DNA from: an uncultured Hyphomicrobiaceae bacterium
GTDB taxonomy: Bacteria; Pseudomonadota; Alphaproteobacteria; Rhizobiales; CALHAX01
Length of the DNA: 64,000 bases
Assembly: GCA_937931785.1 (NCBI GenBank)
Contig: CALHAX010000069.1
Location: 53,837 to 117,836, forward strand
Reading direction: 5' to 3'
Shown: piece after piece, positions 1 through 64,000 of the stretch
Layout of the letters: every line of letters begins with the position of its first letter
Position numbering within the stretch: position 1 is the first letter of the stretch
Notes under the pieces: generated by a model
Databases searched by the model: none
Seen by the model: the letters and a program-made list of their open reading frames with translations, nothing else
Told to the model about the DNA's origin: nothing
Made by a program: the position numbers and the translations under genes

Positions 1-509
1 ATGTTGAGTTCGATTGTTTGCAGACCTGTGTCCACTTCGCGGGTGACCATGGCCTTGTCGCCATTGATTTCCAGCTTCGACGCGAAGGTGCCCTGTGGCC
101 ACCCCAGCATTGCAGCAAGCATCTGGCCGGTCTGATTGCAGTCATCGTCGATCGCCTGTTTGCCGACGATCACGATGCCAGGCTGCTCGTCCTCAACGAT
201 TTTCTTGAGCATCTTGGCAACGGCCAGCGGTTCGACGAGGTCGTCCGTCTGCACCAGAATGCCGCGGTCTGCGCCCATGGCCAGCGCTGTGCGGATGGTT
301 TCCTGAGATTTTTCAGGCCCGACGGAAACCGCAATGATTTCCTCCGCCACACCGGCTTCCTTAAGGCGGATCGCCTGTTCGACCGAAATTTCATCGAACG
401 GATTCATGGACATTTTGACGTTGGCCAATTCAACGCCGGAGCCATCAGCTTTGACTCGGATTTTCACGTTGTAATCGACAACGCGTTTGACGGGCACGAG
501 GACTTTCAT
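1..509 (-). CDS. etfB: electron transfer flavoprotein beta subunit (N-terminal ~169 aa; 3' end runs off the window start)
   Basis: Reverse-strand translation from the ATG at 509-507 reads [50 protein letters not shown]...[32 protein letters not shown], the canonical EtfB N-terminus. It is missing from the ORF track because no stop lies inside the window. The listed + ORF 18..536 is its antisense shadow. Confidence 0.9.
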
Positions 510-726
510 CGGGCGCACTTCTCCGCGAGCGTATAGGGTGAGCAATTCGTTTATCGAACCGGCGTCAGACGCCGACCATGCGTATTCCAACCGCAAGGTG
601 TTGGACCGCCTGCGATAGTGGCCGGACGGTAGTGACCACGTTTTGGGGTGTCAATCGCCGGGTGGCCATCTGATGACGAAAACCTAAAGTGCGTCGAGAC
701 GACGCAAGCAATTGGCACCAGCCGCG

Positions 727-1149
727 TCAGTCAACTGGTTCTCCGGGCCAACGCTCAGTACCAGCAGGTATGTTCACACCGTCAAGTTTTTTGTCTGTCC
801 AGATGTGAATGGCATCCTGGATGGAAATCGGCATGTCGAGCGTACCGCCTTTGACACTTACGTTTTGAGGTGCGGCACTCCGTCGATGCCAGAGCCTGGT
901 TCCGCATTTCGGGCAGAACACGCACTCAAGTTCTCCGCCGCTGTCCGTCTTGCGGGTGAAGGATTTCGGTTCACCAGACCGCAACAAAACCTCACTGGTT
1001 GGCACAATAACCGAAATCCCAAATGCCGAGCTCGACTGTCGCTGGCATTCGCGACAATGACAGACGTAGAGCGCAGTCGGCTCTGCCGGACAGTCGTACC
1101 GGATGAAACCGCACTGGCACCCGCCTGCCTGTTTCGCCGTTGTCATCAT
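727..1149 (-). CDS. GFA family protein (glutathione-dependent formaldehyde-activating / CENP-V fold)
   Basis: 140 aa with the cysteine pattern CQCG...CHCRECQ...CPKCG typical of GFA zinc sites. 4-nt overlap with the stop of the upstream rhomboid gene suggests an operon. Confidence 0.8.
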   Translation of the reverse strand: MMTTAKQAGGCQCGFIRYDCPAEPTALYVCHCRECQRQSSSAFGISVIVPTSEVLLRSGEPKSFTRKTDSGGELECVFCPKCGTRLWHRRSAAPQNVSVKGGTLDMPISIQDAIHIWTDKKLDGVNIPAGTERWPGEPVD

Positions 1150-1856
1150 GCTGACGTTTCAAGCCCGCGATCGAAGAGCGGCACGTCATTACGTTTCATG
1201 ACTATGATGAGCACTACACCGGCGAGCAGACCGCCAACATGTGCCCACCAGGCTACGGGGCCGCCCTGAGGGATCAACACCATGGCAAATTGCATCAAGA
1301 TCCACGCACCGAGTGCCCAAAACGCAGCGATCTGGAATGGAATCACGCGCATGACCAACACCCAGAGTTGCACTTTCGGATGCAGCATCAGGTAGGCGGC
1401 CACACATCCCGCAACCGCGCCGCTTGCCCCGATCAGGGGAACGGACGCTGATTCAGGCGACATGTACACATGCATCAGGCCGGCCAGAACACCGCACAGC
1501 AGATAGAAAATCAGGAACCGGGTGTGCCCCATAGCGTCTTCGATATTGTCGCCAAAAACCCATAAAAACAACATGTTACCCGCAAGATGAAAGATGTCTG
1601 CGTGCATGAACATATATGTGATGAGCGTCCCGCGTTCCGGCACCCCGAGGCCGTCAAACGGCTCGCCGTGGACCACGGGACCCCAAAGGCCTTCGGTCAA
1701 TAATTCGTTGGGCACCAGCGCCATGCCCACCGCCTGACTGCCCACGATCTGTTCGGCGAGAAAGTACACAGCGACATTCACTGCGATCAGCGCCACCGTC
1801 ACGAATTGATAGGGGATTGATGTAAGCGGGTTCTTGTCGCTGATCGGAACGAACAC
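1146..1856 (-). CDS. rhomboid family intramembrane serine protease
   Basis: Polytopic membrane protein with the GASGAVAG catalytic-serine motif and a downstream WAHVGG histidine motif. Confidence 0.8.
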   Translation of the reverse strand: MFVPISDKNPLTSIPYQFVTVALIAVNVAVYFLAEQIVGSQAVGMALVPNELLTEGLWGPVVHGEPFDGLGVPERGTLITYMFMHADIFHLAGNMLFLWVFGDNIEDAMGHTRFLIFYLLCGVLAGLMHVYMSPESASVPLIGASGAVAGCVAAYLMLHPKVQLWVLVMRVIPFQIAAFWALGAWILMQFAMVLIPQGGPVAWWAHVGGLLAGVVLIIVMKRNDVPLFDRGLETSA

Positions 1857-1931
1857 TTGGTGCAGCCTTCTACAGAATTGATCCGCGGACGGTAACTGGT
1901 TTGCTGGAGGCGGCCTAGTGCTGGATTGCCT

Positions 1932-2516
1932 CTACCGGTTTGCGCCGGGAACCCATAGCTCGTCACCGGCTCCCTTGTTGTTGACGTAGCGGCTTGCGAC
2001 AAAGAGGAAATCGGAAAGGCGGTTGATGTACTTGAGAGCGGCGGCGCTGACGGGTTCGCTATCGTCTGCCGCCAGTTCCACCATCAGACGTTCAGCCCGG
2101 CGTGACACGGTGCGCGCCACGTGCAGCTGTGCGGCCGCCATTGTGCCACCTGGCAGCACGAACGAGCGCAGCGGTTCCAGTTCGGCGTTCAGGGTATCGA
2201 TGTCGCCTTCGAGACGGTCTACCTGTGCATCCACAATTCTCAGTGGTTCGTACTCCAGTTTTTCTCCGTTGTCGGGCGTACAGAGATCGGCACCGAGATC
2301 GAAAAGGTCGTTCTGAATGCGGGCCAGCATCGGGCTGACCGTTCCCTCGCCTTCGGTGGCGAGCGTCAGGCGTGCGACACCGAGGCAGGCATTGGTTTCA
2401 TCCACCGTGCCGTAGGACGCAATGCGCAGATCGTGCTTCGGGCGGCGTTCGCCCGTGCCAAGGGCCGTCGTGCCTGCATCGCCCGTCTTCGTGTAGATCT
2501 TGTTCAGAACAACCAT
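1932..2516 (-). CDS. ATP:cob(I)alamin adenosyltransferase, PduO type
   Basis: N-terminus MVVLNKIYTKTGDAGTTALG and the overall 194-aa helical-bundle pattern are typical of PduO-type adenosyltransferases. Confidence 0.9.
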   Translation of the reverse strand: MVVLNKIYTKTGDAGTTALGTGERRPKHDLRIASYGTVDETNACLGVARLTLATEGEGTVSPMLARIQNDLFDLGADLCTPDNGEKLEYEPLRIVDAQVDRLEGDIDTLNAELEPLRSFVLPGGTMAAAQLHVARTVSRRAERLMVELAADDSEPVSAAALKYINRLSDFLFVASRYVNNKGAGDELWVPGANR

Positions 2517-2525
2517 GATGTGCGC

Positions 2526-2705
2526 TTATCCCGCCTTGAAATAGAGGCCGAGCATCAGGATGCAGACCGCTGCAAACTGAAGTCCGACGCGCCAGCGCAT
2601 AAGCTGCTGGCTGCGACTTGTCGAACCGTCCTTGAGCATATTCCATAGCCCAAGCAACAGCACGATCACGACGGCAATAATAGCAATTGTTCCGAAGTAG
2701 GCCAT
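2526..2705 (-). CDS. twin transmembrane helix small protein (HIG1-like), 59 aa
   Basis: Not in the ORF track (under 60 aa). ATG at 2705-2703, TAA at 2528-2526. Translation is MAYFGTIAIIAVVIVLLLGLWNMLKDGSTSRSQQLMRWRVGLQFAAVCILMLGLYFKAG: two hydrophobic helices separated by a basic loop. An AGGAG Shine-Dalgarno lies 5 nt upstream, and the gene ends 10 nt before the PduO-type gene start. Confidence 0.65.
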   Translation of the reverse strand: MAYFGTIAIIAVVIVLLLGLWNMLKDGSTSRSQQLMRWRVGLQFAAVCILMLGLYFKAG

Positions 2706-2762
2706 GTCTGCTCCTGTCGGAGATGCTGCAAAATTTCGTGCGAATGTCGTAGATACGTTCTG

Positions 2763-3599
2763 TCAGGCCCCGGCGATCATACGGTTGGCAAGTCGCGGTG
2801 GCAGGAACCGAAGGCCCCATGCTGCGAAGTGCGTCGGCCATGTGACTTTATATGTGAGTTTCGGGCGCGGACTTTCAACCGCGTGGATCAGTTTTTTGAG
2901 AACGGCGTCCGGACCGAGCTTGAATGTCGTCTTGCCACCGGACTTCATGCCCTCAAGCCTGACACGATATTTTTCCGCATGCGGCGAGGCGTCCATATCT
3001 ACGTTCGTCACCAGCGCATTCAGTGCGTGCTCGACGAACCGGCTTTCAATGGGACCAGGTTGAATTGATGACACCAGAATGCCGGAACCTTCCAGTTCAA
3101 AGCGCATGGAACAGGTGAGCGCTTCCAATGCATGCTTGGATGCATTGTAGGCTCCCCGCCAGGGTGGCGAGATGAACCCAAGCACCGAGGAACATTGAAC
3201 AATCCGTCCACAGCCATTGGCGCGCATTGCCGGGATGATCCGGTTGGTCAGATCGTGCCAGGCGAACACATTGGTTTCGAACTGGGTGCGCAGGGCGTCG
3301 AGCGTCAGGTCTTCCACGGCGCCGGGCTGGCCGTATGCGGCGTTGTTAAAGAGCGCGTATAGCTTGCCATTGGTTCGGGCGAGCACCGTTTCCGCGCAGG
3401 CTGCTATCGACTGCGGATCGAGCAATTCAAGACGCAGGGCTTCCAATCCCTCCGCCTCAAGCATGGCGAGATCGGCGTCTGAGCGGGCGGTCGCGAAAAC
3501 CCGCCAGCCCCGATCACGCAAACCACGTGCGCAGGCCAAGCCAATTCCAGACGAGCAGCCGGTGATCAGGATCGATTTATCAGTATCTGTTGCGGTCAT
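2763..3599 (-). CDS. SDR family oxidoreductase
   Basis: ILITGCSSGIGLACA (TGxxxGIG), NNAAYG and YNASK (YxxxK) motifs. I prefer the internal ATG at 3599 (MTATDTDKSILITG) over the track start at 3656. Confidence 0.85.
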   Translation of the reverse strand: MTATDTDKSILITGCSSGIGLACARGLRDRGWRVFATARSDADLAMLEAEGLEALRLELLDPQSIAACAETVLARTNGKLYALFNNAAYGQPGAVEDLTLDALRTQFETNVFAWHDLTNRIIPAMRANGCGRIVQCSSVLGFISPPWRGAYNASKHALEALTCSMRFELEGSGILVSSIQPGPIESRFVEHALNALVTNVDMDASPHAEKYRVRLEGMKSGGKTTFKLGPDAVLKKLIHAVESPRPKLTYKVTWPTHFAAWGLRFLPPRLANRMIAGA

Positions 3600-3675
3600 G
3601 GCGGACCGTGTACCGTGTGTGATGGCGGGGTGGAAGGCTCCGTTTCGACACACCACAGTTTTAACGGATCATTCG

Positions 3676-4845
3676 ATGGACAATTCACACCTGCCGCCTG
3701 ACGCCTCAGCGGAAACCTTCGCTGCCCAAGGCGGTGGGGGCCATGATCCGGAGACAGGCGCTGTCCTGCCAGCCGTGCAGTTCGCCACCACCTATCTGCG
3801 CGATCCGGATAACGCGTATTCGTCCGGCTACAGCTATCGGCGCGATGACAATCCGAACGTGCGACAAGCCGAGGCCGTGTTGCGGCGACTGGAAGGGACC
3901 GACGGTCCTGCGCTGCTTTATTCCTCCGGTATGTCGGCCGCTATAAGCCTTTTTCTGGCTTTGCCACTGCCCGCGCGCATCCTGGCACCAGAGGTGATGT
4001 ACTGGGGTTTGCGGCAATGGCTGAAGCTTGACGGCCCCCGCCACGGGATTACGACAACGTTCGTCGATTTTGCCGATCCGGATGCGGTTGCTGCAGCGTT
4101 GACGCAGGATCGACCGAACCTGGTGTGGATCGAGACACCCGGCAACCCAATGTGGAATATCACGGACATACGCTCCGTTGCAGCTCAGGCTCATGCGGCA
4201 GGTGCCTTGCTGGCTTGCGACTCAACCGTGGCGACACCGGTTCACACGCGACCGCTCGTGCTCGGTGCGGATGTTGTCATGCATTCGGTGTCGAAATACC
4301 TGAATGGACATTCCGATGTGATTGCCGGCGCGCTGGTGTTTGCCGAGGATGGTCCGCTTGCGCAGGAGGCCGCACGCAATCGTCGCGCCATGGGGCCAAA
4401 CCTGTCGCCCATGGAAGCCATGTTGCTGCTGCGTGGGATGCGAACGTTGCATCTGCGGGTGCGCCATCAGTCTGCGGCAGCTCTCATCGTAGCGCAGCAT
4501 TTCGAGGGGCATGCACGTGTCGAGGAGGTTTTATATCCGGGGCTTCCCGGTCGCGCTGGCCACAACGTCGCGGCAAGTCAGATGACCGGAGGCTTCGGTG
4601 GCATGCTGTCCATCCGCGTCAAAGGTGGTGCTGCAGCGGCCATTTCGGTGGCGGCGCATACCAAGGTCTGGACCCGCGCCACATCGCTCGGCGGTGTCGA
4701 AAGCCTGTTGGAACACCGCGCCAGCATTGAAGGCGAGGGCACCCCCGTACCGGATGACTTGTTACGATTGAGCGTTGGCCTTGAAGATGTCGATGATCTG
4801 ATTGCCGACCTCGAACAAGCGCTGGATGCGTTCGCGCATGTTTGA
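3676..4845 (+). CDS. Cys/Met-metabolism PLP-dependent enzyme (cystathionine gamma-synthase/lyase family)
   Basis: PLP-lysine motif SVSKYLNGHSDV and family-typical N-terminus from MDNSHLPP. The track ORF (3217..4845) has a 5' extension antisense to the SDR gene, so the start is moved to the ATG at 3676. Confidence 0.85.
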   Translation: MDNSHLPPDASAETFAAQGGGGHDPETGAVLPAVQFATTYLRDPDNAYSSGYSYRRDDNPNVRQAEAVLRRLEGTDGPALLYSSGMSAAISLFLALPLPARILAPEVMYWGLRQWLKLDGPRHGITTTFVDFADPDAVAAALTQDRPNLVWIETPGNPMWNITDIRSVAAQAHAAGALLACDSTVATPVHTRPLVLGADVVMHSVSKYLNGHSDVIAGALVFAEDGPLAQEAARNRRAMGPNLSPMEAMLLLRGMRTLHLRVRHQSAAALIVAQHFEGHARVEEVLYPGLPGRAGHNVAASQMTGGFGGMLSIRVKGGAAAAISVAAHTKVWTRATSLGGVESLLEHRASIEGEGTPVPDDLLRLSVGLEDVDDLIADLEQALDAFAHV

Positions 4846-5647
4846 CGGAGCGGTGGGGGTCGCTGGATGTGGCCGCATGGGATTGCCGATGGCACGAGCT
4901 CTGCACGCTGCGGGAATTGAGGTCTTTGGATTCGACATTCGCCCGCCCAATGCGTTTGGTGATTTTTCCTCTCGTATGTTGTCCGACCCCGATGCATTTG
5001 CAAAAACGTGCAGCGTCCTCCTGACTGTGGTGCGAGACACCACACAGACGGATGATGTGCTGTTTAACGCACAAGCCATGTTCGCCCGCGATTATTCCAT
5101 CAAAACGCTGGTGGTCTGCTCGACGTTATCACCGCGCTACGTGACGGCACTTCGGACGCGTGTTCCAGCAGAAATCACGTTGGTGGATGCCCCCATGTCG
5201 GGAGCTGCAATCGCCGCCGAAGAGGCTCGCCTCTCGTTCATGCTTGGAGGCGACGACGGCGTGCTCGACCGATTGCAACCACTGTTCGATGCCATGGGAA
5301 CCAAATTCCATCGTATGGGTGGTTTCGGCGCAGGCATGACGGCCAAGGTGCTGAATAACTTTGTTGCGGCATCATCAACCGTTGCCGTGCGCCAGTCACT
5401 CGCCTGGGCGCAAGAGCTGGGGGTAGACCGCGAACGGTTGCTGGCCCTGATGCACGACAGTTCAGGGCAAACATGGTTTGGGTCACATTTCGACGCAATC
5501 GAATTTGCCCGCGACGGCTACGCGCCGGGTAATACTATTGGCATTCTGGAAAAGGACGTGGAAAGTGCACTGGATGCCGTGCAAACCGTTGGCCCATTGC
5601 CTGAGGCCGTGATCGCTGCGTTGCGTGAACTGGAGGACGAGACCTGA
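4838..5647 (+). CDS. NAD(P)-dependent oxidoreductase (3-hydroxyisobutyrate dehydrogenase family)
   Basis: GxGxxG motif VGVAGCGRMGLPMA at the N-terminus. The ATG at 4838 overlaps the upstream stop (ATGTTTGA). Confidence 0.8.
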   Translation: MFDGAVGVAGCGRMGLPMARALHAAGIEVFGFDIRPPNAFGDFSSRMLSDPDAFAKTCSVLLTVVRDTTQTDDVLFNAQAMFARDYSIKTLVVCSTLSPRYVTALRTRVPAEITLVDAPMSGAAIAAEEARLSFMLGGDDGVLDRLQPLFDAMGTKFHRMGGFGAGMTAKVLNNFVAASSTVAVRQSLAWAQELGVDRERLLALMHDSSGQTWFGSHFDAIEFARDGYAPGNTIGILEKDVESALDAVQTVGPLPEAVIAALRELEDET

Positions 5648-5648
5648 G

Positions 5649-6023
5649 ATGACAGACCACAAGACCGAGAATTTCTTCCGCCTTGATGATTTGGCACAAG
5701 GCATCGCACGCACTTTGTGTGAAGGTGTTACCACGCGGGTTTTTCCGGGCGATCAGGCGATGGTGTCGGTCGTGCGGTTTGAACCCAATGCGGAAGGCAC
5801 CCTGCATGACCATCCGGAGGAGCAGTGGGGTGTTCTGCTGGAGGGATCCGGCATCCGCATTCAGGGTGATGAGGAAATTCCGATTGGCAAAGGGGACTTC
5901 TGGCGCACTCCCGGCGGCGTGCCACATACCATGCGATCCGGACCTGACGGGCTTGTCGTTCTGGATGTTTTTGCTCCACCACGGGACGCGTACAAGAAGG
6001 CGGGTTCGGGGTTTGGCGGGTGA
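5649..6023 (+). CDS. cupin domain-containing protein
   Basis: HDHPEEQWGVLLEGSG ... GGVPHT cupin metal-binding motifs. The ATG lies 1 nt after the upstream stop. Confidence 0.75.
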   Translation: MTDHKTENFFRLDDLAQGIARTLCEGVTTRVFPGDQAMVSVVRFEPNAEGTLHDHPEEQWGVLLEGSGIRIQGDEEIPIGKGDFWRTPGGVPHTMRSGPDGLVVLDVFAPPRDAYKKAGSGFGG

Positions 6024-6143
6024 GAGATATCTTTGCCCGAAACCTTCCGTTTTTGACGTCGTATACACTGCTTGAGGATTGCACTGAGTGGTCCGATCAA
6101 TGAGCGACGCCTATCAAAACATATTTGAGGCCGCTCTTCGCCG

Positions 6144-7082
6144 ATGACCGAAGTTCTCAATACTGTTGCACCGGTCTTCGGACTGATTGCGCTTGGCTGG
6201 CTTGCAGCACGGTTCGGGCTACTGCACGAAGCTGCAGACAAGGGCCTTGCCAGTTTCGTGTTCACCATCGCGATGCCGGCCTTGCTGTTTCGAACCATGG
6301 CGACAATCACGCTCCCTGAAGGATCGTCGCTGCTCTTGCTGGCCGCGTTCATGGGCTCCGCCGCGGTGACGTGGGTTCTTGCGACGGTCATGACGCGCGT
6401 GCCACTTGGTCGTCCGTTAGCTGACAGCGCCTCTATTGGCATGGGAGCGACGTTCGGCAACACCGTCATGATGGGCATTCCTCTGTCGGTGGGCCATTTT
6501 GGAGATCAGGCGATTGCTCCGCTTGCCGTGGTTGTGGCCGTGCATGCGCCGGCGATGTGGTTGGTTGCGACGCTGCAGAATGAAGCAATCAACCAGGATG
6601 GGACGCGTACACCCTTCGTGATTGTTCGCGATCTGATCAGCGATCTGGTGCGCAACCCGATTCTGATTGGGATCGTTCTGGGAAGTGTCTGGCGCACGAC
6701 GGGACTGGAAATCCCCGCCATTCCAGACAAGATTATCTCCTATCTTGCAGCGGCCGGAATCCCGGGCGCTCTTTTCGCGTTAGGGTTGTCTCTCGCGAAA
6801 TATGCAATCCGCGGACAAAGCGGCACTCTGGCCGTCATGAGCTTGCTTAAACTGATCGTCATGCCCGCTGTTGCCTGGGTTCTTGCTGATCAGATCTTCG
6901 AGCTGCCGCCCCTGTGGACCGGGGTTGCCGTCATACTGGCAGCCTGCCCAACGGGGGCAAATGCGTTCCTGTTTGCCAGCCAGTACGAGCGTGCCGTCGC
7001 GTCCGTCTCCGGGTCCGTGGCGCTGGGAACGGTGCTGTCTGTGGTCACGATAACGGCACTGCTTGCGGTGCTGCCACGCTAG
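6144..7082 (+). CDS. AEC (auxin efflux carrier) family transporter
   Basis: 312-aa polytopic membrane protein. The N-terminus MTEVLNTVAPVFGLIALGWLAARFG and the two-halves topology are typical of the AEC family. Confidence 0.8.
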   Translation: MTEVLNTVAPVFGLIALGWLAARFGLLHEAADKGLASFVFTIAMPALLFRTMATITLPEGSSLLLLAAFMGSAAVTWVLATVMTRVPLGRPLADSASIGMGATFGNTVMMGIPLSVGHFGDQAIAPLAVVVAVHAPAMWLVATLQNEAINQDGTRTPFVIVRDLISDLVRNPILIGIVLGSVWRTTGLEIPAIPDKIISYLAAAGIPGALFALGLSLAKYAIRGQSGTLAVMSLLKLIVMPAVAWVLADQIFELPPLWTGVAVILAACPTGANAFLFASQYERAVASVSGSVALGTVLSVVTITALLAVLPR

Positions 7083-7256
7083 CATTCATCGTGCCTGCAT
7101 GTTCTCTTGGACACGGCGCACCTGTCGTCTTAGTTCGTAGATAGAGTTTGATACCCGGTCTGCATACCCATCACTGAACGCTCGCGAGCACGTCGGTGGT
7201 CCCGACTCTTGCTGAAACCGCTCCACATTCCGCCGCCCCGAACCTGAAAGCGCGTC

Positions 7257-8327
7257 ATGTCCAAAAAATCGTTTGCAGCGGAAGCCAAGGCACCCAAAAA
7301 GGGCAAAGCGGACAAATCCGCCCCGAAGCAGGGGGCCAAAGTCAAGCAGCCACCAATGCTGTTCGACCAAACGCAGAAGCTGCTCAAGAAGATTGAAGCC
7401 ACATGCGGGCGAAGGGTTTTGTCCTACTGGACATCGCACCGCGGGCGGGTGTGTGACGCCGACGTGTTGGCGCTTCACAAGCTGCTGCGACGGGTCGGTC
7501 GGCTGGACGAGGCCACGCTCTTCCTGAAGTCCGATGGTGGCGATCCGGAAGCCGCGCTGCGGATCGTGCATCTGATCCGGGAATACGTCGGATCGCTCAA
7601 CGCGCTGGTGCCGCTTGAATGTGCGTCGGCTGCGACGATTGTTGCGCTTGGAGCGGACGAAATTCATATGGGACCGCTGGCGCATCTTTCAGCGATTGAT
7701 TCCTCATTGCGACATGACCTTTCGCCGATCGACGAGATCGACAATTCGCGGGTCAGCGTGAGCCAAGATGAGTTGTCACGGATTGTACGGCTTTGGAATG
7801 CAGAATCCAAAGACCATCATGCCAATCCGTACACCGATATGTTCAAGCATATTCATCCACTTGTGGTTGGTGCGATAGACCGGTCATCCTCGCTTTCGAT
7901 GAAGATTTGCCGCGAGGTGCTCGGATACCATATCGATGACGATGAAAAATGTGAGTCGATCAGCGCCAACCTCAACTCGAATTATCCGTCCCATACGTAC
8001 CCGATCACGTCACGTGAGGCAGGACGACTTGGCTTGCCGGTCTCCGAACTCAGCAGCGAATTGAACGAGATGCTTCTGGAGTTGAACGAGCTCTACTCCG
8101 AGATGGCACAGAAAGCGTTGACCGATTTCGACGCACAGAATTATCACGACAACGAAATTCTCAACATCATCGAAGCGGACGGCATGCAGGTGTTTTACCA
8201 GAACGACAAGGACTGGAACTACATCAAGGAAGAACGCCGCTGGCAGCCATTGAACGACGAGAGTTCGTGGCGGATCATCGAGATTGTGGACGGCAAGAAG
8301 CGGAAGTCCAACTTCCATATCCGATAG
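7257..8327 (+). CDS. SDH-family (ClpP/SppA-fold) serine proteinase homologue with Lys-rich N-terminal tail
   Basis: Core segment VLSYWTSHRG...LFLKSDGGDPEAALRIVHLIRE...PLECASAATIVALGADEIHMGPLAHLSAID matches the pattern of SDH_sah/ClpP-fold proteases (serine in the ...ASAAT... position). The N-terminal 33 aa are K/A/P-rich (MSKKSFAAEAKAPKKGKADKSAPKQGAKVKQPP). Confidence 0.6.
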   Translation: MSKKSFAAEAKAPKKGKADKSAPKQGAKVKQPPMLFDQTQKLLKKIEATCGRRVLSYWTSHRGRVCDADVLALHKLLRRVGRLDEATLFLKSDGGDPEAALRIVHLIREYVGSLNALVPLECASAATIVALGADEIHMGPLAHLSAIDSSLRHDLSPIDEIDNSRVSVSQDELSRIVRLWNAESKDHHANPYTDMFKHIHPLVVGAIDRSSSLSMKICREVLGYHIDDDEKCESISANLNSNYPSHTYPITSREAGRLGLPVSELSSELNEMLLELNELYSEMAQKALTDFDAQNYHDNEILNIIEADGMQVFYQNDKDWNYIKEERRWQPLNDESSWRIIEIVDGKKRKSNFHIR

Positions 8328-8351
8328 GCTGAAAGTCCAGACCGCCAGGCC

Positions 8352-8738
8352 TCACGGCATGTACTGCGCAATCTCACTCCGGATTCTCGCCAGTTCATAG
8401 TCGATGCGGTCGAGACTGGTTTCGAGATCCTCAGTCGTGGCAATCGCGTTTTCCGCGTAGCTCAACGATTCCGCCGCACAAGGCTGGAGATATTCAGCCA
8501 TCATGAGAGTGGTCAGTCGGGCGGGCTCTGCAAGAGGCTGCACTGTGGGACGGGCAGCTTGCTCCGATATTCTCTCTGCAATGCGAATACGCCGCCGCTG
8601 CATGTCCGCATCAGTGCGGCCAAGCACGAATTTTGTAGCGAATACAACCGGGCGCACGATATCAAACGACAGAAATCGCAACACACCCGCGAGCGAGGAC
8701 GCTCGTTCCCTCGAGTTGTATTGATCAATCGTTACCAC
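8352..8738 (-). CDS. hypothetical protein (128 aa)
   Basis: ORF with a GTG start preceded by GAAGGGG about 8 nt upstream. The C-terminal half is helical/acidic (TTEDLETSLDRIDYELARIRSEIAQY). No motif recognised. Confidence 0.45.
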   Translation of the reverse strand: MVTIDQYNSRERASSLAGVLRFLSFDIVRPVVFATKFVLGRTDADMQRRRIRIAERISEQAARPTVQPLAEPARLTTLMMAEYLQPCAAESLSYAENAIATTEDLETSLDRIDYELARIRSEIAQYMP

Positions 8739-8821
8739 GCATTCGCCCCTTCAGTCTGCACTTATTATTCTCCATTTATTTGTGCAGGGCGAATCGTCAA
8801 CAATATGTTGATTAAGGGCTT

Positions 8822-9715
8822 TTAAATCACTATTTTCTCCATTCCAATTGCAGAATACACGTCAGCGATAGACCAACCAGCTTCCCGCAAATGGCGCAAA
8901 CTCGTATCACGCAGGCTTTTCGACAGTTTTCGCCCTGCACTATCCGTGACCAGATCGTGGTGATGGTAAACAGGAGATGAATATCCCAGGACCTGCTGCA
9001 ATAGAACATGCAGGCTTGTGGCTGCCTCCAAATCCCTTCCTCGCGTCACGTGAGTTATGCCTTGCAGTGCGTCATCAACCACCACAGAGAGATGATAGCT
9101 CGTTGGCGTGTCTTTCCGCACAATGACGGTGTCACCCCATGCGCTGGCGTTGACCTCTCGTTCCGTGAGTTTTCCGGCTTCGTCGAACGTTGCAACGATC
9201 AAGGCCGTTCGATCTCCAACCTGGTCAATCGCCCGGTTCATGTCGAGACGCAGCGCCGTGCCAGACCCGGGCTCCCCGTTCGCGACACTGTCATCTATTG
9301 TGTCGCGTGCGGCGATATGGTTCCGACCGGGATATAAAGGGGCTCCGTCCGGATCCATTGGCCAATCGATGTGATCTGCGACGATTGCTGCGATCTGTTT
9401 ACGTGTGGCGCTGCAGGAATAAAGCAAACCAGCGGACTGCAGGCGCGCCGTTGCGGCGCGGTAGTCATCGAAATGCTCCGACTGACGGCGCACTGGTTCC
9501 GGCCATGACAGGCCGAGCCATGCGAGATCTTCGTAAATGCCGTCAACATAGCGTTCGCGCGTACGCCCCGTATCAATGTCCTCGATCCGCAGCAGAACCT
9601 CGCCACCGACCCGCGCGGCAAGCTGCCAGGTTTTCAACGCCGAGAAGGCGTGCCCAAGATGAAGCTCGCCGTTGGGGCTGGGGGCGAAGCGGAAACGTGG
9701 TGGGTTGCTGGTCAT
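8822..9715 (-). CDS. gluQ: tRNA glutamyl-Q(34) synthetase
   Basis: RFAPSPNGELHLGHAFSAL (HIGH-type), RIEDID and GRKLSKS (KMSKS-type) motifs, with a truncated GluRS-like length. Start moved to the ATG at 9715 (MTSNPPRFRFAPSPNG). Confidence 0.9.
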   Translation of the reverse strand: MTSNPPRFRFAPSPNGELHLGHAFSALKTWQLAARVGGEVLLRIEDIDTGRTRERYVDGIYEDLAWLGLSWPEPVRRQSEHFDDYRAATARLQSAGLLYSCSATRKQIAAIVADHIDWPMDPDGAPLYPGRNHIAARDTIDDSVANGEPGSGTALRLDMNRAIDQVGDRTALIVATFDEAGKLTEREVNASAWGDTVIVRKDTPTSYHLSVVVDDALQGITHVTRGRDLEAATSLHVLLQQVLGYSSPVYHHHDLVTDSAGRKLSKSLRDTSLRHLREAGWSIADVYSAIGMEKIVI

Positions 9716-9767
9716 GCGTGTTGAATAGCGCTTGGCGGGGACTGCTGTCATCTGGCACGTTGGTGCG

Positions 9768-10424
9768 ATGAAAGCACAGCACACCATCATCACGACGGAT
9801 GCGGATGTCACACGTGGCGTCCGCGCCCTGCGAAAACGATGCGCATTCATGAAGGCGGCGCACGACCTCACCGGGCCGCCACCCTTGCGGCGCGCCGAAG
9901 GTGGGATGCCTGGGCTTCTGCGTATCGTGATCGGGCAACAGGTTTCCGTGGCCTCGGCCACTGCGATTTGGGGTCGCTTTCAGAACGTGGTGAAACCTCT
10001 GGAAGCGGACAGTATACTACGCCGTCGTGAAACGACATTCCGCAAGGCGGGATTGTCGGGACCAAAAATCAGAACCGTGCGTGCCGTCGCGCAAGCTGTT
10101 ACCAACGGGGAACTGGATTTCGACGCCTTCGAGCAGATGGACGCCGATGCCGTGCATGATGCGCTTGTCGCTGTTCATGGCATCGGGCCGTGGACCGCCG
10201 ACGTCTACACGATGTTCTGCCTTGGACATGCAGACGGCTGGGCCTCCGGCGATCTTGCACTACAAATCGCTGCGGAAAAACTGATGGAACTGGAAGCACG
10301 ACCGTCCGTTTCTGAACTCACTGAGATTGCCGAGCGCTGGCGACCGTGGCGCAGCGTAGCGGCGCGGCTGCTCTGGGCGTACTACGCACACCTGCGCAAT
10401 GTGAAAGATGCGGTGCCGGTGTGA
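9768..10424 (+). CDS. DNA-3-methyladenine glycosylase 2 family protein (HhH-GPD)
   Basis: LLRIVIGQQVSVASA ... VHGIGPWTADVYTMFCLGHADGWASGDLAL, the HhH-GPD signature. Start at MKAQHTII. Confidence 0.8.
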   Translation: MKAQHTIITTDADVTRGVRALRKRCAFMKAAHDLTGPPPLRRAEGGMPGLLRIVIGQQVSVASATAIWGRFQNVVKPLEADSILRRRETTFRKAGLSGPKIRTVRAVAQAVTNGELDFDAFEQMDADAVHDALVAVHGIGPWTADVYTMFCLGHADGWASGDLALQIAAEKLMELEARPSVSELTEIAERWRPWRSVAARLLWAYYAHLRNVKDAVPV

Positions 10425-12184
10425 TGGCAACACGCGCGGACATTCCTCTGATTGACCCGGCGTGGCCGTCCGGTGCGGAATTGCTGGCAGAGGGACACGC
10501 ACTGGCAAAAGACTGGCAGGTGGTCCCACGCACGTTCCTGAAGACGGCTAACGCTTGGTGCGAGGCGGACTATAAAACTGCGACCTCCGAGGCTGGGCGG
10601 ACCATGCAGCATGCGCAGGTCGGTTTTCGTGATCTTGCGAAGTCGCAGCGGGCGTTCGTCGAGATTTACGAGTCCTGCAAAGCTCGCGGCGTGACGGTGG
10701 ATCGCTACGGCATCTGCCTTGATTGGTCGATGGCGGTTCCACGCGACCAGCGCGCGTGTGCGCAAAAGGGCACGGGATTGATCCTCACCGACGTCGCAGA
10801 GTTTGTTTCCCTCGGCGAGGCTGCGCCGGTCGCTCCACATTTCGGGGACTTTGTGCTCGGATTTCCGGCAGCAGTGGAAAATACGCAAGCTGCACTAGAG
10901 GCAGGATCAACTGCCATTGGAAACCTTGGGCAGTACTTCACGTTCCGCACGCCGGGTTTCGAAGATGATGTTGAGGCGACCCGTGCCACATTGCGCGCTT
11001 TGGGACTGATTGCGGCGCAGGACCGAACAGTGCTCGTGCATTCGAACCTCGACGATGGATTTGCGGCACAATTCTCGGATCTCGCATCGTGCCTTGGTGC
11101 CGTGTTGCTGGAAATCGACATCTTCGGACGCATGGCAGGATGTGCTGTCAGCCACTGCTACGGTCACCATTTCACAGATCCCGTGCGACGGTTGGCATTC
11201 CAGTTTGCGCTGGCGCAAGTCAATTCCCAACCGGGAACCATGATCTACGGCAGCACCATGAGCTATCGCGGCACACCCGCGGAGAATTACGCCAGCCTCG
11301 CGGCCTACCTCACAACGGATATTCTCGGGCAGCAAACCGCGCCAAGCGGGCATGCGATCAATCCCGTTCCGGTGATGGAAAACGATCGCATTCCGGACAT
11401 TGACGAAATTGTCGATGCGCAGTTGTTCGCAAGCCGGATGGTCGAGGAAGCAGAGGATCTAGCGGGTTTGACGGATGTTGCCGAAGCTCAAGCCCTGGCC
11501 GCAAAACTCGTTGAAGGCGGGCAGGTGTTCTATCACAACGTCCGACATGGCTTTGCCGACGCCGGTGTTCATGTGGACGATCCGTTCCAGATGATGATCA
11601 CATTGCGCCGGGTGGGCGGCCATGCACTTGAAGCCGCATTCGGAGCAGGAGCAACGGATGGCACAGTACCGAACGCACGCACACCGATTGTCCGAGCTTC
11701 GCTCATGGATGAAATTGACGCCATGGCGGAGGCTGCACTTACCAGAGTCAACGACACGGACAAGGATGCGCTCAAGACAGCAAATCTGGTCATGCTGACC
11801 GCCAGCACAGATGTACACGCGCATGGCAAGATGGCGGTGGATTCGTTCCTGAGAGCGCTGGGTATCACCGTAGTTGATGGCGGCATGACGGCTGATACGG
11901 CAGAGCTTGCTGCGCGCGCCACTACGGAATGTGTCGATGCCATTGCCATCAGCACTTACAACGGTGTGGCGCTGGATTTTGCAAACGCCCTCACGGCAGC
12001 ACTCACCCCAGGCATTCCCATCTTCATCGGCGGCCGTCTGAACCAGATCCCGTCTGGCTCCAATACCAGTCTTCCTGTCGACGTCAGTGCCGAATTGCAG
12101 GATCGCGGTTGCATCACATGTCCGCGATTCGAGGATATTGTTACGCCACTGATCGCCCATGTACAGGCCACGAAAGCGCGCTGA
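10424..12184 (+). CDS. cobalamin (B12)-binding domain protein, mutase-like fusion
   Basis: C-terminal DxHxxG motif DVHAHGK (nt 11810-11830) sits inside a Rossmann-like B12-binding domain. The ~450-aa N-terminal part has a barrel-like alternating pattern. The ATG overlaps the preceding stop (GTGATGG). Confidence 0.75.
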   Translation: MATRADIPLIDPAWPSGAELLAEGHALAKDWQVVPRTFLKTANAWCEADYKTATSEAGRTMQHAQVGFRDLAKSQRAFVEIYESCKARGVTVDRYGICLDWSMAVPRDQRACAQKGTGLILTDVAEFVSLGEAAPVAPHFGDFVLGFPAAVENTQAALEAGSTAIGNLGQYFTFRTPGFEDDVEATRATLRALGLIAAQDRTVLVHSNLDDGFAAQFSDLASCLGAVLLEIDIFGRMAGCAVSHCYGHHFTDPVRRLAFQFALAQVNSQPGTMIYGSTMSYRGTPAENYASLAAYLTTDILGQQTAPSGHAINPVPVMENDRIPDIDEIVDAQLFASRMVEEAEDLAGLTDVAEAQALAAKLVEGGQVFYHNVRHGFADAGVHVDDPFQMMITLRRVGGHALEAAFGAGATDGTVPNARTPIVRASLMDEIDAMAEAALTRVNDTDKDALKTANLVMLTASTDVHAHGKMAVDSFLRALGITVVDGGMTADTAELAARATTECVDAIAISTYNGVALDFANALTAALTPGIPIFIGGRLNQIPSGSNTSLPVDVSAELQDRGCITCPRFEDIVTPLIAHVQATKAR

Positions 12185-12332
12185 GTCCCAAATCCAAGGG
12201 CCGGATGAGCGCGTATAACTGTTGCGTCTCACATGCAACTTCACAGAACTGACATGAGCGACTAGTATCCGCCCGTCACGTCAGGAGGTGTGTGTTCGAT
12301 TCGATAACAGACAAATATCAGGAGGCCCGATC

Positions 12333-12893
12333 ATGAGCGCCGCCACTGCGTCGCCGGATGGATTCCCGGCATTGGTTCTCAACGCCGATTTCCGGCCACT
12401 GAGCTATTATCCGCTTTCCTTATGGAGCTGGCAGGACACCGTGAAAGCCGTGTTTCTGAACCGGGTCAACATTGTCTCCGAATACGAACACGCCGTGCAC
12501 AGCCCGACATTTGAAATGCAGCTGCCAAGCGTGGTGTCGCTCAAGACTTACGTGAAGCCCGCGCTGTACCCGGCGTTTACGCGGTTCAACGTGTTCCTGC
12601 GCGACCGATTTTCCTGCCAGTATTGTGGCGCGCCGGATGATCTCACTTTTGATCATGTCATTCCCCGCTCGCGCGGCGGACAAACCACCTGGGACAATGT
12701 GTCGACCGCGTGCGCTCCGTGCAACCTGCGCAAGGCAAACAAGATGCCGAAAGTTGCGGGTATGATTCCGAAGCAGTCACCGTATCGCCCTACGGTTTAC
12801 GAACTGCACGCGAACGGTCGGCAGTTCCCGCCGAACTATCTGCACGAAAGCTGGATGGATTATCTCTACTGGGATGCCGAACTGGAAGCTTGA
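12333..12893 (+). CDS. HNH endonuclease
   Basis: CQYCG...DHVIPRSRGGQTTWDNVSTACAPCNLRK HNH/zinc motif. A GGAGG Shine-Dalgarno lies 7 nt upstream of the ATG at 12333. Confidence 0.85.
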   Translation: MSAATASPDGFPALVLNADFRPLSYYPLSLWSWQDTVKAVFLNRVNIVSEYEHAVHSPTFEMQLPSVVSLKTYVKPALYPAFTRFNVFLRDRFSCQYCGAPDDLTFDHVIPRSRGGQTTWDNVSTACAPCNLRKANKMPKVAGMIPKQSPYRPTVYELHANGRQFPPNYLHESWMDYLYWDAELEA

Positions 12894-12917
12894 GCCGCGC
12901 GCATCAGGAGGCACGCT

Positions 12918-13298
12918 TCAACCTGGTCTGATGCGGAACTTGACGGTCTTGCCGCTACTCATCTTGCCAATGCCAGTGCCGCGTGGGGGCAGACTACTGG
13001 TCAGTGTGTAGGTGAATTTTCCGGTACGACCGTCAGTGCACTTCATCTGTCCACTGCCACCACTGAAGAGAAGATTTACGGTAACTGCGCCTTTGCATCG
13101 GACGCCCTTCGTTGTGCGGCCGCGCACCGTGCCGCTGAATGTCAGGACATTCACCTTGATGCGGCCCGTCATCTTTTCGCTATCGCCCGGCGACCAGGCG
13201 TCGAACTTCGCATTTACGGTGGTGATACTCTGAGCTACAGCCGGTGAAGACATCACGACAATCGTAACGGCGAACAAACATCTGAAAAATGAGGACAT
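12918..13298 (-). CDS. secreted hypothetical protein (signal peptide)
   Basis: MSSFFRCLFAVTIVVMSSPAVAQS signal peptide followed by a beta-rich G/T/K sequence. AGGAG lies 7 nt upstream of the ATG at 13298. Confidence 0.6.
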   Translation of the reverse strand: MSSFFRCLFAVTIVVMSSPAVAQSITTVNAKFDAWSPGDSEKMTGRIKVNVLTFSGTVRGRTTKGVRCKGAVTVNLLFSGGSGQMKCTDGRTGKFTYTLTSSLPPRGTGIGKMSSGKTVKFRIRPG

Positions 13299-13390
13299 GA
13301 TTTCACTCCTGCGCCTTTCGGGGGTGGCACAAGCGAAGTGTTGCATCTTGACGGAGGGGAATGGAAGCGATGCCCGGAGGCATGGCTAAC

Positions 13391-13436
13391 ACGCAAAAAC
13401 AAGAATGGCCCGGTTGGCCCGGGCTTCTTGATCTTC
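13391..13436. terminator. GC-rich hairpin with T-tracts on both strands (possible bidirectional terminator)
   Basis: GCCCGG (13408-13413) pairs with CCGGGC (13419-13424). It is followed by TTCTTGATCTT on the + strand and by TTCTTGTTTTTG on the - strand, and lies downstream of the minus-strand small ORF 13516..13716. Confidence 0.45.
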
Positions 13437-13515
13437 AGCGTGATGCGAACACCCCAGGGGGGCGGGCTGCCCGCATCACGGCATGAGATGGACTTTTAAC
13501 TTGTTTCGGAGGCGA

Positions 13516-13716
13516 TCAGCGCCCTGGTACACACAATGACATCGCAATGTTCTCGACTGCATTGCCCCAGTTTGCTTCTGGCGCCCGGCCAGCAAGACCG
13601 AAGGACGACATGGCGTCGACGGGGGAACCGCCATGGCGGAAAATCCGGGCGCAAGACTGGCGTGCATATCCGACAGCGTTGTCCCATTGTGCTGGATTGA
13701 TGTGTGTTGGCTTCAT
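13516..13716 (-). CDS. small hypothetical protein (66 aa)
   Basis: MKPTHINPAQWDNAVGYARQSCARIFRHGGSPVDAMSSFGLAGRAPEANWGNAVENIAMSLCVPGR. A strong GAGGAGG Shine-Dalgarno ends about 9 nt before this ATG. The longer track ORF (to 13896) has no comparable ribosome-binding site. Confidence 0.45.
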   Translation of the reverse strand: MKPTHINPAQWDNAVGYARQSCARIFRHGGSPVDAMSSFGLAGRAPEANWGNAVENIAMSLCVPGR

Positions 13717-13816
13717 GATCTCGGCCTCCTCGTATCTCGCGCTGCCCCGCTTTGCTGCGGGTTTCTCTCTGGCGATGAATGGTTTCGCTTTTTTCGTCAT
13801 CTGGAATACTCGATTT

Positions 13817-14579
13817 ACGCGACGCGACATGAACGCAACTTGAACCAACCCGACAGACAAAACAATCGGTACGCAACGCTTACACAGACGCAACAAAACA
13901 CAACGGATACGGGTGACGCTTGACTGACAGAGAGACCAAAACGCGATCTCTTACGCGGTACTTTTTACAATCCACCAGAACACGACACGGTGGAGAAAAA
14001 CGAGGGTACGCACAACAAAACCCTTCGCAGATATGAAGGCAGCTATTTGAAGACAGGCACGCCCAGAGGAGGGCTGGTTTCACTACGCAGTACCTGACAA
14101 TGTGAAACCTTGGTTTGGGCTGGTGCTCGACCAGACGCGCCTGTCAACTCGTACCGGGCGAGGCCCGGAAACTCTGAATTCCTGTCTGTGGTCCCGACCG
14201 AGACCAATGCGCCGTCATACGCGAAACTTTTAACTGACGGGCCTGGCCTGCAAGCCGCTGGAACGTACGGCTCAAAACGGTTTTCGGGGACGCAATACTC
14301 AAATCATACGGATACGCTTGAAACGCTTCTTCTTGATCTTGGCCACTCCGATACGCAGGAGACGCGGCTGAACGGGGACGCAACGCAACTTTGAACTCGG
14401 TACGCAAACTGAACGCAGTACTTGACGCTGAACTGGCAGGCGACGCGATACGGATACGCTTTACAAACTGTTGTGCGAGGGAACGCGAGACACTCTTCGG
14501 AGCCACATGATCATCGGTCAGCACACCATCCACTGCAGTACGCGCAACTTCAGGATGGGGGGCCAACATCGTGGAACGC
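13817..14579 (+). repeat. non-coding, strand-asymmetric ACGC-rich degenerate repeat tract
   Basis: Hand count gives 29 ACGC and 0 GCGT on the + strand. Exact repeats are ATACGGATACGCTT (14306-14319, 14448-14461), CGGGGACGCAA (14285-14295, 14373-14383) and CGGTACGCAA (13867-13876, 14398-14407). No credible ORF. Confidence 0.7.
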
Positions 14580-14813
14580 TGGTGTGCCGCTGTACGACCT
14601 TCAACCATTCGCTCCGCTCTCCCTCTTTCTCAATCAACCGCCTGGTTCGGAGCACTCTTGGAGTTGGCTTCTTGCCCGGCGACAGGTGTGGTTATGCAGA
14701 GTCACTTTGGCAACAACCCGAGCGGAATCAGGCGGCAAAAAGGTAATTTGCTTGACAGATGTTCAGGATGACGATGTTGCTAATTCGTTCTCAAGGCGAA
14801 AACACGTTTTGAA

Positions 14814-15359
14814 TCAAGCGTTTGATCTGAATCCACGACGGAATACAGAAAAACAGGCCGCAAAAAATATTGCAGAAATAATCACGTTCCACCCGGCAAA
14901 TGATAATCCAAGGAATCGCCACGGCGCTTCATCGCACCGAATGACCCGGGTTTCTTCCAGAGTGCCAAGCAAATTGCCAGCGTCGCCCGTCAGGCCAGCT
15001 GCCGCAGCTCCGCTGGAACATGCCGTAGGTCCAGCCCACCATTTCCATTCGACACCGGAGTGATAGGCCGCGAGAATGACATTGGCTGCGAAGGCCACGA
15101 GCACCAACGCCAACAAGAGAGCGCCCGGCCCCTGTCGTAACTCACGGAAAAACAACGCGATGGCGAAGAGGGCGGGGATCGTGAAGTAGTAGGCCCAGCG
15201 CTGTTGGAGACAAAGCGGACATGGTTCGAGGCCGCCGAAGATCTCGTACGCCCAAGCGATGGCGATGACACCAAACGCCGCCAATGCCACCAGCATGAGC
15301 GTTCCAATGCCGGAGCCGGATTGATCCCGTGCCGCGTGGTGAGTGGCAGACATGGTCAT
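14814..15359 (-). CDS. dsbB: disulfide bond formation protein B (DsbB family)
   Basis: Four-TM protein with a CPLCLQQRW redox motif in the first periplasmic loop and a second Cys pair (C...C) later. Confidence 0.8.
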   Translation of the reverse strand: MTMSATHHAARDQSGSGIGTLMLVALAAFGVIAIAWAYEIFGGLEPCPLCLQQRWAYYFTIPALFAIALFFRELRQGPGALLLALVLVAFAANVILAAYHSGVEWKWWAGPTACSSGAAAAGLTGDAGNLLGTLEETRVIRCDEAPWRFLGLSFAGWNVIISAIFFAACFSVFRRGFRSNA

Positions 15360-15388
15360 GGCTTAGCTTCCAAATTCGGCGACAGATT

Positions 15389-15970
15389 TCAGAACAGATA
15401 CTTTAGAGCGACGAAGCCGCCAAACAAAGTCACGACCCCGACAGTGAAAACGAGCCCCAGACGGCGTTCGATGAATGTGCGGATTGGCGGGCCAAACCAG
15501 TAGAGCAGACCGCAAACGGCGAAGAAACGCAGCCCACGTGCGACGATGCTGGCCAGGACAAAGACAACAAGGTTCAAACCTGTGGCACCACTGGCGATGG
15601 TGATGACCTTATAGGGGAACGGCGTAACGCCGGCGATCAGCACAATCCACGCACCCCAGTCATTATATTGACCTTTGAACGCCTCGAATTTCTCCGCATA
15701 GCCATAAAACTCGAAGACGGGCTGCCCGACCGTCTCATAGAGAAAGTAACCGATGGCGTAGCCCAAAAGGGCCCCGAGTACGGACCCGGCTGTGCATACA
15801 AATGCGTAGAACCAGGCCTTTGCACGTTCGGCAAGCACCATGGGGATGAGCATGATGTCCGGCGGGATCGGAAAGAACGAGCTTTCGACAAACGATACGC
15901 CGAACAGCGCATGCGTTGCCTTGGGATGGCCGGCGAGGCTCATGCAGTAATCGTAGAGGCGTCTCAGCAT
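15389..15970 (-). CDS. YqaA/DedA-superfamily membrane protein
   Basis: FVESSFFPIPPDIMLIP motif and a polytopic profile typical of the YqaA family. Confidence 0.75.
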   Translation of the reverse strand: MLRRLYDYCMSLAGHPKATHALFGVSFVESSFFPIPPDIMLIPMVLAERAKAWFYAFVCTAGSVLGALLGYAIGYFLYETVGQPVFEFYGYAEKFEAFKGQYNDWGAWIVLIAGVTPFPYKVITIASGATGLNLVVFVLASIVARGLRFFAVCGLLYWFGPPIRTFIERRLGLVFTVGVVTLFGGFVALKYLF

Positions 15971-16031
15971 GGGCGGTCTCTAGCCGGACCCGCTAGCCTT
16001 GTCGATTGGCAATGCTGTATGAACTTGCACA

Positions 16032-16694
16032 ATGATGAACGAACCGCTGCCCATCCTCTACAGTTTTCGCCGCTGCCCTTATGCGATGCGGGCGCGTCTG
16101 GCGCTTTGCGTCAGTGAGACACGATGCGAATTGCGCGAAATCGTACTGCGGGACAAGGCACCTGCGTTTCTCGAAGCGTCGCCAAAGGGCACGGTTCCGG
16201 TGGTGGTCACGCCCGACGGCCGCGTGATTGAAGAGAGCTTCGACATTATGCTTTGGGCGCTGGAGCGTCACGACCCCGAAAGGTGGCTCACGCCGGAGCA
16301 TGGAACATTGGACGACATGTTGGCGCTGATCACGCAAAGCGACAATGGATTCAAGACAAATCTCGACTGCTACAAGTATCCGAACCGGCATGATGGTGGG
16401 AGTGCACTGGCTGCACGGGAGGCGGGGGGCGTTTTTCTGTGCGAATTGGACAAGCGGCTGGCGACGACATCTCATCTGTTCGGTGATCGGGTGTCGCTTG
16501 CAGATATGGCGATTGCGCCGTTCGTACGCCAATTCGCGCACGTGGACCGGGCATGGTTCGACGATCAGAACTGGCCGCAGCTGCGCGACTGGCTGGATCG
16601 GTTCCTTTCCTCAGATCGTTTTCTCTCGATCATGAACAAGTACACGAAGTGGCAGTCCGGAGATGGTGTCACGCTGTTTCCCGGGAAATCATGA
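16032..16694 (+). CDS. glutathione S-transferase family protein
   Basis: N-terminal thioredoxin-like GST fold (ILYSFRRCPYAMRARLAL ... GTVPVV) followed by a helical C-terminal domain. Confidence 0.8.
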   Translation: MMNEPLPILYSFRRCPYAMRARLALCVSETRCELREIVLRDKAPAFLEASPKGTVPVVVTPDGRVIEESFDIMLWALERHDPERWLTPEHGTLDDMLALITQSDNGFKTNLDCYKYPNRHDGGSALAAREAGGVFLCELDKRLATTSHLFGDRVSLADMAIAPFVRQFAHVDRAWFDDQNWPQLRDWLDRFLSSDRFLSIMNKYTKWQSGDGVTLFPGKS

Positions 16695-16778
16695 CGATGT
16701 TGCTTCGATGAGCAATGCGGGGCGACAATCGGAAACAACATTGTTACGGTTCAGGCTGCCGTAACCCGGAGATCTTGC

Positions 16779-17411
16779 ATGTTTCGTCTGTTCCGATGGA
16801 TTCGCACCAATACTCTATATGGCGCAGCCGCCCTGATCCCTGTCGCCGCACTAATGCTGATCGGATACTACTTTTATTCGCTCTGGCGCGACGTACTTAC
16901 ACCTTTGGCCAATCGATTTGGCTTTGTTGGTCTGGATTCGCAACTTTCCGCAATCGGGTTTGCACTTGGCGGACTGTTGATTGCCAGTTTCATCATCGGA
17001 ACGATCGTGCGGACACGTTTCGGCAGTTGGACGTTCGAAAAGGTCGAGAAGCGTATTCTTGTGCATCTGCCGGGGTATGGCATGCTCTCCACCTTGCTGC
17101 GCGGCTTTGCGGACGATGACCATGCCTACCCGGCAGCGCTTGCGGCCTTGCAACCGGGTGGAGCGGCCAAAGTGCTGTGTTTCGTCATGGAAGACACCGG
17201 CCAGGCGAACATCACGATCTTCGTGCCGAGCGCGCCCATGATGACGGTTGGGCAGATCTACTCGATCGCGCGCGAGAATGTTGAAATCCTTCCCGAAACA
17301 GGCGTGGAAGCGACCGGAGCTATTTCACAATGGGGTGTTGGATTGCAGCCAAGCATCGCAAAAGGACGTGCCATAGCGTCCCGTTTGGCAGCCCCGCCTG
17401 CCGCAGAGTGA
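16779..17411 (+). CDS. DUF502 domain-containing membrane protein
   Basis: Two N-terminal TM helices followed by the conserved ...HLPGYGML...V.F.. pattern seen in DUF502 proteins. Confidence 0.7.
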   Translation: MFRLFRWIRTNTLYGAAALIPVAALMLIGYYFYSLWRDVLTPLANRFGFVGLDSQLSAIGFALGGLLIASFIIGTIVRTRFGSWTFEKVEKRILVHLPGYGMLSTLLRGFADDDHAYPAALAALQPGGAAKVLCFVMEDTGQANITIFVPSAPMMTVGQIYSIARENVEILPETGVEATGAISQWGVGLQPSIAKGRAIASRLAAPPAAE

Positions 17412-17556
17412 TTCAAATGGCACAACCATGTGGGCTGTACGTAATAATCACAGCTTCACACTGTCTCTGGCGTTGACGCAGGCTGCGACGCGACTATGTT
17501 CTGCCGCTCACACGTCTTGGGCGCTCGTCATGTGATGAAACGCCTTGCGGTCACAG

Positions 17557-17641
17557 GCCCCTGTGGCGGAATTGGTAGACGCGCGGGATTCAAAATCCCG
17601 TTCCTTCGGGAGTGTCGGTTCGATTCCGACCGGGGGCACCA
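17557..17641 (+). tRNA. tRNA-Leu (anticodon CAA)
   Basis: Acceptor stem GCCCCTG/CGGGGGC with a terminal ACCA. Anticodon stem CGGGA/TCCCG with loop TTCAAAA (CAA). A long variable arm (class II) and a T-arm GGTTCGATTCC are present. Confidence 0.9.
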
Positions 17642-17677
17642 CTGACTGGCTGACACGACGCACGGGAGACGCAACAG

Positions 17678-18763
17678 ATGGGGCGAAACTTCCAGAGCTG
17701 TTCAGGTCGCGCACTGCCTGTGCTTGCGCGCTTGCGGCTTACGCGTGCCGTGTTTGTTACCCTTCTTCTGTTTGCAAGCCTGTCCGGCATGCGCACTGCG
17801 TATGCAACAGGTCCAGCTTTGCTCTTCGATGCTACGAGCGGCGCCATCATCTATTCCGACGAACCTGACACGCGCTGGCATCCAGCGTCGCTGACTAAGC
17901 TGATGACAGCCTACATCGTGTTCGAGGAACTGCGCGCCGGGCGACTGCGCATGGATGATGTTATCGTAACATCGAAGGTGGCGCGTGCGGTTCAACCCAG
18001 CAAGATTGGATTGCCTGTCGGCGGCAAGATGCCAGTGCGCGTTGGCCTGAATGCCCTGATTATCAAGTCGGCGAACGATGTTGCGATCATGTTTGCAGAG
18101 CGTGTCTCCGGTAGTGTGGCAGCATTTGCAAAACGTATGAATGCCACAGCGCAACGCATTGGAATGACACGAAGCAATTTCGTCAATCCGAATGGCCTGC
18201 ACCATACGCAGCAATATTCGACTGCGCGCGACATGGGTCTTCTCGCGCGCGCGCTGATCAATGATTTTCCACAGCATGCAGCACTTTTTACAAAGTCACG
18301 AATGCGTTTCGGAAAAGCCCGGCTGAAGTCGTTCAATCTCCTGCTCAACACCTTTGATGGTGCGGATGGTATGAAAACAGGTTTCGTCTGTGCCGCAGGA
18401 TTCAATATCGTCTCTTCAGCAACACGGAACGGTCGCCGACTGATCGCAATCGTACTGGGTGCCGTCACAGCGCGGCAACGCAATCACCGCGCCGCACAAT
18501 TGCTCCAGCATGGCTTTGACAATGGTGCGTGGAAAACCTTTTTCTTCCCGACCACCCTCAGAACTATGGCAGTGTCCGAGCGCGCCGGAGGCGGACCGAT
18601 CAACATGCGGCCAAACGTGCGTGCGTGGGTATGCGGATGGCGGAAAAACCGTGCCAAACAGCAAGCTGCAGCACTTCGGCGTTCGAAGTGGCAGACCGAA
18701 ACCCAGACAACCGGCACACCATCACGCCGTTCTGTAGCAAGTGCGTTTCCATCGCAACGTTGA
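17678..18763 (+). CDS. D-alanyl-D-alanine carboxypeptidase (peptidase S11, PBP5/6-like)
   Basis: Signal peptide, then the SLTK (SxxK), SAN (SxN) and KTG motifs in canonical order. Confidence 0.85.
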   Translation: MGRNFQSCSGRALPVLARLRLTRAVFVTLLLFASLSGMRTAYATGPALLFDATSGAIIYSDEPDTRWHPASLTKLMTAYIVFEELRAGRLRMDDVIVTSKVARAVQPSKIGLPVGGKMPVRVGLNALIIKSANDVAIMFAERVSGSVAAFAKRMNATAQRIGMTRSNFVNPNGLHHTQQYSTARDMGLLARALINDFPQHAALFTKSRMRFGKARLKSFNLLLNTFDGADGMKTGFVCAAGFNIVSSATRNGRRLIAIVLGAVTARQRNHRAAQLLQHGFDNGAWKTFFFPTTLRTMAVSERAGGGPINMRPNVRAWVCGWRKNRAKQQAAALRRSKWQTETQTTGTPSRRSVASAFPSQR

Positions 18764-18789
18764 CGCGCAGGTGAAGCCAGGGTCGGATA

Positions 18790-19332
18790 ATGGAAACCAA
18801 TCCGCAGGACATCGTTTCATTCTGGCAAGATGCCGGTCCCGGCAAGTGGTTTCGCAAATCTGACGATTTTGATCGAACCATCGCTGCAACATTTGGCGCA
18901 GATGTTCAACGTGCGCGTCGCGGTCAGCTTGACCACTGGCGCGATGATGCGGCCCCGTGTCTTGCGCTGATCATTCTTCTCGACCAGTTCCCGCGCAACA
19001 TGTTTCGTGGCACAGCACAGATGTTTGCCAGTGACACAAAAGCCGTTGCCACGGCACACTACGCGATCGATGCCGGACATGACCAGGCCATTGATGAAGC
19101 ATTACGCGCATTCGTTTATATGCCGTTCATGCATTCAGAAGCACCTGCCGATCAGGTTACCAGCGTTCGCCTGTTCGAATTGTTGGGCAAGCCGGGCAAT
19201 ATCAAACATGCACTGCAACATGCTGAAATCATTGCAAAATATTCCCGATTCCCCCATCGCAATGCCATTCTGGGGCGCGTATCAAGCCCTGAAGAACTTG
19301 CGTTTCTTGAGCGCGGAGGCTTCTCCGGCTGA
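18790..19332 (+). CDS. DUF924 family protein
   Basis: FWQDAGPGKWF...FD and LDQFPRNMFRG motifs characteristic of DUF924. Confidence 0.8.
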   Translation: METNPQDIVSFWQDAGPGKWFRKSDDFDRTIAATFGADVQRARRGQLDHWRDDAAPCLALIILLDQFPRNMFRGTAQMFASDTKAVATAHYAIDAGHDQAIDEALRAFVYMPFMHSEAPADQVTSVRLFELLGKPGNIKHALQHAEIIAKYSRFPHRNAILGRVSSPEELAFLERGGFSG

Positions 19333-19443
19333 CTTACCCGGCCCTTGGCGCCGTTCTTACCTCCCCCAACGCCTATCGCGCTATGTCCAACATGGCGCTC
19401 AACTTGCATCGCCATGACAACACAAATTTCATGGTTTGCAGAC

Positions 19444-19680
19444 ATGACTGATCACGACCCAGATGACCGCTCGTCGAGCGATGATGCGACGCGTATGAGC
19501 CAGAAGGACCTGACGACAATGGCAATCCTGCTTGAGAGTCGACATGGGATTCACGCAAAAGGGATGGCAGAATTCTTTGCATCCGTTCATGCGAAACTGG
19601 GCGATGCAGAACGTTGCGATGCCTGGGATGACGTCGCGAACATCGTCAAGAAACGCGAACAGGTCCGACTGGCCGCCTGA
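19444..19680 (+). CDS. small hypothetical protein (78 aa, acidic N-terminus)
   Basis: The ORF from the ATG at 19444 reads MTDHDPDDRSSSDD...ILLESRHGIHAKGMAEFFASVHAKLGDAERCDAWDDVANIV. It is helical and no motif is recognised. The track start at 19345 looks like a spurious extension. Confidence 0.4.
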   Translation: MTDHDPDDRSSSDDATRMSQKDLTTMAILLESRHGIHAKGMAEFFASVHAKLGDAERCDAWDDVANIVKKREQVRLAA

Positions 19681-19749
19681 CGGGCCGCAAATCACTTTCC
19701 CGTTGCGTCTGATACGGCGCGACAAAACCGGCACTGTTATTCGAACCTT

Positions 19750-21171
19750 ATGACCAGCTCTGACGAAACTGCGCCCCCCGCGCCCCCACACGGCAGTGAC
19801 TTGTCGTCAATGGACAAGGTGCGCGAGAAGGTTGCCGGCGTCATTGCTGCTGTTCGTAGCGACTCGGATCGCGGTCAGACGCAACGTGCGGCCCTCACGG
19901 TGTTCTTCATCCGTGTTTTCAGTGCAGCAATCGCTTTCGCGTCGCAAGTCGTGCTGGCGCGATGGATGGGCAGCTTTGAATACGGCGTTTTCGTTTTTGT
20001 CTGGGTTTGGGTGCTCATCCTCAGCGTGATTTCTTCGGCGGGACTCAATGTCTCGATGATGCGGTTCCTGCCGCAGTATACGGAACAGAAGTCATTCGAT
20101 CTGCTCCGCGGGCTACTCTTTCGTGGCCGATTGATCATATTCTCTTTCGCGGCACTGTTTTCTGCGCTTGCCCTGGCGGTCTTGTACGTTTGGCCCGACC
20201 TTGTGCGCGACTACTATCTTCTACCAGCCTACATCGTCTTCTTCTGTGTTCCCGTGATCGTGCTGACTGATGCGCAGGATTGTATCGGTCGGGCCTACTC
20301 CTGGATGCACGTTGCGCTTGTTCCACCTTATATCCTGCGCCCACTTCTGGTTCTTGTGTCGATGGGTAGCGCCGCTGCTCTTGGATTTCCGATGGTGGCG
20401 ACGACAGCGGCTGGGTGCGCAGTTATCGCAGCATTCCTCACCTACGCGACGCAAACCATTTTTCTGCAGCGCCGCCTTGCCGCAACGGTGCCTGCCGGGC
20501 CACGCGCCTATGACACGCGCTTCTGGATGCTGACTGCACTGCCGATCCTGTTCGTCGAAGGCATCGATCTGCTGCTTTACAATACCGACGTCCTGTTGAT
20601 CTCGCACTACATGACGCCAAGCGACGCAGGCATTTACTTTGCTTCGCTCAAAACCATCGGCCTTGTGAGCTTTGTGCATTACGCGGTGGGCTCCAGCATT
20701 GCGAACCGGATTTCATCACTCAAGGCGCGGGGTGACACGGCAGGTCTTGAGATTTTCGTACGCGATGCGGCGGCGTGGACATTCTGGCCATCCCTGCTTG
20801 CCATCACGGGGCTGTTGATCGTTGGCAAGCCGCTGCTTTGGCTGTTCGGATCCGAGTTCACCAGTGGATACAGCGTGATGGCGATCCTTGCCGTCGGAAT
20901 TCTTCTCCGGGCTGCCGTCGGGCCAGCCGAATTTGTCATGAACATGATGGGGGAACAGAAGACGTGCGCGACCGTGCTGTTCTTCAGTGTGATCGCAAAT
21001 GTTGCACTCAACGTTTTGCTGATCCCACTTTACGGTCTGGTCGGGGCAGCAATTGCGACCTCGCTTTCGCGGGTCATGGCTTCAGTGTTGTTCTATCTGT
21101 CGGCGAAGCGGCGCCTTGGACTGGACATCTCGATCTTGTCGTCGTTACGGCGTACGATCCCGTCCGCATAA
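19750..21171 (+). CDS. polysaccharide biosynthesis protein / oligosaccharide flippase (MOP superfamily)
   Basis: 473-aa protein with roughly 12-14 predicted TM helices. The overall pattern is typical of Wzx/MOP flippases. Confidence 0.75.
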   Translation: MTSSDETAPPAPPHGSDLSSMDKVREKVAGVIAAVRSDSDRGQTQRAALTVFFIRVFSAAIAFASQVVLARWMGSFEYGVFVFVWVWVLILSVISSAGLNVSMMRFLPQYTEQKSFDLLRGLLFRGRLIIFSFAALFSALALAVLYVWPDLVRDYYLLPAYIVFFCVPVIVLTDAQDCIGRAYSWMHVALVPPYILRPLLVLVSMGSAAALGFPMVATTAAGCAVIAAFLTYATQTIFLQRRLAATVPAGPRAYDTRFWMLTALPILFVEGIDLLLYNTDVLLISHYMTPSDAGIYFASLKTIGLVSFVHYAVGSSIANRISSLKARGDTAGLEIFVRDAAAWTFWPSLLAITGLLIVGKPLLWLFGSEFTSGYSVMAILAVGILLRAAVGPAEFVMNMMGEQKTCATVLFFSVIANVALNVLLIPLYGLVGAAIATSLSRVMASVLFYLSAKRRLGLDISILSSLRRTIPSA

Positions 21172-21179
21172 GCCACCCG

Positions 21180-21791
21180 CTAGATTTTCGAACCGAGAAC
21201 CAGTGTCCAGAATGTTTTGAATTCGGTCTTGGGATCGTGAACCAACGCGATACCCATTTCTTCAGCATCAGCGAGAAGCAAATTCTTGTTGTGTCCCGGA
21301 CTTTCCTGCCAACCCTTGAAAACCTCTTCGATCGTGATCTGGCCCGTGCCGACATTCTCGGCGGTCAAGCGTGCCGGGTAACCCGTGCGGCCGACACGCT
21401 TCCACGGGTTCGATCCGTCAGAACCATGATGCGAGATGCGATCCCATTTGGCCAAATCTCTCGAATGGGCCTTTGCGGCAAGTGTCAGCTTTGAGTTCAG
21501 ACGCAGCGGTTTGAGACCCTTTTTGGCGCGATAACTGTTGATCAACTTGCGCGCACGTTCGACGTCGAGTTGCGTGCCTGCATAATCGCGATGGTCAAAT
21601 GCGCCTTTCGGAACGCGTTCCCAGGTGCCTTTCGGAGCAGAGTCGATTCCGTCGACCGCGTCTGTATCAATGGATGCGGTGGAATTTGCGTAACCCAGCG
21701 ACGGCAGGCCTCCGCCCGTGCTGCAGGCAGACAAACCAATCACAAGCCCGACCGCAAGGCCGCCACGAACACCATTCCAGACGCGCGTCAT
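21180..21791 (-). CDS. CAP (SCP/PR1-like) domain-containing lipoprotein
   Basis: Lipobox LSAC after the signal peptide (start at MTRVWNG). The CAP domain shows HSRDLAKWDRISHHGSDGS ... GWQESPGHNKNLL. Confidence 0.8.
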   Translation of the reverse strand: MTRVWNGVRGGLAVGLVIGLSACSTGGGLPSLGYANSTASIDTDAVDGIDSAPKGTWERVPKGAFDHRDYAGTQLDVERARKLINSYRAKKGLKPLRLNSKLTLAAKAHSRDLAKWDRISHHGSDGSNPWKRVGRTGYPARLTAENVGTGQITIEEVFKGWQESPGHNKNLLLADAEEMGIALVHDPKTEFKTFWTLVLGSKI

Positions 21792-22241
21792 CAACAAACT
21801 CCAATACATGCAGCCATTCATTGCCACGGCCCACTTTTCTCATATTCACGTTAAGGGATGGTTTCATCGCGTTCATAATAGGCTGCAACGCGTTTGAAAG
21901 AGCCTCATCAGCGCTATTCAAGACCCGACATTCCGCCTCCCTACAAGTCAATATTCATAGAAAAAACATGTCGTTAATGCGGCGCTTCAAGTTTCCGTCC
22001 AGCTGCGACTGCCATCATGATTCACGTCCATCGAGATTGCAGCCATCCCAGCTCGGAACTCCGCTGTATTGCTCTCACACTAGGTGGACGCCTAGTGCGT
22101 TGTTGTGATGTTTCGGCGTTAAACTTACTCAGTTCAGGGACTATTGTGAATTGCCGTCGAGAGCATGAAACGTTTGTTCATGCGCCTATCGGGAGAATAG
22201 GCACGCGACAGCACACCGTTTGTTTGGAGGCGTACCCAAAA

Positions 22242-22508
22242 ATGTCACGAGTCTTGGGGGATCATGACGGTGAGGCACCGTTGGATGTACCGAGCATTAT
22301 GAAAATGCTCATGGTGGTTTATAACAATGTCCGCGACGATCAGGTGATGGACGAGGTGGCTGAAGCCGTAGCTGACGCGATCTGCATGCTTGGAGACATG
22401 CGGACGCTCGCTCAGCAGATCGCCACAGAAAATGCTCAGTCTGATCCAGAAATCATGGCCGATTTTGCGGCGCTCAAGGTACCATCTGACACGTACAAGC
22501 TCTGTTGA
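22242..22508 (+). CDS. small acidic hypothetical protein (88 aa)
   Basis: MSRVLGDHDGEAPLDVPSIMKMLMVVYNNVRDDQVMDEVAEAVADAICMLGDMRTLAQQIATENAQSDPEIMADFAALKVPSDTYKLC. GGAGG lies about 11 nt upstream of the ATG at 22242. The upstream part of track ORF 22017..22508 looks non-coding. Confidence 0.4.
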   Translation: MSRVLGDHDGEAPLDVPSIMKMLMVVYNNVRDDQVMDEVAEAVADAICMLGDMRTLAQQIATENAQSDPEIMADFAALKVPSDTYKLC

Positions 22509-22777
22509 ACGCCGTACACCAGACCATGCCAACCTCGGGGATCCGCCTGCAGATTGACTCTGCTTGCCTGCTACGGCGGCACCCCACTCGTTTTCTCGCA
22601 ACACCCTGATTAAGGAATGCGTGGCCGCAGGGGATAGGTGCCCTCAATTGTCGACCGAGGCTTGGCGTGCGCCTTGAGATCCATCACACTATCCGTCAAT
22701 GGCTGACTGATTCGTTCAGCTGAAGAAGATCAATCCTGTCCTTGCGTCTTGACCTTCGCCTGACGGAGTTTCGAGCG

Positions 22778-23881
22778 ATGGGCAGCGACGCCCCGGACTT
22801 GCAAGCACACGATCTGTTTCTTCTGGCGACTCATTTCGCCGGACCAGATGGTTGTACGCTTACGACACTTGACAAGATGATAGTGCGGCTCACTGGTATC
22901 ACGCGAACCGTGTCGCAAAATGGCGGTCGGCTAACACGTCGAGATGCTCTTGCCGAATGGCAGCTCGCATCACTCTCCGAAGAGCTGCTTTCCACGCATG
23001 ACAGCATCACCAGTGCGGCCACTTCGGAACCCTCGCTACACGTCACGTCGCGTGGACTCCTAAAACTCAGTGAGCAGTTCGGTGACATTTTCCTGCAACG
23101 CTCCTGGTCGAACTTTGGCGATCGCTATCTGGTCGCGCGCACGCTTGGAATGCCGCCATCGGCCGGGCCACAACGGATGAAGCGCCTGGATACTGCGGAA
23201 GGTTTGCGACTCGCGGTCGTGCGACGGGCATGGGGCCTTCGCATCCCGGAAAGCGCCACCCTCGGCCAGGTCCGTAATGCGCTCGCCGCGCGCGCGCTTG
23301 GCGACGCGTTTGGTAAGCCGGTCGAACGACAAATTGGTCTTGACCATCGCATGTCCGGCAAGGCCGCCCGTACAATTGCCGCTCAACTTCTTGAGAAGAA
23401 ACGTCGCATTTCAACGGACTCGCAACTCATCATTGCACTTGCGACGCAACACCTTGGCACCACGTCGGGCGATGCCAAAAGCCTGCGCCAGGCCCTCGTG
23501 CGCAAGCACTTCGGTCTCAACAAAAAACAATCCAGAGTCGATCCTGCCACACTTGACGAAACGGAAGCTCCGTCCGGGCAGGCCATTGATACAAACGCAT
23601 TCCTCAGAGCTGTCAGAAGTTCGGCAAAACTGAATGCCAACGGGTGGTCAGGAAATCGCAAGGCGTATATTTCGCATGTCTGGCGAACGATTTGCGATTC
23701 GCATCCGGACTGGCGGCTGAGTGCCGACATGTTCAAATCGATGCTGATGGATGCACACCGGTTGGGGGAAGTTGTGCTCATCAATGCCGACCTGAGAGAC
23801 AAAAAAAACATGCGCGACGTTCAGGACTCAGCCATCCAATACAAGAATATGGAATGGCACTACGTGCAGATTGCCGACTAA
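22778..23881 (+). CDS. hypothetical protein (367 aa), no recognisable motif; first large gene of the candidate island
   Basis: Long ORF, with the ATG at 22778 preferred over the TTG at 22742. Mostly helical, with a compact C-terminal module GNRKAYISHVWRTI...FKSMLMDAHRLGEVVLINADLRDKKNMRDVQDSAIQYKNMEWHYVQI. It ends 62 nt before the next gene on the same strand. Confidence 0.65.
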   Translation: MGSDAPDLQAHDLFLLATHFAGPDGCTLTTLDKMIVRLTGITRTVSQNGGRLTRRDALAEWQLASLSEELLSTHDSITSAATSEPSLHVTSRGLLKLSEQFGDIFLQRSWSNFGDRYLVARTLGMPPSAGPQRMKRLDTAEGLRLAVVRRAWGLRIPESATLGQVRNALAARALGDAFGKPVERQIGLDHRMSGKAARTIAAQLLEKKRRISTDSQLIIALATQHLGTTSGDAKSLRQALVRKHFGLNKKQSRVDPATLDETEAPSGQAIDTNAFLRAVRSSAKLNANGWSGNRKAYISHVWRTICDSHPDWRLSADMFKSMLMDAHRLGEVVLINADLRDKKNMRDVQDSAIQYKNMEWHYVQIAD

Positions 23882-23943
23882 CGAACACTGCGGCTGCAAT
23901 TGTGGCGCACCTGGAATGAAACGCGAGAACAGATTGAGGGGCA

Positions 23944-26900
23944 ATGCCGCTTCAGGCTGACCAAAACGGACTGCCGGTGTCACTGGATGCCGGGCGTGTC
24001 ACCGCCGTGCTCGAGCAATCGATCACGTGGGAAGATGACGTCTGGAAATCTGATCCGTTCGATGTCGACCAGGTTCACCGTGTCGCGCGGCAGAAGTTCG
24101 CAACCCTGCTCGGGGAAGTTGCGGGCGGGCGACAGGTTTCTGCGCGCATTCTCTTGTTTCATGGACAGTCCGGAGCCGGCAAGACGCACTTGATTCGTGC
24201 ATTGCGTTCCTCGACCCATCGCACGGGTGTCGGCTATTTCGGATATGCACAACTGACGCCCGATGTTTCGAACTATGCGGACTACTATCTGCGGCGGTTG
24301 ATCAACTCGCTTGAGAAACCCTACGATCCTTGCGAACCTGAACAAAGTGGCTTGCATCGTCTTTCCCATATGCTGGTTGCAGACGATGTTCTGGTTGATC
24401 AGGCTGCGCTTGAAAGCCTGCGCGAAGATGAGCTTGGAAGCGCGGCACTGGCGCGTCTCGTCATGGAGATTGCTGATCATGTCGTCGCCGCACCGCAGTT
24501 CATGGATTCGGATCTCGACATCAACATCGTCCGGGCACTGCTCTACCTGCAGCGCTCAGACCCGCGTGTTGACCAACGCGTCCGACAATATTTCTACGGA
24601 AGGCAACTGAACGACCTCAGCCTTGAAACGGTTGCAGCTCTTGACCCGAATGAGGGTGAAGATCGCGCCTTCGAGATTATTGAGTCGCTTGGCAAGCTGA
24701 TGCACGCTGCGGGACATGCCTCGCTCGTGTTCTGTATCGACCAGGTTGAGGATCTACGGTTTTATGACGATGCGGAAGATCGCTTCCAGAAAGCGATCCG
24801 TGATCTGATACAGATCGCAAACCGTGTGCCGTCGTCTATCGTCGTGATCTCCATTCTTGGCGACTTCTACGATGGTGTACGCAGCTACCTGCCACAGTCG
24901 TTCATTGACCGGATCGAAAAGGCTGGACCGGCGCTTTTGCGTGACGCACGCCACTCTGACGAAGCTCGGATGATCATCGGCAAGCGTCTGCAACATGCCG
25001 CAGGACTTGAAGATGACAACCCTGATGCGCTTGCTGACAAGGTTTTTGGCGCACCATTTTTCAATGAAATTTCTGGTTTATCGACCCGCAAGGTGCTTGA
25101 AGCGGCGCAGCAACGATGGTGTGAGATACAAGGCAATGCGCCACGTCTGGCCGGAGAATATTCATTCGGTGCAAAAGCTGAAGCGGATGCGGCAGAAGCT
25201 CTTCGCACATCAAGTGCACAGTCCGTCAACGCTACAGATGATACGAATGTCGTTTCGCTGCCTCGAGCAAACGATGTGCGCTCCAGCGTCGATACAGATC
25301 TTGATCCACATGCGCCGAGTGGTGATCTTGGCGACCTGTGGGATCGCCTGTCCCTCAACTATCATGCTGAAATTCCAGACGAAGAAGACGACCTGACCAA
25401 CGTTCTACTGTCTGCATTCAAGCTTGCGGAAGACGAGGCCGGCGGTGTGATTGATGTCAACGTGCAGAACCTCGGTGATCTTGAAGGCGTTTCGGCCATT
25501 GATCTTTCGGTTACGCATGAGGGTGGCCAGACCGTTCAAAATCGCATTTTCCTCTGTAACAAGGGCAGCCAGGGCGGCGCTCTGAAACGCCAGATCGAGC
25601 GTGTACTGCAACTTTCAGAAGGACACGCCCCTATTATCGTGCGCACCAGTGATTTTCCTCCAAACGGGAAGAACGCCACATCGCAACTGGTCCGCCGCTA
25701 TCAGATGACGGGTGGGCGCAAGATCGTTGTGCCGTCTTATGAGTGGGACCGGATGATGACGCTGATCGCGTTTCATTCCCAGCAGCAACGTCACCCTGAA
25801 TTCTCTTCCTGGTTGCGGGCAACGGGCATGCTCGCCGATCTCCCGTCCATCAAACAGCTGCTCAGTCTTGACCTGACGGAACGAAAGCCGACGCCTGATA
25901 CTGCTGTCGATGCGCCAGCACAGGACGTTACGGCAGAACCAACAGGACCACAGATCGCTGGCGAGGTTCTCGTGCCCGTTGATTGGGCTGGAGATTATGT
26001 CGAAGACGAACACTACGCGAGAGTTCCGGTTGATGCGGATGGCCAACCCATCCCTGCAGACATGCTGCCGATCGGGGAGCAGGTTGAAGATATACCGTTT
26101 GATGACACGGCGCCCGATTGGGAGACGACCGAGGACGAGGCTCCACCCAGTCTTCCAGTCAACCCCCATGATATCGACCCTGATGCACTTCCGGATCCCT
26201 ACATTGATGATGAAGAACGGTTTCAGATCGGGTGTCAACTCGACAATGCGGCCACGCCGATCGCGCTATCAAAGAGCATTTTCCGTCGCCATGCCGCAAT
26301 GCTGGGCGGGTCCGGATCAGGTAAAACGACGCTCGCAATCTCGGTCATCGAGCAATTGTTGCTTCGTGGTGTCCCCGCCATCCTGATCGACCGGAAAGGC
26401 GACCTTTGCAGCTATGCAAACCCTGACGTCTGGCGCCCTGTGGAGGGCGAGTCTGCAGAGCGACGCGGACTGCGAGAGGAACTTGGCTCGTCAATCGATG
26501 TCGCCGTCTATACGCCGGGCCGCACGTCCGGCCGACCGATTGGAATTACACTGCTGCCGACGGGCATTGCAGAACTGCCAGAGCATGAGCAGCAACAGCT
26601 TGCGAACGTTTCCGCAGCTGCACTCGGCGATATGCTCCACCTCAAGAAGTCAGCGACCCATCAACGCCAGGGTGGAGTTCTTGCCGTTGCGCTGAAGCTG
26701 CTCGGGTCTCAAAGCCTGAGCGCTGTGACGCTGGCCGACCTGATTTACATGCTGGAGAATGATGATGCCGAGCTGATCGAGCTCACGCAACGCATGGATC
26801 CCAGCGGAAAATTGCGTCGTGATCTGATCGGGCAACTGGACTCGTTGCGCCATCGAAACTGGGCGTTGTTCGAGGGCGGTGGCGAGCAATTGCGTATGGA

Positions 26901-27498
26901 GTCCCTGCTCGGGCTTGGCAAATATGCGCGACCGGGTCGTACACGACTCTCCGTGGTCTATACGGGCTTCCTCGGGGATAATGAAAATATCCTCTTCTGG
27001 GTGTCACAGTTCCTGACCGAAGCTTTGCGCTTCAGTCAACGCAATCCGAATGAAGAACTGCAAGCCGTCATCATGTTCGACGAAGCGGATCTTTATATTC
27101 CCGCGAATGCAAAACCGGCAACGTCGGAACCGTTGCAAAGCTTGCTGAAGCGCGCTCGTTCTGCCGGGATTGGCATGTTGCTCGCCACGCAAAGTCCGGG
27201 CGATCTGGACTATAAATCGCGTGACCAGATCACTTCCTGGTTTATTGGTCGAGTGCGGGAAGATACTGCCTTGCGGAAACTGAAAGCGGCGTTCGGCACG
27301 GAAAGCGGACTTGATCCCGCACGCGTCCTGCCGAACCAGACCGTTGGCGAATTCCATCTGATCCAGGAAGCTGTTGTGCATCCGATCAAGGCCAAGCGCT
27401 CGCTGATCAATGCCGAGCAGGTGCCGTTTGACAAGATTGAGCAACTGGCGCGGGAAACGCGTGGTCAGGAAGCCAAGCAGCTCAAGCTGGAACTCTGA
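23944..27498 (+). CDS. 1184-aa dual P-loop NTPase (N-terminal ORC/STAND-like ATPase module + C-terminal HerA/FtsK/DUF87-like ATPase module)
   Basis: Walker A1 GQSGAGKTH (nt 24163-24189) with Walker B-like LVFCIDQVEDL (nt 24724-24756). An acidic Pro-rich linker spans about nt 25876-26223. Walker A2 GGSGSGKTT (26305-26331) is followed by ILIDRKGD, then Walker B2 VIMFDEADL (27067-27093) and LLATQSPGDLDYK. Confidence 0.85.
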   Translation: MPLQADQNGLPVSLDAGRVTAVLEQSITWEDDVWKSDPFDVDQVHRVARQKFATLLGEVAGGRQVSARILLFHGQSGAGKTHLIRALRSSTHRTGVGYFGYAQLTPDVSNYADYYLRRLINSLEKPYDPCEPEQSGLHRLSHMLVADDVLVDQAALESLREDELGSAALARLVMEIADHVVAAPQFMDSDLDINIVRALLYLQRSDPRVDQRVRQYFYGRQLNDLSLETVAALDPNEGEDRAFEIIESLGKLMHAAGHASLVFCIDQVEDLRFYDDAEDRFQKAIRDLIQIANRVPSSIVVISILGDFYDGVRSYLPQSFIDRIEKAGPALLRDARHSDEARMIIGKRLQHAAGLEDDNPDALADKVFGAPFFNEISGLSTRKVLEAAQQRWCEIQGNAPRLAGEYSFGAKAEADAAEALRTSSAQSVNATDDTNVVSLPRANDVRSSVDTDLDPHAPSGDLGDLWDRLSLNYHAEIPDEEDDLTNVLLSAFKLAEDEAGGVIDVNVQNLGDLEGVSAIDLSVTHEGGQTVQNRIFLCNKGSQGGALKRQIERVLQLSEGHAPIIVRTSDFPPNGKNATSQLVRRYQMTGGRKIVVPSYEWDRMMTLIAFHSQQQRHPEFSSWLRATGMLADLPSIKQLLSLDLTERKPTPDTAVDAPAQDVTAEPTGPQIAGEVLVPVDWAGDYVEDEHYARVPVDADGQPIPADMLPIGEQVEDIPFDDTAPDWETTEDEAPPSLPVNPHDIDPDALPDPYIDDEERFQIGCQLDNAATPIALSKSIFRRHAAMLGGSGSGKTTLAISVIEQLLLRGVPAILIDRKGDLCSYANPDVWRPVEGESAERRGLREELGSSIDVAVYTPGRTSGRPIGITLLPTGIAELPEHEQQQLANVSAAALGDMLHLKKSATHQRQGGVLAVALKLLGSQSLSAVTLADLIYMLENDDAELIELTQRMDPSGKLRRDLIGQLDSLRHRNWALFEGGGEQLRMESLLGLGKYARPGRTRLSVVYTGFLGDNENILFWVSQFLTEALRFSQRNPNEELQAVIMFDEADLYIPANAKPATSEPLQSLLKRARSAGIGMLLATQSPGDLDYKSRDQITSWFIGRVREDTALRKLKAAFGTESGLDPARVLPNQTVGEFHLIQEAVVHPIKAKRSLINAEQVPFDKIEQLARETRGQEAKQLKLEL

Positions 27499-27556
27499 CT
27501 CAATACGACGTTATCGTCGTGTTCAGCGCCATGACTGCATTACAGACGAGAATCGC

Positions 27557-28696
27557 CTACTTCACAAAGTGACGGCCAGGGCGCGGCGGAGGTGGTGTGC
27601 CGACGATGAGCGTCGGATCGGGCGCACGCACATAGACGTCGTCGTCGTGTCGTGGTGGAGGTGGTGGCGTGTCATTTTCAGAAGAGGGCTGCGCCTGCTC
27701 CATGTACGGCGACACCCCGGACTGTATTGGATCGATGGCAGGTATCGCAAGGTCCAACGGGGTGTCGAGATCCACAAGATCCTGTTGTGGCTCGACTGGC
27801 TGCGGGGTTTCAATGAGTGCGGCTTCTTGCGCAGCGGCCTCTGCAGTTTGCCGCTGAACTTCTGCCGCCTGAATGCGTGTCAGCATTTCCGCCACAACAT
27901 TCACAATGCTCAGACCTGCATCACCCGGATATTTTGCGATATATGTCCGCATGCTCGGATCGAAGTCCGCAGCACGCTGCAAATACGCACGGCGTGGAAC
28001 AGACGTTTCAAAGCATCGGTTCTCCGGATCAGACACCAAATGCTGGTGCCAGTGATTTTCCGCTTGAATCCGCCCGTCCTTGAGATTGATCAAGGTACCG
28101 AGGAGTTCAGCAAAACCATGCGCTTCGCTTTCGTTCCTGAAGCGCTTCAGAATATCGAGTCCGCGCACAGAGAGATAGTCCGGTTTCACCGGCGGCAGGA
28201 AATAGTCCGCTTCACGCAGCCATGTTTCGGTCAGTACGGAAAGCCCGGGTGGGCAATCGATGAGGATGACGTCGAAGTAGCGTTTGGCATCGGCGAGAAA
28301 GTTACGAACAAGCGTGCGTAATTCTGCATGTTTGTGTTCACCGGAAATCATCCGCTCGAACAAAGACAGCTGCATGTGGCTCGGCATCAGATAGATAGAG
28401 CGCGCCTCTTCGACGTCGGACACACCGGTTGCGACGTGCGGTTTCCAGTCCACTGGCTCGTTATTCAGGATGGCGCGGGACAGGTAGTCGACCAGAGTCA
28501 GTTTCTGGCGCTCCATCTGTTCCCAGCGGCCCATCTCCATCAGCATGATGCTCATGCTGGTCTGGCTGTCGGAGTCGATGACGAGCACATTACGCCCGTG
28601 GTGTGCGGACAATGTTTCGGCCATAGCCATGACGATCGTCGATTTCCCGACTCCGCCCTTCGTGTTCATTACCGCAATCGAACGTCCCATACCCAC
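27557..28696 (-). CDS. ParA/MinD-family ATPase (orphan) with ~100-aa Pro/Asp/Glu-rich C-terminal tail
   Basis: Deviant Walker A NTKGGVGKST, then VLVIDSDSQ and VILIDCPPGLS motifs. The tail (nt 27560-27868) contains PPPPPR and PPPPRPGR. Convergent with the 1184-aa gene, with 58 nt between the stops. Confidence 0.85.
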   Translation of the reverse strand: MGMGRSIAVMNTKGGVGKSTIVMAMAETLSAHHGRNVLVIDSDSQTSMSIMLMEMGRWEQMERQKLTLVDYLSRAILNNEPVDWKPHVATGVSDVEEARSIYLMPSHMQLSLFERMISGEHKHAELRTLVRNFLADAKRYFDVILIDCPPGLSVLTETWLREADYFLPPVKPDYLSVRGLDILKRFRNESEAHGFAELLGTLINLKDGRIQAENHWHQHLVSDPENRCFETSVPRRAYLQRAADFDPSMRTYIAKYPGDAGLSIVNVVAEMLTRIQAAEVQRQTAEAAAQEAALIETPQPVEPQQDLVDLDTPLDLAIPAIDPIQSGVSPYMEQAQPSSENDTPPPPPRHDDDVYVRAPDPTLIVGTPPPPRPGRHFVK

Positions 28697-29168
28697 TGCT
28701 ACCCCTCTACGGACTGATCCCAGTCAGCCGACAGTACACCGCCAGCGATGAAAGCGCCGATCATCAGAACATCCTTAACACCTAGCATGAATGGTTTTTC
28801 TATGTTCTTGCAGAATCAGCGCGCGCTCTACGAAATTTCGCTGCGTTCGCTGCGATTATCCACGTGATGTGCACATGTTTCCCGCAAGGCGTGCAAATCT
28901 CCTGGCGATATGATATCTATACTGCGCGGTAGTAGTACAGGGGTAGTAAGGGTCATGACCAGATCATTGGCCACAGCGTTGGTCCTTTCATTCGGAGCAC
29001 CGTTGCTTGGAGCTGGATTTTACGTCTTGTTGACAATCGTCAAGTAGGAACGGCCAGCATTATTTGTCGAAAACAGGGAACCGCTTTGGAGCGACGTGCT
29101 TCATTGTGTCTGTACCTACGAGCACGTTGTGCTGGACAATACCGCGTAAATTTACCTAGCGTTCCATC

Positions 29169-30437
29169 ATGATCGCACCTGAGCTGAATGACTGCTTCCT
29201 TCATGATAAAGACAGGCTTGCCCACGTCGAAGCGGTAAAGCTTCTGGTTGAGCGCACCCGGACCCATGGCCGGACCGAGAACATTCCGGTTTCAAGCGCG
29301 TCCGGACGATACATCGTCGATGAAATGACCGCGCCATCCCCTGTTCCAGGGCATCGAAATGCGGCGGTGGACGGCTACGCCTTCGCAACTACAGACTATG
29401 ATGCCAGCGACGGAACCACGTTCGATGTGGTTGCGCGTGTGGCCGCCGGCCATCCATTGCATCAGACACCGCCACACGGTTCATGCGTACGTATCTTCAC
29501 TGGTGCTCCGGTTCCAGATGCCTTTGATACCGTTGTCATGCAGGAAGACGTCACACTCACCCCGGATGGCAAAACGATGATGGCCCCCTCCGGCCTGAAA
29601 GCTGGCATCAACATTCGTGCTGCCGGGGAAGATCTGGAGATGGGAGCATCGATTGCGACCCCTGGTCAAAAACTGCGACCACAAGACCTGGCCGCACTGA
29701 CATCCGCCGGCTACGAGACGATTTCTTGTTATGAAACCCCGGTGGTCGGGCTGTTCTCCAGTGGTGATGAAGTCGTTCGACCGGGCCGCCCCCTGGAACA
29801 CGGACAGGTTTACGACGCCAACGCGGCCATGCTGCCAGCGCTGATCGAAGCTACAGGTGCAACGTTTCAGGACCTCGGTATCCTTCCTGACGACCGCACG
29901 ACGGTACGTCAGAAACTTCTTGAGGCGGCCGAGACGTTCGATCTGGTGATCACATCAGGTGGTGCGAGCCTCGGTGAAGAAGACCATATCGTCTCGGTTC
30001 TGGACGAGATCGGCAAGCGGCATCTCTGGCAAATTGCAGTGAAGCCAGGCCGACCGATGATGTTCGGCCAACTCGGTCAAGCGGTGTTCATGGGGCTGCC
30101 TGGCAATCCCGTAGCGGTGTTCGTCTGTTTCCTCCTATATGGTCGCCCGCTGTTGACCCGATTGGGTGGCGGTACGTGGGTCGAACCCACACGCTTCAAG
30201 GTCACGGCTGACTTCTCAATCCCGAAGAAAAAGACTGACCGACGGGAGTTTCTGCGTGGCGCCCTGGTGTCCGGGCCGCATGGCCCCGTGGTTCGGAAGT
30301 TTCCCAAAGATGGTTCCGGCCTGATCACGTCGCTGCGTGAAGCCAATGGGTTTATCGAACTGGCGGAAGATGTGTCGTCCGTTTCCGAAGGCGATCTTGT
30401 CGACTTCCTGCCGTTTTCGGCGCTTGGAATTGCCTGA
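29169..30437 (+). CDS. moeA: molybdopterin molybdotransferase
   Basis: Full-length MoeA/gephyrin-E pattern: NAAVDGYAF, RIFTGAPVP, VITSGGASLGEEDH, KPGRPMMFG, GLPGNPVA. Confidence 0.9.
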   Translation: MIAPELNDCFLHDKDRLAHVEAVKLLVERTRTHGRTENIPVSSASGRYIVDEMTAPSPVPGHRNAAVDGYAFATTDYDASDGTTFDVVARVAAGHPLHQTPPHGSCVRIFTGAPVPDAFDTVVMQEDVTLTPDGKTMMAPSGLKAGINIRAAGEDLEMGASIATPGQKLRPQDLAALTSAGYETISCYETPVVGLFSSGDEVVRPGRPLEHGQVYDANAAMLPALIEATGATFQDLGILPDDRTTVRQKLLEAAETFDLVITSGGASLGEEDHIVSVLDEIGKRHLWQIAVKPGRPMMFGQLGQAVFMGLPGNPVAVFVCFLLYGRPLLTRLGGGTWVEPTRFKVTADFSIPKKKTDRREFLRGALVSGPHGPVVRKFPKDGSGLITSLREANGFIELAEDVSSVSEGDLVDFLPFSALGIA

Positions 30438-30578
30438 GAAGAACTTCAATCGACTTGCCATCGCCTGATTGCCGTTCCCAAATCGCCACAAATTCCGCTT
30501 AGGCCAACGCAAACGGTATGGTGCGGCGCGTATACTCGATGGCGCACACAACATGCCCGGCGCAGGGCTGCGAGTTTC

Positions 30579-33116
30579 ATGTCGACGTCTATTCGATACA
30601 TCATACTGACTCTTGAGTGGCTTATCGGGATTCCCTACCGGGTCTTTCGGTTTGTCTCACAGGCGATCGTGTTCAACCCACGGCTCGGCCCCATACGGCA
30701 CATTGCAACGGCCGGTCTGCTGTATGTCACCATGGCCGTAATGCTTGTGTACGTGGTTGCCCCCTTGCGTGGCCTGTATGGAGAATTCTGGCAGGGATCA
30801 AAAATCCACTACGACAGCCAACGCTGGCTTGCTACGGCGATTTACGACCGGAAAGACCAGTTCGTTGGCACATTCGATGCGCGCCTCGACAGCAAACGGG
30901 ATGTGAACTACACAGGCGTCCCTATTGAGGTTGCCGGGACGAGCTATGTCGCCAATCCTGACCACAAGTCCATCCCCGTGCGCAAGACGCCTGAACAATT
31001 CTGGCGCTGCCTTGTGTACCATGAGGACCGCTACCTCGGCACACTGTGGAACCCTTATGGCATCGACCTCTGGGGTGTCCTGAAAATTCCGGTTTCCACA
31101 GTGCAGCGCTCTATCCGCGGTCGTGGTGTGCGGTTTGGTGTGGGTGGCTCAACGCTACCAATGCAGCTCGCACGTATTGTCTACAAGACGCCACCGCGCC
31201 GGGGTGAAAGCTCACTCGACAAGATTCGTCGAAAACTGAAAGAGTGGTGGCTTGCTCCGGTTATTTACCGCACCTTGACCAAGGACGGGAATACGGAGCC
31301 GTTCAAGCAGTGGACCGCAAACCACCTCTGGCTCGGACAACGTACAGGCGGACAGGATCTACACGGAATTGAGGTCACGGCGCGCGTCGTATTCGGCAAA
31401 GCAGCCGAAGATTTGAATGTGGCGGAACAGTTCGTGTTGGCGTCGGCAGTCAACAAACCCATTATCCTCCTTGATGGTAGCGATCGGCTTAATGCAGTGA
31501 GACTCGATCGTTGGCGTTACATTGTCGAGGTTCGGGCTCGCAAGTGTGCAACAGAGCTGATCTCAAACGAGGAATTAAAGAAGGAAATACTGTTTGAGTT
31601 GACCAACATCGCCGGTGGTCCGCCTGATCCCAAGATCGCACCCAAGATGGATGCTGCCGTTCAAGCCAGTGCACCGCGTTACGTACGTCAGGCACGCGCC
31701 AATCCTGCATTGCGCGCCAACGTGCTCATACCTGCGGCACGTTACGGTGTGCGCGAAGAGATGAAACAAGAGTTTGGCTTCGAGTGGCGGAATTACGTGC
31801 GCGGCGTGAAGCTGACACTGGATGTTGCGGATAACAGAGGGTTCCGCGAGCGCGTGAAAGATCGTCTAACCAAGGTCCAGAAAGAGCATCAGGCTCGGAT
31901 CAATTCGCAATACTCACTTGATTTGCGGGCTCTCTCGTCGCCGGATGCTGCAGTGCGTGCCGTACCAAATGTCGTGGTTGCTGCGGCCAATGCGAAGGGC
32001 GAGATTGTTCGGTATTTCGAGGCGAAGGATACGGCGTCATACTTTGGTTCCGCCTACGCTCGCGATAGTGAAACAGGACGCTATGAGCCGAAGCGTGAAA
32101 CGCGGGCTATAGCGTCCGTTGGCAAGATGATGGCGGCGATCGCGATTGCGAACCGCACGCAAGACAATCTGGCATCGCGGTATCTGGATTTACAGGCTCC
32201 GGCGAAGGGGCTTGAATCATGCCGACGTCACGGGATCCTTCGGCAATCGCGTCGTGCGGAGGTTGTGTTCGCGTGTTCCCTCAGTCACCCACTCGAGATC
32301 CGACTGGCGAAGCTCGGACAGCGGCGACTCGCGCAATTGATCAACAAGTTTCAGTTTAACATGCCGCCATCTGCTGAACCGTCCGGTGCCACTCCGCCTT
32401 CAACGGCGATTGTGCGCGGATTTGTGACCGGTAGTCCGCGCAAGGTCCATCACATGGCAGGGGTTATTCTGGCATCCCTGACAGGCAAAGGCGCGCGTCC
32501 ACTGCCGGAACCTACTCTGATCAAGCGATTGGATGAGGCGGACACAACGGTTGATGCTGCTTCTACGGATGATGACGCTGATCGATCCGTGGGCCCGGAT
32601 GCGATCATTCCGGACCGGGTGATCCGGCCAGAAGCACGGCGACGGGTGCGAGAATTTCTTTCCGCACCATTGTGCTACGAGTTCCGCAAGCAGAAAATCG
32701 GTACACTCAAAAGCTTGCAGAAATGGTGCGCCAAGCGAAAGCGGAACGTGAAACTGCATTTTGCCAAAACCGGCACACAAGTGACCGAAGATCCGGATGC
32801 CACTGTTGATGCCTGGGTCGCAGGCGGTATCCAGTTCGCGAATGGGCCTGCGTATTCCTATGTCGTTGTTGTCGGTACCGGAAACAACAACGAGCCGTGG
32901 GCGCGGAAACTTCACGCATCGCAGCTGGCCGCTCCGCTTTTGGAGGCCTTGCTGGAAGATCTTGAAGTTGACGCCGCGAAGCAACCCCGGATCGCGCAAC
33001 GCGCTGCATTGAAAGTGACTTCCGGTTCACGTGGCACAAGCCGCCCAGTAAAGCGGGTTCGCGCGAAGCCGATTCGGCGGACAAAGAGACCGGGCTTGGC
33101 CCGGTCGGGGGAATAG
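30579..33116 (+). CDS. transglycosylase (GT51) domain protein, divergent class A PBP-like
   Basis: GT51 motifs YHEDRYLG, GGSTLPMQLAR, RKLKEWWLAPVIY and VAEQFVLASAVNKP. The C-terminal half has SVGK (SxxK-like) and KTGT. N-terminal TM helices and a basic C-terminal tail are present. Confidence 0.75.
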   Translation: MSTSIRYIILTLEWLIGIPYRVFRFVSQAIVFNPRLGPIRHIATAGLLYVTMAVMLVYVVAPLRGLYGEFWQGSKIHYDSQRWLATAIYDRKDQFVGTFDARLDSKRDVNYTGVPIEVAGTSYVANPDHKSIPVRKTPEQFWRCLVYHEDRYLGTLWNPYGIDLWGVLKIPVSTVQRSIRGRGVRFGVGGSTLPMQLARIVYKTPPRRGESSLDKIRRKLKEWWLAPVIYRTLTKDGNTEPFKQWTANHLWLGQRTGGQDLHGIEVTARVVFGKAAEDLNVAEQFVLASAVNKPIILLDGSDRLNAVRLDRWRYIVEVRARKCATELISNEELKKEILFELTNIAGGPPDPKIAPKMDAAVQASAPRYVRQARANPALRANVLIPAARYGVREEMKQEFGFEWRNYVRGVKLTLDVADNRGFRERVKDRLTKVQKEHQARINSQYSLDLRALSSPDAAVRAVPNVVVAAANAKGEIVRYFEAKDTASYFGSAYARDSETGRYEPKRETRAIASVGKMMAAIAIANRTQDNLASRYLDLQAPAKGLESCRRHGILRQSRRAEVVFACSLSHPLEIRLAKLGQRRLAQLINKFQFNMPPSAEPSGATPPSTAIVRGFVTGSPRKVHHMAGVILASLTGKGARPLPEPTLIKRLDEADTTVDAASTDDDADRSVGPDAIIPDRVIRPEARRRVREFLSAPLCYEFRKQKIGTLKSLQKWCAKRKRNVKLHFAKTGTQVTEDPDATVDAWVAGGIQFANGPAYSYVVVVGTGNNNEPWARKLHASQLAAPLLEALLEDLEVDAAKQPRIAQRAALKVTSGSRGTSRPVKRVRAKPIRRTKRPGLARSGE

Positions 33117-33155
33117 ACGGACAGAGCGCCTTCGCTCGCCCGCCGACTTCTCCCG

Positions 33156-34337
33156 CTAATCCTTCACAACCAGCTTGCGTGGCGTATTGCACAGGCACTC
33201 GTGACCATCATCTGTGATGAGAATGGTTTCGGTGATTTCGATGGCGCCGTCGTCGAGCCAGAGCGCGGGCATGAAGTGAATAGTCATTCCCGGTTGGAAT
33301 TCGGTGTTGTCGCCGCGACGAAGAGAAATAGTGCGTTCGCCCCAGTCCGGCGGATACGAAAGGCCAATGGAGTAACCGGTACGGTTGTCCTTCACAAAAC
33401 CGCGTTCGCCGAGCGCGTCAAAGAACGCGGCAGCCATCTCTCCGCATGTGTTGCCCGGTTTTGCAGCTTCGAGACCGATTGCCGTGGACTCGAGAACGGC
33501 TTTTTCTGCGTCCAGGTACTTTTGTGGTGGCGTTCCGAGGAAGACTGTGCGGGATTGCGGACAGTGATAACGCTTATGGCAACCGCCAATTTCAAAGAAA
33601 GCGCTTTCACCATTGTTGTAGGTGCTGTCGTCCCAGGTGAGATGAGGCGCGGTGGCGTCCATGCCGCCGGGCACCATCGGAGCAAAGGCACAATAATCTC
33701 CCCAGTGACCGTCGGCACCACGCGTCCCTGTGGCGAGAATTTCCGCAACGAGCATGTTTTTCTGCAAGCCCGGCTCAACCATCTCCACAATCTTTGCGTG
33801 CATCGCTTCGACGATGCGAGCGGCGCGGCGGATATATTCGATTTCCTGCGGTGATTTGATCAGGCGCTGCCAGTTCACAAGCCCTGTCGCATCCTTGAGC
33901 GTTGCGTTCGGCAGATGTTTTTCCAAGGTCGCGTGGGCGGCCGCGGTGTACCAGTAGTTGTCCATCTCGACGCCGATGGTCTTTTTAGCCCATCCGCGCG
34001 CTTCGATTTCTTTCGCCAGCGGGTCCATCGGGTGGCGTTCAGAGGACTGCACGTAGTGATCCTCGTAACCGACGATGTCGCTGTCTTTCATCCAGACCGT
34101 ACGCTTGGCGCCGAGTGCATCGATCCCGCGGCCCCACCAGACAGGATCGCCGTCAAGTGCGAGCAGCACGCCCTGATGCGTGTAGAATGACCATCCGTCG
34201 TAGCCCGTCAGCCAGGCCATGTTGGAAGGATCGCTGGTCAGCATCACTTCGATGCCCTGAGCCTGCATCGCCGTGCGGGTTTTCGCAATCCGGTCGTCGT
34301 ATTCCGTGCGGGTGAAATTCAGATTGGGTGCAGCCAT
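33156..34337 (-). CDS. M24 family metallopeptidase, ectoine hydrolase DoeA/EutD-like
   Basis: Creatinase-type N-domain plus pita-bread domain. NMAWLTGYDGWSFY and LVNWQRLIKSPQEIEYIRRAA resemble ectoine hydrolases as I remember them. It lies directly downstream of a cyclodeaminase gene. Confidence 0.65.
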   Translation of the reverse strand: MAAPNLNFTRTEYDDRIAKTRTAMQAQGIEVMLTSDPSNMAWLTGYDGWSFYTHQGVLLALDGDPVWWGRGIDALGAKRTVWMKDSDIVGYEDHYVQSSERHPMDPLAKEIEARGWAKKTIGVEMDNYWYTAAAHATLEKHLPNATLKDATGLVNWQRLIKSPQEIEYIRRAARIVEAMHAKIVEMVEPGLQKNMLVAEILATGTRGADGHWGDYCAFAPMVPGGMDATAPHLTWDDSTYNNGESAFFEIGGCHKRYHCPQSRTVFLGTPPQKYLDAEKAVLESTAIGLEAAKPGNTCGEMAAAFFDALGERGFVKDNRTGYSIGLSYPPDWGERTISLRRGDNTEFQPGMTIHFMPALWLDDGAIEITETILITDDGHECLCNTPRKLVVKD

Positions 34338-34347
34338 GTGTTGGGTC

Positions 34348-35379
34348 TCAGCTCTCTATAATGGTTCCGGCATTTGCCGCTTTTGCGCGTGCCGTGGCAA
34401 GTGTTGCGATGGCCGTGTCCTGCACGCCTGTGCCTGTGAGGTCGGCGATGGTGATTTGCTCCGGCGATGTGCGGCCCTCTGCTTGTCCGGCGATGATGGC
34501 GCCGAGTTCTGGAAACACCGCGTCCCGCGCAATGGTTCCAGCAGCGATGGCGGCGCGAAGTTCGCCACGGATGCGAACTTGCGCGAGACTGTCGGCGACG
34601 TAGAGATTGGCACGGGGCAGCACATCTGGTGCGAGTTCGCTCTTGTAGTCCGCGTCGGAACCCATCGCTGTAATGTGCTGGCCAGGTTCCAGCATATCGG
34701 CGGTGAGCAGTGGTTCCCCGGAGGGGGTGGCCGTGACGATGATATCCGCTCCTTCGATGGCCTTCGGAATATCGTTTACAGCGGTGATCGGGATTTCCAG
34801 TTCTTCGGAGAGGCTCATCGCGACCGCTACAGCCTTGGCAGGGTCACGCGCCCAGATCCGTGCGTCTGCGACCGGACGCACCAGCGTCAGGGCTGCGAGC
34901 TGTGATCTCGCCTGGCCACCTGCTCCGAGCACCGCAACGCTTGAAGCGTCCCTGCGTGCCAAATGGCTTGCTGCAACTGCGCCGGCCGCGGCCGTTCGTG
35001 TGTCCGTCAGATAACCATTGTCGAGTAGCAGCGCGCTAACGATGCCGGTGCGGCTTTCGAACACGACCATCAGGCCGTTCAGGCTGGGCAGGCCCAACTT
35101 TGGATTGTCGAAGAATCCGGGGCTCATCTTGATGGCAAAGTGCTCGAGGCCCGGCACGTAAGCGGTCTTGACGTCAACCTCGCCGTTGAACTCATGGATC
35201 TCGAAACCCATGATCGGTGGCATGACCACGTCTTTGGTCGCCAGCGCGTGGAAGGCATCCTCAACACATACGACAGCCTCGGCATCAAGCGGGACGAGAT
35301 GGCGAAGTTCAGCTTCGGTGAGAACGGTGATGCTGGGCATGGGGTGTCCGGTTACAGGATCAATGTACCCTGCAATCAT
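34348..35379 (-). CDS. ornithine cyclodeaminase family protein (EutC-like)
   Basis: GEVDVKTAYVPGLEHFAIKMSPGFFDNP, LLDNGYLTDTRTAAAGAV and the NAD motif VLGAGGQARSQ. Confidence 0.8.
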   Translation of the reverse strand: MIAGYIDPVTGHPMPSITVLTEAELRHLVPLDAEAVVCVEDAFHALATKDVVMPPIMGFEIHEFNGEVDVKTAYVPGLEHFAIKMSPGFFDNPKLGLPSLNGLMVVFESRTGIVSALLLDNGYLTDTRTAAAGAVAASHLARRDASSVAVLGAGGQARSQLAALTLVRPVADARIWARDPAKAVAVAMSLSEELEIPITAVNDIPKAIEGADIIVTATPSGEPLLTADMLEPGQHITAMGSDADYKSELAPDVLPRANLYVADSLAQVRIRGELRAAIAAGTIARDAVFPELGAIIAGQAEGRTSPEQITIADLTGTGVQDTAIATLATARAKAANAGTIIES

Positions 35380-35468
35380 AAGAGAACGCGGGTCCGCCCG
35401 TCACGTCTTATTGCAATCCGTCACAAGACAAGCTTAGTGGCAGAAAACGGGGAGAGGGAGACATCCGG

Positions 35469-36650
35469 ATGACCAACCAACTCGATCGCGCGACACGTAT
35501 CCTCAAGGATCTTGTTGCGTTTCCTTCCGTGTCGGAGACGTCGAATGTCCCGATCGCGACGTACGTCACGGATTATCTCGCAGCGCATGGCATCACGGCA
35601 CAATGGGATCGCCATGACGAAAACGAACGCGGCGGCGAGATGACCAACATCTTCGCCACGATCGGTCCGGAGCGCGACGGCGGCACCATTCTGTGTGGCC
35701 ACATGGACGTCGTACCGGCTGACCCAAGCGGGTGGACAAGCGATCCATTCGATCTGACGGAACGTGACGGGCGGCTCTACGGGCGCGGATCTGTCGACAT
35801 GAAGGGCTTTCTTGCGATGACGCTGGCGGCGGTACCGGAGATGGTGGCCGCAGACCTTCAAACCCCGCTCCACATCGCATTCACCTATGATGAGGAGACC
35901 TGCAGTGTGGGTGCACGCAAGATGGTGCCGTTCCTGCAGCACCTTCCTTTCAAACCGGGAGCCTGCGTTGTTGGCGAACCCACATGCATGGTGCCGTATA
36001 TCGGACACAAGGGCGGCATGGAGCTGGAAACCGTGTTTCACGGGCGGGCGGGGCATGCCTCGATCCCGTCGAACGGCGTAAACACCATCTATTACGCGGC
36101 CCGGTTCGTGGATTTCCTGCGCCGGAAGGCCGACGCGATGGCGGCGAAACCGTTCCCGGGATCAAAATTCAATCCCCCCTATACGACAATCAGCGTGGGG
36201 CGCATTGACGGTGGGGAAGCGCGGAATATTATTCCTGATACGACGCGAGTGATCTGGGAAATGCGGGCTCTGCCTGATGATGATGAAGCGGCGCACATGG
36301 CAGAAATCAAAGCGTTTATCGAGAACGAACTTGTGCCGGAGATGAAGAAGGGCGACCCGGATGCGGGTGTCACGTTCCCGGTGGAAGGAAGTTATCCCGG
36401 CATGCGCGCGGACGAGGATACGCCAGCGCAAAAGCTGGTAGAGAAGATCTGGGATGTGGGGCCGCCGCAAGTCGTCTCGTTCGGAACGGATGGGTGCTAT
36501 GTCCAGCAGGCGGATATTCCGACGATCGTCATCGGACCAGGTAACATCGGGACGGCGCATCTGCCCGATGAATACATCGAGGTGGCCGACGTCCAAACCG
36601 GCATGGACTTCATGAACAAGCTGATCGCGCATCACAGTCGGAACGCGTGA
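35469..36650 (+). CDS. argE: acetylornithine deacetylase (M20 peptidase)
   Basis: ILKDLVAFPSVS, NIFATIGPERDGGTILCGHMDVVP and DGRLYGRGSVDMKGF, the typical ArgE pattern. Confidence 0.75.
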   Translation: MTNQLDRATRILKDLVAFPSVSETSNVPIATYVTDYLAAHGITAQWDRHDENERGGEMTNIFATIGPERDGGTILCGHMDVVPADPSGWTSDPFDLTERDGRLYGRGSVDMKGFLAMTLAAVPEMVAADLQTPLHIAFTYDEETCSVGARKMVPFLQHLPFKPGACVVGEPTCMVPYIGHKGGMELETVFHGRAGHASIPSNGVNTIYYAARFVDFLRRKADAMAAKPFPGSKFNPPYTTISVGRIDGGEARNIIPDTTRVIWEMRALPDDDEAAHMAEIKAFIENELVPEMKKGDPDAGVTFPVEGSYPGMRADEDTPAQKLVEKIWDVGPPQVVSFGTDGCYVQQADIPTIVIGPGNIGTAHLPDEYIEVADVQTGMDFMNKLIAHHSRNA

Positions 36651-37294
36651 TGACGCATGTGTGCCCGTTATGTCGGGCGCCTGATGCTGAAATGTTTGCG
36701 GACATCCCACCACGGCACTACTTCGGATGTCGGACGTGCGAGCTCGTTTTTCTTGATCCTACGCAGCGTCCGTCCGCTGCTGACGAGAGGGCCGAATACG
36801 ATTTGCATCGGAACGATCCGTTGGATTTTCGATACCGAAAATGGCTGGCACGGCTGATAAATCCTCTGATCGTGGGTTTTTCGTTCGATGCAGAAGGGCT
36901 TGATTTCGGAAGCGGGCCCGGGCCAACCATTTCCGCAATGCTGAGTGAGCGGGGCTACACCGTCACGAATTACGATCCCAACTACGCGCCGGACCGTGGC
37001 GTCCTTGAAGGGAGCTATGATTTCATTTCCTGCACTGAGGTGGCGGAACATTTTCACGCACCTTGTGAGGAATTCGCGCTGTTCAACCGCATGCTTCGAC
37101 CGGGTGGGCGGCTCGGCGTCATGACAGAGTTGTTGCTCCCGACGCAGGATTTCGCCGGGTGGCGCTATCGTCTTCAACCCAGCCACGTGGTATTCTATCG
37201 CCCCGAAACAATGGCATGGATTGCCGAACGATTTGCCTGGTCTCTGGAGCTGCAGGAACCTGATGTGACTCTGTTCGAACGCCTCAGAACATGA
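36647..37294 (+). CDS. class I SAM-dependent methyltransferase with N-terminal Zn-ribbon
   Basis: CPLC...CRTC ribbon and SAM motif I GLDFGSGPG. The start (GTG 36647 or ATG 36650) overlaps the argE stop. Confidence 0.75.
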   Translation: MMTHVCPLCRAPDAEMFADIPPRHYFGCRTCELVFLDPTQRPSAADERAEYDLHRNDPLDFRYRKWLARLINPLIVGFSFDAEGLDFGSGPGPTISAMLSERGYTVTNYDPNYAPDRGVLEGSYDFISCTEVAEHFHAPCEEFALFNRMLRPGGRLGVMTELLLPTQDFAGWRYRLQPSHVVFYRPETMAWIAERFAWSLELQEPDVTLFERLRT

Positions 37295-37306
37295 AAGGAT
37301 GGCGCA

Positions 37307-37912
37307 GTGAGCAATCCCTATACACAAACCAGGTTGCCGGATTGCGTGTCAGTGCGCTGCCCGAACTGCGAAGGCCACGCGCAGTTTGAGTATGCGTCTT
37401 ATGTCGGGATCAAAGAGCGAAAAGATATCGGGTATTTCGAGGCATCGGATCACTTTACCTACGTGACCTCAACCGATTCCTACAACGCCATGAAACATCT
37501 CGCCGTCTATTATCATGGTCTGAACGGAAATACGCTGCACACAATCTCCGACCTGCCTGATGGATACGAGACCGAACACTGGACATATACGACGACGTGG
37601 GGTGCGGGCCGCATGTACCGCTACTTAGACCATGGCGTTCTGGCCTGTCCGGCGTGTCACCTCAGACGCAAGCATGTCCTCAAATGGCCGGATGATGCGT
37701 GGTTTCAGGTGACGTACCGGGGGCAGACGCTTTGGGCCTTTGATCGCGACTCCGCTACTTCACTGCTGGCATTCGTCAGCGCGACAGACCGGAAACTGAA
37801 ACATTTTTCTCACAACAAGTTTCTCCTGAAGGTTCCAGCGCACTTCCTTTCTGCGAAGGCGCGTGGGCCCGTTGTCAAAAAACTCAGCGCCTTGCTTGAT
37901 GCGTCGCACTGA
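37307..37912 (+). CDS. hypothetical Cys-rich (putative zinc-binding) protein
   Basis: GTG start with AAGGA 7 nt upstream, 12 nt after the methyltransferase stop. CPNCEGH ... CPACHLRRKH motifs. No family recognised. Confidence 0.55.
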   Translation: MSNPYTQTRLPDCVSVRCPNCEGHAQFEYASYVGIKERKDIGYFEASDHFTYVTSTDSYNAMKHLAVYYHGLNGNTLHTISDLPDGYETEHWTYTTTWGAGRMYRYLDHGVLACPACHLRRKHVLKWPDDAWFQVTYRGQTLWAFDRDSATSLLAFVSATDRKLKHFSHNKFLLKVPAHFLSAKARGPVVKKLSALLDASH

Positions 37913-37915
37913 ACG

Positions 37916-39064
37916 TCACCGTGCTGCGCGCATCGCCTCGCTGGTTCGGGATATCCCGGAGAGACGTGCCTCGAATTCGGTGAAGCTGACATTCGTCGTA
38001 CCGCGCTTGTGGAAGTAGAGGCGTTGGGCAATCGCACGGGCGGGTGGTGTTCCGAGGCAGGCGTTAATGAGCAGGTTCGGCGGTGCGAAATTGAGGGCGT
38101 GTCGGAGCAAACCCTTCAGCCGAAATCGTGGCAGCTCCCGGGACATGACCGCTTCCGGTGCAGGTCCCAGATGTTCGAGATGATCCGCGACGAGGTGCGC
38201 AGCTCTTTTCGCAAAACGGAATGCGAGGCGGATGCCTCCACCGCTCATGGGTGACACCAGTCCTGCGGCATCCCCAATCAACAAGACACGCTCGGACGCA
38301 AATGGGGAAACAATTCCGCCGCAAGGAATGCGCCCCGAGCGTCGCTCGCTCAACGTTCCCTGCTTGTACTTGAACAGGTGATCGGTTGCGTCTGTGAAGG
38401 CAGACAGGTCGGCGCGGACACCGGCTTTGACGGCGAGGCCGACCTGCGTGATACACGGCCCCGGTGCAACCCACCCAATGTATCCGGGAGCAAGTTTGCT
38501 GTCGGCAAAACAGTGCAGGAACCTTGGGTCGACCGCGTCGAGCCCCGTATACTCGTGTTCCAGTCCGAGCAGAAAGCGCGTGTTACGGCCGAGATTGAAT
38601 GCCTTGCCGACGCGAGAGCGACCCCCATCTGCGCCGATCAGATAGCGCCCGGTGAGTCCTGATCCCGAGAGCGCGATGCCTGCGCCAATGTGTTCTGCTC
38701 CCTCAAATCTGGTATTGAACAGGATGTTCGCGCCCGCCCTCTCCGCCTCGTGCGCCAACCATCGCAACAATGCGGCCGTGTCGGTTGTCAGGAAGAAATA
38801 TCCCGGTGCAAAGAGATCCGTGAAACTGTGATTTGGTGCATAGAGACGCACACCGTGCACCTTGCGGGTTACGTGATGCGGGACGTCAATTTCCTCTGCA
38901 GCCTCTTTGACGAGGATTCCGGTCGTATGAACGCGCGCACCTGCGTCTGGTTTGGCTTCCAGAACAAGAACCTTGAGGCCTCGCATTGCCGCGGTGCGTG
39001 CCGCGACCAGACCTGAAAAGCTTGCACCCACGATGATGAGATCATAATCAGTTTGCGATCGCAT
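37916..39064 (-). CDS. FAD-dependent oxidoreductase (geranylgeranyl reductase family)
   Basis: N-terminal DYDLIIVGASFSGLVAARTAA (GxGxxG) and LVLE, plus the later GDAAG motif (LIGDAAGLVSP). Confidence 0.8.
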   Translation of the reverse strand: MRSQTDYDLIIVGASFSGLVAARTAAMRGLKVLVLEAKPDAGARVHTTGILVKEAAEEIDVPHHVTRKVHGVRLYAPNHSFTDLFAPGYFFLTTDTAALLRWLAHEAERAGANILFNTRFEGAEHIGAGIALSGSGLTGRYLIGADGGRSRVGKAFNLGRNTRFLLGLEHEYTGLDAVDPRFLHCFADSKLAPGYIGWVAPGPCITQVGLAVKAGVRADLSAFTDATDHLFKYKQGTLSERRSGRIPCGGIVSPFASERVLLIGDAAGLVSPMSGGGIRLAFRFAKRAAHLVADHLEHLGPAPEAVMSRELPRFRLKGLLRHALNFAPPNLLINACLGTPPARAIAQRLYFHKRGTTNVSFTEFEARLSGISRTSEAMRAAR

Positions 39065-39238
39065 TTGTTGAATCCCTCCTGGTCATTGCGTGGCCTGCCT
39101 GCCGCCTCGGACACTGCTGCAAGGCGGTGACCGAATACCGTGTCATGCTGTCAAATCGTCAGGAGATTCCTCGCAGATTATGCGCCAGTCCGTGCTAAAG
39201 CCTTCAAGGCACGCCAGCATTGCTGCCTGGGGGACACC

Positions 39239-39871
39239 ATGACACTCGACACGTACTTGCTCTACCTTGGCGCGGTTGCCGTGTTCTTCGCGACACCCCC
39301 CGATACAAGCCAGTTGTTGATCATATCCAACAGTGTTCGCCATGGCCTCAAGCGGAGCTTTGCAACCATCGTCGGCGACCTGACGGCAAACTGCATTCAG
39401 ATGTCTGCTGCCGCTTTCGGACTTGCCGCGATTATCGCGACATCCGCCGATGCATTCCAGTGGATCAAATGGTTCGGTGTCGCCTACCTGGCCTGGATCG
39501 GGTTGCAGCTCATCTTGTCGACAAACAAACCCGATGCGATACATTCACACGGCGTAGCAACACGGCTCGTCTTGTTCCGACAAGGGTTCATCACATCAAT
39601 GGCGAACCCATTTGCCGTTGTGTTTTTTGCCGCGCTTTTTCCTCAATTCATTGACGCAACGCAACCCGTCGCACCACAACTCGTAGTCCTTGGCTCGACC
39701 TATCTGCTGATTGACGGCTTGCTGCTCGTCATATGGGGCTGGCTCGGCGTACGTGCTGCAGGATTAATCACCGGTTCTGCATTCGGATTGGTCAACAAGA
39801 TCTGCGGCAGTCTGATGATCGGTGCCGCGCTTTTGCTTGCGGGCAAGGATTTCGAACCACAAAAACAGTAA
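39239..39871 (+). CDS. LysE/RhtB family translocator
   Basis: About 210 aa with 6 TM helices. N-terminus MTLDTYLLYLGAVAVFFATPPDTSQL is typical of the LysE family. Start moved to the ATG at 39239. Confidence 0.8.
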   Translation: MTLDTYLLYLGAVAVFFATPPDTSQLLIISNSVRHGLKRSFATIVGDLTANCIQMSAAAFGLAAIIATSADAFQWIKWFGVAYLAWIGLQLILSTNKPDAIHSHGVATRLVLFRQGFITSMANPFAVVFFAALFPQFIDATQPVAPQLVVLGSTYLLIDGLLLVIWGWLGVRAAGLITGSAFGLVNKICGSLMIGAALLLAGKDFEPQKQ

Positions 39872-39906
39872 CCGGTTCAACCAGGCCAACGCTCAAGCAC
39901 CCTGCG

Positions 39907-41190
39907 CTATCCGTTCTCTACCGGGGTCACTGCCGGGGTCAACCGCAGGGCTGTGATCTGGTTGCGCTGCTTGCGCAGCACCTCGATGCGGAAATCGTAG
40001 AACGTGAACACCTGACCAGGTTCGGGGATTGTCTGTGCCTCGTGAATGACAAGCCCGGCGATTGTTGTGGCTCCGTCTTCCGGCAAGGTCCAGTCCATGT
40101 GGCGATTGAGATCGCGAACCGGAACGGAACCGTCGACGTTCACAGACCCATCTGACTGCGGTCTGATGCCTGCATTCTCGATATCGTGCTCATCAGTGAT
40201 CTGGCCAACAATTTCTTCAAGAATATCCTCCAGTGTCACCAATCCCATCACCTCTCCGTACTCGTCAACGACAAGTGCAAAGTGAGCCTTGCGGCGCAGG
40301 AAAGCGTTCAACTGATTCTTGAGCCCCGTTGATTCTGGCACGAACCAGGGATCTGTTGCGAAGTCCGTGAAATCAATTTTTTCAACGTCATTGCCGTGCC
40401 GATTGAGCTCTCGCAGCACATCCTTGACGTGCAGAACGCCAACAATATTTTCTGATTCACCGCGATAGACAGGCAACCGCGTATGTGGGCTTTTGAGAAT
40501 TTCGTCGAGGATTTTCTGCGGCGCATCTCCCCCGTCAACGGTTTGCATCTGCGTGCGATGCACCATGACATCGAGCACCTCCAGATCACGCAGGTCGAGA
40601 ATACCTCCGAGCATATCACGATCGTGTTTCACAACCGCACCGTCTTCATGATGGAGATCAATGGTTCCGCGCAATTCTTCATGCGCAGAGGGCAGCATCC
40701 CGTCCTTACTTTCCGCATGCAACCGCGTGCCAAGAACACGCTTCACAATCCACTGCACACCGTCAGCAACAGGAGCGAGAACCGAAACGATGACCTTGAG
40801 CAACGGAGAGACGGCCAACGACATTTTCTCTGGAGCAAAAATCGCGTATGTCTTGGGCAACACTTCGGCAAACACGACCACAAGTGCTGTCATAGCCAAC
40901 GTGGCGTAAACGACCCCCGCTTCACCAAAGATCCTCAGAAAAAGCGTGGTCGCCAACGCTGATGCCAGAATATTAACGAGGTTATTGCCAATCAGGATTG
41001 CGCCAATCATGCGCTCTGGCTCGTTACTCAACTCTGTGACAGTTGCTGCGCGCTGGTCCCCCTCCTTTTCCAACGCCCGCAAACGAGCCCGGGACGACGC
41101 CGTCATGGCGGTTTCGGAACCAGAGAAAAACGCAGATATGGAGAGAAGCACCACAATGGCGCCAAGTGTCATTAGTGTTTCAGCGGTCAT
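39907..41190 (-). CDS. HlyC/CorC family transporter (DUF21-CBS-CorC_HlyC)
   Basis: N-terminal DUF21 TM domain (FFSGSETAMTAS), a CBS pair, and a C-terminal CorC/HlyC domain. Confidence 0.85.
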   Translation of the reverse strand: MTAETLMTLGAIVVLLSISAFFSGSETAMTASSRARLRALEKEGDQRAATVTELSNEPERMIGAILIGNNLVNILASALATTLFLRIFGEAGVVYATLAMTALVVVFAEVLPKTYAIFAPEKMSLAVSPLLKVIVSVLAPVADGVQWIVKRVLGTRLHAESKDGMLPSAHEELRGTIDLHHEDGAVVKHDRDMLGGILDLRDLEVLDVMVHRTQMQTVDGGDAPQKILDEILKSPHTRLPVYRGESENIVGVLHVKDVLRELNRHGNDVEKIDFTDFATDPWFVPESTGLKNQLNAFLRRKAHFALVVDEYGEVMGLVTLEDILEEIVGQITDEHDIENAGIRPQSDGSVNVDGSVPVRDLNRHMDWTLPEDGATTIAGLVIHEAQTIPEPGQVFTFYDFRIEVLRKQRNQITALRLTPAVTPVENG

Positions 41191-41255
41191 GGCTCATGAT
41201 CTTGCTGGTTGAGAGAGGTAAGTAAACGGACTGAATACATATGAAGTCTGACAGA

Positions 41256-42350
41256 CTACACTTGCCAACGGGTTACGGGTAGCGCCGCCATATTCGCAGC
41301 AACGGCTGAGGTGAGGGCCGCCTGATCCAGCAAGCCGGTTTGTGTGTCAATCGCACCGACCACCGATGCTGCATTGCAGGCCGCGGCACGCAAGGCTGTT
41401 TCCGTGTCGACCCCATCAGCAATATGTGCCGAAAGCGTCGAGGCGAAGGCATCACCGGCACCGGCCGTTCCAACGACTTCCGCTTTCATGACGGGGCACC
41501 AGAGGATTTCGTTCCCCAGTGCCAGATAGGCTCCATGCATGCCATCCGTGATCAGCACGGCTTCGACGCCTACACTTCGCAATTCGCACATGATGCGGGG
41601 CAAGCTCATTTCGAAACCGCCTCCAGACAGGCCTCGCGCCATGAGTCGGGGTTGTTCACCCGATGCGGGGTCCGACAACGGCTTTCCACCTTCCCCGCAT
41701 CGCGGCACAAGCGCAGGCACGATTACGGCAGCTTCACTGGCGTTCAGGCACAAGATATCGATGTCGGACAGTACATCAAAAAACGCTCCGCCGCGGGCTG
41801 AGAGTTGACGTGTGCCCGGGTTCGTCGCGACCTTTGCGCCTTTGGCCCTGGCTCCGGTGACGAGTTCCGGAAACCGATCTGCAGATTCGTTGCTCAACGA
41901 CGAAATGTAAACGAGATCCGTGTCCAGAACATCCGGCTTGATATCCGCTGATTCAAGCAAGGTGTTTGCACCGCGGAAGGTGAAAATGGCTGCATTGCGC
42001 TCATGCGATGCGATCAACACCGAAGCCCCTGTCGGCGCACGTCCATCGCGCACCACCCATCGTGTCGAAACACCCTCGTCCTGCAGGCGATGGAGCACAA
42101 GTTCAGCACGGTCGTCCTTGCCAAGTTTCAGAAGCGTGGCAACATCGTGCCCCGCCCGCGCCATCGAAACAGCAGCATTCACTGCCCCGCCACCGACGTG
42201 GCCTGAAATATCCGAAGCTTCGATCTTGCGGCCTTCTTCCAGGAGCAGAAAATCCGCATCGGCGTTGCGCATTGTCATGCGCTCAATCCGGTCGCTCTGG
42301 ATGATTGCAATGGTATCAACCATCGCACCGCCCACGGTTAGAACTTTCAT
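41256..42350 (-). CDS. PfkB family carbohydrate kinase
   Basis: MKVLTVGGAMVDT N-terminus and the GAGDAF anion-hole motif near the C-terminus. Start moved to the ATG at 42350. Confidence 0.8.
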   Translation of the reverse strand: MKVLTVGGAMVDTIAIIQSDRIERMTMRNADADFLLLEEGRKIEASDISGHVGGGAVNAAVSMARAGHDVATLLKLGKDDRAELVLHRLQDEGVSTRWVVRDGRAPTGASVLIASHERNAAIFTFRGANTLLESADIKPDVLDTDLVYISSLSNESADRFPELVTGARAKGAKVATNPGTRQLSARGGAFFDVLSDIDILCLNASEAAVIVPALVPRCGEGGKPLSDPASGEQPRLMARGLSGGGFEMSLPRIMCELRSVGVEAVLITDGMHGAYLALGNEILWCPVMKAEVVGTAGAGDAFASTLSAHIADGVDTETALRAAACNAASVVGAIDTQTGLLDQAALTSAVAANMAALPVTRWQV

Positions 42351-42442
42351 GGATACGTCCTGTGGAACAATGTTGTCCGTGCAGCTATCACAACACGCCG
42401 CAGCGGAATAGAAGGTGTTTCGACTGACAGGGGAGGCAAGAC

Positions 42443-43633
42443 ATGATGACAGATGCTGACGGAACGACAATCACACATGCACGCGGCATTGCTGTAGCGG
42501 AATTCGAAACGCGGTTGGAGCGTGCCCAAGCCGGTATGGCGGCGCAGAAGCTGGATGCCCTGGTGGTCACAACGCCACAAAATATCAGGTATTTTACCGG
42601 GTTCGCAACCACGTTCTGGGAAAGCCCGACACGGCCATGGTTCGTGATCTTGCCGCGGAACGGCGTGCCCATCGCGGTGATTCCGGAGATTGGCGCCGAC
42701 GGTATGGCGATGACGTGGGTGCAGGACATCCGAACGTGGCGCGCACCACAGCCCGAAGACGACGGTGTGTCGCTTTTGACGTCCGTGTTGAGCAGCACGT
42801 CCGGAACCGGAGGTCGGATTGGCTGGGAAATGGGACGCGAGTCCGTGATCCGCATGCCGATTTCAGATTTCGACCGGCTACGGGGACTGGCCACCGGGTT
42901 GGAATTTGTCGATGGTGCGCCGCTGATCTGGGATCTGCGGATGGTGAAGTCCGAGTCCGAGATCGAGCGTATTCGAACGGCATGTACGATTGCCTGTGAC
43001 GCATTCGATGCCTTGCCGGCGCACATGGCATCAGGGCAAACCGAGTACGAGGCGGCGTGTGCTTATCGCACACTCCTTGCAAAACAAGGGGCAGACAGCG
43101 TCCCTTTTCTCTCCGTATGTTCTGGCGAAGCGGGTTACAGTCAGATCATTGTCGGGCCGACAGAGCGAAAGTTTTCGACAGGCGATGTCCTGTTCATGGA
43201 CGTTGGCGCGACGTGGGACGGTTACTTCTGCGACTTCGACCGGAATTTTTCGTTTGGGGAACCGAACGACGATGTGAAGCGGGCGCACGAAACATTATGG
43301 CAATCCACGGAAGCGGGAATTGCTGCAGTTCGTCCAGGCGCGAACACTGATGATCTGTTTCACGCCATGGCGAAGGTGATCGATACCGGAGGCTACGCGG
43401 CTCCGACAACCGGACGGCTGGGCCATGGACTTGGCCTGCATCTCACCGAACCGCCATCACATATGCCAGGCGATGGCACAGTGATCACGGAAAACATGGT
43501 GCTGACCATCGAACCCGGGCTTGAGTACGCGCCGGGGAAAATGCTGGTGCACGAGGAGGATATTGTTGTACGTGTGGACGGTGCGGAGTTGCTGACACGC
43601 AGGGCGTCACGCGAGATGGTTGTGATTGCCTAA
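42443..43633 (+). CDS. M24 family metallopeptidase (Xaa-Pro peptidase/creatinase-like)
   Basis: Creatinase N-domain plus a pita-bread domain with FMDVGATWDGYFCDFDR and GHGLGLHLTEPP. Confidence 0.8.
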   Translation: MMTDADGTTITHARGIAVAEFETRLERAQAGMAAQKLDALVVTTPQNIRYFTGFATTFWESPTRPWFVILPRNGVPIAVIPEIGADGMAMTWVQDIRTWRAPQPEDDGVSLLTSVLSSTSGTGGRIGWEMGRESVIRMPISDFDRLRGLATGLEFVDGAPLIWDLRMVKSESEIERIRTACTIACDAFDALPAHMASGQTEYEAACAYRTLLAKQGADSVPFLSVCSGEAGYSQIIVGPTERKFSTGDVLFMDVGATWDGYFCDFDRNFSFGEPNDDVKRAHETLWQSTEAGIAAVRPGANTDDLFHAMAKVIDTGGYAAPTTGRLGHGLGLHLTEPPSHMPGDGTVITENMVLTIEPGLEYAPGKMLVHEEDIVVRVDGAELLTRRASREMVVIA

Positions 43634-43780
43634 CCAGCTTCAAAGAGTTCCAGCCAGAGAGCGTTACAGCATTGCGGGTATCAGGATATCGCCCCCCTTT
43701 GTGCTGCTCGACCTCACCCCGCATCGCGGCACAGACAAGGTCTGTCGTATAGGCGATGCATCACATGCACCAACGGGCCA

Positions 43781-44335
43781 CTACCAGGACTGCGGCGCTT
43801 CTGCCCGGTCGGTCATGGTGTAGTCGCGCATGACGGAAAACACGTGGGTTGCGGTCACATCAGAGGCTGATTCATTGGCATCCATGATGGCCAACGCGTG
43901 CGCATGCGCATCAAGGCTATATATCGTGACGAACTGGTTTTCACGATAGACGCTGGCGAACGTTTCTCCACCCTCTACTTCTGGCATGTCACCATTGCCC
44001 TCCGCAGCAATAATCCACCGTTCCGGACTGTCGGGCACGGCCATGTCGGGTGTTACCTGACGTGCAACGCGGATGCGATAATCATCGAAGTGCACGTCGC
44101 GGCCGGCACGTTGCGCGATCTGATGACGTTGATCTGCACGCCACTTGAGAAGGTGCGCCTCGTCCTGCCAATGCTGATAAGACAGAATGATTCCCGGACG
44201 CTTCAGGCTCTTATAACGATCAATGAACAGGACGCCGCCATTGTCTTCCAGAATGGGACGGAGACACGCAGCCGTATTGAAATAATGCTCTTCGTGCCCC
44301 GGCTTCGGTTCAACCTCGAAAAACAGACCAATCAT
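43781..44335 (-). CDS. antibiotic biosynthesis monooxygenase (ABM) domain protein
   Basis: The N-terminal ~95 aa show a ferredoxin-like ABM pattern (FFEVEPKPGHEEHYF...ILSYQHWQDEAHLLKW). The C-terminal half is unknown. Confidence 0.55.
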   Translation of the reverse strand: MIGLFFEVEPKPGHEEHYFNTAACLRPILEDNGGVLFIDRYKSLKRPGIILSYQHWQDEAHLLKWRADQRHQIAQRAGRDVHFDDYRIRVARQVTPDMAVPDSPERWIIAAEGNGDMPEVEGGETFASVYRENQFVTIYSLDAHAHALAIMDANESASDVTATHVFSVMRDYTMTDRAEAPQSW

Positions 44336-44419
44336 TGTTGTCCTCTTGGAAGCGTATGCAATCTGGACAGCTTGTGTTTATGCTGATCCGATAGCCTACC
44401 GTATCATGAGGAGATCGAC

Positions 44420-44803
44420 ATGAAATTTTCTGTCACGCATGCCGACGATACGGACTTCGAGGACGGTGGATTGCGTGGGTTCTTTGAATACCGCGATCTC
44501 GGCATCAAGGAGGCGACGGGTGGCAAGGTGGGCGCGCATGTCATCCGTGCGGTGCCTGGCGCACATTCAGGTGGCGAGGCCCACACGCACACTCTGGAGT
44601 TCCAGATGGTCTACATTCTGAAAGGCTGGGTGAAGTTCTGGTACGACGGGCATGGCGAGGTTCTGCTCAAACCGGGTTCCTGCGTGCACCAGGCCCCGGG
44701 GATCGTGCACCGGGAAGTCGAACATTCCGATGATCTCGAGCTGATCGAGATTACGCTTCCGGCGGATTTCCCGACTCACGACGCAAAAGCGGACGCCACG
44801 TAG
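44420..44803 (+). CDS. cupin domain-containing protein
   Basis: GGEAHTHTLEFQMVYILKGW ... GIVHRE cupin motifs. Confidence 0.75.
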   Translation: MKFSVTHADDTDFEDGGLRGFFEYRDLGIKEATGGKVGAHVIRAVPGAHSGGEAHTHTLEFQMVYILKGWVKFWYDGHGEVLLKPGSCVHQAPGIVHREVEHSDDLELIEITLPADFPTHDAKADAT

Positions 44804-44853
44804 AACGTAACGTCCGCTAGATTTTTAAGCACTCATGTTCGGCGAAGATGTTG

Positions 44854-45159
44854 TTATGCGTCAGCTGTTGCTGGAGCCGTTTCAGCCGCCTTGGAGATAT
44901 CGCGCTTGAGGCGACGCGCACGGTCGGACAGATCATCTGCCTTGGCTTTTGCCAGAAATGCGTCAAGTCCACCACGATGCTCTACCGTACGCAAAGCCTG
45001 AGCAGACACTTTCAGGCGAAAAGCACGGCCCAATGTGTCGCTGATCAGGGTTACATCGCAGAGATTCGGAAGAAACTTGCGTCGCGACCTGTTTTTCGCG
45101 TGGCTTACATTGTTCCCGGACATTACGCCCTTGCCAGTGAGTTCACAACGCCGCGCCAT
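44854..45159 (-). CDS. rpmB: 50S ribosomal protein L28
   Basis: [33 protein letters not shown] is the canonical L28 N-terminus. Start moved to the ATG at 45159. Confidence 0.9.
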
Positions 45160-45479
45160 GGCACAGGCTCCTTGTCTCGTCCGCTCGACGATCCCGGTCA
45201 AATGTCCGGTTCTGGATCGGAAAAATTGAAAAACGCGGCTCAAAAGGCCGCGCGGTTGGCCTGCGTATACTCGGAATGGTACGCTAGCGTCAAGCGAACA
45301 ATGCCAATATCGCGGCTGTTCCCTACCATACCCGGCGTTCTGTGCCTGCCATCAGCCTGCCGCGTTGCCGACTTGACAGAGCAGACCTTTCGACCCGACA
45401 CAGAATTGACCTAAAACCGACCTAACGACCGGTCCTGGCTGAGAGACTTCCGGGCACAGACACTGGGGATTCCTTACAT

Positions 45480-46361
45480 ATGACGCAAGATTTCCGACGT
45501 CGCACAAGCCGCTGCGCTCCGATCATGGCGATGGTTGCAGGGACATCAACGCTCATTACAGCATTTGCAGTGATGGGCCCTGGTAAGGCGCAGGCTGCAG
45601 AGCCCTGGGTCAAGAGCGTATCGGCAAGCTATCGTGTTGAATTGGCGGGGGTGAAGTTCGGAACTTACAATTTCTCATCAACCCGCGATGGTCGTACATA
45701 CAAAATCAGCAGCAACGCGAAGTTGAAAGCCTTCTTCGGCGCCCTCAAGTGGCGGGGGGCAGCCTACAGTTCGGGAACAATGACCTCTCGCGGGCCACGC
45801 CCGACCAGCTATCTTTACAACTACCGCAAAAACAAGAAAAAGCCGCGGACCGTCACTGTGACGATGGCAAACGGCAACGCAACCAAGGTTGTTCACGCGC
45901 CGCCGCGGAACAATTCCAAAAGACGCATCCCGATCACAAAAGCACATTATCAAGACGTTCTCGACCCGATGAGCGCTCTCGTTGCCCTTTCTGCACCCGT
46001 CGGCACCAACAGTCCCTGCAAACAGACCGTGCGGGTTTTTGACGGGTCGCACAGGTTCGACGTCAAGCTGTCTCCCAAGGGCAAACAGAAACTAAATCTA
46101 AAACGCGGTGCCGGGTTTTCAAACCGGGCGCTGGTCTGTCGCATACAGCATTTCCCGATCGCAGGGCACAAGAGCGGAAAGAAGAACAGCTACATTTCCG
46201 ATCCAAAAGGTGTCGAAGTGTGGCTCGTTCCGGCAGCGGGCGGACTGATTTACGTGCCTTACCGTATTGTTGTTCCAACCCTTATCGGTTCTGCTGTGCT
46301 GCAAGCTTCATCCGTAAATGTCGAGCTTTCGGATCGCAAGCGACTGGCGCTCCTGCACTGA
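45480..46361 (+). CDS. DUF3108 domain-containing protein
   Basis: Signal peptide followed by a beta-rich pattern (YRVELAGVKFGTYNFSS...) as in alphaproteobacterial DUF3108 proteins. Confidence 0.7.
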   Translation: MTQDFRRRTSRCAPIMAMVAGTSTLITAFAVMGPGKAQAAEPWVKSVSASYRVELAGVKFGTYNFSSTRDGRTYKISSNAKLKAFFGALKWRGAAYSSGTMTSRGPRPTSYLYNYRKNKKKPRTVTVTMANGNATKVVHAPPRNNSKRRIPITKAHYQDVLDPMSALVALSAPVGTNSPCKQTVRVFDGSHRFDVKLSPKGKQKLNLKRGAGFSNRALVCRIQHFPIAGHKSGKKNSYISDPKGVEVWLVPAAGGLIYVPYRIVVPTLIGSAVLQASSVNVELSDRKRLALLH

Positions 46362-46665
46362 TTGTCGCTGCCTTATCTTCGGTTAGGAGGTTTGGCGCTT
46401 TTCAAATTCATGCGCCGACGGATGATCTGCTACGCCTCATACCAAAAGTCGTCCCGTTAACTGCCAGTTTACGCTGAACGGCATTCGACTTGCTTAGTGG
46501 CAGTTGACCGGATCAACCGAGCCACTGCATGAACCCAATTGGGCAAGGTATCGCTGGCAACAGGTGACCCGGACAGTGGAAGTCTCTAAAGTGACTCCAT
46601 TAACCATGACCGGTGTCGTGCGTATGCTGCACCGGATTATGCAGAATTGAAAGACGGGCCGCCAC

Positions 46666-49600
46666 ATGACAACAAATCCAGCTTCCACGCGTGGCGTGAC
46701 TGCGGTGCTCGGTCCAACAAATACCGGCAAGACCCACCTCGCGATCGAACGCATGCTGGGGCACGAAAGCGGGCTGATCGGTTTACCGCTACGCCTGCTC
46801 GCGCGAGAAGTTTACGATCGGGTCGTGGCACGTGCCGGTGTCGCGAACGTTGCGCTGATCACTGGCGAAGAAAAGATCAAACCGCCACAAGCGCGCTATT
46901 GGGTTTGCACGGTCGAGGCCATGCCGCGCGATCTGGACGTTGCGTTCGTTGCGATCGACGAAATCCAGCTTGCCGCCGATCCTGAGCGTGGACACGTGTT
47001 CACGAACCGCTTTCTTAACGCACGTGGCAAACACGAAACACTGCTGCTCGGCTCCGATACCATGCGGCAGGTGATCAACGACATTCTGCCCGGCGCAAAC
47101 TTTGTTGCCCGCCCGCGACTTTCCAAACTGAGTTATGCGGGACAAAAAAAGATTTCACGACTGCCGCGGCGCACGGCAATTGTCGCTTTCTCTGCAGCCG
47201 AGGTCTACGCCATTGCCGAATTGATCCGTCGGCAACGGGGAGGGGCCGCGGTGGTCTTGGGTGCACTGAGTCCGAGAACACGCAATGCACAAGTTGAGCT
47301 CTATCAATCAGAAGAGGTCGATTTCCTCGTTGCAACCGATGCCATCGGGATGGGGTTGAACCTGAACGTCGGACACGTGGCATTCGCCGCAACACGTAAA
47401 TTCGACGGGCAACGAATGCGCAACCTCTTGCCATCCGAGATGGCGCAAATTGCCGGTCGCGCTGGTCGCCACATGAATGACGGCACCTTTGGTGTGACTG
47501 GTGATACGGAACCACTGGAAGGTGATCTTGTCGAAGCGCTGGAAAACCATACGTTCGATCCAGTAAAAATGCTGCAGTGGCGCAATAGCCAACTTGATTT
47601 TTCCTCTATCGAGAAGCTCAAGGACAGCCTGAATGCTGCGTCCGGCCATCCAAAACTCGCGCGCGCACGCACGGCAGACGATGTCGTGACGCTGGAGGCT
47701 GCCCTGCACGACGGCGAAGTGGCCCGGCTGGCCTGCTCACCCGCTGCGATCAAGCGCCTGTGGGAAGTCTGTCAAATTCCTGACTATCGCAAGGTTTCAG
47801 CCAGCGCTCATTCCGATCTCGCCGCATCACTCTACCGCCATCTCTTGTCAGACCGGGAAGTCATTCCCGAGGACTGGTTCGCGGAACAGGTCTCGCAGGC
47901 GGATCGCACCGATGGCGATATCGATACGCTCGCCAACCGGATTGCCCATGTACGTACCTGGACGTTCATTGCCAATCGTGCAGACTGGCTTGAGCACCAC
48001 GAAGAATGGCAGGCAAAAACGCGCGATGTCGAGGATCGTTTGTCTGACGCGCTGCATGCCCAGTTGACACAACGCTTTGTCGACCGGCAAACGAGCACTT
48101 TGATGCGAAGCCTTCGGGATAGCGACGAGGTTTTTGCCGAAATTGGTGATGATGGCTCAATTCAGGTTGAGAAACATTTCGTCGGCCGTATACAGGGGCT
48201 TCGATATATTCCTGACACCGCTGCTGAGGGTCTTCACGGCAAAGCCAGCCGGAATGCTGCAGCGCATGTCCTGACGAAAGAATTGACGATGCGAGCACGC
48301 CGCATTGCTGCTGCAAAGACTGACGCTTTCAAACTTGGACCGGACGCTGCGGTTCTGTGGAAGGATGAGGCTATTGCACGCCTTGTGGCAGGTGATGACA
48401 TCCTGACGCCGCGTGTCACGTTGCTAGCAGATGAACACCTTTCTGCGCCTGACCGTGAAAAAATTCAGACCCGTCTGGACACATGGATCAAAGAGGTCGT
48501 GGAAGAACGGCTCAAACCACTGGTGATGACAGCGCGTGCGGAAGATATCTCCGGACTTGCAAAAGGGATTGCGTTTCAGTTGACCGAACATCTCGGCATA
48601 CTGAAGCGGGAAGCTGTGGCCAACGATATCAAATCGATGGATCAAACAGCGCGAGGGCAACTGAGGCGCTATGGCGTGCGGTTCGGGGCGTTCAATATTT
48701 ATTTCCCTCTTCTGGTGAAGCCTGCGGCCACAGAATTGATTTTGCAGCTCTGGAAACTCAATCAGGCGAAAGTGGCTGGCGCTACTGACAACAATCTTCC
48801 CGATTTCACTCCACCGCGCCCCGGGCTTACCTCTGCAGCTGCGGAAACCAATGTCCCGGAAGAATTCTACCGCGTGTGTGGGTATCATCGATGTGGTCCG
48901 CGAGTTGTACGGATCGACATGCTGGAACGACTGGCTGATATGATCCGGCCTCTCGTATCGTGGCGCATAAAGGAAGAGAATCCGGAAATGCCGCCAGCGG
49001 GCTCAACCGGTGACGGTGGCTTCAAAGTTCAACCCGATATGATGTCTATCCTCGGATGTTCGGCGGACGAACTCGGCGACGTTTTGCGTGCGCTCGGGTT
49101 CCGGCTGGATCGGAAGCAGGTGAAGGCGAAAGCAGATGTGGTTGTTGCACCTTCCACAACGGATGCAACACCCGCTCTCACGACAGAAGAACATGCAAGG
49201 GATGCTGTAACCGCACCGACTGAAAGTGAAGCCACAGTCGATGTAGCCGAAGCTGCAAACAGCAACACACCAGAAACAGTGACGACGCCTGTGGCACCAG
49301 AGGCTGAAACCTCTCAAGAGGAAACCGCTGCGCCGGAAGAAGCACCTGCCAAAGCGGAGCCTGAGTTCATTGATATCTGGCGTCCGGCGCGGCACAGCAA
49401 CAACCGGCAGAACCGGGCCCGTCGTGCATCTGAGCAACGACAGAAATCAGACGGCGCGGCTCATGCGGACGACGGCGGGAAACGAGCGAACGGCAAACCT
49501 GGATCACGCCCAAACACCCAGACGAAAGGCAAGGGCCAGAGGCAAGGCGACGGGCAGGGACAAAAAGGCCGCAAACCGTATCGCAAGGGTGGCCAGGACA

Positions 49601-49740
49601 ACCGTCAACCGGCCAGCTTTACGGCATCGCCTACCAAGAACAAGGGAAAAGGCAAGGCTGTCGATCCGGATTCACCGTTCGCCGCACTTGGTAAACTAAA
49701 ACAGGAATTGGAAAAAAATTCCTCAGATCAGGCGAATTAA
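46666..49740 (+). CDS. helicase-related protein (Suv3-like superfamily 2 helicase)
   Basis: Walker A GPTNTGKTH, AIDEIQ (DExQ) and GMGLNL motifs, with a long basic low-complexity C-terminal tail. Typical alphaproteobacterial synteny with the downstream S4 gene. Confidence 0.85.
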   Translation: MTTNPASTRGVTAVLGPTNTGKTHLAIERMLGHESGLIGLPLRLLAREVYDRVVARAGVANVALITGEEKIKPPQARYWVCTVEAMPRDLDVAFVAIDEIQLAADPERGHVFTNRFLNARGKHETLLLGSDTMRQVINDILPGANFVARPRLSKLSYAGQKKISRLPRRTAIVAFSAAEVYAIAELIRRQRGGAAVVLGALSPRTRNAQVELYQSEEVDFLVATDAIGMGLNLNVGHVAFAATRKFDGQRMRNLLPSEMAQIAGRAGRHMNDGTFGVTGDTEPLEGDLVEALENHTFDPVKMLQWRNSQLDFSSIEKLKDSLNAASGHPKLARARTADDVVTLEAALHDGEVARLACSPAAIKRLWEVCQIPDYRKVSASAHSDLAASLYRHLLSDREVIPEDWFAEQVSQADRTDGDIDTLANRIAHVRTWTFIANRADWLEHHEEWQAKTRDVEDRLSDALHAQLTQRFVDRQTSTLMRSLRDSDEVFAEIGDDGSIQVEKHFVGRIQGLRYIPDTAAEGLHGKASRNAAAHVLTKELTMRARRIAAAKTDAFKLGPDAAVLWKDEAIARLVAGDDILTPRVTLLADEHLSAPDREKIQTRLDTWIKEVVEERLKPLVMTARAEDISGLAKGIAFQLTEHLGILKREAVANDIKSMDQTARGQLRRYGVRFGAFNIYFPLLVKPAATELILQLWKLNQAKVAGATDNNLPDFTPPRPGLTSAAAETNVPEEFYRVCGYHRCGPRVVRIDMLERLADMIRPLVSWRIKEENPEMPPAGSTGDGGFKVQPDMMSILGCSADELGDVLRALGFRLDRKQVKAKADVVVAPSTTDATPALTTEEHARDAVTAPTESEATVDVAEAANSNTPETVTTPVAPEAETSQEETAAPEEAPAKAEPEFIDIWRPARHSNNRQNRARRASEQRQKSDGAAHADDGGKRANGKPGSRPNTQTKGKGQRQGDGQGQKGRKPYRKGGQDNRQPASFTASPTKNKGKGKAVDPDSPFAALGKLKQELEKNSSDQAN

Positions 49741-49843
49741 AAACAGACGATCAGACTGCCCGCTGTCGGCATGGAGATGACTCCTGGCAAAAGCAAGCAA
49801 CCAGAACACGGAAGCCACAACCAGTCAGCGGCTGGACAAATGG

Positions 49844-50206
49844 TTGTGGTTTGCCCGCGTTGTAAAAACCAGAACTATGGCAACGCGGCTTGTTGCTGGA
49901 GGGAAGGTTCGTGTGAACCGCACTGCGACGGACAAACCGAGCCAAGTTGTGCGCCCTGATGACGTCCTGACCATTTCCGTCAACCGACGCATTCGTGTCC
50001 TCAAAATTCTAGATCCAGGCAAGCGCCGTGGACCGGCTGAGGAGGCACAGGCACTCTACGAAGACCTGACACCCGAAGACGAAGCGCCAGCACCTGCCAG
50101 GGGATTGATGACGCCAACACCGGTTGCACGACGCATCCCTGGAGATGGTCGTCCCACAAAGCGGGAGCGTCGCGAAACTGATCAATTGCGTGGACGAGAC
50201 CGTTGA
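49844..50206 (+). CDS. RNA-binding S4 domain protein (Hsp15-like); 5' end uncertain
   Basis: WFARVVKTRTMATRLVAGGKVRVNRTATDKPSQVVRPDDVLT is an S4 domain. The conserved RLDKWLW motif lies upstream of the track TTG start, so the real start is probably 49784-49832 (see findings). Confidence 0.75.
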   Translation: MWFARVVKTRTMATRLVAGGKVRVNRTATDKPSQVVRPDDVLTISVNRRIRVLKILDPGKRRGPAEEAQALYEDLTPEDEAPAPARGLMTPTPVARRIPGDGRPTKRERRETDQLRGRDR

Positions 50207-51429
50207 CTGCATTGTGTCGCGACTGCGGTCAGATCACGCCATCGCACTCCGATGTTTCACCTTTGCTCGCATGCCCCAACTGCGGCGCCCATCGACTGGT
50301 CTCTCATCCTGAGCTGCTGGCGCTCGACATTGCGCATGTGGATTGCGACGCGTTCTATGCGTCCGTGGAGAAACGGGACAATCCTACACTTGCTGATAAA
50401 CCGCTGATCGTTGGGCATGCCGGTGGGCGCGGTGTCGTCACCACGGCGTGCTACATTGCGCGGCAATTCGGCCCGCGCTCCGCGATGCCAATGTTCAAGG
50501 CGATGGAACTGTGCCCGCAGGCTGTTGTCGTTCAACCGGACATGGCGAAGTACAAGGCCGTGAGCCAGCAGATCCGCGGAATCTTTCGCGATGCGACGGA
50601 AATAATCGAACCCGTATCCCTGGACGAAGCCTATCTCGACCTCAGTGACCTGAAGGCGATCGGTGGAATTCCCGCCGATGCGCTGGCAACCGTCGCCTAT
50701 CGCATTCATGCGGAAGTCGGCATCACAGTTTCGATCGGCCTCTCCTACAACAAGTTTCTTGCAAAGCTGGCATCGGATCTTGAGAAACCGCATGGATTTT
50801 CCGTCATCGGACGGGCAGAAGCAAAATCGTTTCTTTCGCCGCTGTCAGTGCGCAAGATCAATGGTGTGGGCTCCGCAACAGCGGCACGCATGCAAGCACG
50901 CGGGATCGAAACCATCGAACAACTACAATCCATGTCGGAGATGGAACTGACTGCGATCTTCGGCAAGTTTGGCCGACGGCTTGCGGGATACGTACACGGC
51001 AATGACCCCCGTGCAGTTTCTTCGCACAGGGATTCGAAAAGCGTGTCGGCGGAGACAACGTTCTCCCGCGATACAAACCTTGCGGATCGTCTGATCGAAA
51101 CTGTCGAGCCACTTTGCGACCGTGTGGCAGCCCGGTTGGTTCGTGCGCGTATCGCCGGAAGCACCGTTGTTCTCAAACTGAAAACCTCGGATTTTCAAAC
51201 GATCACGCGGAATCGTCAGCTCCAGGCCCCCACGCAACGTTCCGATGTGTTGCTGGAAACAGCTCAACACCTGATCCGAAGAGAAGCGGATGGACGCGCC
51301 TTTCGCCTGATCGGCATTGGCGTGGCAGATATTGTGGAAGATAAAGCAGCTGATCCCCCGGACCTTTTCAGAGGAACCGGAGAATCAGATGATAGACATG
51401 AGAAATCTGCAGGGTTGTTCAAAAAATAA
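50203..51429 (+). CDS. dinB: DNA polymerase IV
   Basis: HVDCDAFYASVEKRDNP, GVVTTACYIARQFG and SLDEAYLD motifs. N-terminal CxxC...CxxC extension. The TTG start overlaps the S4 gene stop. Confidence 0.9.
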   Translation: MTALCRDCGQITPSHSDVSPLLACPNCGAHRLVSHPELLALDIAHVDCDAFYASVEKRDNPTLADKPLIVGHAGGRGVVTTACYIARQFGPRSAMPMFKAMELCPQAVVVQPDMAKYKAVSQQIRGIFRDATEIIEPVSLDEAYLDLSDLKAIGGIPADALATVAYRIHAEVGITVSIGLSYNKFLAKLASDLEKPHGFSVIGRAEAKSFLSPLSVRKINGVGSATAARMQARGIETIEQLQSMSEMELTAIFGKFGRRLAGYVHGNDPRAVSSHRDSKSVSAETTFSRDTNLADRLIETVEPLCDRVAARLVRARIAGSTVVLKLKTSDFQTITRNRQLQAPTQRSDVLLETAQHLIRREADGRAFRLIGIGVADIVEDKAADPPDLFRGTGESDDRHEKSAGLFKK

Positions 51430-51566
51430 AAGCGACCGGTGCGGCGAACTGTGAAAAGGCTATGGGTGGGATCGCCTTGCCACATGGCTTGCACTGGGGA
51501 TGAAGCCGGACCTCACACCAAGATGAGGCAAGTCGTGAGATCCATATTCACCGCACCGGAACTCGG

Positions 51567-53210
51567 TTACCGCACAATTTCAGCGTTGAACGCCGCTTGC
51601 GGTGAAACTGTTCTGACGAATGGGTTACGGAGCGCTGCCGTTGCGACTTGCTCCGCTTCGGGCTCTGTCTCGATTGCGGCATGGGTCAGCCAGGGGCCTG
51701 GTCGTTGCAAAGCTGGTTTGAGCGCCGCAACGGCTCCCAAACCACGCCATCCATTCTCAAGAGAGGATGCAAATTCATCGAGTGAACCGTGGTCCACATC
51801 AATGTTGGCGAACGGATTCATGCCCATCGCAGCATATGCCGCTGCATACGCGTTCTGGACATCGACATAGACGATATCGAGTTTTACGCGTGCCACCAGC
51901 GTATTCATTTCTTCACGGATGGCCGTTTGCTCACTTACCTTTCCTGCGTCCAGAGCACTGCGGATCTGCCGCAGTATCTGCGATTGAACGTTCATGAAGT
52001 GACGCGCAGTCCGATAGCGTTTTCGTGCATGTGTCAAACGAGCTCTGGAAACGTGAACTTGCGTCATGATCGCCATGGTGACCGCCAGCGAGCGCACGCG
52101 CAGGAGATCATCGCGCGCATTGATCTCATCCCGACGGGCAGGATAGGAAAAGACCTTTAAGAGGTTCCAACTCGCCTGCGCGCCCCACGCCAGATAGTTC
52201 TGGTTGTAGAGCAGTGTATTGCTGTTCCAGTTCGGCCCGATGGTCGCGCCGAGCGATGGAAGCATTTCCAGAAGTGCTGCGCGTGCTTCCTGACTGTTGA
52301 TGCGCTTTTTGTATGCCACTTCGAGGAGCTCCGGACGTCGCTCAAGAGCACGCGCAACCATATCGTCGGCTGACAACCCAATATATGGAGGCGGGGACTG
52401 GTCCTGAGGGATGACAATCCTGAAATTGGTGCCGGGGCGGATGTTCATAAGCGCAGCCAACTGATGACGCGCAACCCCCAAGTCATCCGACAGACGTTGA
52501 ATTTCGCGTTTGATCTCGACCAGTTCTCGTTCGAACGTGAGTGCTGTCAACGGCGAGGCATCACCATCATTTGCGAGACTCTGCGTATCGCGCAAGGCCC
52601 GCACAACCCGATGCTCAAGGCGGCGAAGTCGTGCAATCAGGCGGTCCGCTGTCACGGCACGCCAGTACGCTGTTCGCACGTCCTCCACGAGGCGGTTGAC
52701 CACCTTGCGCTGGTTCTCGCGTGCGATGAGAATTTTATCAGCGGCTTGACGAGCCCGAATGTAAGACAGACCAAAGTCCAGAACATTCCAACTCAGTTCG
52801 AGATCGGACGAAAAAACGTCCTTTTGCGTTGATGTCGATGGGGTATCCGCCGTGATCGGACCGGTCCCGATCGGCAATCGGCGACTGCTGCCCCCCGCGT
52901 CATTGCTGCGATCCGTGTAGCCTGTGTTGAGTACGAGACCGGGGAGCATGGAATAGTGCGACACGCGGAGTTGGCGCTCGCGCAATGCAGCCTCTCGCGC
53001 TTCAACGCGATGATCGAGATTGTAGCGAATGGCGCGCGACATTGCGTCGTAAAGCGTGATGGGCTTGTCGAGAAGTTCCTGACCGGCGGTCACGCCATCA
53101 TTTGCTTCAGCGGCGAGAGAGGCGACTTCGAATTCCGTCAGGGGTTCGGGCAAGACGGCACAGCCGCCAAGAACACAGATCGTGCCGAGTGCACTTATGA
53201 TCTTCCGCAT
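51567..53210 (-). CDS. TolC family outer membrane protein (lipoprotein)
   Basis: Lipobox VLGGCA after MRKIISALGTIC. Tandem OEP repeats show a coiled-coil pattern. Start moved to the ATG at 53210. Confidence 0.8.
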   Translation of the reverse strand: MRKIISALGTICVLGGCAVLPEPLTEFEVASLAAEANDGVTAGQELLDKPITLYDAMSRAIRYNLDHRVEAREAALRERQLRVSHYSMLPGLVLNTGYTDRSNDAGGSSRRLPIGTGPITADTPSTSTQKDVFSSDLELSWNVLDFGLSYIRARQAADKILIARENQRKVVNRLVEDVRTAYWRAVTADRLIARLRRLEHRVVRALRDTQSLANDGDASPLTALTFERELVEIKREIQRLSDDLGVARHQLAALMNIRPGTNFRIVIPQDQSPPPYIGLSADDMVARALERRPELLEVAYKKRINSQEARAALLEMLPSLGATIGPNWNSNTLLYNQNYLAWGAQASWNLLKVFSYPARRDEINARDDLLRVRSLAVTMAIMTQVHVSRARLTHARKRYRTARHFMNVQSQILRQIRSALDAGKVSEQTAIREEMNTLVARVKLDIVYVDVQNAYAAAYAAMGMNPFANIDVDHGSLDEFASSLENGWRGLGAVAALKPALQRPGPWLTHAAIETEPEAEQVATAALRNPFVRTVSPQAAFNAEIVR

Positions 53211-53527
53211 GTACTGCTCCTGTGGATCTGGTGGGATCAACGTGCTGAAGGACGCAGTACAAACACGCTTAAGTAGATTTTAATAAAAATACACGCGATT
53301 CGATAATTCGAAAGACGTACAGCTGTTCTCAGCGTGTTATTCCCCATATATTCTCGTATTGGTGGTATTTGAATCACAGACAGCACTGCCCACGACTGGG
53401 TACAGGAATGGTCGATGCGCATGGTGACGTGCGGGCAGAGGGAGTGAGCGGTTCAAGCACCACTCATTGAGGACCGAATTGTGATGCTCGCTGAGTCAGG
53501 ATCGCTGTGAATCAGGACGGTGCTGCG

Positions 53528-55711
53528 TCAGCCCATGTAATCGGGGAGCCACGCTTCATGGGCAGATTGCAATGCCACTACGGTTGTTGTTGCGCCTGCA
53601 ATCGCCAGTGACTCACCACCTGCTGTACCGAGTTTCAGGGCTCCAGGTACCGGCGTTCCAGAGGCTGCTGTTACAATATAGCGGGCCTGGTCTTCGCCGA
53701 ACCACCAGGCGTGTGCAGGCATGGTGTCGGGGGCCTCATTCAGATTGAAGCCAATGCCGCTCGCCATTGCGAGTTCTGCGATTGCGACAAGCAATCCGCC
53801 ATCACTGATATCGTGAACAGCGGTCACGTGGTTTGCACGGATCAACTTCCGTATTTTTTCTCCGTTGGCACGTTCCGCTTCGAGATCAACCGCAGGCGGT
53901 GCACCGTCGAACCCATCTGCGCAGACATCCTGATAGATGGACTGCCCAAGATGACCGTGCGTTTCCCCAACAAGCCAGAGGTCATCGCCCTCGTTGATTG
54001 AGCCAGTGAAGGCCATACGATCAATGTTGGGGATCAGACCAACGCCACCAATTGCGGGTGTCGGCGGAATCGCGACGCCGTTGGTCTCGTTATAGAGTGA
54101 AACATTGCCTGAGACGACCGGCGTGCCAAGTGCCTTGCACGCTTCGCCCATACCCTCGATGCAGCCAACGAACTGGCCCATGATTTCAGGACGCTCAGGG
54201 TTACCGAAATTCATGCAGTCGGTAATAGCCAACGGATCAGCGCCGACGGCGCACAGGTTGCGGTAGGTTTCAGCAACAGCTTGCTTGCCACCTTCCACGG
54301 GATCTGCCTCACAGTAACGCGGTGTGACATCTGTGGTGATTGCAATCCCCTTCGTGGTGCCGTGAATCCGCACTACACCAGCATCGCCACCCGGTCGTTG
54401 CACGGTATCCCCCATCACCATGTGATCGTATTGCTCCCAGATCCAGCGACGGCTGCACAAATGCTGCGACGCCAGCATCGCTTCAAGTGATCCGAGAATG
54501 CTCTCCGGGGCAGGCACATCACTGGCTGCAATGACCGGAGCTGCAGGTGTGGGCGTGTGGGGCCGCTGATATTCCGGTGCTGAATCCGCAAGTGTCGCAA
54601 CGGGCATATCGGCCATAGCTTCGCCGTTGTGAGTAATGATGAGGCGGCCCGTATCCGTGGTTTCGCCAACAATCGCAAAATCAAGCTCCCACTTCTGGAA
54701 GATTTTCTCCGCTGCGGCTTCAGTACCTGGTTTCAGCACCATGAGCATGCGCTCCTGGCTTTCCGAGAGCATCATCTCGTAGGCGGTCATGCCAGTTTCG
54801 CGCTGCGGCACCTTATCGAGGTTGAGCGTGAAACCAACGCCGCCCTTGTCCGCCATCTCGACGGACGATGATGTGAGACCCGCCGCGCCCATATCCTGAA
54901 TGGCGATGATTGAGTCGCTTGCCATCAACTCAAGGCACGCTTCAAGCAGAAGTTTTTCGGTAAACGGATCGCCAACCTGAACCGTTGGACGTTTTTCTTC
55001 GGAGTCGTCATCAAACTCGGCGGATGCCATTGTGGCGCCGTGAATACCGTCTCGCCCTGTCTTGGAGCCAACGTAAACAACGGGCAGTCCGACGCCCTTG
55101 GCTGCGGAGTAAAAAATACCATCTGTTTTTGCGAGACCGACGCACATGGCATTGACGAGGATGTTGCCGTTGTAGCGCGGATCGAAATTCGTTTCACCGC
55201 CTATAGTCGGCACACCGATGCAGTTGCCGTATCCCCCAATGCCCGCCACAACACCCGAAACCAAGTGACGTGTCCTGGGGTGGTCCGGAGCACCGAAGCG
55301 CAATGCGTTCATGTTTGCGACCGGCCGTGCGCCCATCGTGAACACGTCGCGCATGATACCGCCCACGCCGGTCGCTGCCCCCTGGTAGGGTTCGATAAAC
55401 GACGGATGGTTGTGGCTCTCCATCTTGAAAACCACGCAATCCCCGTCACCCAAATCGACCACACCAGCATTCTCGCCCGGCCCCTGAATGACCTGTGGTC
55501 CATCGGTTGGCAACGTCTTCAACCAGTATTTCGAAGACTTGTAGGAGCAGTGCTCCGACCACATCACCGAGAAGATGCCGAGTTCCGTGATCGACGGCTC
55601 ACGCCCCATGATTTCGAGAACCCGGGCGTATTCCTCGTCGGAAAGGCCATGCTCGGCAATAAGTTCCGGGGTGATATCGGCAGGTATTGGCGTGGCGTTG
55701 GCAGCGCTCAT
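53528..55711 (-). CDS. purL: phosphoribosylformylglycinamidine synthase subunit PurL
   Basis: [31 protein letters not shown] and the full-length PurL pattern. Start at the ATG at 55711 (MSAANATP). Confidence 0.95.
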
Positions 55712-55836
55712 GTGGCAACTCCGAAGCATGTCAGAATCGGGCGCATCGCCCGTTTGCGGTGCTTATAGCGGGGGGCGACGCTGTTGTCGCGCGGAGCCCG
55801 CGAGGTGCGTCATGTTATGCACGTCCCGTGATCGGG

Positions 55837-56235
55837 TTACTGCTGACGGAGTGCGTTGACCGGCCAGATGAACGCGCGGCCACCATTTTCGTAAATGTTC
55901 TCCTGAACCTTGATTTGTGCGCCAGACTTGGGGGCGAGCGATTGATTGCTACTGACCGTGACCTGTCGCCCCGTCGCAAGTTTCACGGTCAACAAAAGCG
56001 TCGAAGATCCCACGTAATCCTGAGAACGTGACCAGTTCAGAACGGTGGCGTCGAGAACGTTGTGCTCAACAATGCCACCCCGACTGGTCATGACCCAAAT
56101 GAAAGCTGCAACCAGCGCGCCGGCGATAAGCACAAGTGGTGTGTTCCTTGCCCAGATTCGACGTCGCTCAGCGCGGTATGCCCGATCAAGTGCGTCGGCC
56201 TGGGCCTGTGACTGTTGTCTGCACGGATTGCTCAT
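55837..56235 (-). CDS. hypothetical membrane-anchored protein
   Basis: The ORF from the ATG at 56235 has a basic N-terminus, one TM helix (LVLIAGALVAAFIWVM) and then a beta-rich domain. No motif recognised. Confidence 0.5.
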   Translation of the reverse strand: MSNPCRQQSQAQADALDRAYRAERRRIWARNTPLVLIAGALVAAFIWVMTSRGGIVEHNVLDATVLNWSRSQDYVGSSTLLLTVKLATGRQVTVSSNQSLAPKSGAQIKVQENIYENGGRAFIWPVNALRQQ

Positions 56236-56315
56236 GCGGTCATCCTGCCAACTCGGTGTCTGTCGTAGGATCTCGATATGGGCATGAAGCACACCGAAAC
56301 AATGCCGCGCCACAT

Positions 56316-57677
56316 TTACTGCAATGTGTCCACGTCCTGTTGCGTAACGAGATAGGTGCCTGTGAACTCTACCGAGTCGCCGGGGGCGAGGGTATCCCAG
56401 GACGCGTTGATAGCGGCGTCAATGGAGTCACCCAGCGGATTGACGTCGCTGGACAAGGTTTCACCGGTTGGTGCCGGAGGTGGGCCGGATCCGTTGTGCA
56501 CATCACTTATCGTCACCCCAGCAATCGGCACATTGCCAGTGTTTGTAACGGTATACGTGTAGATGATCGTCTCGTTGACGCCGCGTAAGGTGTCGTCGTC
56601 AGCGACCTTGGTGATGGACAAGGCCGGGGCCGGGGGAATGGTGGTTATGGTCGCCGTGTCGTTCGCGTTTGATGTGCCCGACAGATCTGTGTCCGCCTCG
56701 TTGTGGAAGTCGACACCGTTCGCCGTAGCCTGGTTCGAGATCGTTCCCGTCAGAATGTCGGCTTGTGTCACGGTGTAGTCTGCGGTGAAGGTCACAGTTT
56801 CGCCAATCCGGATGTCGGTGGCCGTTCCAGCGCCACTGTCATAGTTGTTACCTCCTGAATTGTATGCCGGTACGGGCGTGGTACCTGTTCCTGTGAATGA
56901 TCCTCCATTTTCCGTAACGGACGCATTGAACACCGTAACGTCGCCCGTGTTTGTGACAACATAGGTGTAGGTGATCGTGTCTCCGGCATGGATGATGCCG
57001 TCACCACCGTCGTTGGGGGCGCTGCTCTTGAGGAGGGAAATTTCTGGTGGATTGGAAAACAACTGGAACTCACGGAATGCATTTTCCGTCGTTCCGTTTC
57101 CTCGCAAATTCGAGATGCGAAAGGCTGTTATCGCTGGCAACGCCGCTGGACCACCTAGAGATGCAAATGTCACAAACTTCGGATCAGTTGCGCTGAGTGT
57201 GTCGCCAATGTCGACATCGTTTGCAACCAATGTGGTCGGGGTGCCGGACACCGGATCCGTGTAATCTATCTCAACGTCGAAAATGCGCAGTTCATCGTCG
57301 GTGTAAACGCCACCCGAGTTCGACCAGACTACAATGCCATGATAGAATTCATCCACGTTCGGGCTAGCGAAGTTGAATGTAATTTCATGGGTTGGTTGGC
57401 CGGGAACAGGGCAATAACCAGCAGTTCCCGTGATGTCGCCATCCGACGCCACTGCCACGTTCGCGATGCATGCACCCGGATGGAGGATCGGGACGAAGTT
57501 CTCGGTGACGGTATCGGCGACGCGGTTCGCAGCCTGCACCGGTTCGGCTGCCCAGCAAAGAAAGATCAACGTCAGCCAGTAAACCGACGCAGCGAAACAT
57601 GCGGCACGACGATTTGTTGTCGCACCCTTCAGCACCTTACGTTGACGCTTTGCGTTCAGGATACGACGCACAGCCAT
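56316..57677 (-). CDS. DUF11 repeat-containing secreted/surface protein
   Basis: Signal peptide. Two DUF11-type repeats: ITYTYVVTNTGDVTVFNASVTE...VTFTADYTVTQADI and IIYTYTVTNTGNVPIAGVTISD...VEFTGTYLVTQQDV. Confidence 0.75.
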   Translation of the reverse strand: MAVRRILNAKRQRKVLKGATTNRRAACFAASVYWLTLIFLCWAAEPVQAANRVADTVTENFVPILHPGACIANVAVASDGDITGTAGYCPVPGQPTHEITFNFASPNVDEFYHGIVVWSNSGGVYTDDELRIFDVEIDYTDPVSGTPTTLVANDVDIGDTLSATDPKFVTFASLGGPAALPAITAFRISNLRGNGTTENAFREFQLFSNPPEISLLKSSAPNDGGDGIIHAGDTITYTYVVTNTGDVTVFNASVTENGGSFTGTGTTPVPAYNSGGNNYDSGAGTATDIRIGETVTFTADYTVTQADILTGTISNQATANGVDFHNEADTDLSGTSNANDTATITTIPPAPALSITKVADDDTLRGVNETIIYTYTVTNTGNVPIAGVTISDVHNGSGPPPAPTGETLSSDVNPLGDSIDAAINASWDTLAPGDSVEFTGTYLVTQQDVDTLQ

Positions 57678-57783
57678 CTATCCTCATTCCCAGATCACGC
57701 ACAGCTGACCGCGGACCGGGATCACACCAATTGGTAGATTCAGTCTAAATTGATTCGTGGATGATGTAATTGTGCCCGACCGC

Positions 57784-58851
57784 TCATTCAACAGAAGCCG
57801 TTCTGCCCGGCAAGGCAAAACGCAGGATCAGGTTTCGTTGGAAAAAATTGAAATTATCATCTGAAATCAATGTGATAATCGTTTGCCCAGTGCCGTCCTG
57901 ATGGACCGCGATGCCTTCCATATTGTCGATATTGGACGAGCTGTCCACATCGAGCAGCACGTCACCGTGGATCACGCGACCGGACGCCAGTTCGTCAGGA
58001 TGTACCCGGCGGATGCGCATTTTCACGCCTTCCGTCCAGCGAAAGCGCCGTTCCAGTGTCAGGAAGCCGCCGTCTGGCAAAGCTGCGAGCCCCGTAATGT
58101 CAAACCCCTTAATTGGCTTCAAAAAGAGTTCGCGCGTGCGGCCCCTGGCGATAAGCCAGCCGCGCAGATTACCGGCACTGTTGCGCCGTCCCTCTGCGAA
58201 CATCACAAGTTTGCCGGTGTTCGGCCCCACCAGCAGCTCCATAGCTTCAAGGCCGCGGTTGCCCTTGAGTCCCTTGATGTAGGGCGGCAGGTTGAGATAG
58301 CGCGCTGGTTTTCCGATCTCGCCATTGCGCACTGGAAATCGGCCGACGCGATGGATCTGCTCGAATGCGATCAGGATCTCGCCATTGTCGAGCGTACCCT
58401 TGTCAAGGCTCACAGCTTCTGCGTCGACTTCGCGACCGCCTGCCAAAACGCGCCCACTCAAGGCGCGGAAGGGGCCAACACGTCCGTTTGTCACATTGGT
58501 CGGCGTGCCATTCCGCGATGTGATATTTGCTGTCATCCAGAAGCCCGCATCCGACGCTGCGAAAACGCGTTTACCGTCCGGGCTGATGGACAGGCCTGAA
58601 AAACCACCAAAGTAGTCGGAACTCGACGACAGACTGAGGCCACCCAACCAAATGAGTTTGCCAGCAGGGCGCCCCGGTTTACGGGTGCGCCCGAAGCTTG
58701 TGATCGGTCGTGCCGAAATCTCGATGGATTGCGGTTCCATCCCCTTGAGGCGCGGTTTTGCCGTGACGGTGGTTGCGGCACCAATCGCCAAAGCGGTGAA
58801 GGCACCAACACTTCCGATCAGCGCGCGCTGAACCCGGTTGAACGTCGTCAT
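57784..58851 (-). CDS. esterase-like activity of phytase family protein
   Basis: Signal peptide, then the [25 protein letters not shown] beta-propeller pattern typical of this family. 4-nt overlap with cobT. Confidence 0.7.
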
Positions 58852-60725
58852 GCAGCGCGACCGCGGCGTGTGGCAGGAACGCCTTCTTCAAAAAGGGATA
58901 CCAGTTGATCGGTCATGGCTCCGGCCAGCTCAGCCGCGTCGGTAATTGTGACGGCACGCTGGTAATACCGCGTGACATCATGACCAATCCCGATGGCGAT
59001 AAGCTCAACAGGTGAGCGGTTCTCGATCTCGTGAATGACTTGGCGCAAGTGATGCTCCAGATAAGAGCCCGAATTCACCGACAGAGACGAATCATCTACC
59101 GGCGCACCATCAGAAATCATCATAAGAATGCGGCGCTGCTCGGGCCGTGCAAGAATACGCTTGTGCGCCCAGGTGAGGGCTTCACCGTCAATATTCTCCT
59201 TGAGCAACCCTTCACGCATCATCAATGCGAGGTTGCGGCGCGAGCGACGCCACGGACTGTCCGCATGCTTGTAGATGATATGACGGAGGTCGTTGAGACG
59301 GCCTGGCGCTGGCGGTTTTCCTGCTTCCAGCCATGCTTCGCGGGCATGTCCACCTTTCCAGGCGCATGTGGTGAAACCGAGAATTTCAACTTTCACGCCA
59401 CAGCGTTCCAGTGTGCGCGCCAGGATATCTGCACAGCACGCTGCCACCATGATCGGGCGACCGCGCATGGAGCCGGAATTGTCGAGCAGGAGCGTTACAA
59501 CCGTGTCGCGAAAATCCGTGTCGCGTTCCGCCTTGAAGGAGAGGGCGTGCATGGGATCGAGGATGACACGGGTGAGCCTTGCAGCATCAAGCACGCCTTC
59601 TTCCAGATCAAAATCCCAGGCGCGGTTTTGTTGTGCAAGCAGGCGGCGCTGCAGGCGATTGGCGAGACGGGACACGGCCCCGGACAGGCCGCGGAGTTCC
59701 TTTTCGAGATAGGCATGGAGACGTGTGAGCTCCTCAGGGGAGCACAAATCTTCTGCCCGTTTCTCTTCGTCAAATTCGGTTGTGAATGCTGTGTAACCAA
59801 ACCGTTCCGGAGCTTCCAGGACATTGACGTTCGGCTGCCACGGCACTTCCGTTTCAGCGCCTTCCAGACCGTCTGACTCAACATCGAACATGTCTGCATC
59901 GGCGCTTTCGGACATGTCGGTTTCGTCGGACTGCTCGCCGTCGGCCATCTGTTCTTCAGGTGCGGACTCGCCGCCTTCCGACGAATCCCCTTCTTCGCCA
60001 GCTTCCGGATTGCCCTCGTCCGATTGCTCTTCGTCCCGGTCGTCGTCGCTTTCCTCATCGCCTTGCGAAAAATCATCTGTCACATCGAGCGCATTCAGGA
60101 GCGAGCGGACGAGCTTGCCGAATTCCTTCTGATCCTCGATCAACTCACCGAGCTGGTCGAAAGTCTTGCCTGCACGATCCTCGATCCAGGGCCGCCACGC
60201 TTCAACAAGCGCCTTTGCCTTCTTTGGAGGCGCCTCTCCCGTCAAGTTCTCCCGTACGAGCAGCGCGAGGGCGTCTTCGAGTGGCGCTTCATCGCGCGAC
60301 GTGACCTTGGCGAAGCGGCCATGGTCGTAAGCATTCTCTACCTTGGCCGACAAATTTTGCGCCATTCCGGGCATGCGGTTTGCACCAAGGCATTCAACAC
60401 GGGCCGTTTCAACAGCTTCAAAAATGACACGGGCAGGTCCTGAGTCGGGCACCATGCCGGCGTGAACTTTCGGGTCGTGACACGCCGCTTTCAGAGAAAT
60501 CGAATCCGCGTGGCCGCGCACGATGGCTATTTCTTCGGGGCCCGGCACGCGACTTGGTTCGGGCAAACGCACGCTCTTGCCCTCCAGCACGGGTTGCGCT
60601 GCCGTATAGGTGACTTCCAGTTCGTCATCTGCCGCAATCGCGCGTACGGCAAGCGCCAGTGCCCGCTTGAAAGGTTCTGCGGGGCTTTCCTTGCGATTGC
60701 TGTTGTTCGACGATGACATCTTCAA
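58848..60725 (-). CDS. cobT: cobaltochelatase subunit CobT
   Basis: N-terminus ...[17 protein letters not shown], a central acidic stretch and a C-terminal vWA domain ([14 protein letters not shown]), the typical aerobic CobT pattern. Confidence 0.9.
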
Positions 60726-60740
60726 TCCAACCGGAAACGA

Positions 60741-61763
60741 TCAACTCATTGCGATGTTGGCGGTGGACTCGGGCAATTCCTCACCGAAGCAACGCTGATA
60801 GAACTCGGCCACAAGTGCGCGTTCGAGTTCGTCACACTTGTTGACAAACGAAAGACGGAACGCGAGTGCCACATCGTCGAAGATTTCAGCGTTCTCTGCC
60901 CAGGTGATGACGGTGCGGGGGCTCATCACCGTGGACAGGTCGCCGTTGATGAACGCGTTGCGTGTCAGGTCTGCGACACGCACCATATTCGACAAGATTT
61001 CCCTTTTGCCCTTCGACGCGAAGGATTTCACCTTGGACGCAACGATATCAACTTCAGCATCATGCGGAAGATAATTCAGCGTGGAGACGATCGACCACCG
61101 GTCCATCTGACCCTGGTTGATCTGCTGCGTACCGTGATACAGCCCGCTGGTATCGCCGAGGCCGATCGTGTTCGTGGTGGCAAACATACGGAATGCCGGG
61201 TGCGGTTTGATCACCATGGACTGATCCAGAAGGGTCAGTTTGCCGGAGACTTCCAGAACACGCTGGATCACGAACATGACGTCCGGGCGGCCAGCGTCGT
61301 ACTCGTCGAAAACGATCGCGGTGTTGGATTGCAGTGCATATGGCAAAATGCCCGGACGGAATTCCGTAACCTGCTGGCCATCGCGGATCACGATCGCATC
61401 CTTGCCGACAAGATCAATCCGACTCACGTGACTATCGAGATTGACGCGAATACACGGCCAGTTCAGGCGGGCGGCAACCTGCTCAATGTGCGTGGACTTC
61501 CCAGTGCCGTGGTAGCCCTGGATCATGACGCGGCGGTTGTGTGCGAAGCCTGCAAGAATAGCGAGCGTGGTGGCCGGATCGAACAAGTAGTCCGCATCGA
61601 CTTCTGGTACATGTTCGCTTGGCACTTTGTATGCGGGTACCTTGAGATCGCTATCGATACCGAAGGTTTCTCGAACGGATACCGTTGTATCCGGCATTCC
61701 GTCCGCACTTTTTGCACCCGTGTTTTTCTGGTCAGCGGGAGCCCGCTTCGCTGCAACGCTCAT
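60741..61763 (-). CDS. cobS: cobaltochelatase subunit CobS
   Basis: MoxR-like AAA with [28 protein letters not shown], immediately upstream of cobT. Confidence 0.9.
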
Positions 61764-61885
61764 TGATCTTCGATGTCCTGCTGTTGGCCTGCCCGCGCAC
61801 TTGCCAATTCTTTGTGCTCCGCGGGCGTTCAGGGCGGCGATGTCCGAAAGATGTCTCGTGTCAGCTCAAGGCTGGAACGTAACGC

Positions 61886-61911
61886 ATAGAAAACGGGTCA
61901 GCAAAGACCCG
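61886..61911 (-). terminator. rho-independent terminator of the J-domain gene
   Basis: On the minus strand CGGGTC (61911-61906) pairs with GACCCG (61899-61894) across loop TTTGCT, followed by TTTTCT. The hairpin overlaps the TGA stop at 61900-61898. Confidence 0.5.
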
Positions 61912-62533
61912 CTTTCTTGAGGTAATTATAGGCTTGGATCACTTCGCGCAACTTGTCCTCAGCACCGCGATCGCCGCCGTTGCTGTCCGGGTGATGGCGT
62001 TTCACCAATTCCTTGAACCGAGTCTTGATCTCCTGCTTCGAAGCGTCCTCGGGCAGGTGCATCTCGCCTAGTGCCTTGCGTTCCATGCTGCGCACTGGAC
62101 GCCGTCGTAATTTCTCGGGTGTCGCCTGTTCACCGAAAAGCCCATGCGGATCGCTCTGCGCAAAGGCCGGATCAAAGCCTGCTGCCGGTTTGCGCCGTTT
62201 CTTCGCTGTTCCACCGCCACCAACGTTGGCGGTTCCATTCGAGCTCACAGTCCACGTGGGGCGGTGGCCCGTCGACGCCGACTTCTGATAATCGATAAAC
62301 TCTTCGTCGCTCATCCCACTGAAATAATTGTAGGATTTATTATATGTCTGCACGTGTTCAATGCAGAACGACAGGTATTCCCCTTCATGGCCACGGCCAC
62401 GAGGCGCACGATTGGTCGCGGGGTTCTTGCACCCACGCCACTGACAGGTTCCAGACGCGACTTTTTCCTCGGGCTTTGCCTTGCCCTTGGGTTTGACACG
62501 AATGCTGTCGAAATATTTCGATTCAAGTTTCAT
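61898..62533 (-). CDS. J domain-containing protein
   Basis: C-terminal J domain with an HPD motif (LVKRHHPDSNGGDRGAEDKLREVIQAYNYL) and an N-terminal Cys-rich region. Conserved neighbour of cobS and bolA. Confidence 0.8.
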   Translation of the reverse strand: MKLESKYFDSIRVKPKGKAKPEEKVASGTCQWRGCKNPATNRAPRGRGHEGEYLSFCIEHVQTYNKSYNYFSGMSDEEFIDYQKSASTGHRPTWTVSSNGTANVGGGGTAKKRRKPAAGFDPAFAQSDPHGLFGEQATPEKLRRRPVRSMERKALGEMHLPEDASKQEIKTRFKELVKRHHPDSNGGDRGAEDKLREVIQAYNYLKKAGLC

Positions 62534-62659
62534 GAGCCGCGCAGTATGAGGGTTTCATGTGCTTCGGACAAGCCACGGTTTGCGCACTAATGACGCACGG
62601 TTCTGAAACGTGTCCGGTATGCCATAGCGACGTTAACGTCATTTGGAGAAAACACGCCC

Positions 62660-62929
62660 ATGGAACAAGCCATACGCACGAAAATCGAGTCCGGACTGGC
62701 GCCGGAACACCTTGAAGTGATCAATGAGTCACATCTGCATGCGGGCCATCAGGGATCGCCCGGAACGGGAAACAGCCACTTTCGGTTGAAGATTGTTGCT
62801 GAGGCGTTCGCTGGCAAGTCACGACTTGAGCGCCATCGGATGGTGAATGAGCTTCTCGCGGACGAATTGGCGGGAGAGCTCCATGCGCTTGCGATCCGTG
62901 CCGCAGCACCGGACGAGGGGAAACCATAG
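62660..62929 (+). CDS. BolA family protein
   Basis: LEVINESHLHAGH ... HFRLKIVAEAFAGKSRLERHRMVNELL, the BolA signature. Confidence 0.85.
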   Translation: MEQAIRTKIESGLAPEHLEVINESHLHAGHQGSPGTGNSHFRLKIVAEAFAGKSRLERHRMVNELLADELAGELHALAIRAAAPDEGKP

Positions 62930-63021
62930 CTGCCTGACATTTTCACGATGCTTGAGTTCCAAACTGCCGCGAGCGGCGCTAGGGTTTTGAAGCTCCTCCC
63001 TACCGCTTGAGACCCTCAGCC

Positions 63022-64000
63022 ATGAATGCACCCGAGAGAACCGCCTCCGTCGATCCCCTCCTGCAACCGTTCCAGCTGAAGGGGCTGACGCTGCGAAACA
63101 GAATCATGTCGACCAGCCATGCGTGCGGACTTGAAGAAAACGGTGGCATGCCGGGCGAGACGTACCAACGTTATCATGTCGAGAAGGCCAAAGGCGGCCT
63201 TGCGCTGACGATGTTCGGCGGATCGTCCTATGTCTCGCCGGATTCCACCTGGGCGAGCAGCCAACTCGACATATCCAACGATCGGATCATTCCGTATCTG
63301 CAATCGTTTTCCGAGCAGATTCATGCGGAGGGAGCCGCCATCATGATCCAGATCACGCATCTGGGCCGCCGCGGAGAAACAAATACGCAGAACTGGCTCC
63401 CGACGGTCGGACCCTCCGTGGTGCGCGAGACGGGGCACCGCTCGTTTCCGCGCGAAATGGATCGGCATGATATCGACCGGATCGTGAAACAGTTCGGCGA
63501 TGCGGCTGTGCGGGCTGTGGACGGCGGGTTGGATGGACTGGAGACGATGACAGCAGGGCATCTGATCGGGCAATTTTTTTCTCCGATCACGAACATGCGT
63601 ACTGACGGTTTTGGTGGATCAACCGAAAACAGATGCCGCTTCGGGTTGATGGTGCACGAGGAAATCCGCAGGCGTGTCGGAGATACTTTTGTAATCGGGA
63701 TGCGCTACCTGATCGACGAAACATTGAAAGGCGGGCTTGATTTCGAAGAGTGCGTAAAGATCGCGGAGATTTTCGAGGCAGCTGGAACAGTCGACTTCTT
63801 CAACGCCAACTATGGTCGGCTGGATACCGAACTGACTCTGGCTACAGATTGCATGCCCGGCCTGGCATCGCCGATTTCGCCATGGCTTGAGAAAGCGGGG
63901 GCCTTCAAACGCGCGGTCAACCTTCCCGTGTTCCATGCCGCGAAGATCGTCGACCTGGCGAGTGCGCGCTATGCCATCAGAGAAGGGCTGCTCGACATGG
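63022..64000 (+). CDS. NADH:flavin oxidoreductase (Old Yellow Enzyme family), 3' end beyond the window
   Basis: Translation from the ATG at 63022 reads MNAPERTASVDPLLQPFQLKGLTLRNRIMSTSHACGL...IMIQITHLGRRG...GHLIGQFFSPITNMRTDGFGGSTENRCRF. It is not in the ORF track because there is no stop within the window. Confidence 0.85.
   Translation, partial: MNAPERTASVDPLLQPFQLKGLTLRNRIMSTSHACGLEENGGMPGETYQRYHVEKAKGGLALTMFGGSSYVSPDSTWASSQLDISNDRIIPYLQSFSEQIHAEGAAIMIQITHLGRRGETNTQNWLPTVGPSVVRETGHRSFPREMDRHDIDRIVKQFGDAAVRAVDGGLDGLETMTAGHLIGQFFSPITNMRTDGFGGSTENRCRFGLMVHEEIRRRVGDTFVIGMRYLIDETLKGGLDFEECVKIAEIFEAAGTVDFFNANYGRLDTELTLATDCMPGLASPISPWLEKAGAFKRAVNLPVFHAAKIVDLASARYAIREGLLDM

Follow-up and report, generated by a model that had tools for sequence, protein, structure and literature searches.

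The gene at positions 27557–28696 encodes an orphan ATPase of the ParA/MinD superfamily, in which a folded core is followed by a long disordered tail with short conserved motifs. It is a member of a small, sharply bounded, Hyphomicrobiaceae-restricted family that is functionally uncharacterised; the superfamily itself is well known. The protein is probably a chromosomal orphan that acts as an ATP-dependent positioning switch, with the tail motifs tethering a partner encoded elsewhere and with the adjoining dual NTPase gene being a matter of gene order. Below, the window denotes the whole 64,000-nucleotide stretch of DNA analysed.

27557–28696, minus strand: coding sequence of the orphan ParA-like ATPase, 379 residues from GTG at 28696 or 377 residues from ATG at 28690, with the stop codon at 27557–27559

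The ATG at 28690 lies two codons 3′ of the GTG, and the 377-residue product is identical to database protein P0001. The 379-residue version is likewise present in the database. Because both versions are on record, the start is uncertain by two residues. In a Pfam search, the 379-residue ORF matches AAA_31 (3.6e-31; 109 bits against a cut-off of 27) and CbiA, and it matches MipZ and ParA/NUBPL over the N-terminus only. The initial annotation had read KGGVGKS as a deviant Walker A motif with the signature lysine, marking a ParA/MinD-type ATPase. In accordance, both the motifs and the AAA_31 match support this assignment.

28640–28660, minus strand: deviant Walker A motif KGGVGKS with signature lysine K11 and catalytic lysine K16, nearly invariant among 120 family members
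28562–28588, minus strand: Walker A′ region VLVIDSDSQ, in which D39 and D41 are invariant in the 120-member family alignment
28244–28273, minus strand: Walker B motif DVILIDCPPG, in which D145 is invariant in the same alignment
27812–28690, minus strand: folded ATPase core, residues 1–293, with a Soj/ParA-like fold (AlphaFold2 and Foldseek)
27962–27997, minus strand: segment PRRAYLQRAADF, containing Y236, which is aligned with R238 of Myxococcus xanthus ParA

The AlphaFold2 model, built with a 120-sequence family alignment as input, has pLDDT values mostly above 90 for residues 1–293 and of 46–67 for the tail. The core closes with a long C-terminal helix (residues 256–293). Foldseek returns 305 PDB matches at E ≤ 1e-3, and the best 50 of the 305 are all ATPases of the ParA, Soj, McdA, MinD, or BcsQ type. 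The best matches are Soj (PDB 1WCV) and M. xanthus ParA (PDB 8RAY), with TM-scores of 0.80–0.87 on the target and E values of about 1e-16; they are followed by McdA and a mycobacterial ParA-like protein, and, lower down, by MinD and BcsQ. Chromosomal Soj/ParA proteins are therefore the nearest solved structures by both fold and sequence, at 23–26% identity. The motifs and the Soj/MinD-like α/β fold place the protein in the ParA/MinD superfamily. Judging from the intact motifs, it would dimerise in an ATP-dependent manner and hydrolyse ATP.

The protein shares with chromosomal ParA/Soj the fold, the deviant Walker A motif with its signature lysine, the Walker A′ aspartates, and the Walker B motif. 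It differs from them in adding the long C-terminal helix and the disordered tail, in having no ParB or parS, in scoring below every curated ParA cut-off, and in a residue of the DNA-binding surface. In particular, the R238E substitution in M. xanthus ParA abolishes non-specific DNA binding (PMC12462528), and in the alignment the R238 position is occupied by Y236 in the window protein and by alanine in the short subgroup of the family. The protein may therefore not bind the nucleoid in the canonical manner. The neighbouring residue R234 or R239 could stand in for the missing arginine.

The family is defined by a core of about 275 residues, over which its members are 50–89% identical. Generic ParA proteins in reference genomes are at most 33% identical, and about 30%, among the matches listed. 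Of 1.84 billion cluster representatives, just 55 match at E ≤ 1e-30; around them lies a sparse halo at 34–41% identity, whose members carry generic labels only. Wherever the organism is named below phylum or order level, the name is Hyphomicrobiaceae or Hyphomicrobium, plus one Devosia-labelled MAG; the remaining source labels are vaguer (Pseudomonadota or Rhizobiales). Functional names across the family are likewise limited to generic ParA or AAA labels. A reference-genome scan with generic ParA patterns contains at least nine true family members among the matches listed, and a metagenome scan with family-specific patterns gives 24 loci. In the literature, we found no paper on any Hyphomicrobium ParA-like protein.

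No NCBIfam model reaches its cut-off for the protein. The best is NF041546 (ParA_partition), at 64.3 against 180 bits, and other partition models fall short as well (TIGR03453, RepA, 50.6 against 348 bits; PRK13705, SopA, 15.2 against 725). The BcsQ model TIGR03371 scores 47 against 157.85 bits, and no cellulose synthase genes lie near the gene. Matching to anti-phage defence ATPases (PADLOC PDC-M28B, mad8; E 4e-8) is limited to the N-terminal P-loop region, residues 7–108.

The C-terminus of the protein carries the features below.

27560–27811, minus strand: disordered C-terminal tail, residues 294–377 (84 residues), defined by AlphaFold2 pLDDT of 46–67 and by composition
27731–27778, minus strand: tail motif 1, LVDLDTPLDLAIPAID, acidic-hydrophobic, of the type [ILV][DE]L..P[ILV], conserved in the closest relatives
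27560–27655, minus strand: tail motif 2, PRHDDDVYVRAPDPTLIVGTPPPPRPGRHFVK, the conserved C-terminal peptide, of which the last 25 residues are 62–80% identical in five close relatives

The tail is 24% proline, 17% aspartate plus glutamate, and 6% lysine plus arginine. Across the family, it ranges from absent (proteins of about 290 residues) to about 316 residues in length, and from acidic to basic Pro/Ala-rich in composition. Hyphomicrobium sp. CS1BSMeth3 is on record with the short form that lacks the tail. Among the five closest relatives, identity is 77–89% in the core, falls to 12–32% in the linker, and rises again to 62–80% in the last 25 residues. Near the tail start, 27 of 85 tails carry the motif type [ILV][DE]L..P[ILV], where shuffles predict 4.9; relatedness among the sequences inflates this count. 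In the window clade, the C-terminal consensus is [FY]VRAPDPTLI.G.PPPPRPGR[HY][FY].K. Other clades end in motifs of their own: P[HQ]LR[VI]A.P[VL]RP followed by (E)PPRP...K, EHGLTLVEE.EAGE, or RPIELG...PRP.PKQG. The tail motifs of the family are enriched over shuffles, again with counts that shared ancestry inflates. Despite this inflation, the conservation pattern clearly sets the tail apart from simple low-complexity sequence: it is a linker that evolves fast and carries short conserved motifs. The tail had been described as low-complexity. The disordered, Pro/Asp-rich character stands, and the description as plain low complexity gives way to the conserved short motifs.

The gene is a true orphan with no linked partner. 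A scan of the larger ORFs from 14.8 to 36.6 kb of the window (all but one ORF of at least 180 residues, several of which have no Pfam match at all) reveals no ParB-type domain. The canonical parS pattern has two matches at three mismatches against 2.0 expected, which is the chance level, and no repeat arrays or centromere-like repeats were found near the gene. The absence of a ParB gene and of a convincing parS nearby, as initially annotated, is thus borne out. All-against-all clustering of flanking ORFs reveals no neighbour common to all 27 family loci, and the genes upstream of family members are unrelated to one another (an AhpD-like protein, a beta-barrel-like protein, a secreted repeat protein). 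Orphan ParA/MinD ATPases are common (PMC10241942).

The gene resides in a chromosomal block, of which the following neighbours are discussed below.

23944–27498, plus strand: dual NTPase of 1184 residues, with an AAA_16/BrxD-like N-terminal half and a HerA/DUF87-like C-terminal half; syntenic neighbour
29169–30437, plus strand: moeA, a frequent neighbour of tail-bearing family members
30579–33116, plus strand: transglycosylase-domain protein (Transgly) of 845 residues, with a glycosyltransferase-51 domain only

The left side of the window reads, in order, DsbB, VTT, tRNA-Leu, PBP5, DUF924, a flippase-like gene, CAP, an 88-residue ORF, a 367-residue protein, and the NTPase. This left side is collinear with relatives (loci L115, L116, and L118) at 34–79% protein identity. 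The block from DsbB through the NTPase to moeA and Transgly is collinear with relatives at 50–79% protein identity, and GC content is flat across the region. The region had been called an island; the collinear relatives and the flat GC content make it a conserved chromosomal block instead, which also speaks against a defence-island setting for the gene. The block is rich in cell-envelope genes. The best match to the protein in a plasmid collection is just 33% identical, so a plasmid origin was rejected. In accordance with the initial annotation, the housekeeping block and this weak match argue against a plasmid or canonical ParABS context.

In our preferred model, the core would serve as an ATP-dependent dimerisation switch, by the mechanism of the superfamily. 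A gene elsewhere in the genome would encode the partner or cargo to which the tail motifs bind, with the linker serving as a flexible tether, by analogy with the FtsZ linker and its terminal peptide and, in principle, with the MinD targeting sequence. The protein would thereby position a cellular component, and it is family membership that points to this role. FtsZ has a C-terminal linker followed by a C-terminal peptide. The likeness to FtsZ is architectural only: a globular NTPase is followed by a variable, poorly conserved disordered linker and a short conserved end peptide, but the ParA-like protein has an unrelated fold and nucleotide. McdA, the ParA-like ATPase that positions carboxysomes, acts on its cargo with a disordered partner. 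The window protein and McdA (PDB 6NON and 6NOP) have the small ParA-like fold in common, at 18–20% identity. Unlike in the McdA system, the disordered segment belongs to the same polypeptide as the ATPase, and neither carboxysome genes nor an adjacent McdB-like gene are present in the window neighbourhood or the related loci. The C-terminal architecture of the family is unusual, but not unprecedented.

The family offers a clear case of an ATPase whose own chain extends into a long disordered linker that ends in conserved peptides, and these peptides are a ready handle for pull-down of a partner. Its hosts belong to a lineage with an unusual mode of growth, polar or by budding, in which few cell-biology factors have been studied.

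A first alternative is that the protein is a MinD/MipZ-like regulator of the envelope or division site, which positions or times peptidoglycan synthesis, by the 845-residue Transgly protein and penicillin-binding proteins, in polar-growing or budding Hyphomicrobiaceae. We consider this possible but unlikely. moeA and Transgly are the commonest neighbours of the tail-bearing family members. In eight lineages (the window, L002, L003, L088, L089, L093, L112/L113, and L115), the Transgly gene is divergent to the ParA-like gene and either adjacent or one gene off. In L107 and L116, PbpC lies upstream of the ParA-like gene. The block further contains PBP5, the flippase-like gene, a CAP lipoprotein with a sub-threshold match to DalA, and a MoeA protein with a sub-threshold match to the divisome protein Glp. 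However, block synteny explains the Transgly adjacency: in L117, which lacks an intervening ParA-like gene, the NTPase and Transgly genes are immediate neighbours. In addition, the adjacency is absent in L091/L092, in L094, and in all 13 loci of a subgroup with 47–53% identity.

The protein itself also fits this regulator poorly. MinD and FlhG belong to the same superfamily and, like the window protein, have a C-terminal extension past the ATPase core. MinD function depends on a C-terminal membrane-targeting sequence. The MinD extension is a short amphipathic helix, whereas that of the window protein comprises 84 residues and is Pro-rich and non-helical; neither the AlphaFold2 model nor the tail composition shows a MinD-type amphipathic C-terminal helix that could target the membrane. 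The MinD model TIGR01968 scores 33 against 212.9 bits, far below threshold, and there are no min genes (minC or minE) near the gene in the ORFs scanned. MipZ is a division-site ATPase of Alphaproteobacteria that functions with no dedicated partner gene beside it. In these respects, being an alphaproteobacterial ParA-like ATPase with no adjacent partner gene, the window protein resembles MipZ. However, its match to the MipZ profile PF09140 covers residues 7–93 of the 379-residue ORF and profile positions 3–87 of 262 only, and PDB MipZ matches, at E values of about 5e-4, are confined to the N-terminus.

A second alternative, put forward in the initial annotation, is that the protein works with the adjoining dual NTPase through its acidic Pro-rich tail, by a shared interaction with the NTPase linker or in a condensate-like mode. 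We regard this as quite unlikely. The two genes are convergent and adjacent in the window, L107, L115, and L116, four divergent lineages with core identities as low as 56%, and they lie 5 kb apart in L002. In MAG GCA_039816705, both the ParA-like gene (79% identity) and the NTPase block persist, although on different contigs. Moreover, both families bear Hyphomicrobiaceae names. The NTPase family is large: among the best 120 of its 918 matches, full-length identity is mostly near 57%, and all names given at family level are Hyphomicrobiaceae. As both families carry only Hyphomicrobiaceae-type names, a loose association of the ParA-like protein with the NTPase system is conceivable, but it is the less likely reading.

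Against the pairing, the closest relatives, L112/L113 (89% core identity) and L114 (79%), retain the tail but not the adjacency, which is also lost in L003, L088, and L093. In full, the NTPase gene is absent within the 4–10 kb of downstream flank available in L003, L088, L089, L091, L093, L094, L112/L113, and L114, and it is absent within the sequenced flanks (2–10 kb) of all 13 loci of the 47–53% subgroup. In L112/L113, Transgly and moeA are kept on one side of the ParA-like gene, and the convergent gene on the other side encodes an unrelated 1179-residue protein, with a BLASTP E value of 0.56 to the NTPase. Conversely, L117, L118, and the P0184 locus have the NTPase block but no ParA-like gene. 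The NTPase has constant companions of its own, namely an upstream protein of 345–453 residues (wherever the flank is sequenced) and the divergent CAP gene. Moreover, convergent genes are not co-transcribed.

The likeness of the ParA tail to the NTPase linker is similarly confined. The linker of the window NTPase (residues 636–765) is 15% proline and 25% aspartate plus glutamate, so the resemblance of the tail to a D/E/P-rich linker holds in the window, where both are acidic and Pro-rich. It does not hold across orthologue pairs: NTPase linkers are always acidic, but the matching ParA tails are acidic (window and L115), basic (L002), or absent. The tightest adjacency is found where the tail is nearly absent. 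In L107 and L116, the ParA-like proteins have 301 residues and are almost tail-less, yet in L116 only 14 nt separate the called genes. In addition, none of the tail motifs recurs among 120 NTPase orthologues (one of the 120 contains P[ILV][DE]L, and DIPF is confined to the window copy). The initial annotation had named, as evidence against its proposal, a ParA-like gene conserved beside moeA in relatives without the other genes. L112/L113, with the gene beside moeA and Transgly and with the NTPase not the convergent partner, have this arrangement. Therefore, together with the MAG in which the genes are on separate contigs, the uncoupling of tail from adjacency, and the lack of a shared motif, these loci speak against a shared interaction or condensate-like mode. 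The convergence of the two genes looks like inherited gene order, and not like evidence of a two-gene system. This is a useful negative, in that the apparent pairing in an island reduces to conserved gene order and the low-complexity likeness is not conserved across orthologues.

A third alternative is that the protein is self-contained, with the tail peptide (hydrophobic-Arg-[VA]-Ala-x-Pro ... PPRP ... Lys) acting in cis in the way that the N-terminal activating peptide of ParB, ParG, or MinE does on its ATPase. We find this improbable. No partner gene is present at any locus examined, and a separate partner would be unnecessary on this reading; the conserved motifs at the end of the flexible linker contain arginine and lysine; and a short N-terminal peptide of ParB activates ParA by binding a cleft at the dimer edge (PMC12462528). 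However, the short subgroup (about 290 residues) is tail-less yet equally conserved, the tail motifs vary between clades, and AlphaFold2 does not dock the tail confidently (pLDDT 46–67).

It is more speculative still, and very improbable, that the ParA-like ATPase, the lineage-restricted, HerA/FtsK-like dual NTPase, and the winged-helix-rich upstream partner of the NTPase form one Hyphomicrobiaceae machine that moves DNA or cargo through the hypha into the bud, with the tail motifs docking the switch on the machine or on a polar scaffold. In the window, the upstream partner is the 367-residue protein, the model of which has a pLDDT of 81. It has no PDB match with an E value below 0.1, and its weak PDB matches are to winged-helix, MarR/PadR, and MukE/F folds. 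In Hyphomonas neptunium, an analogous stalked budding bacterium, the mechanism of the second segregation step, through the hypha, is unknown, and an FtsK-type translocase is suspected (PMC6650430).

Finally, a canonical DNA-partition ParA of a chromosome, plasmid, or integrated element is largely refuted: the nearest solved structures are chromosomal Soj/ParA and the best NCBIfam match is ParA_partition, but that match reaches only 64 of the 180 bits needed, neither ParB nor parS is nearby, the best plasmid match is 33% identical, the gene sits in a housekeeping syntenic block, and the DNA-binding arginine is not conserved.

Two intergenic regions flank the orphan ATPase gene.

27499–27556, no strand: convergent intergenic gap of 58 nt, between the end of the NTPase ORF at 27498 and the stop codon of the ParA-like gene from 27557
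28697–29168, no strand: intergenic region from which the ParA-like gene and moeA diverge, containing neither a repeat array nor a conserved small ORF

The distance of 58 nt between the stop codons, given in the initial annotation, is confirmed. The 6-bp hairpin ACGACG-TTAT-CGTCGT reported between them is present at 27505–27520 but is not significant: the 70-nt hairpin region folds no better than shuffles (z-scores of −0.7 and −0.5). An intrinsic terminator was rejected for this gap, as no T-run terminator is called there and the hairpin is not significant. In the divergent region, a 29-residue ORF (28699–28788) was rejected as a small upstream partner, being conserved in 0 of 21 related loci. 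A search upstream of the ParA-like genes for CtrA boxes, GANTC sites, and DnaA boxes gave nothing consistent. In one subclade alone, a 20-nt motif is conserved upstream of the ParA-like gene.

The ParA-like gene is embedded in a conserved chromosomal gene order, and four genes of this block, those for a CAP/SCP-domain protein, an 88-aa ORF, a 367-aa protein, and the dual NTPase, occupy positions 21180-27498.

Conserved block and its left edge (window positions)
17557-17641, tRNA-Leu(CAA)
21180-21827, - strand, CAP/SCP-domain protein gene
22242-22508, + strand, 88-aa ORF
22778-23881, + strand, 367-aa protein gene
23944-27498, + strand, 1184-aa dual NTPase gene
30579-33116, 845-aa transglycosylase-domain protein gene

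The N-terminal half of the dual NTPase is AAA_16/BrxD-like, and its C-terminal half is HerA/DUF87/mad8-like. The NTPase family is large: the best 120 of 918 matches are mostly ~57% identical over the full length; all family-level names on these 120 relatives are Hyphomicrobiaceae. The CAP-partner-NTPase order is found again at all NTPase loci examined with sequenced flank. Defence-like domain matches notwithstanding, the four-gene block looks like a core chromosomal system and not a mobile defence island.

For the 367-aa NTPase partner, Pfam, NCBIfam, and PADLOC give no match, and its database relatives number only 34. Helices make up most of the AF2 model (pLDDT 81). When we compare this model with the PDB, nothing is found at E <0.1, and the weak matches, all with E of at least 0.1, are to winged-helix (MarR/PadR) and MukE/MukF folds. 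The conserved C-terminal motif of the protein reads GW.GNRKAYISHVWR ... ANADLKD ... YKN..WH.

The commonest neighbour of tail-bearing ParA-like genes encodes the 845-aa transglycosylase-domain protein, which is conserved (57-73% identity). The protein has a membrane segment at the N-terminus; residues 126-297 form a glycosyltransferase-51 (transglycosylase) domain, and there is no transpeptidase domain. A further ~550 aa lie outside any assigned domain, and the C-terminus is very basic. The MoeA homologue (29169-30437) falls slightly under the NCBIfam MoeA cut-off (387 vs 440 bits) and gives a sub-threshold match to Glp, a gephyrin-like divisome protein (244 vs 475), and the CAP protein gives a sub-threshold match to DalA, a divisome-associated lipoprotein (93 vs 200). 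These scores hint at a cell-envelope or division flavour of the block, short of an assignment.

The ParA-like gene of the closest relatives faces a convergent gene (L112, 6471-10010; L114, 1820-5251) for an unrelated protein of 1143-1179 aa, which probably has membrane segments and matches DUF4407 and SMC coiled coils only weakly. The window has no homologue of this protein.

At five loci of relatives carrying ParA-like family members (L003, L088, L089, L091, and L093), a conserved DNA motif of ~20 nt, with a consensus of about AAyAATGGCCGATAAGTTCG, lies in the promoter region of the ParA-like gene, ~100 nt ahead of its start. The motif, which may be a regulator binding site, is confined to this one subclade and is not in the window.

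The sole tRNA of the window, tRNA-Leu(CAA), borders the conserved block on the left, shortly upstream of the PBP5 gene, with no integrase and no composition shift alongside. Further left, the ORF at 8822-9961 encodes a tRNA glutamyl-Q(34) synthetase (GluQRS); like the ParA ORF, it is 379 aa long, by coincidence. The GluQRS match starts only at residue ~90, indicating either that the true start is further downstream or that an N-terminal extension is present.
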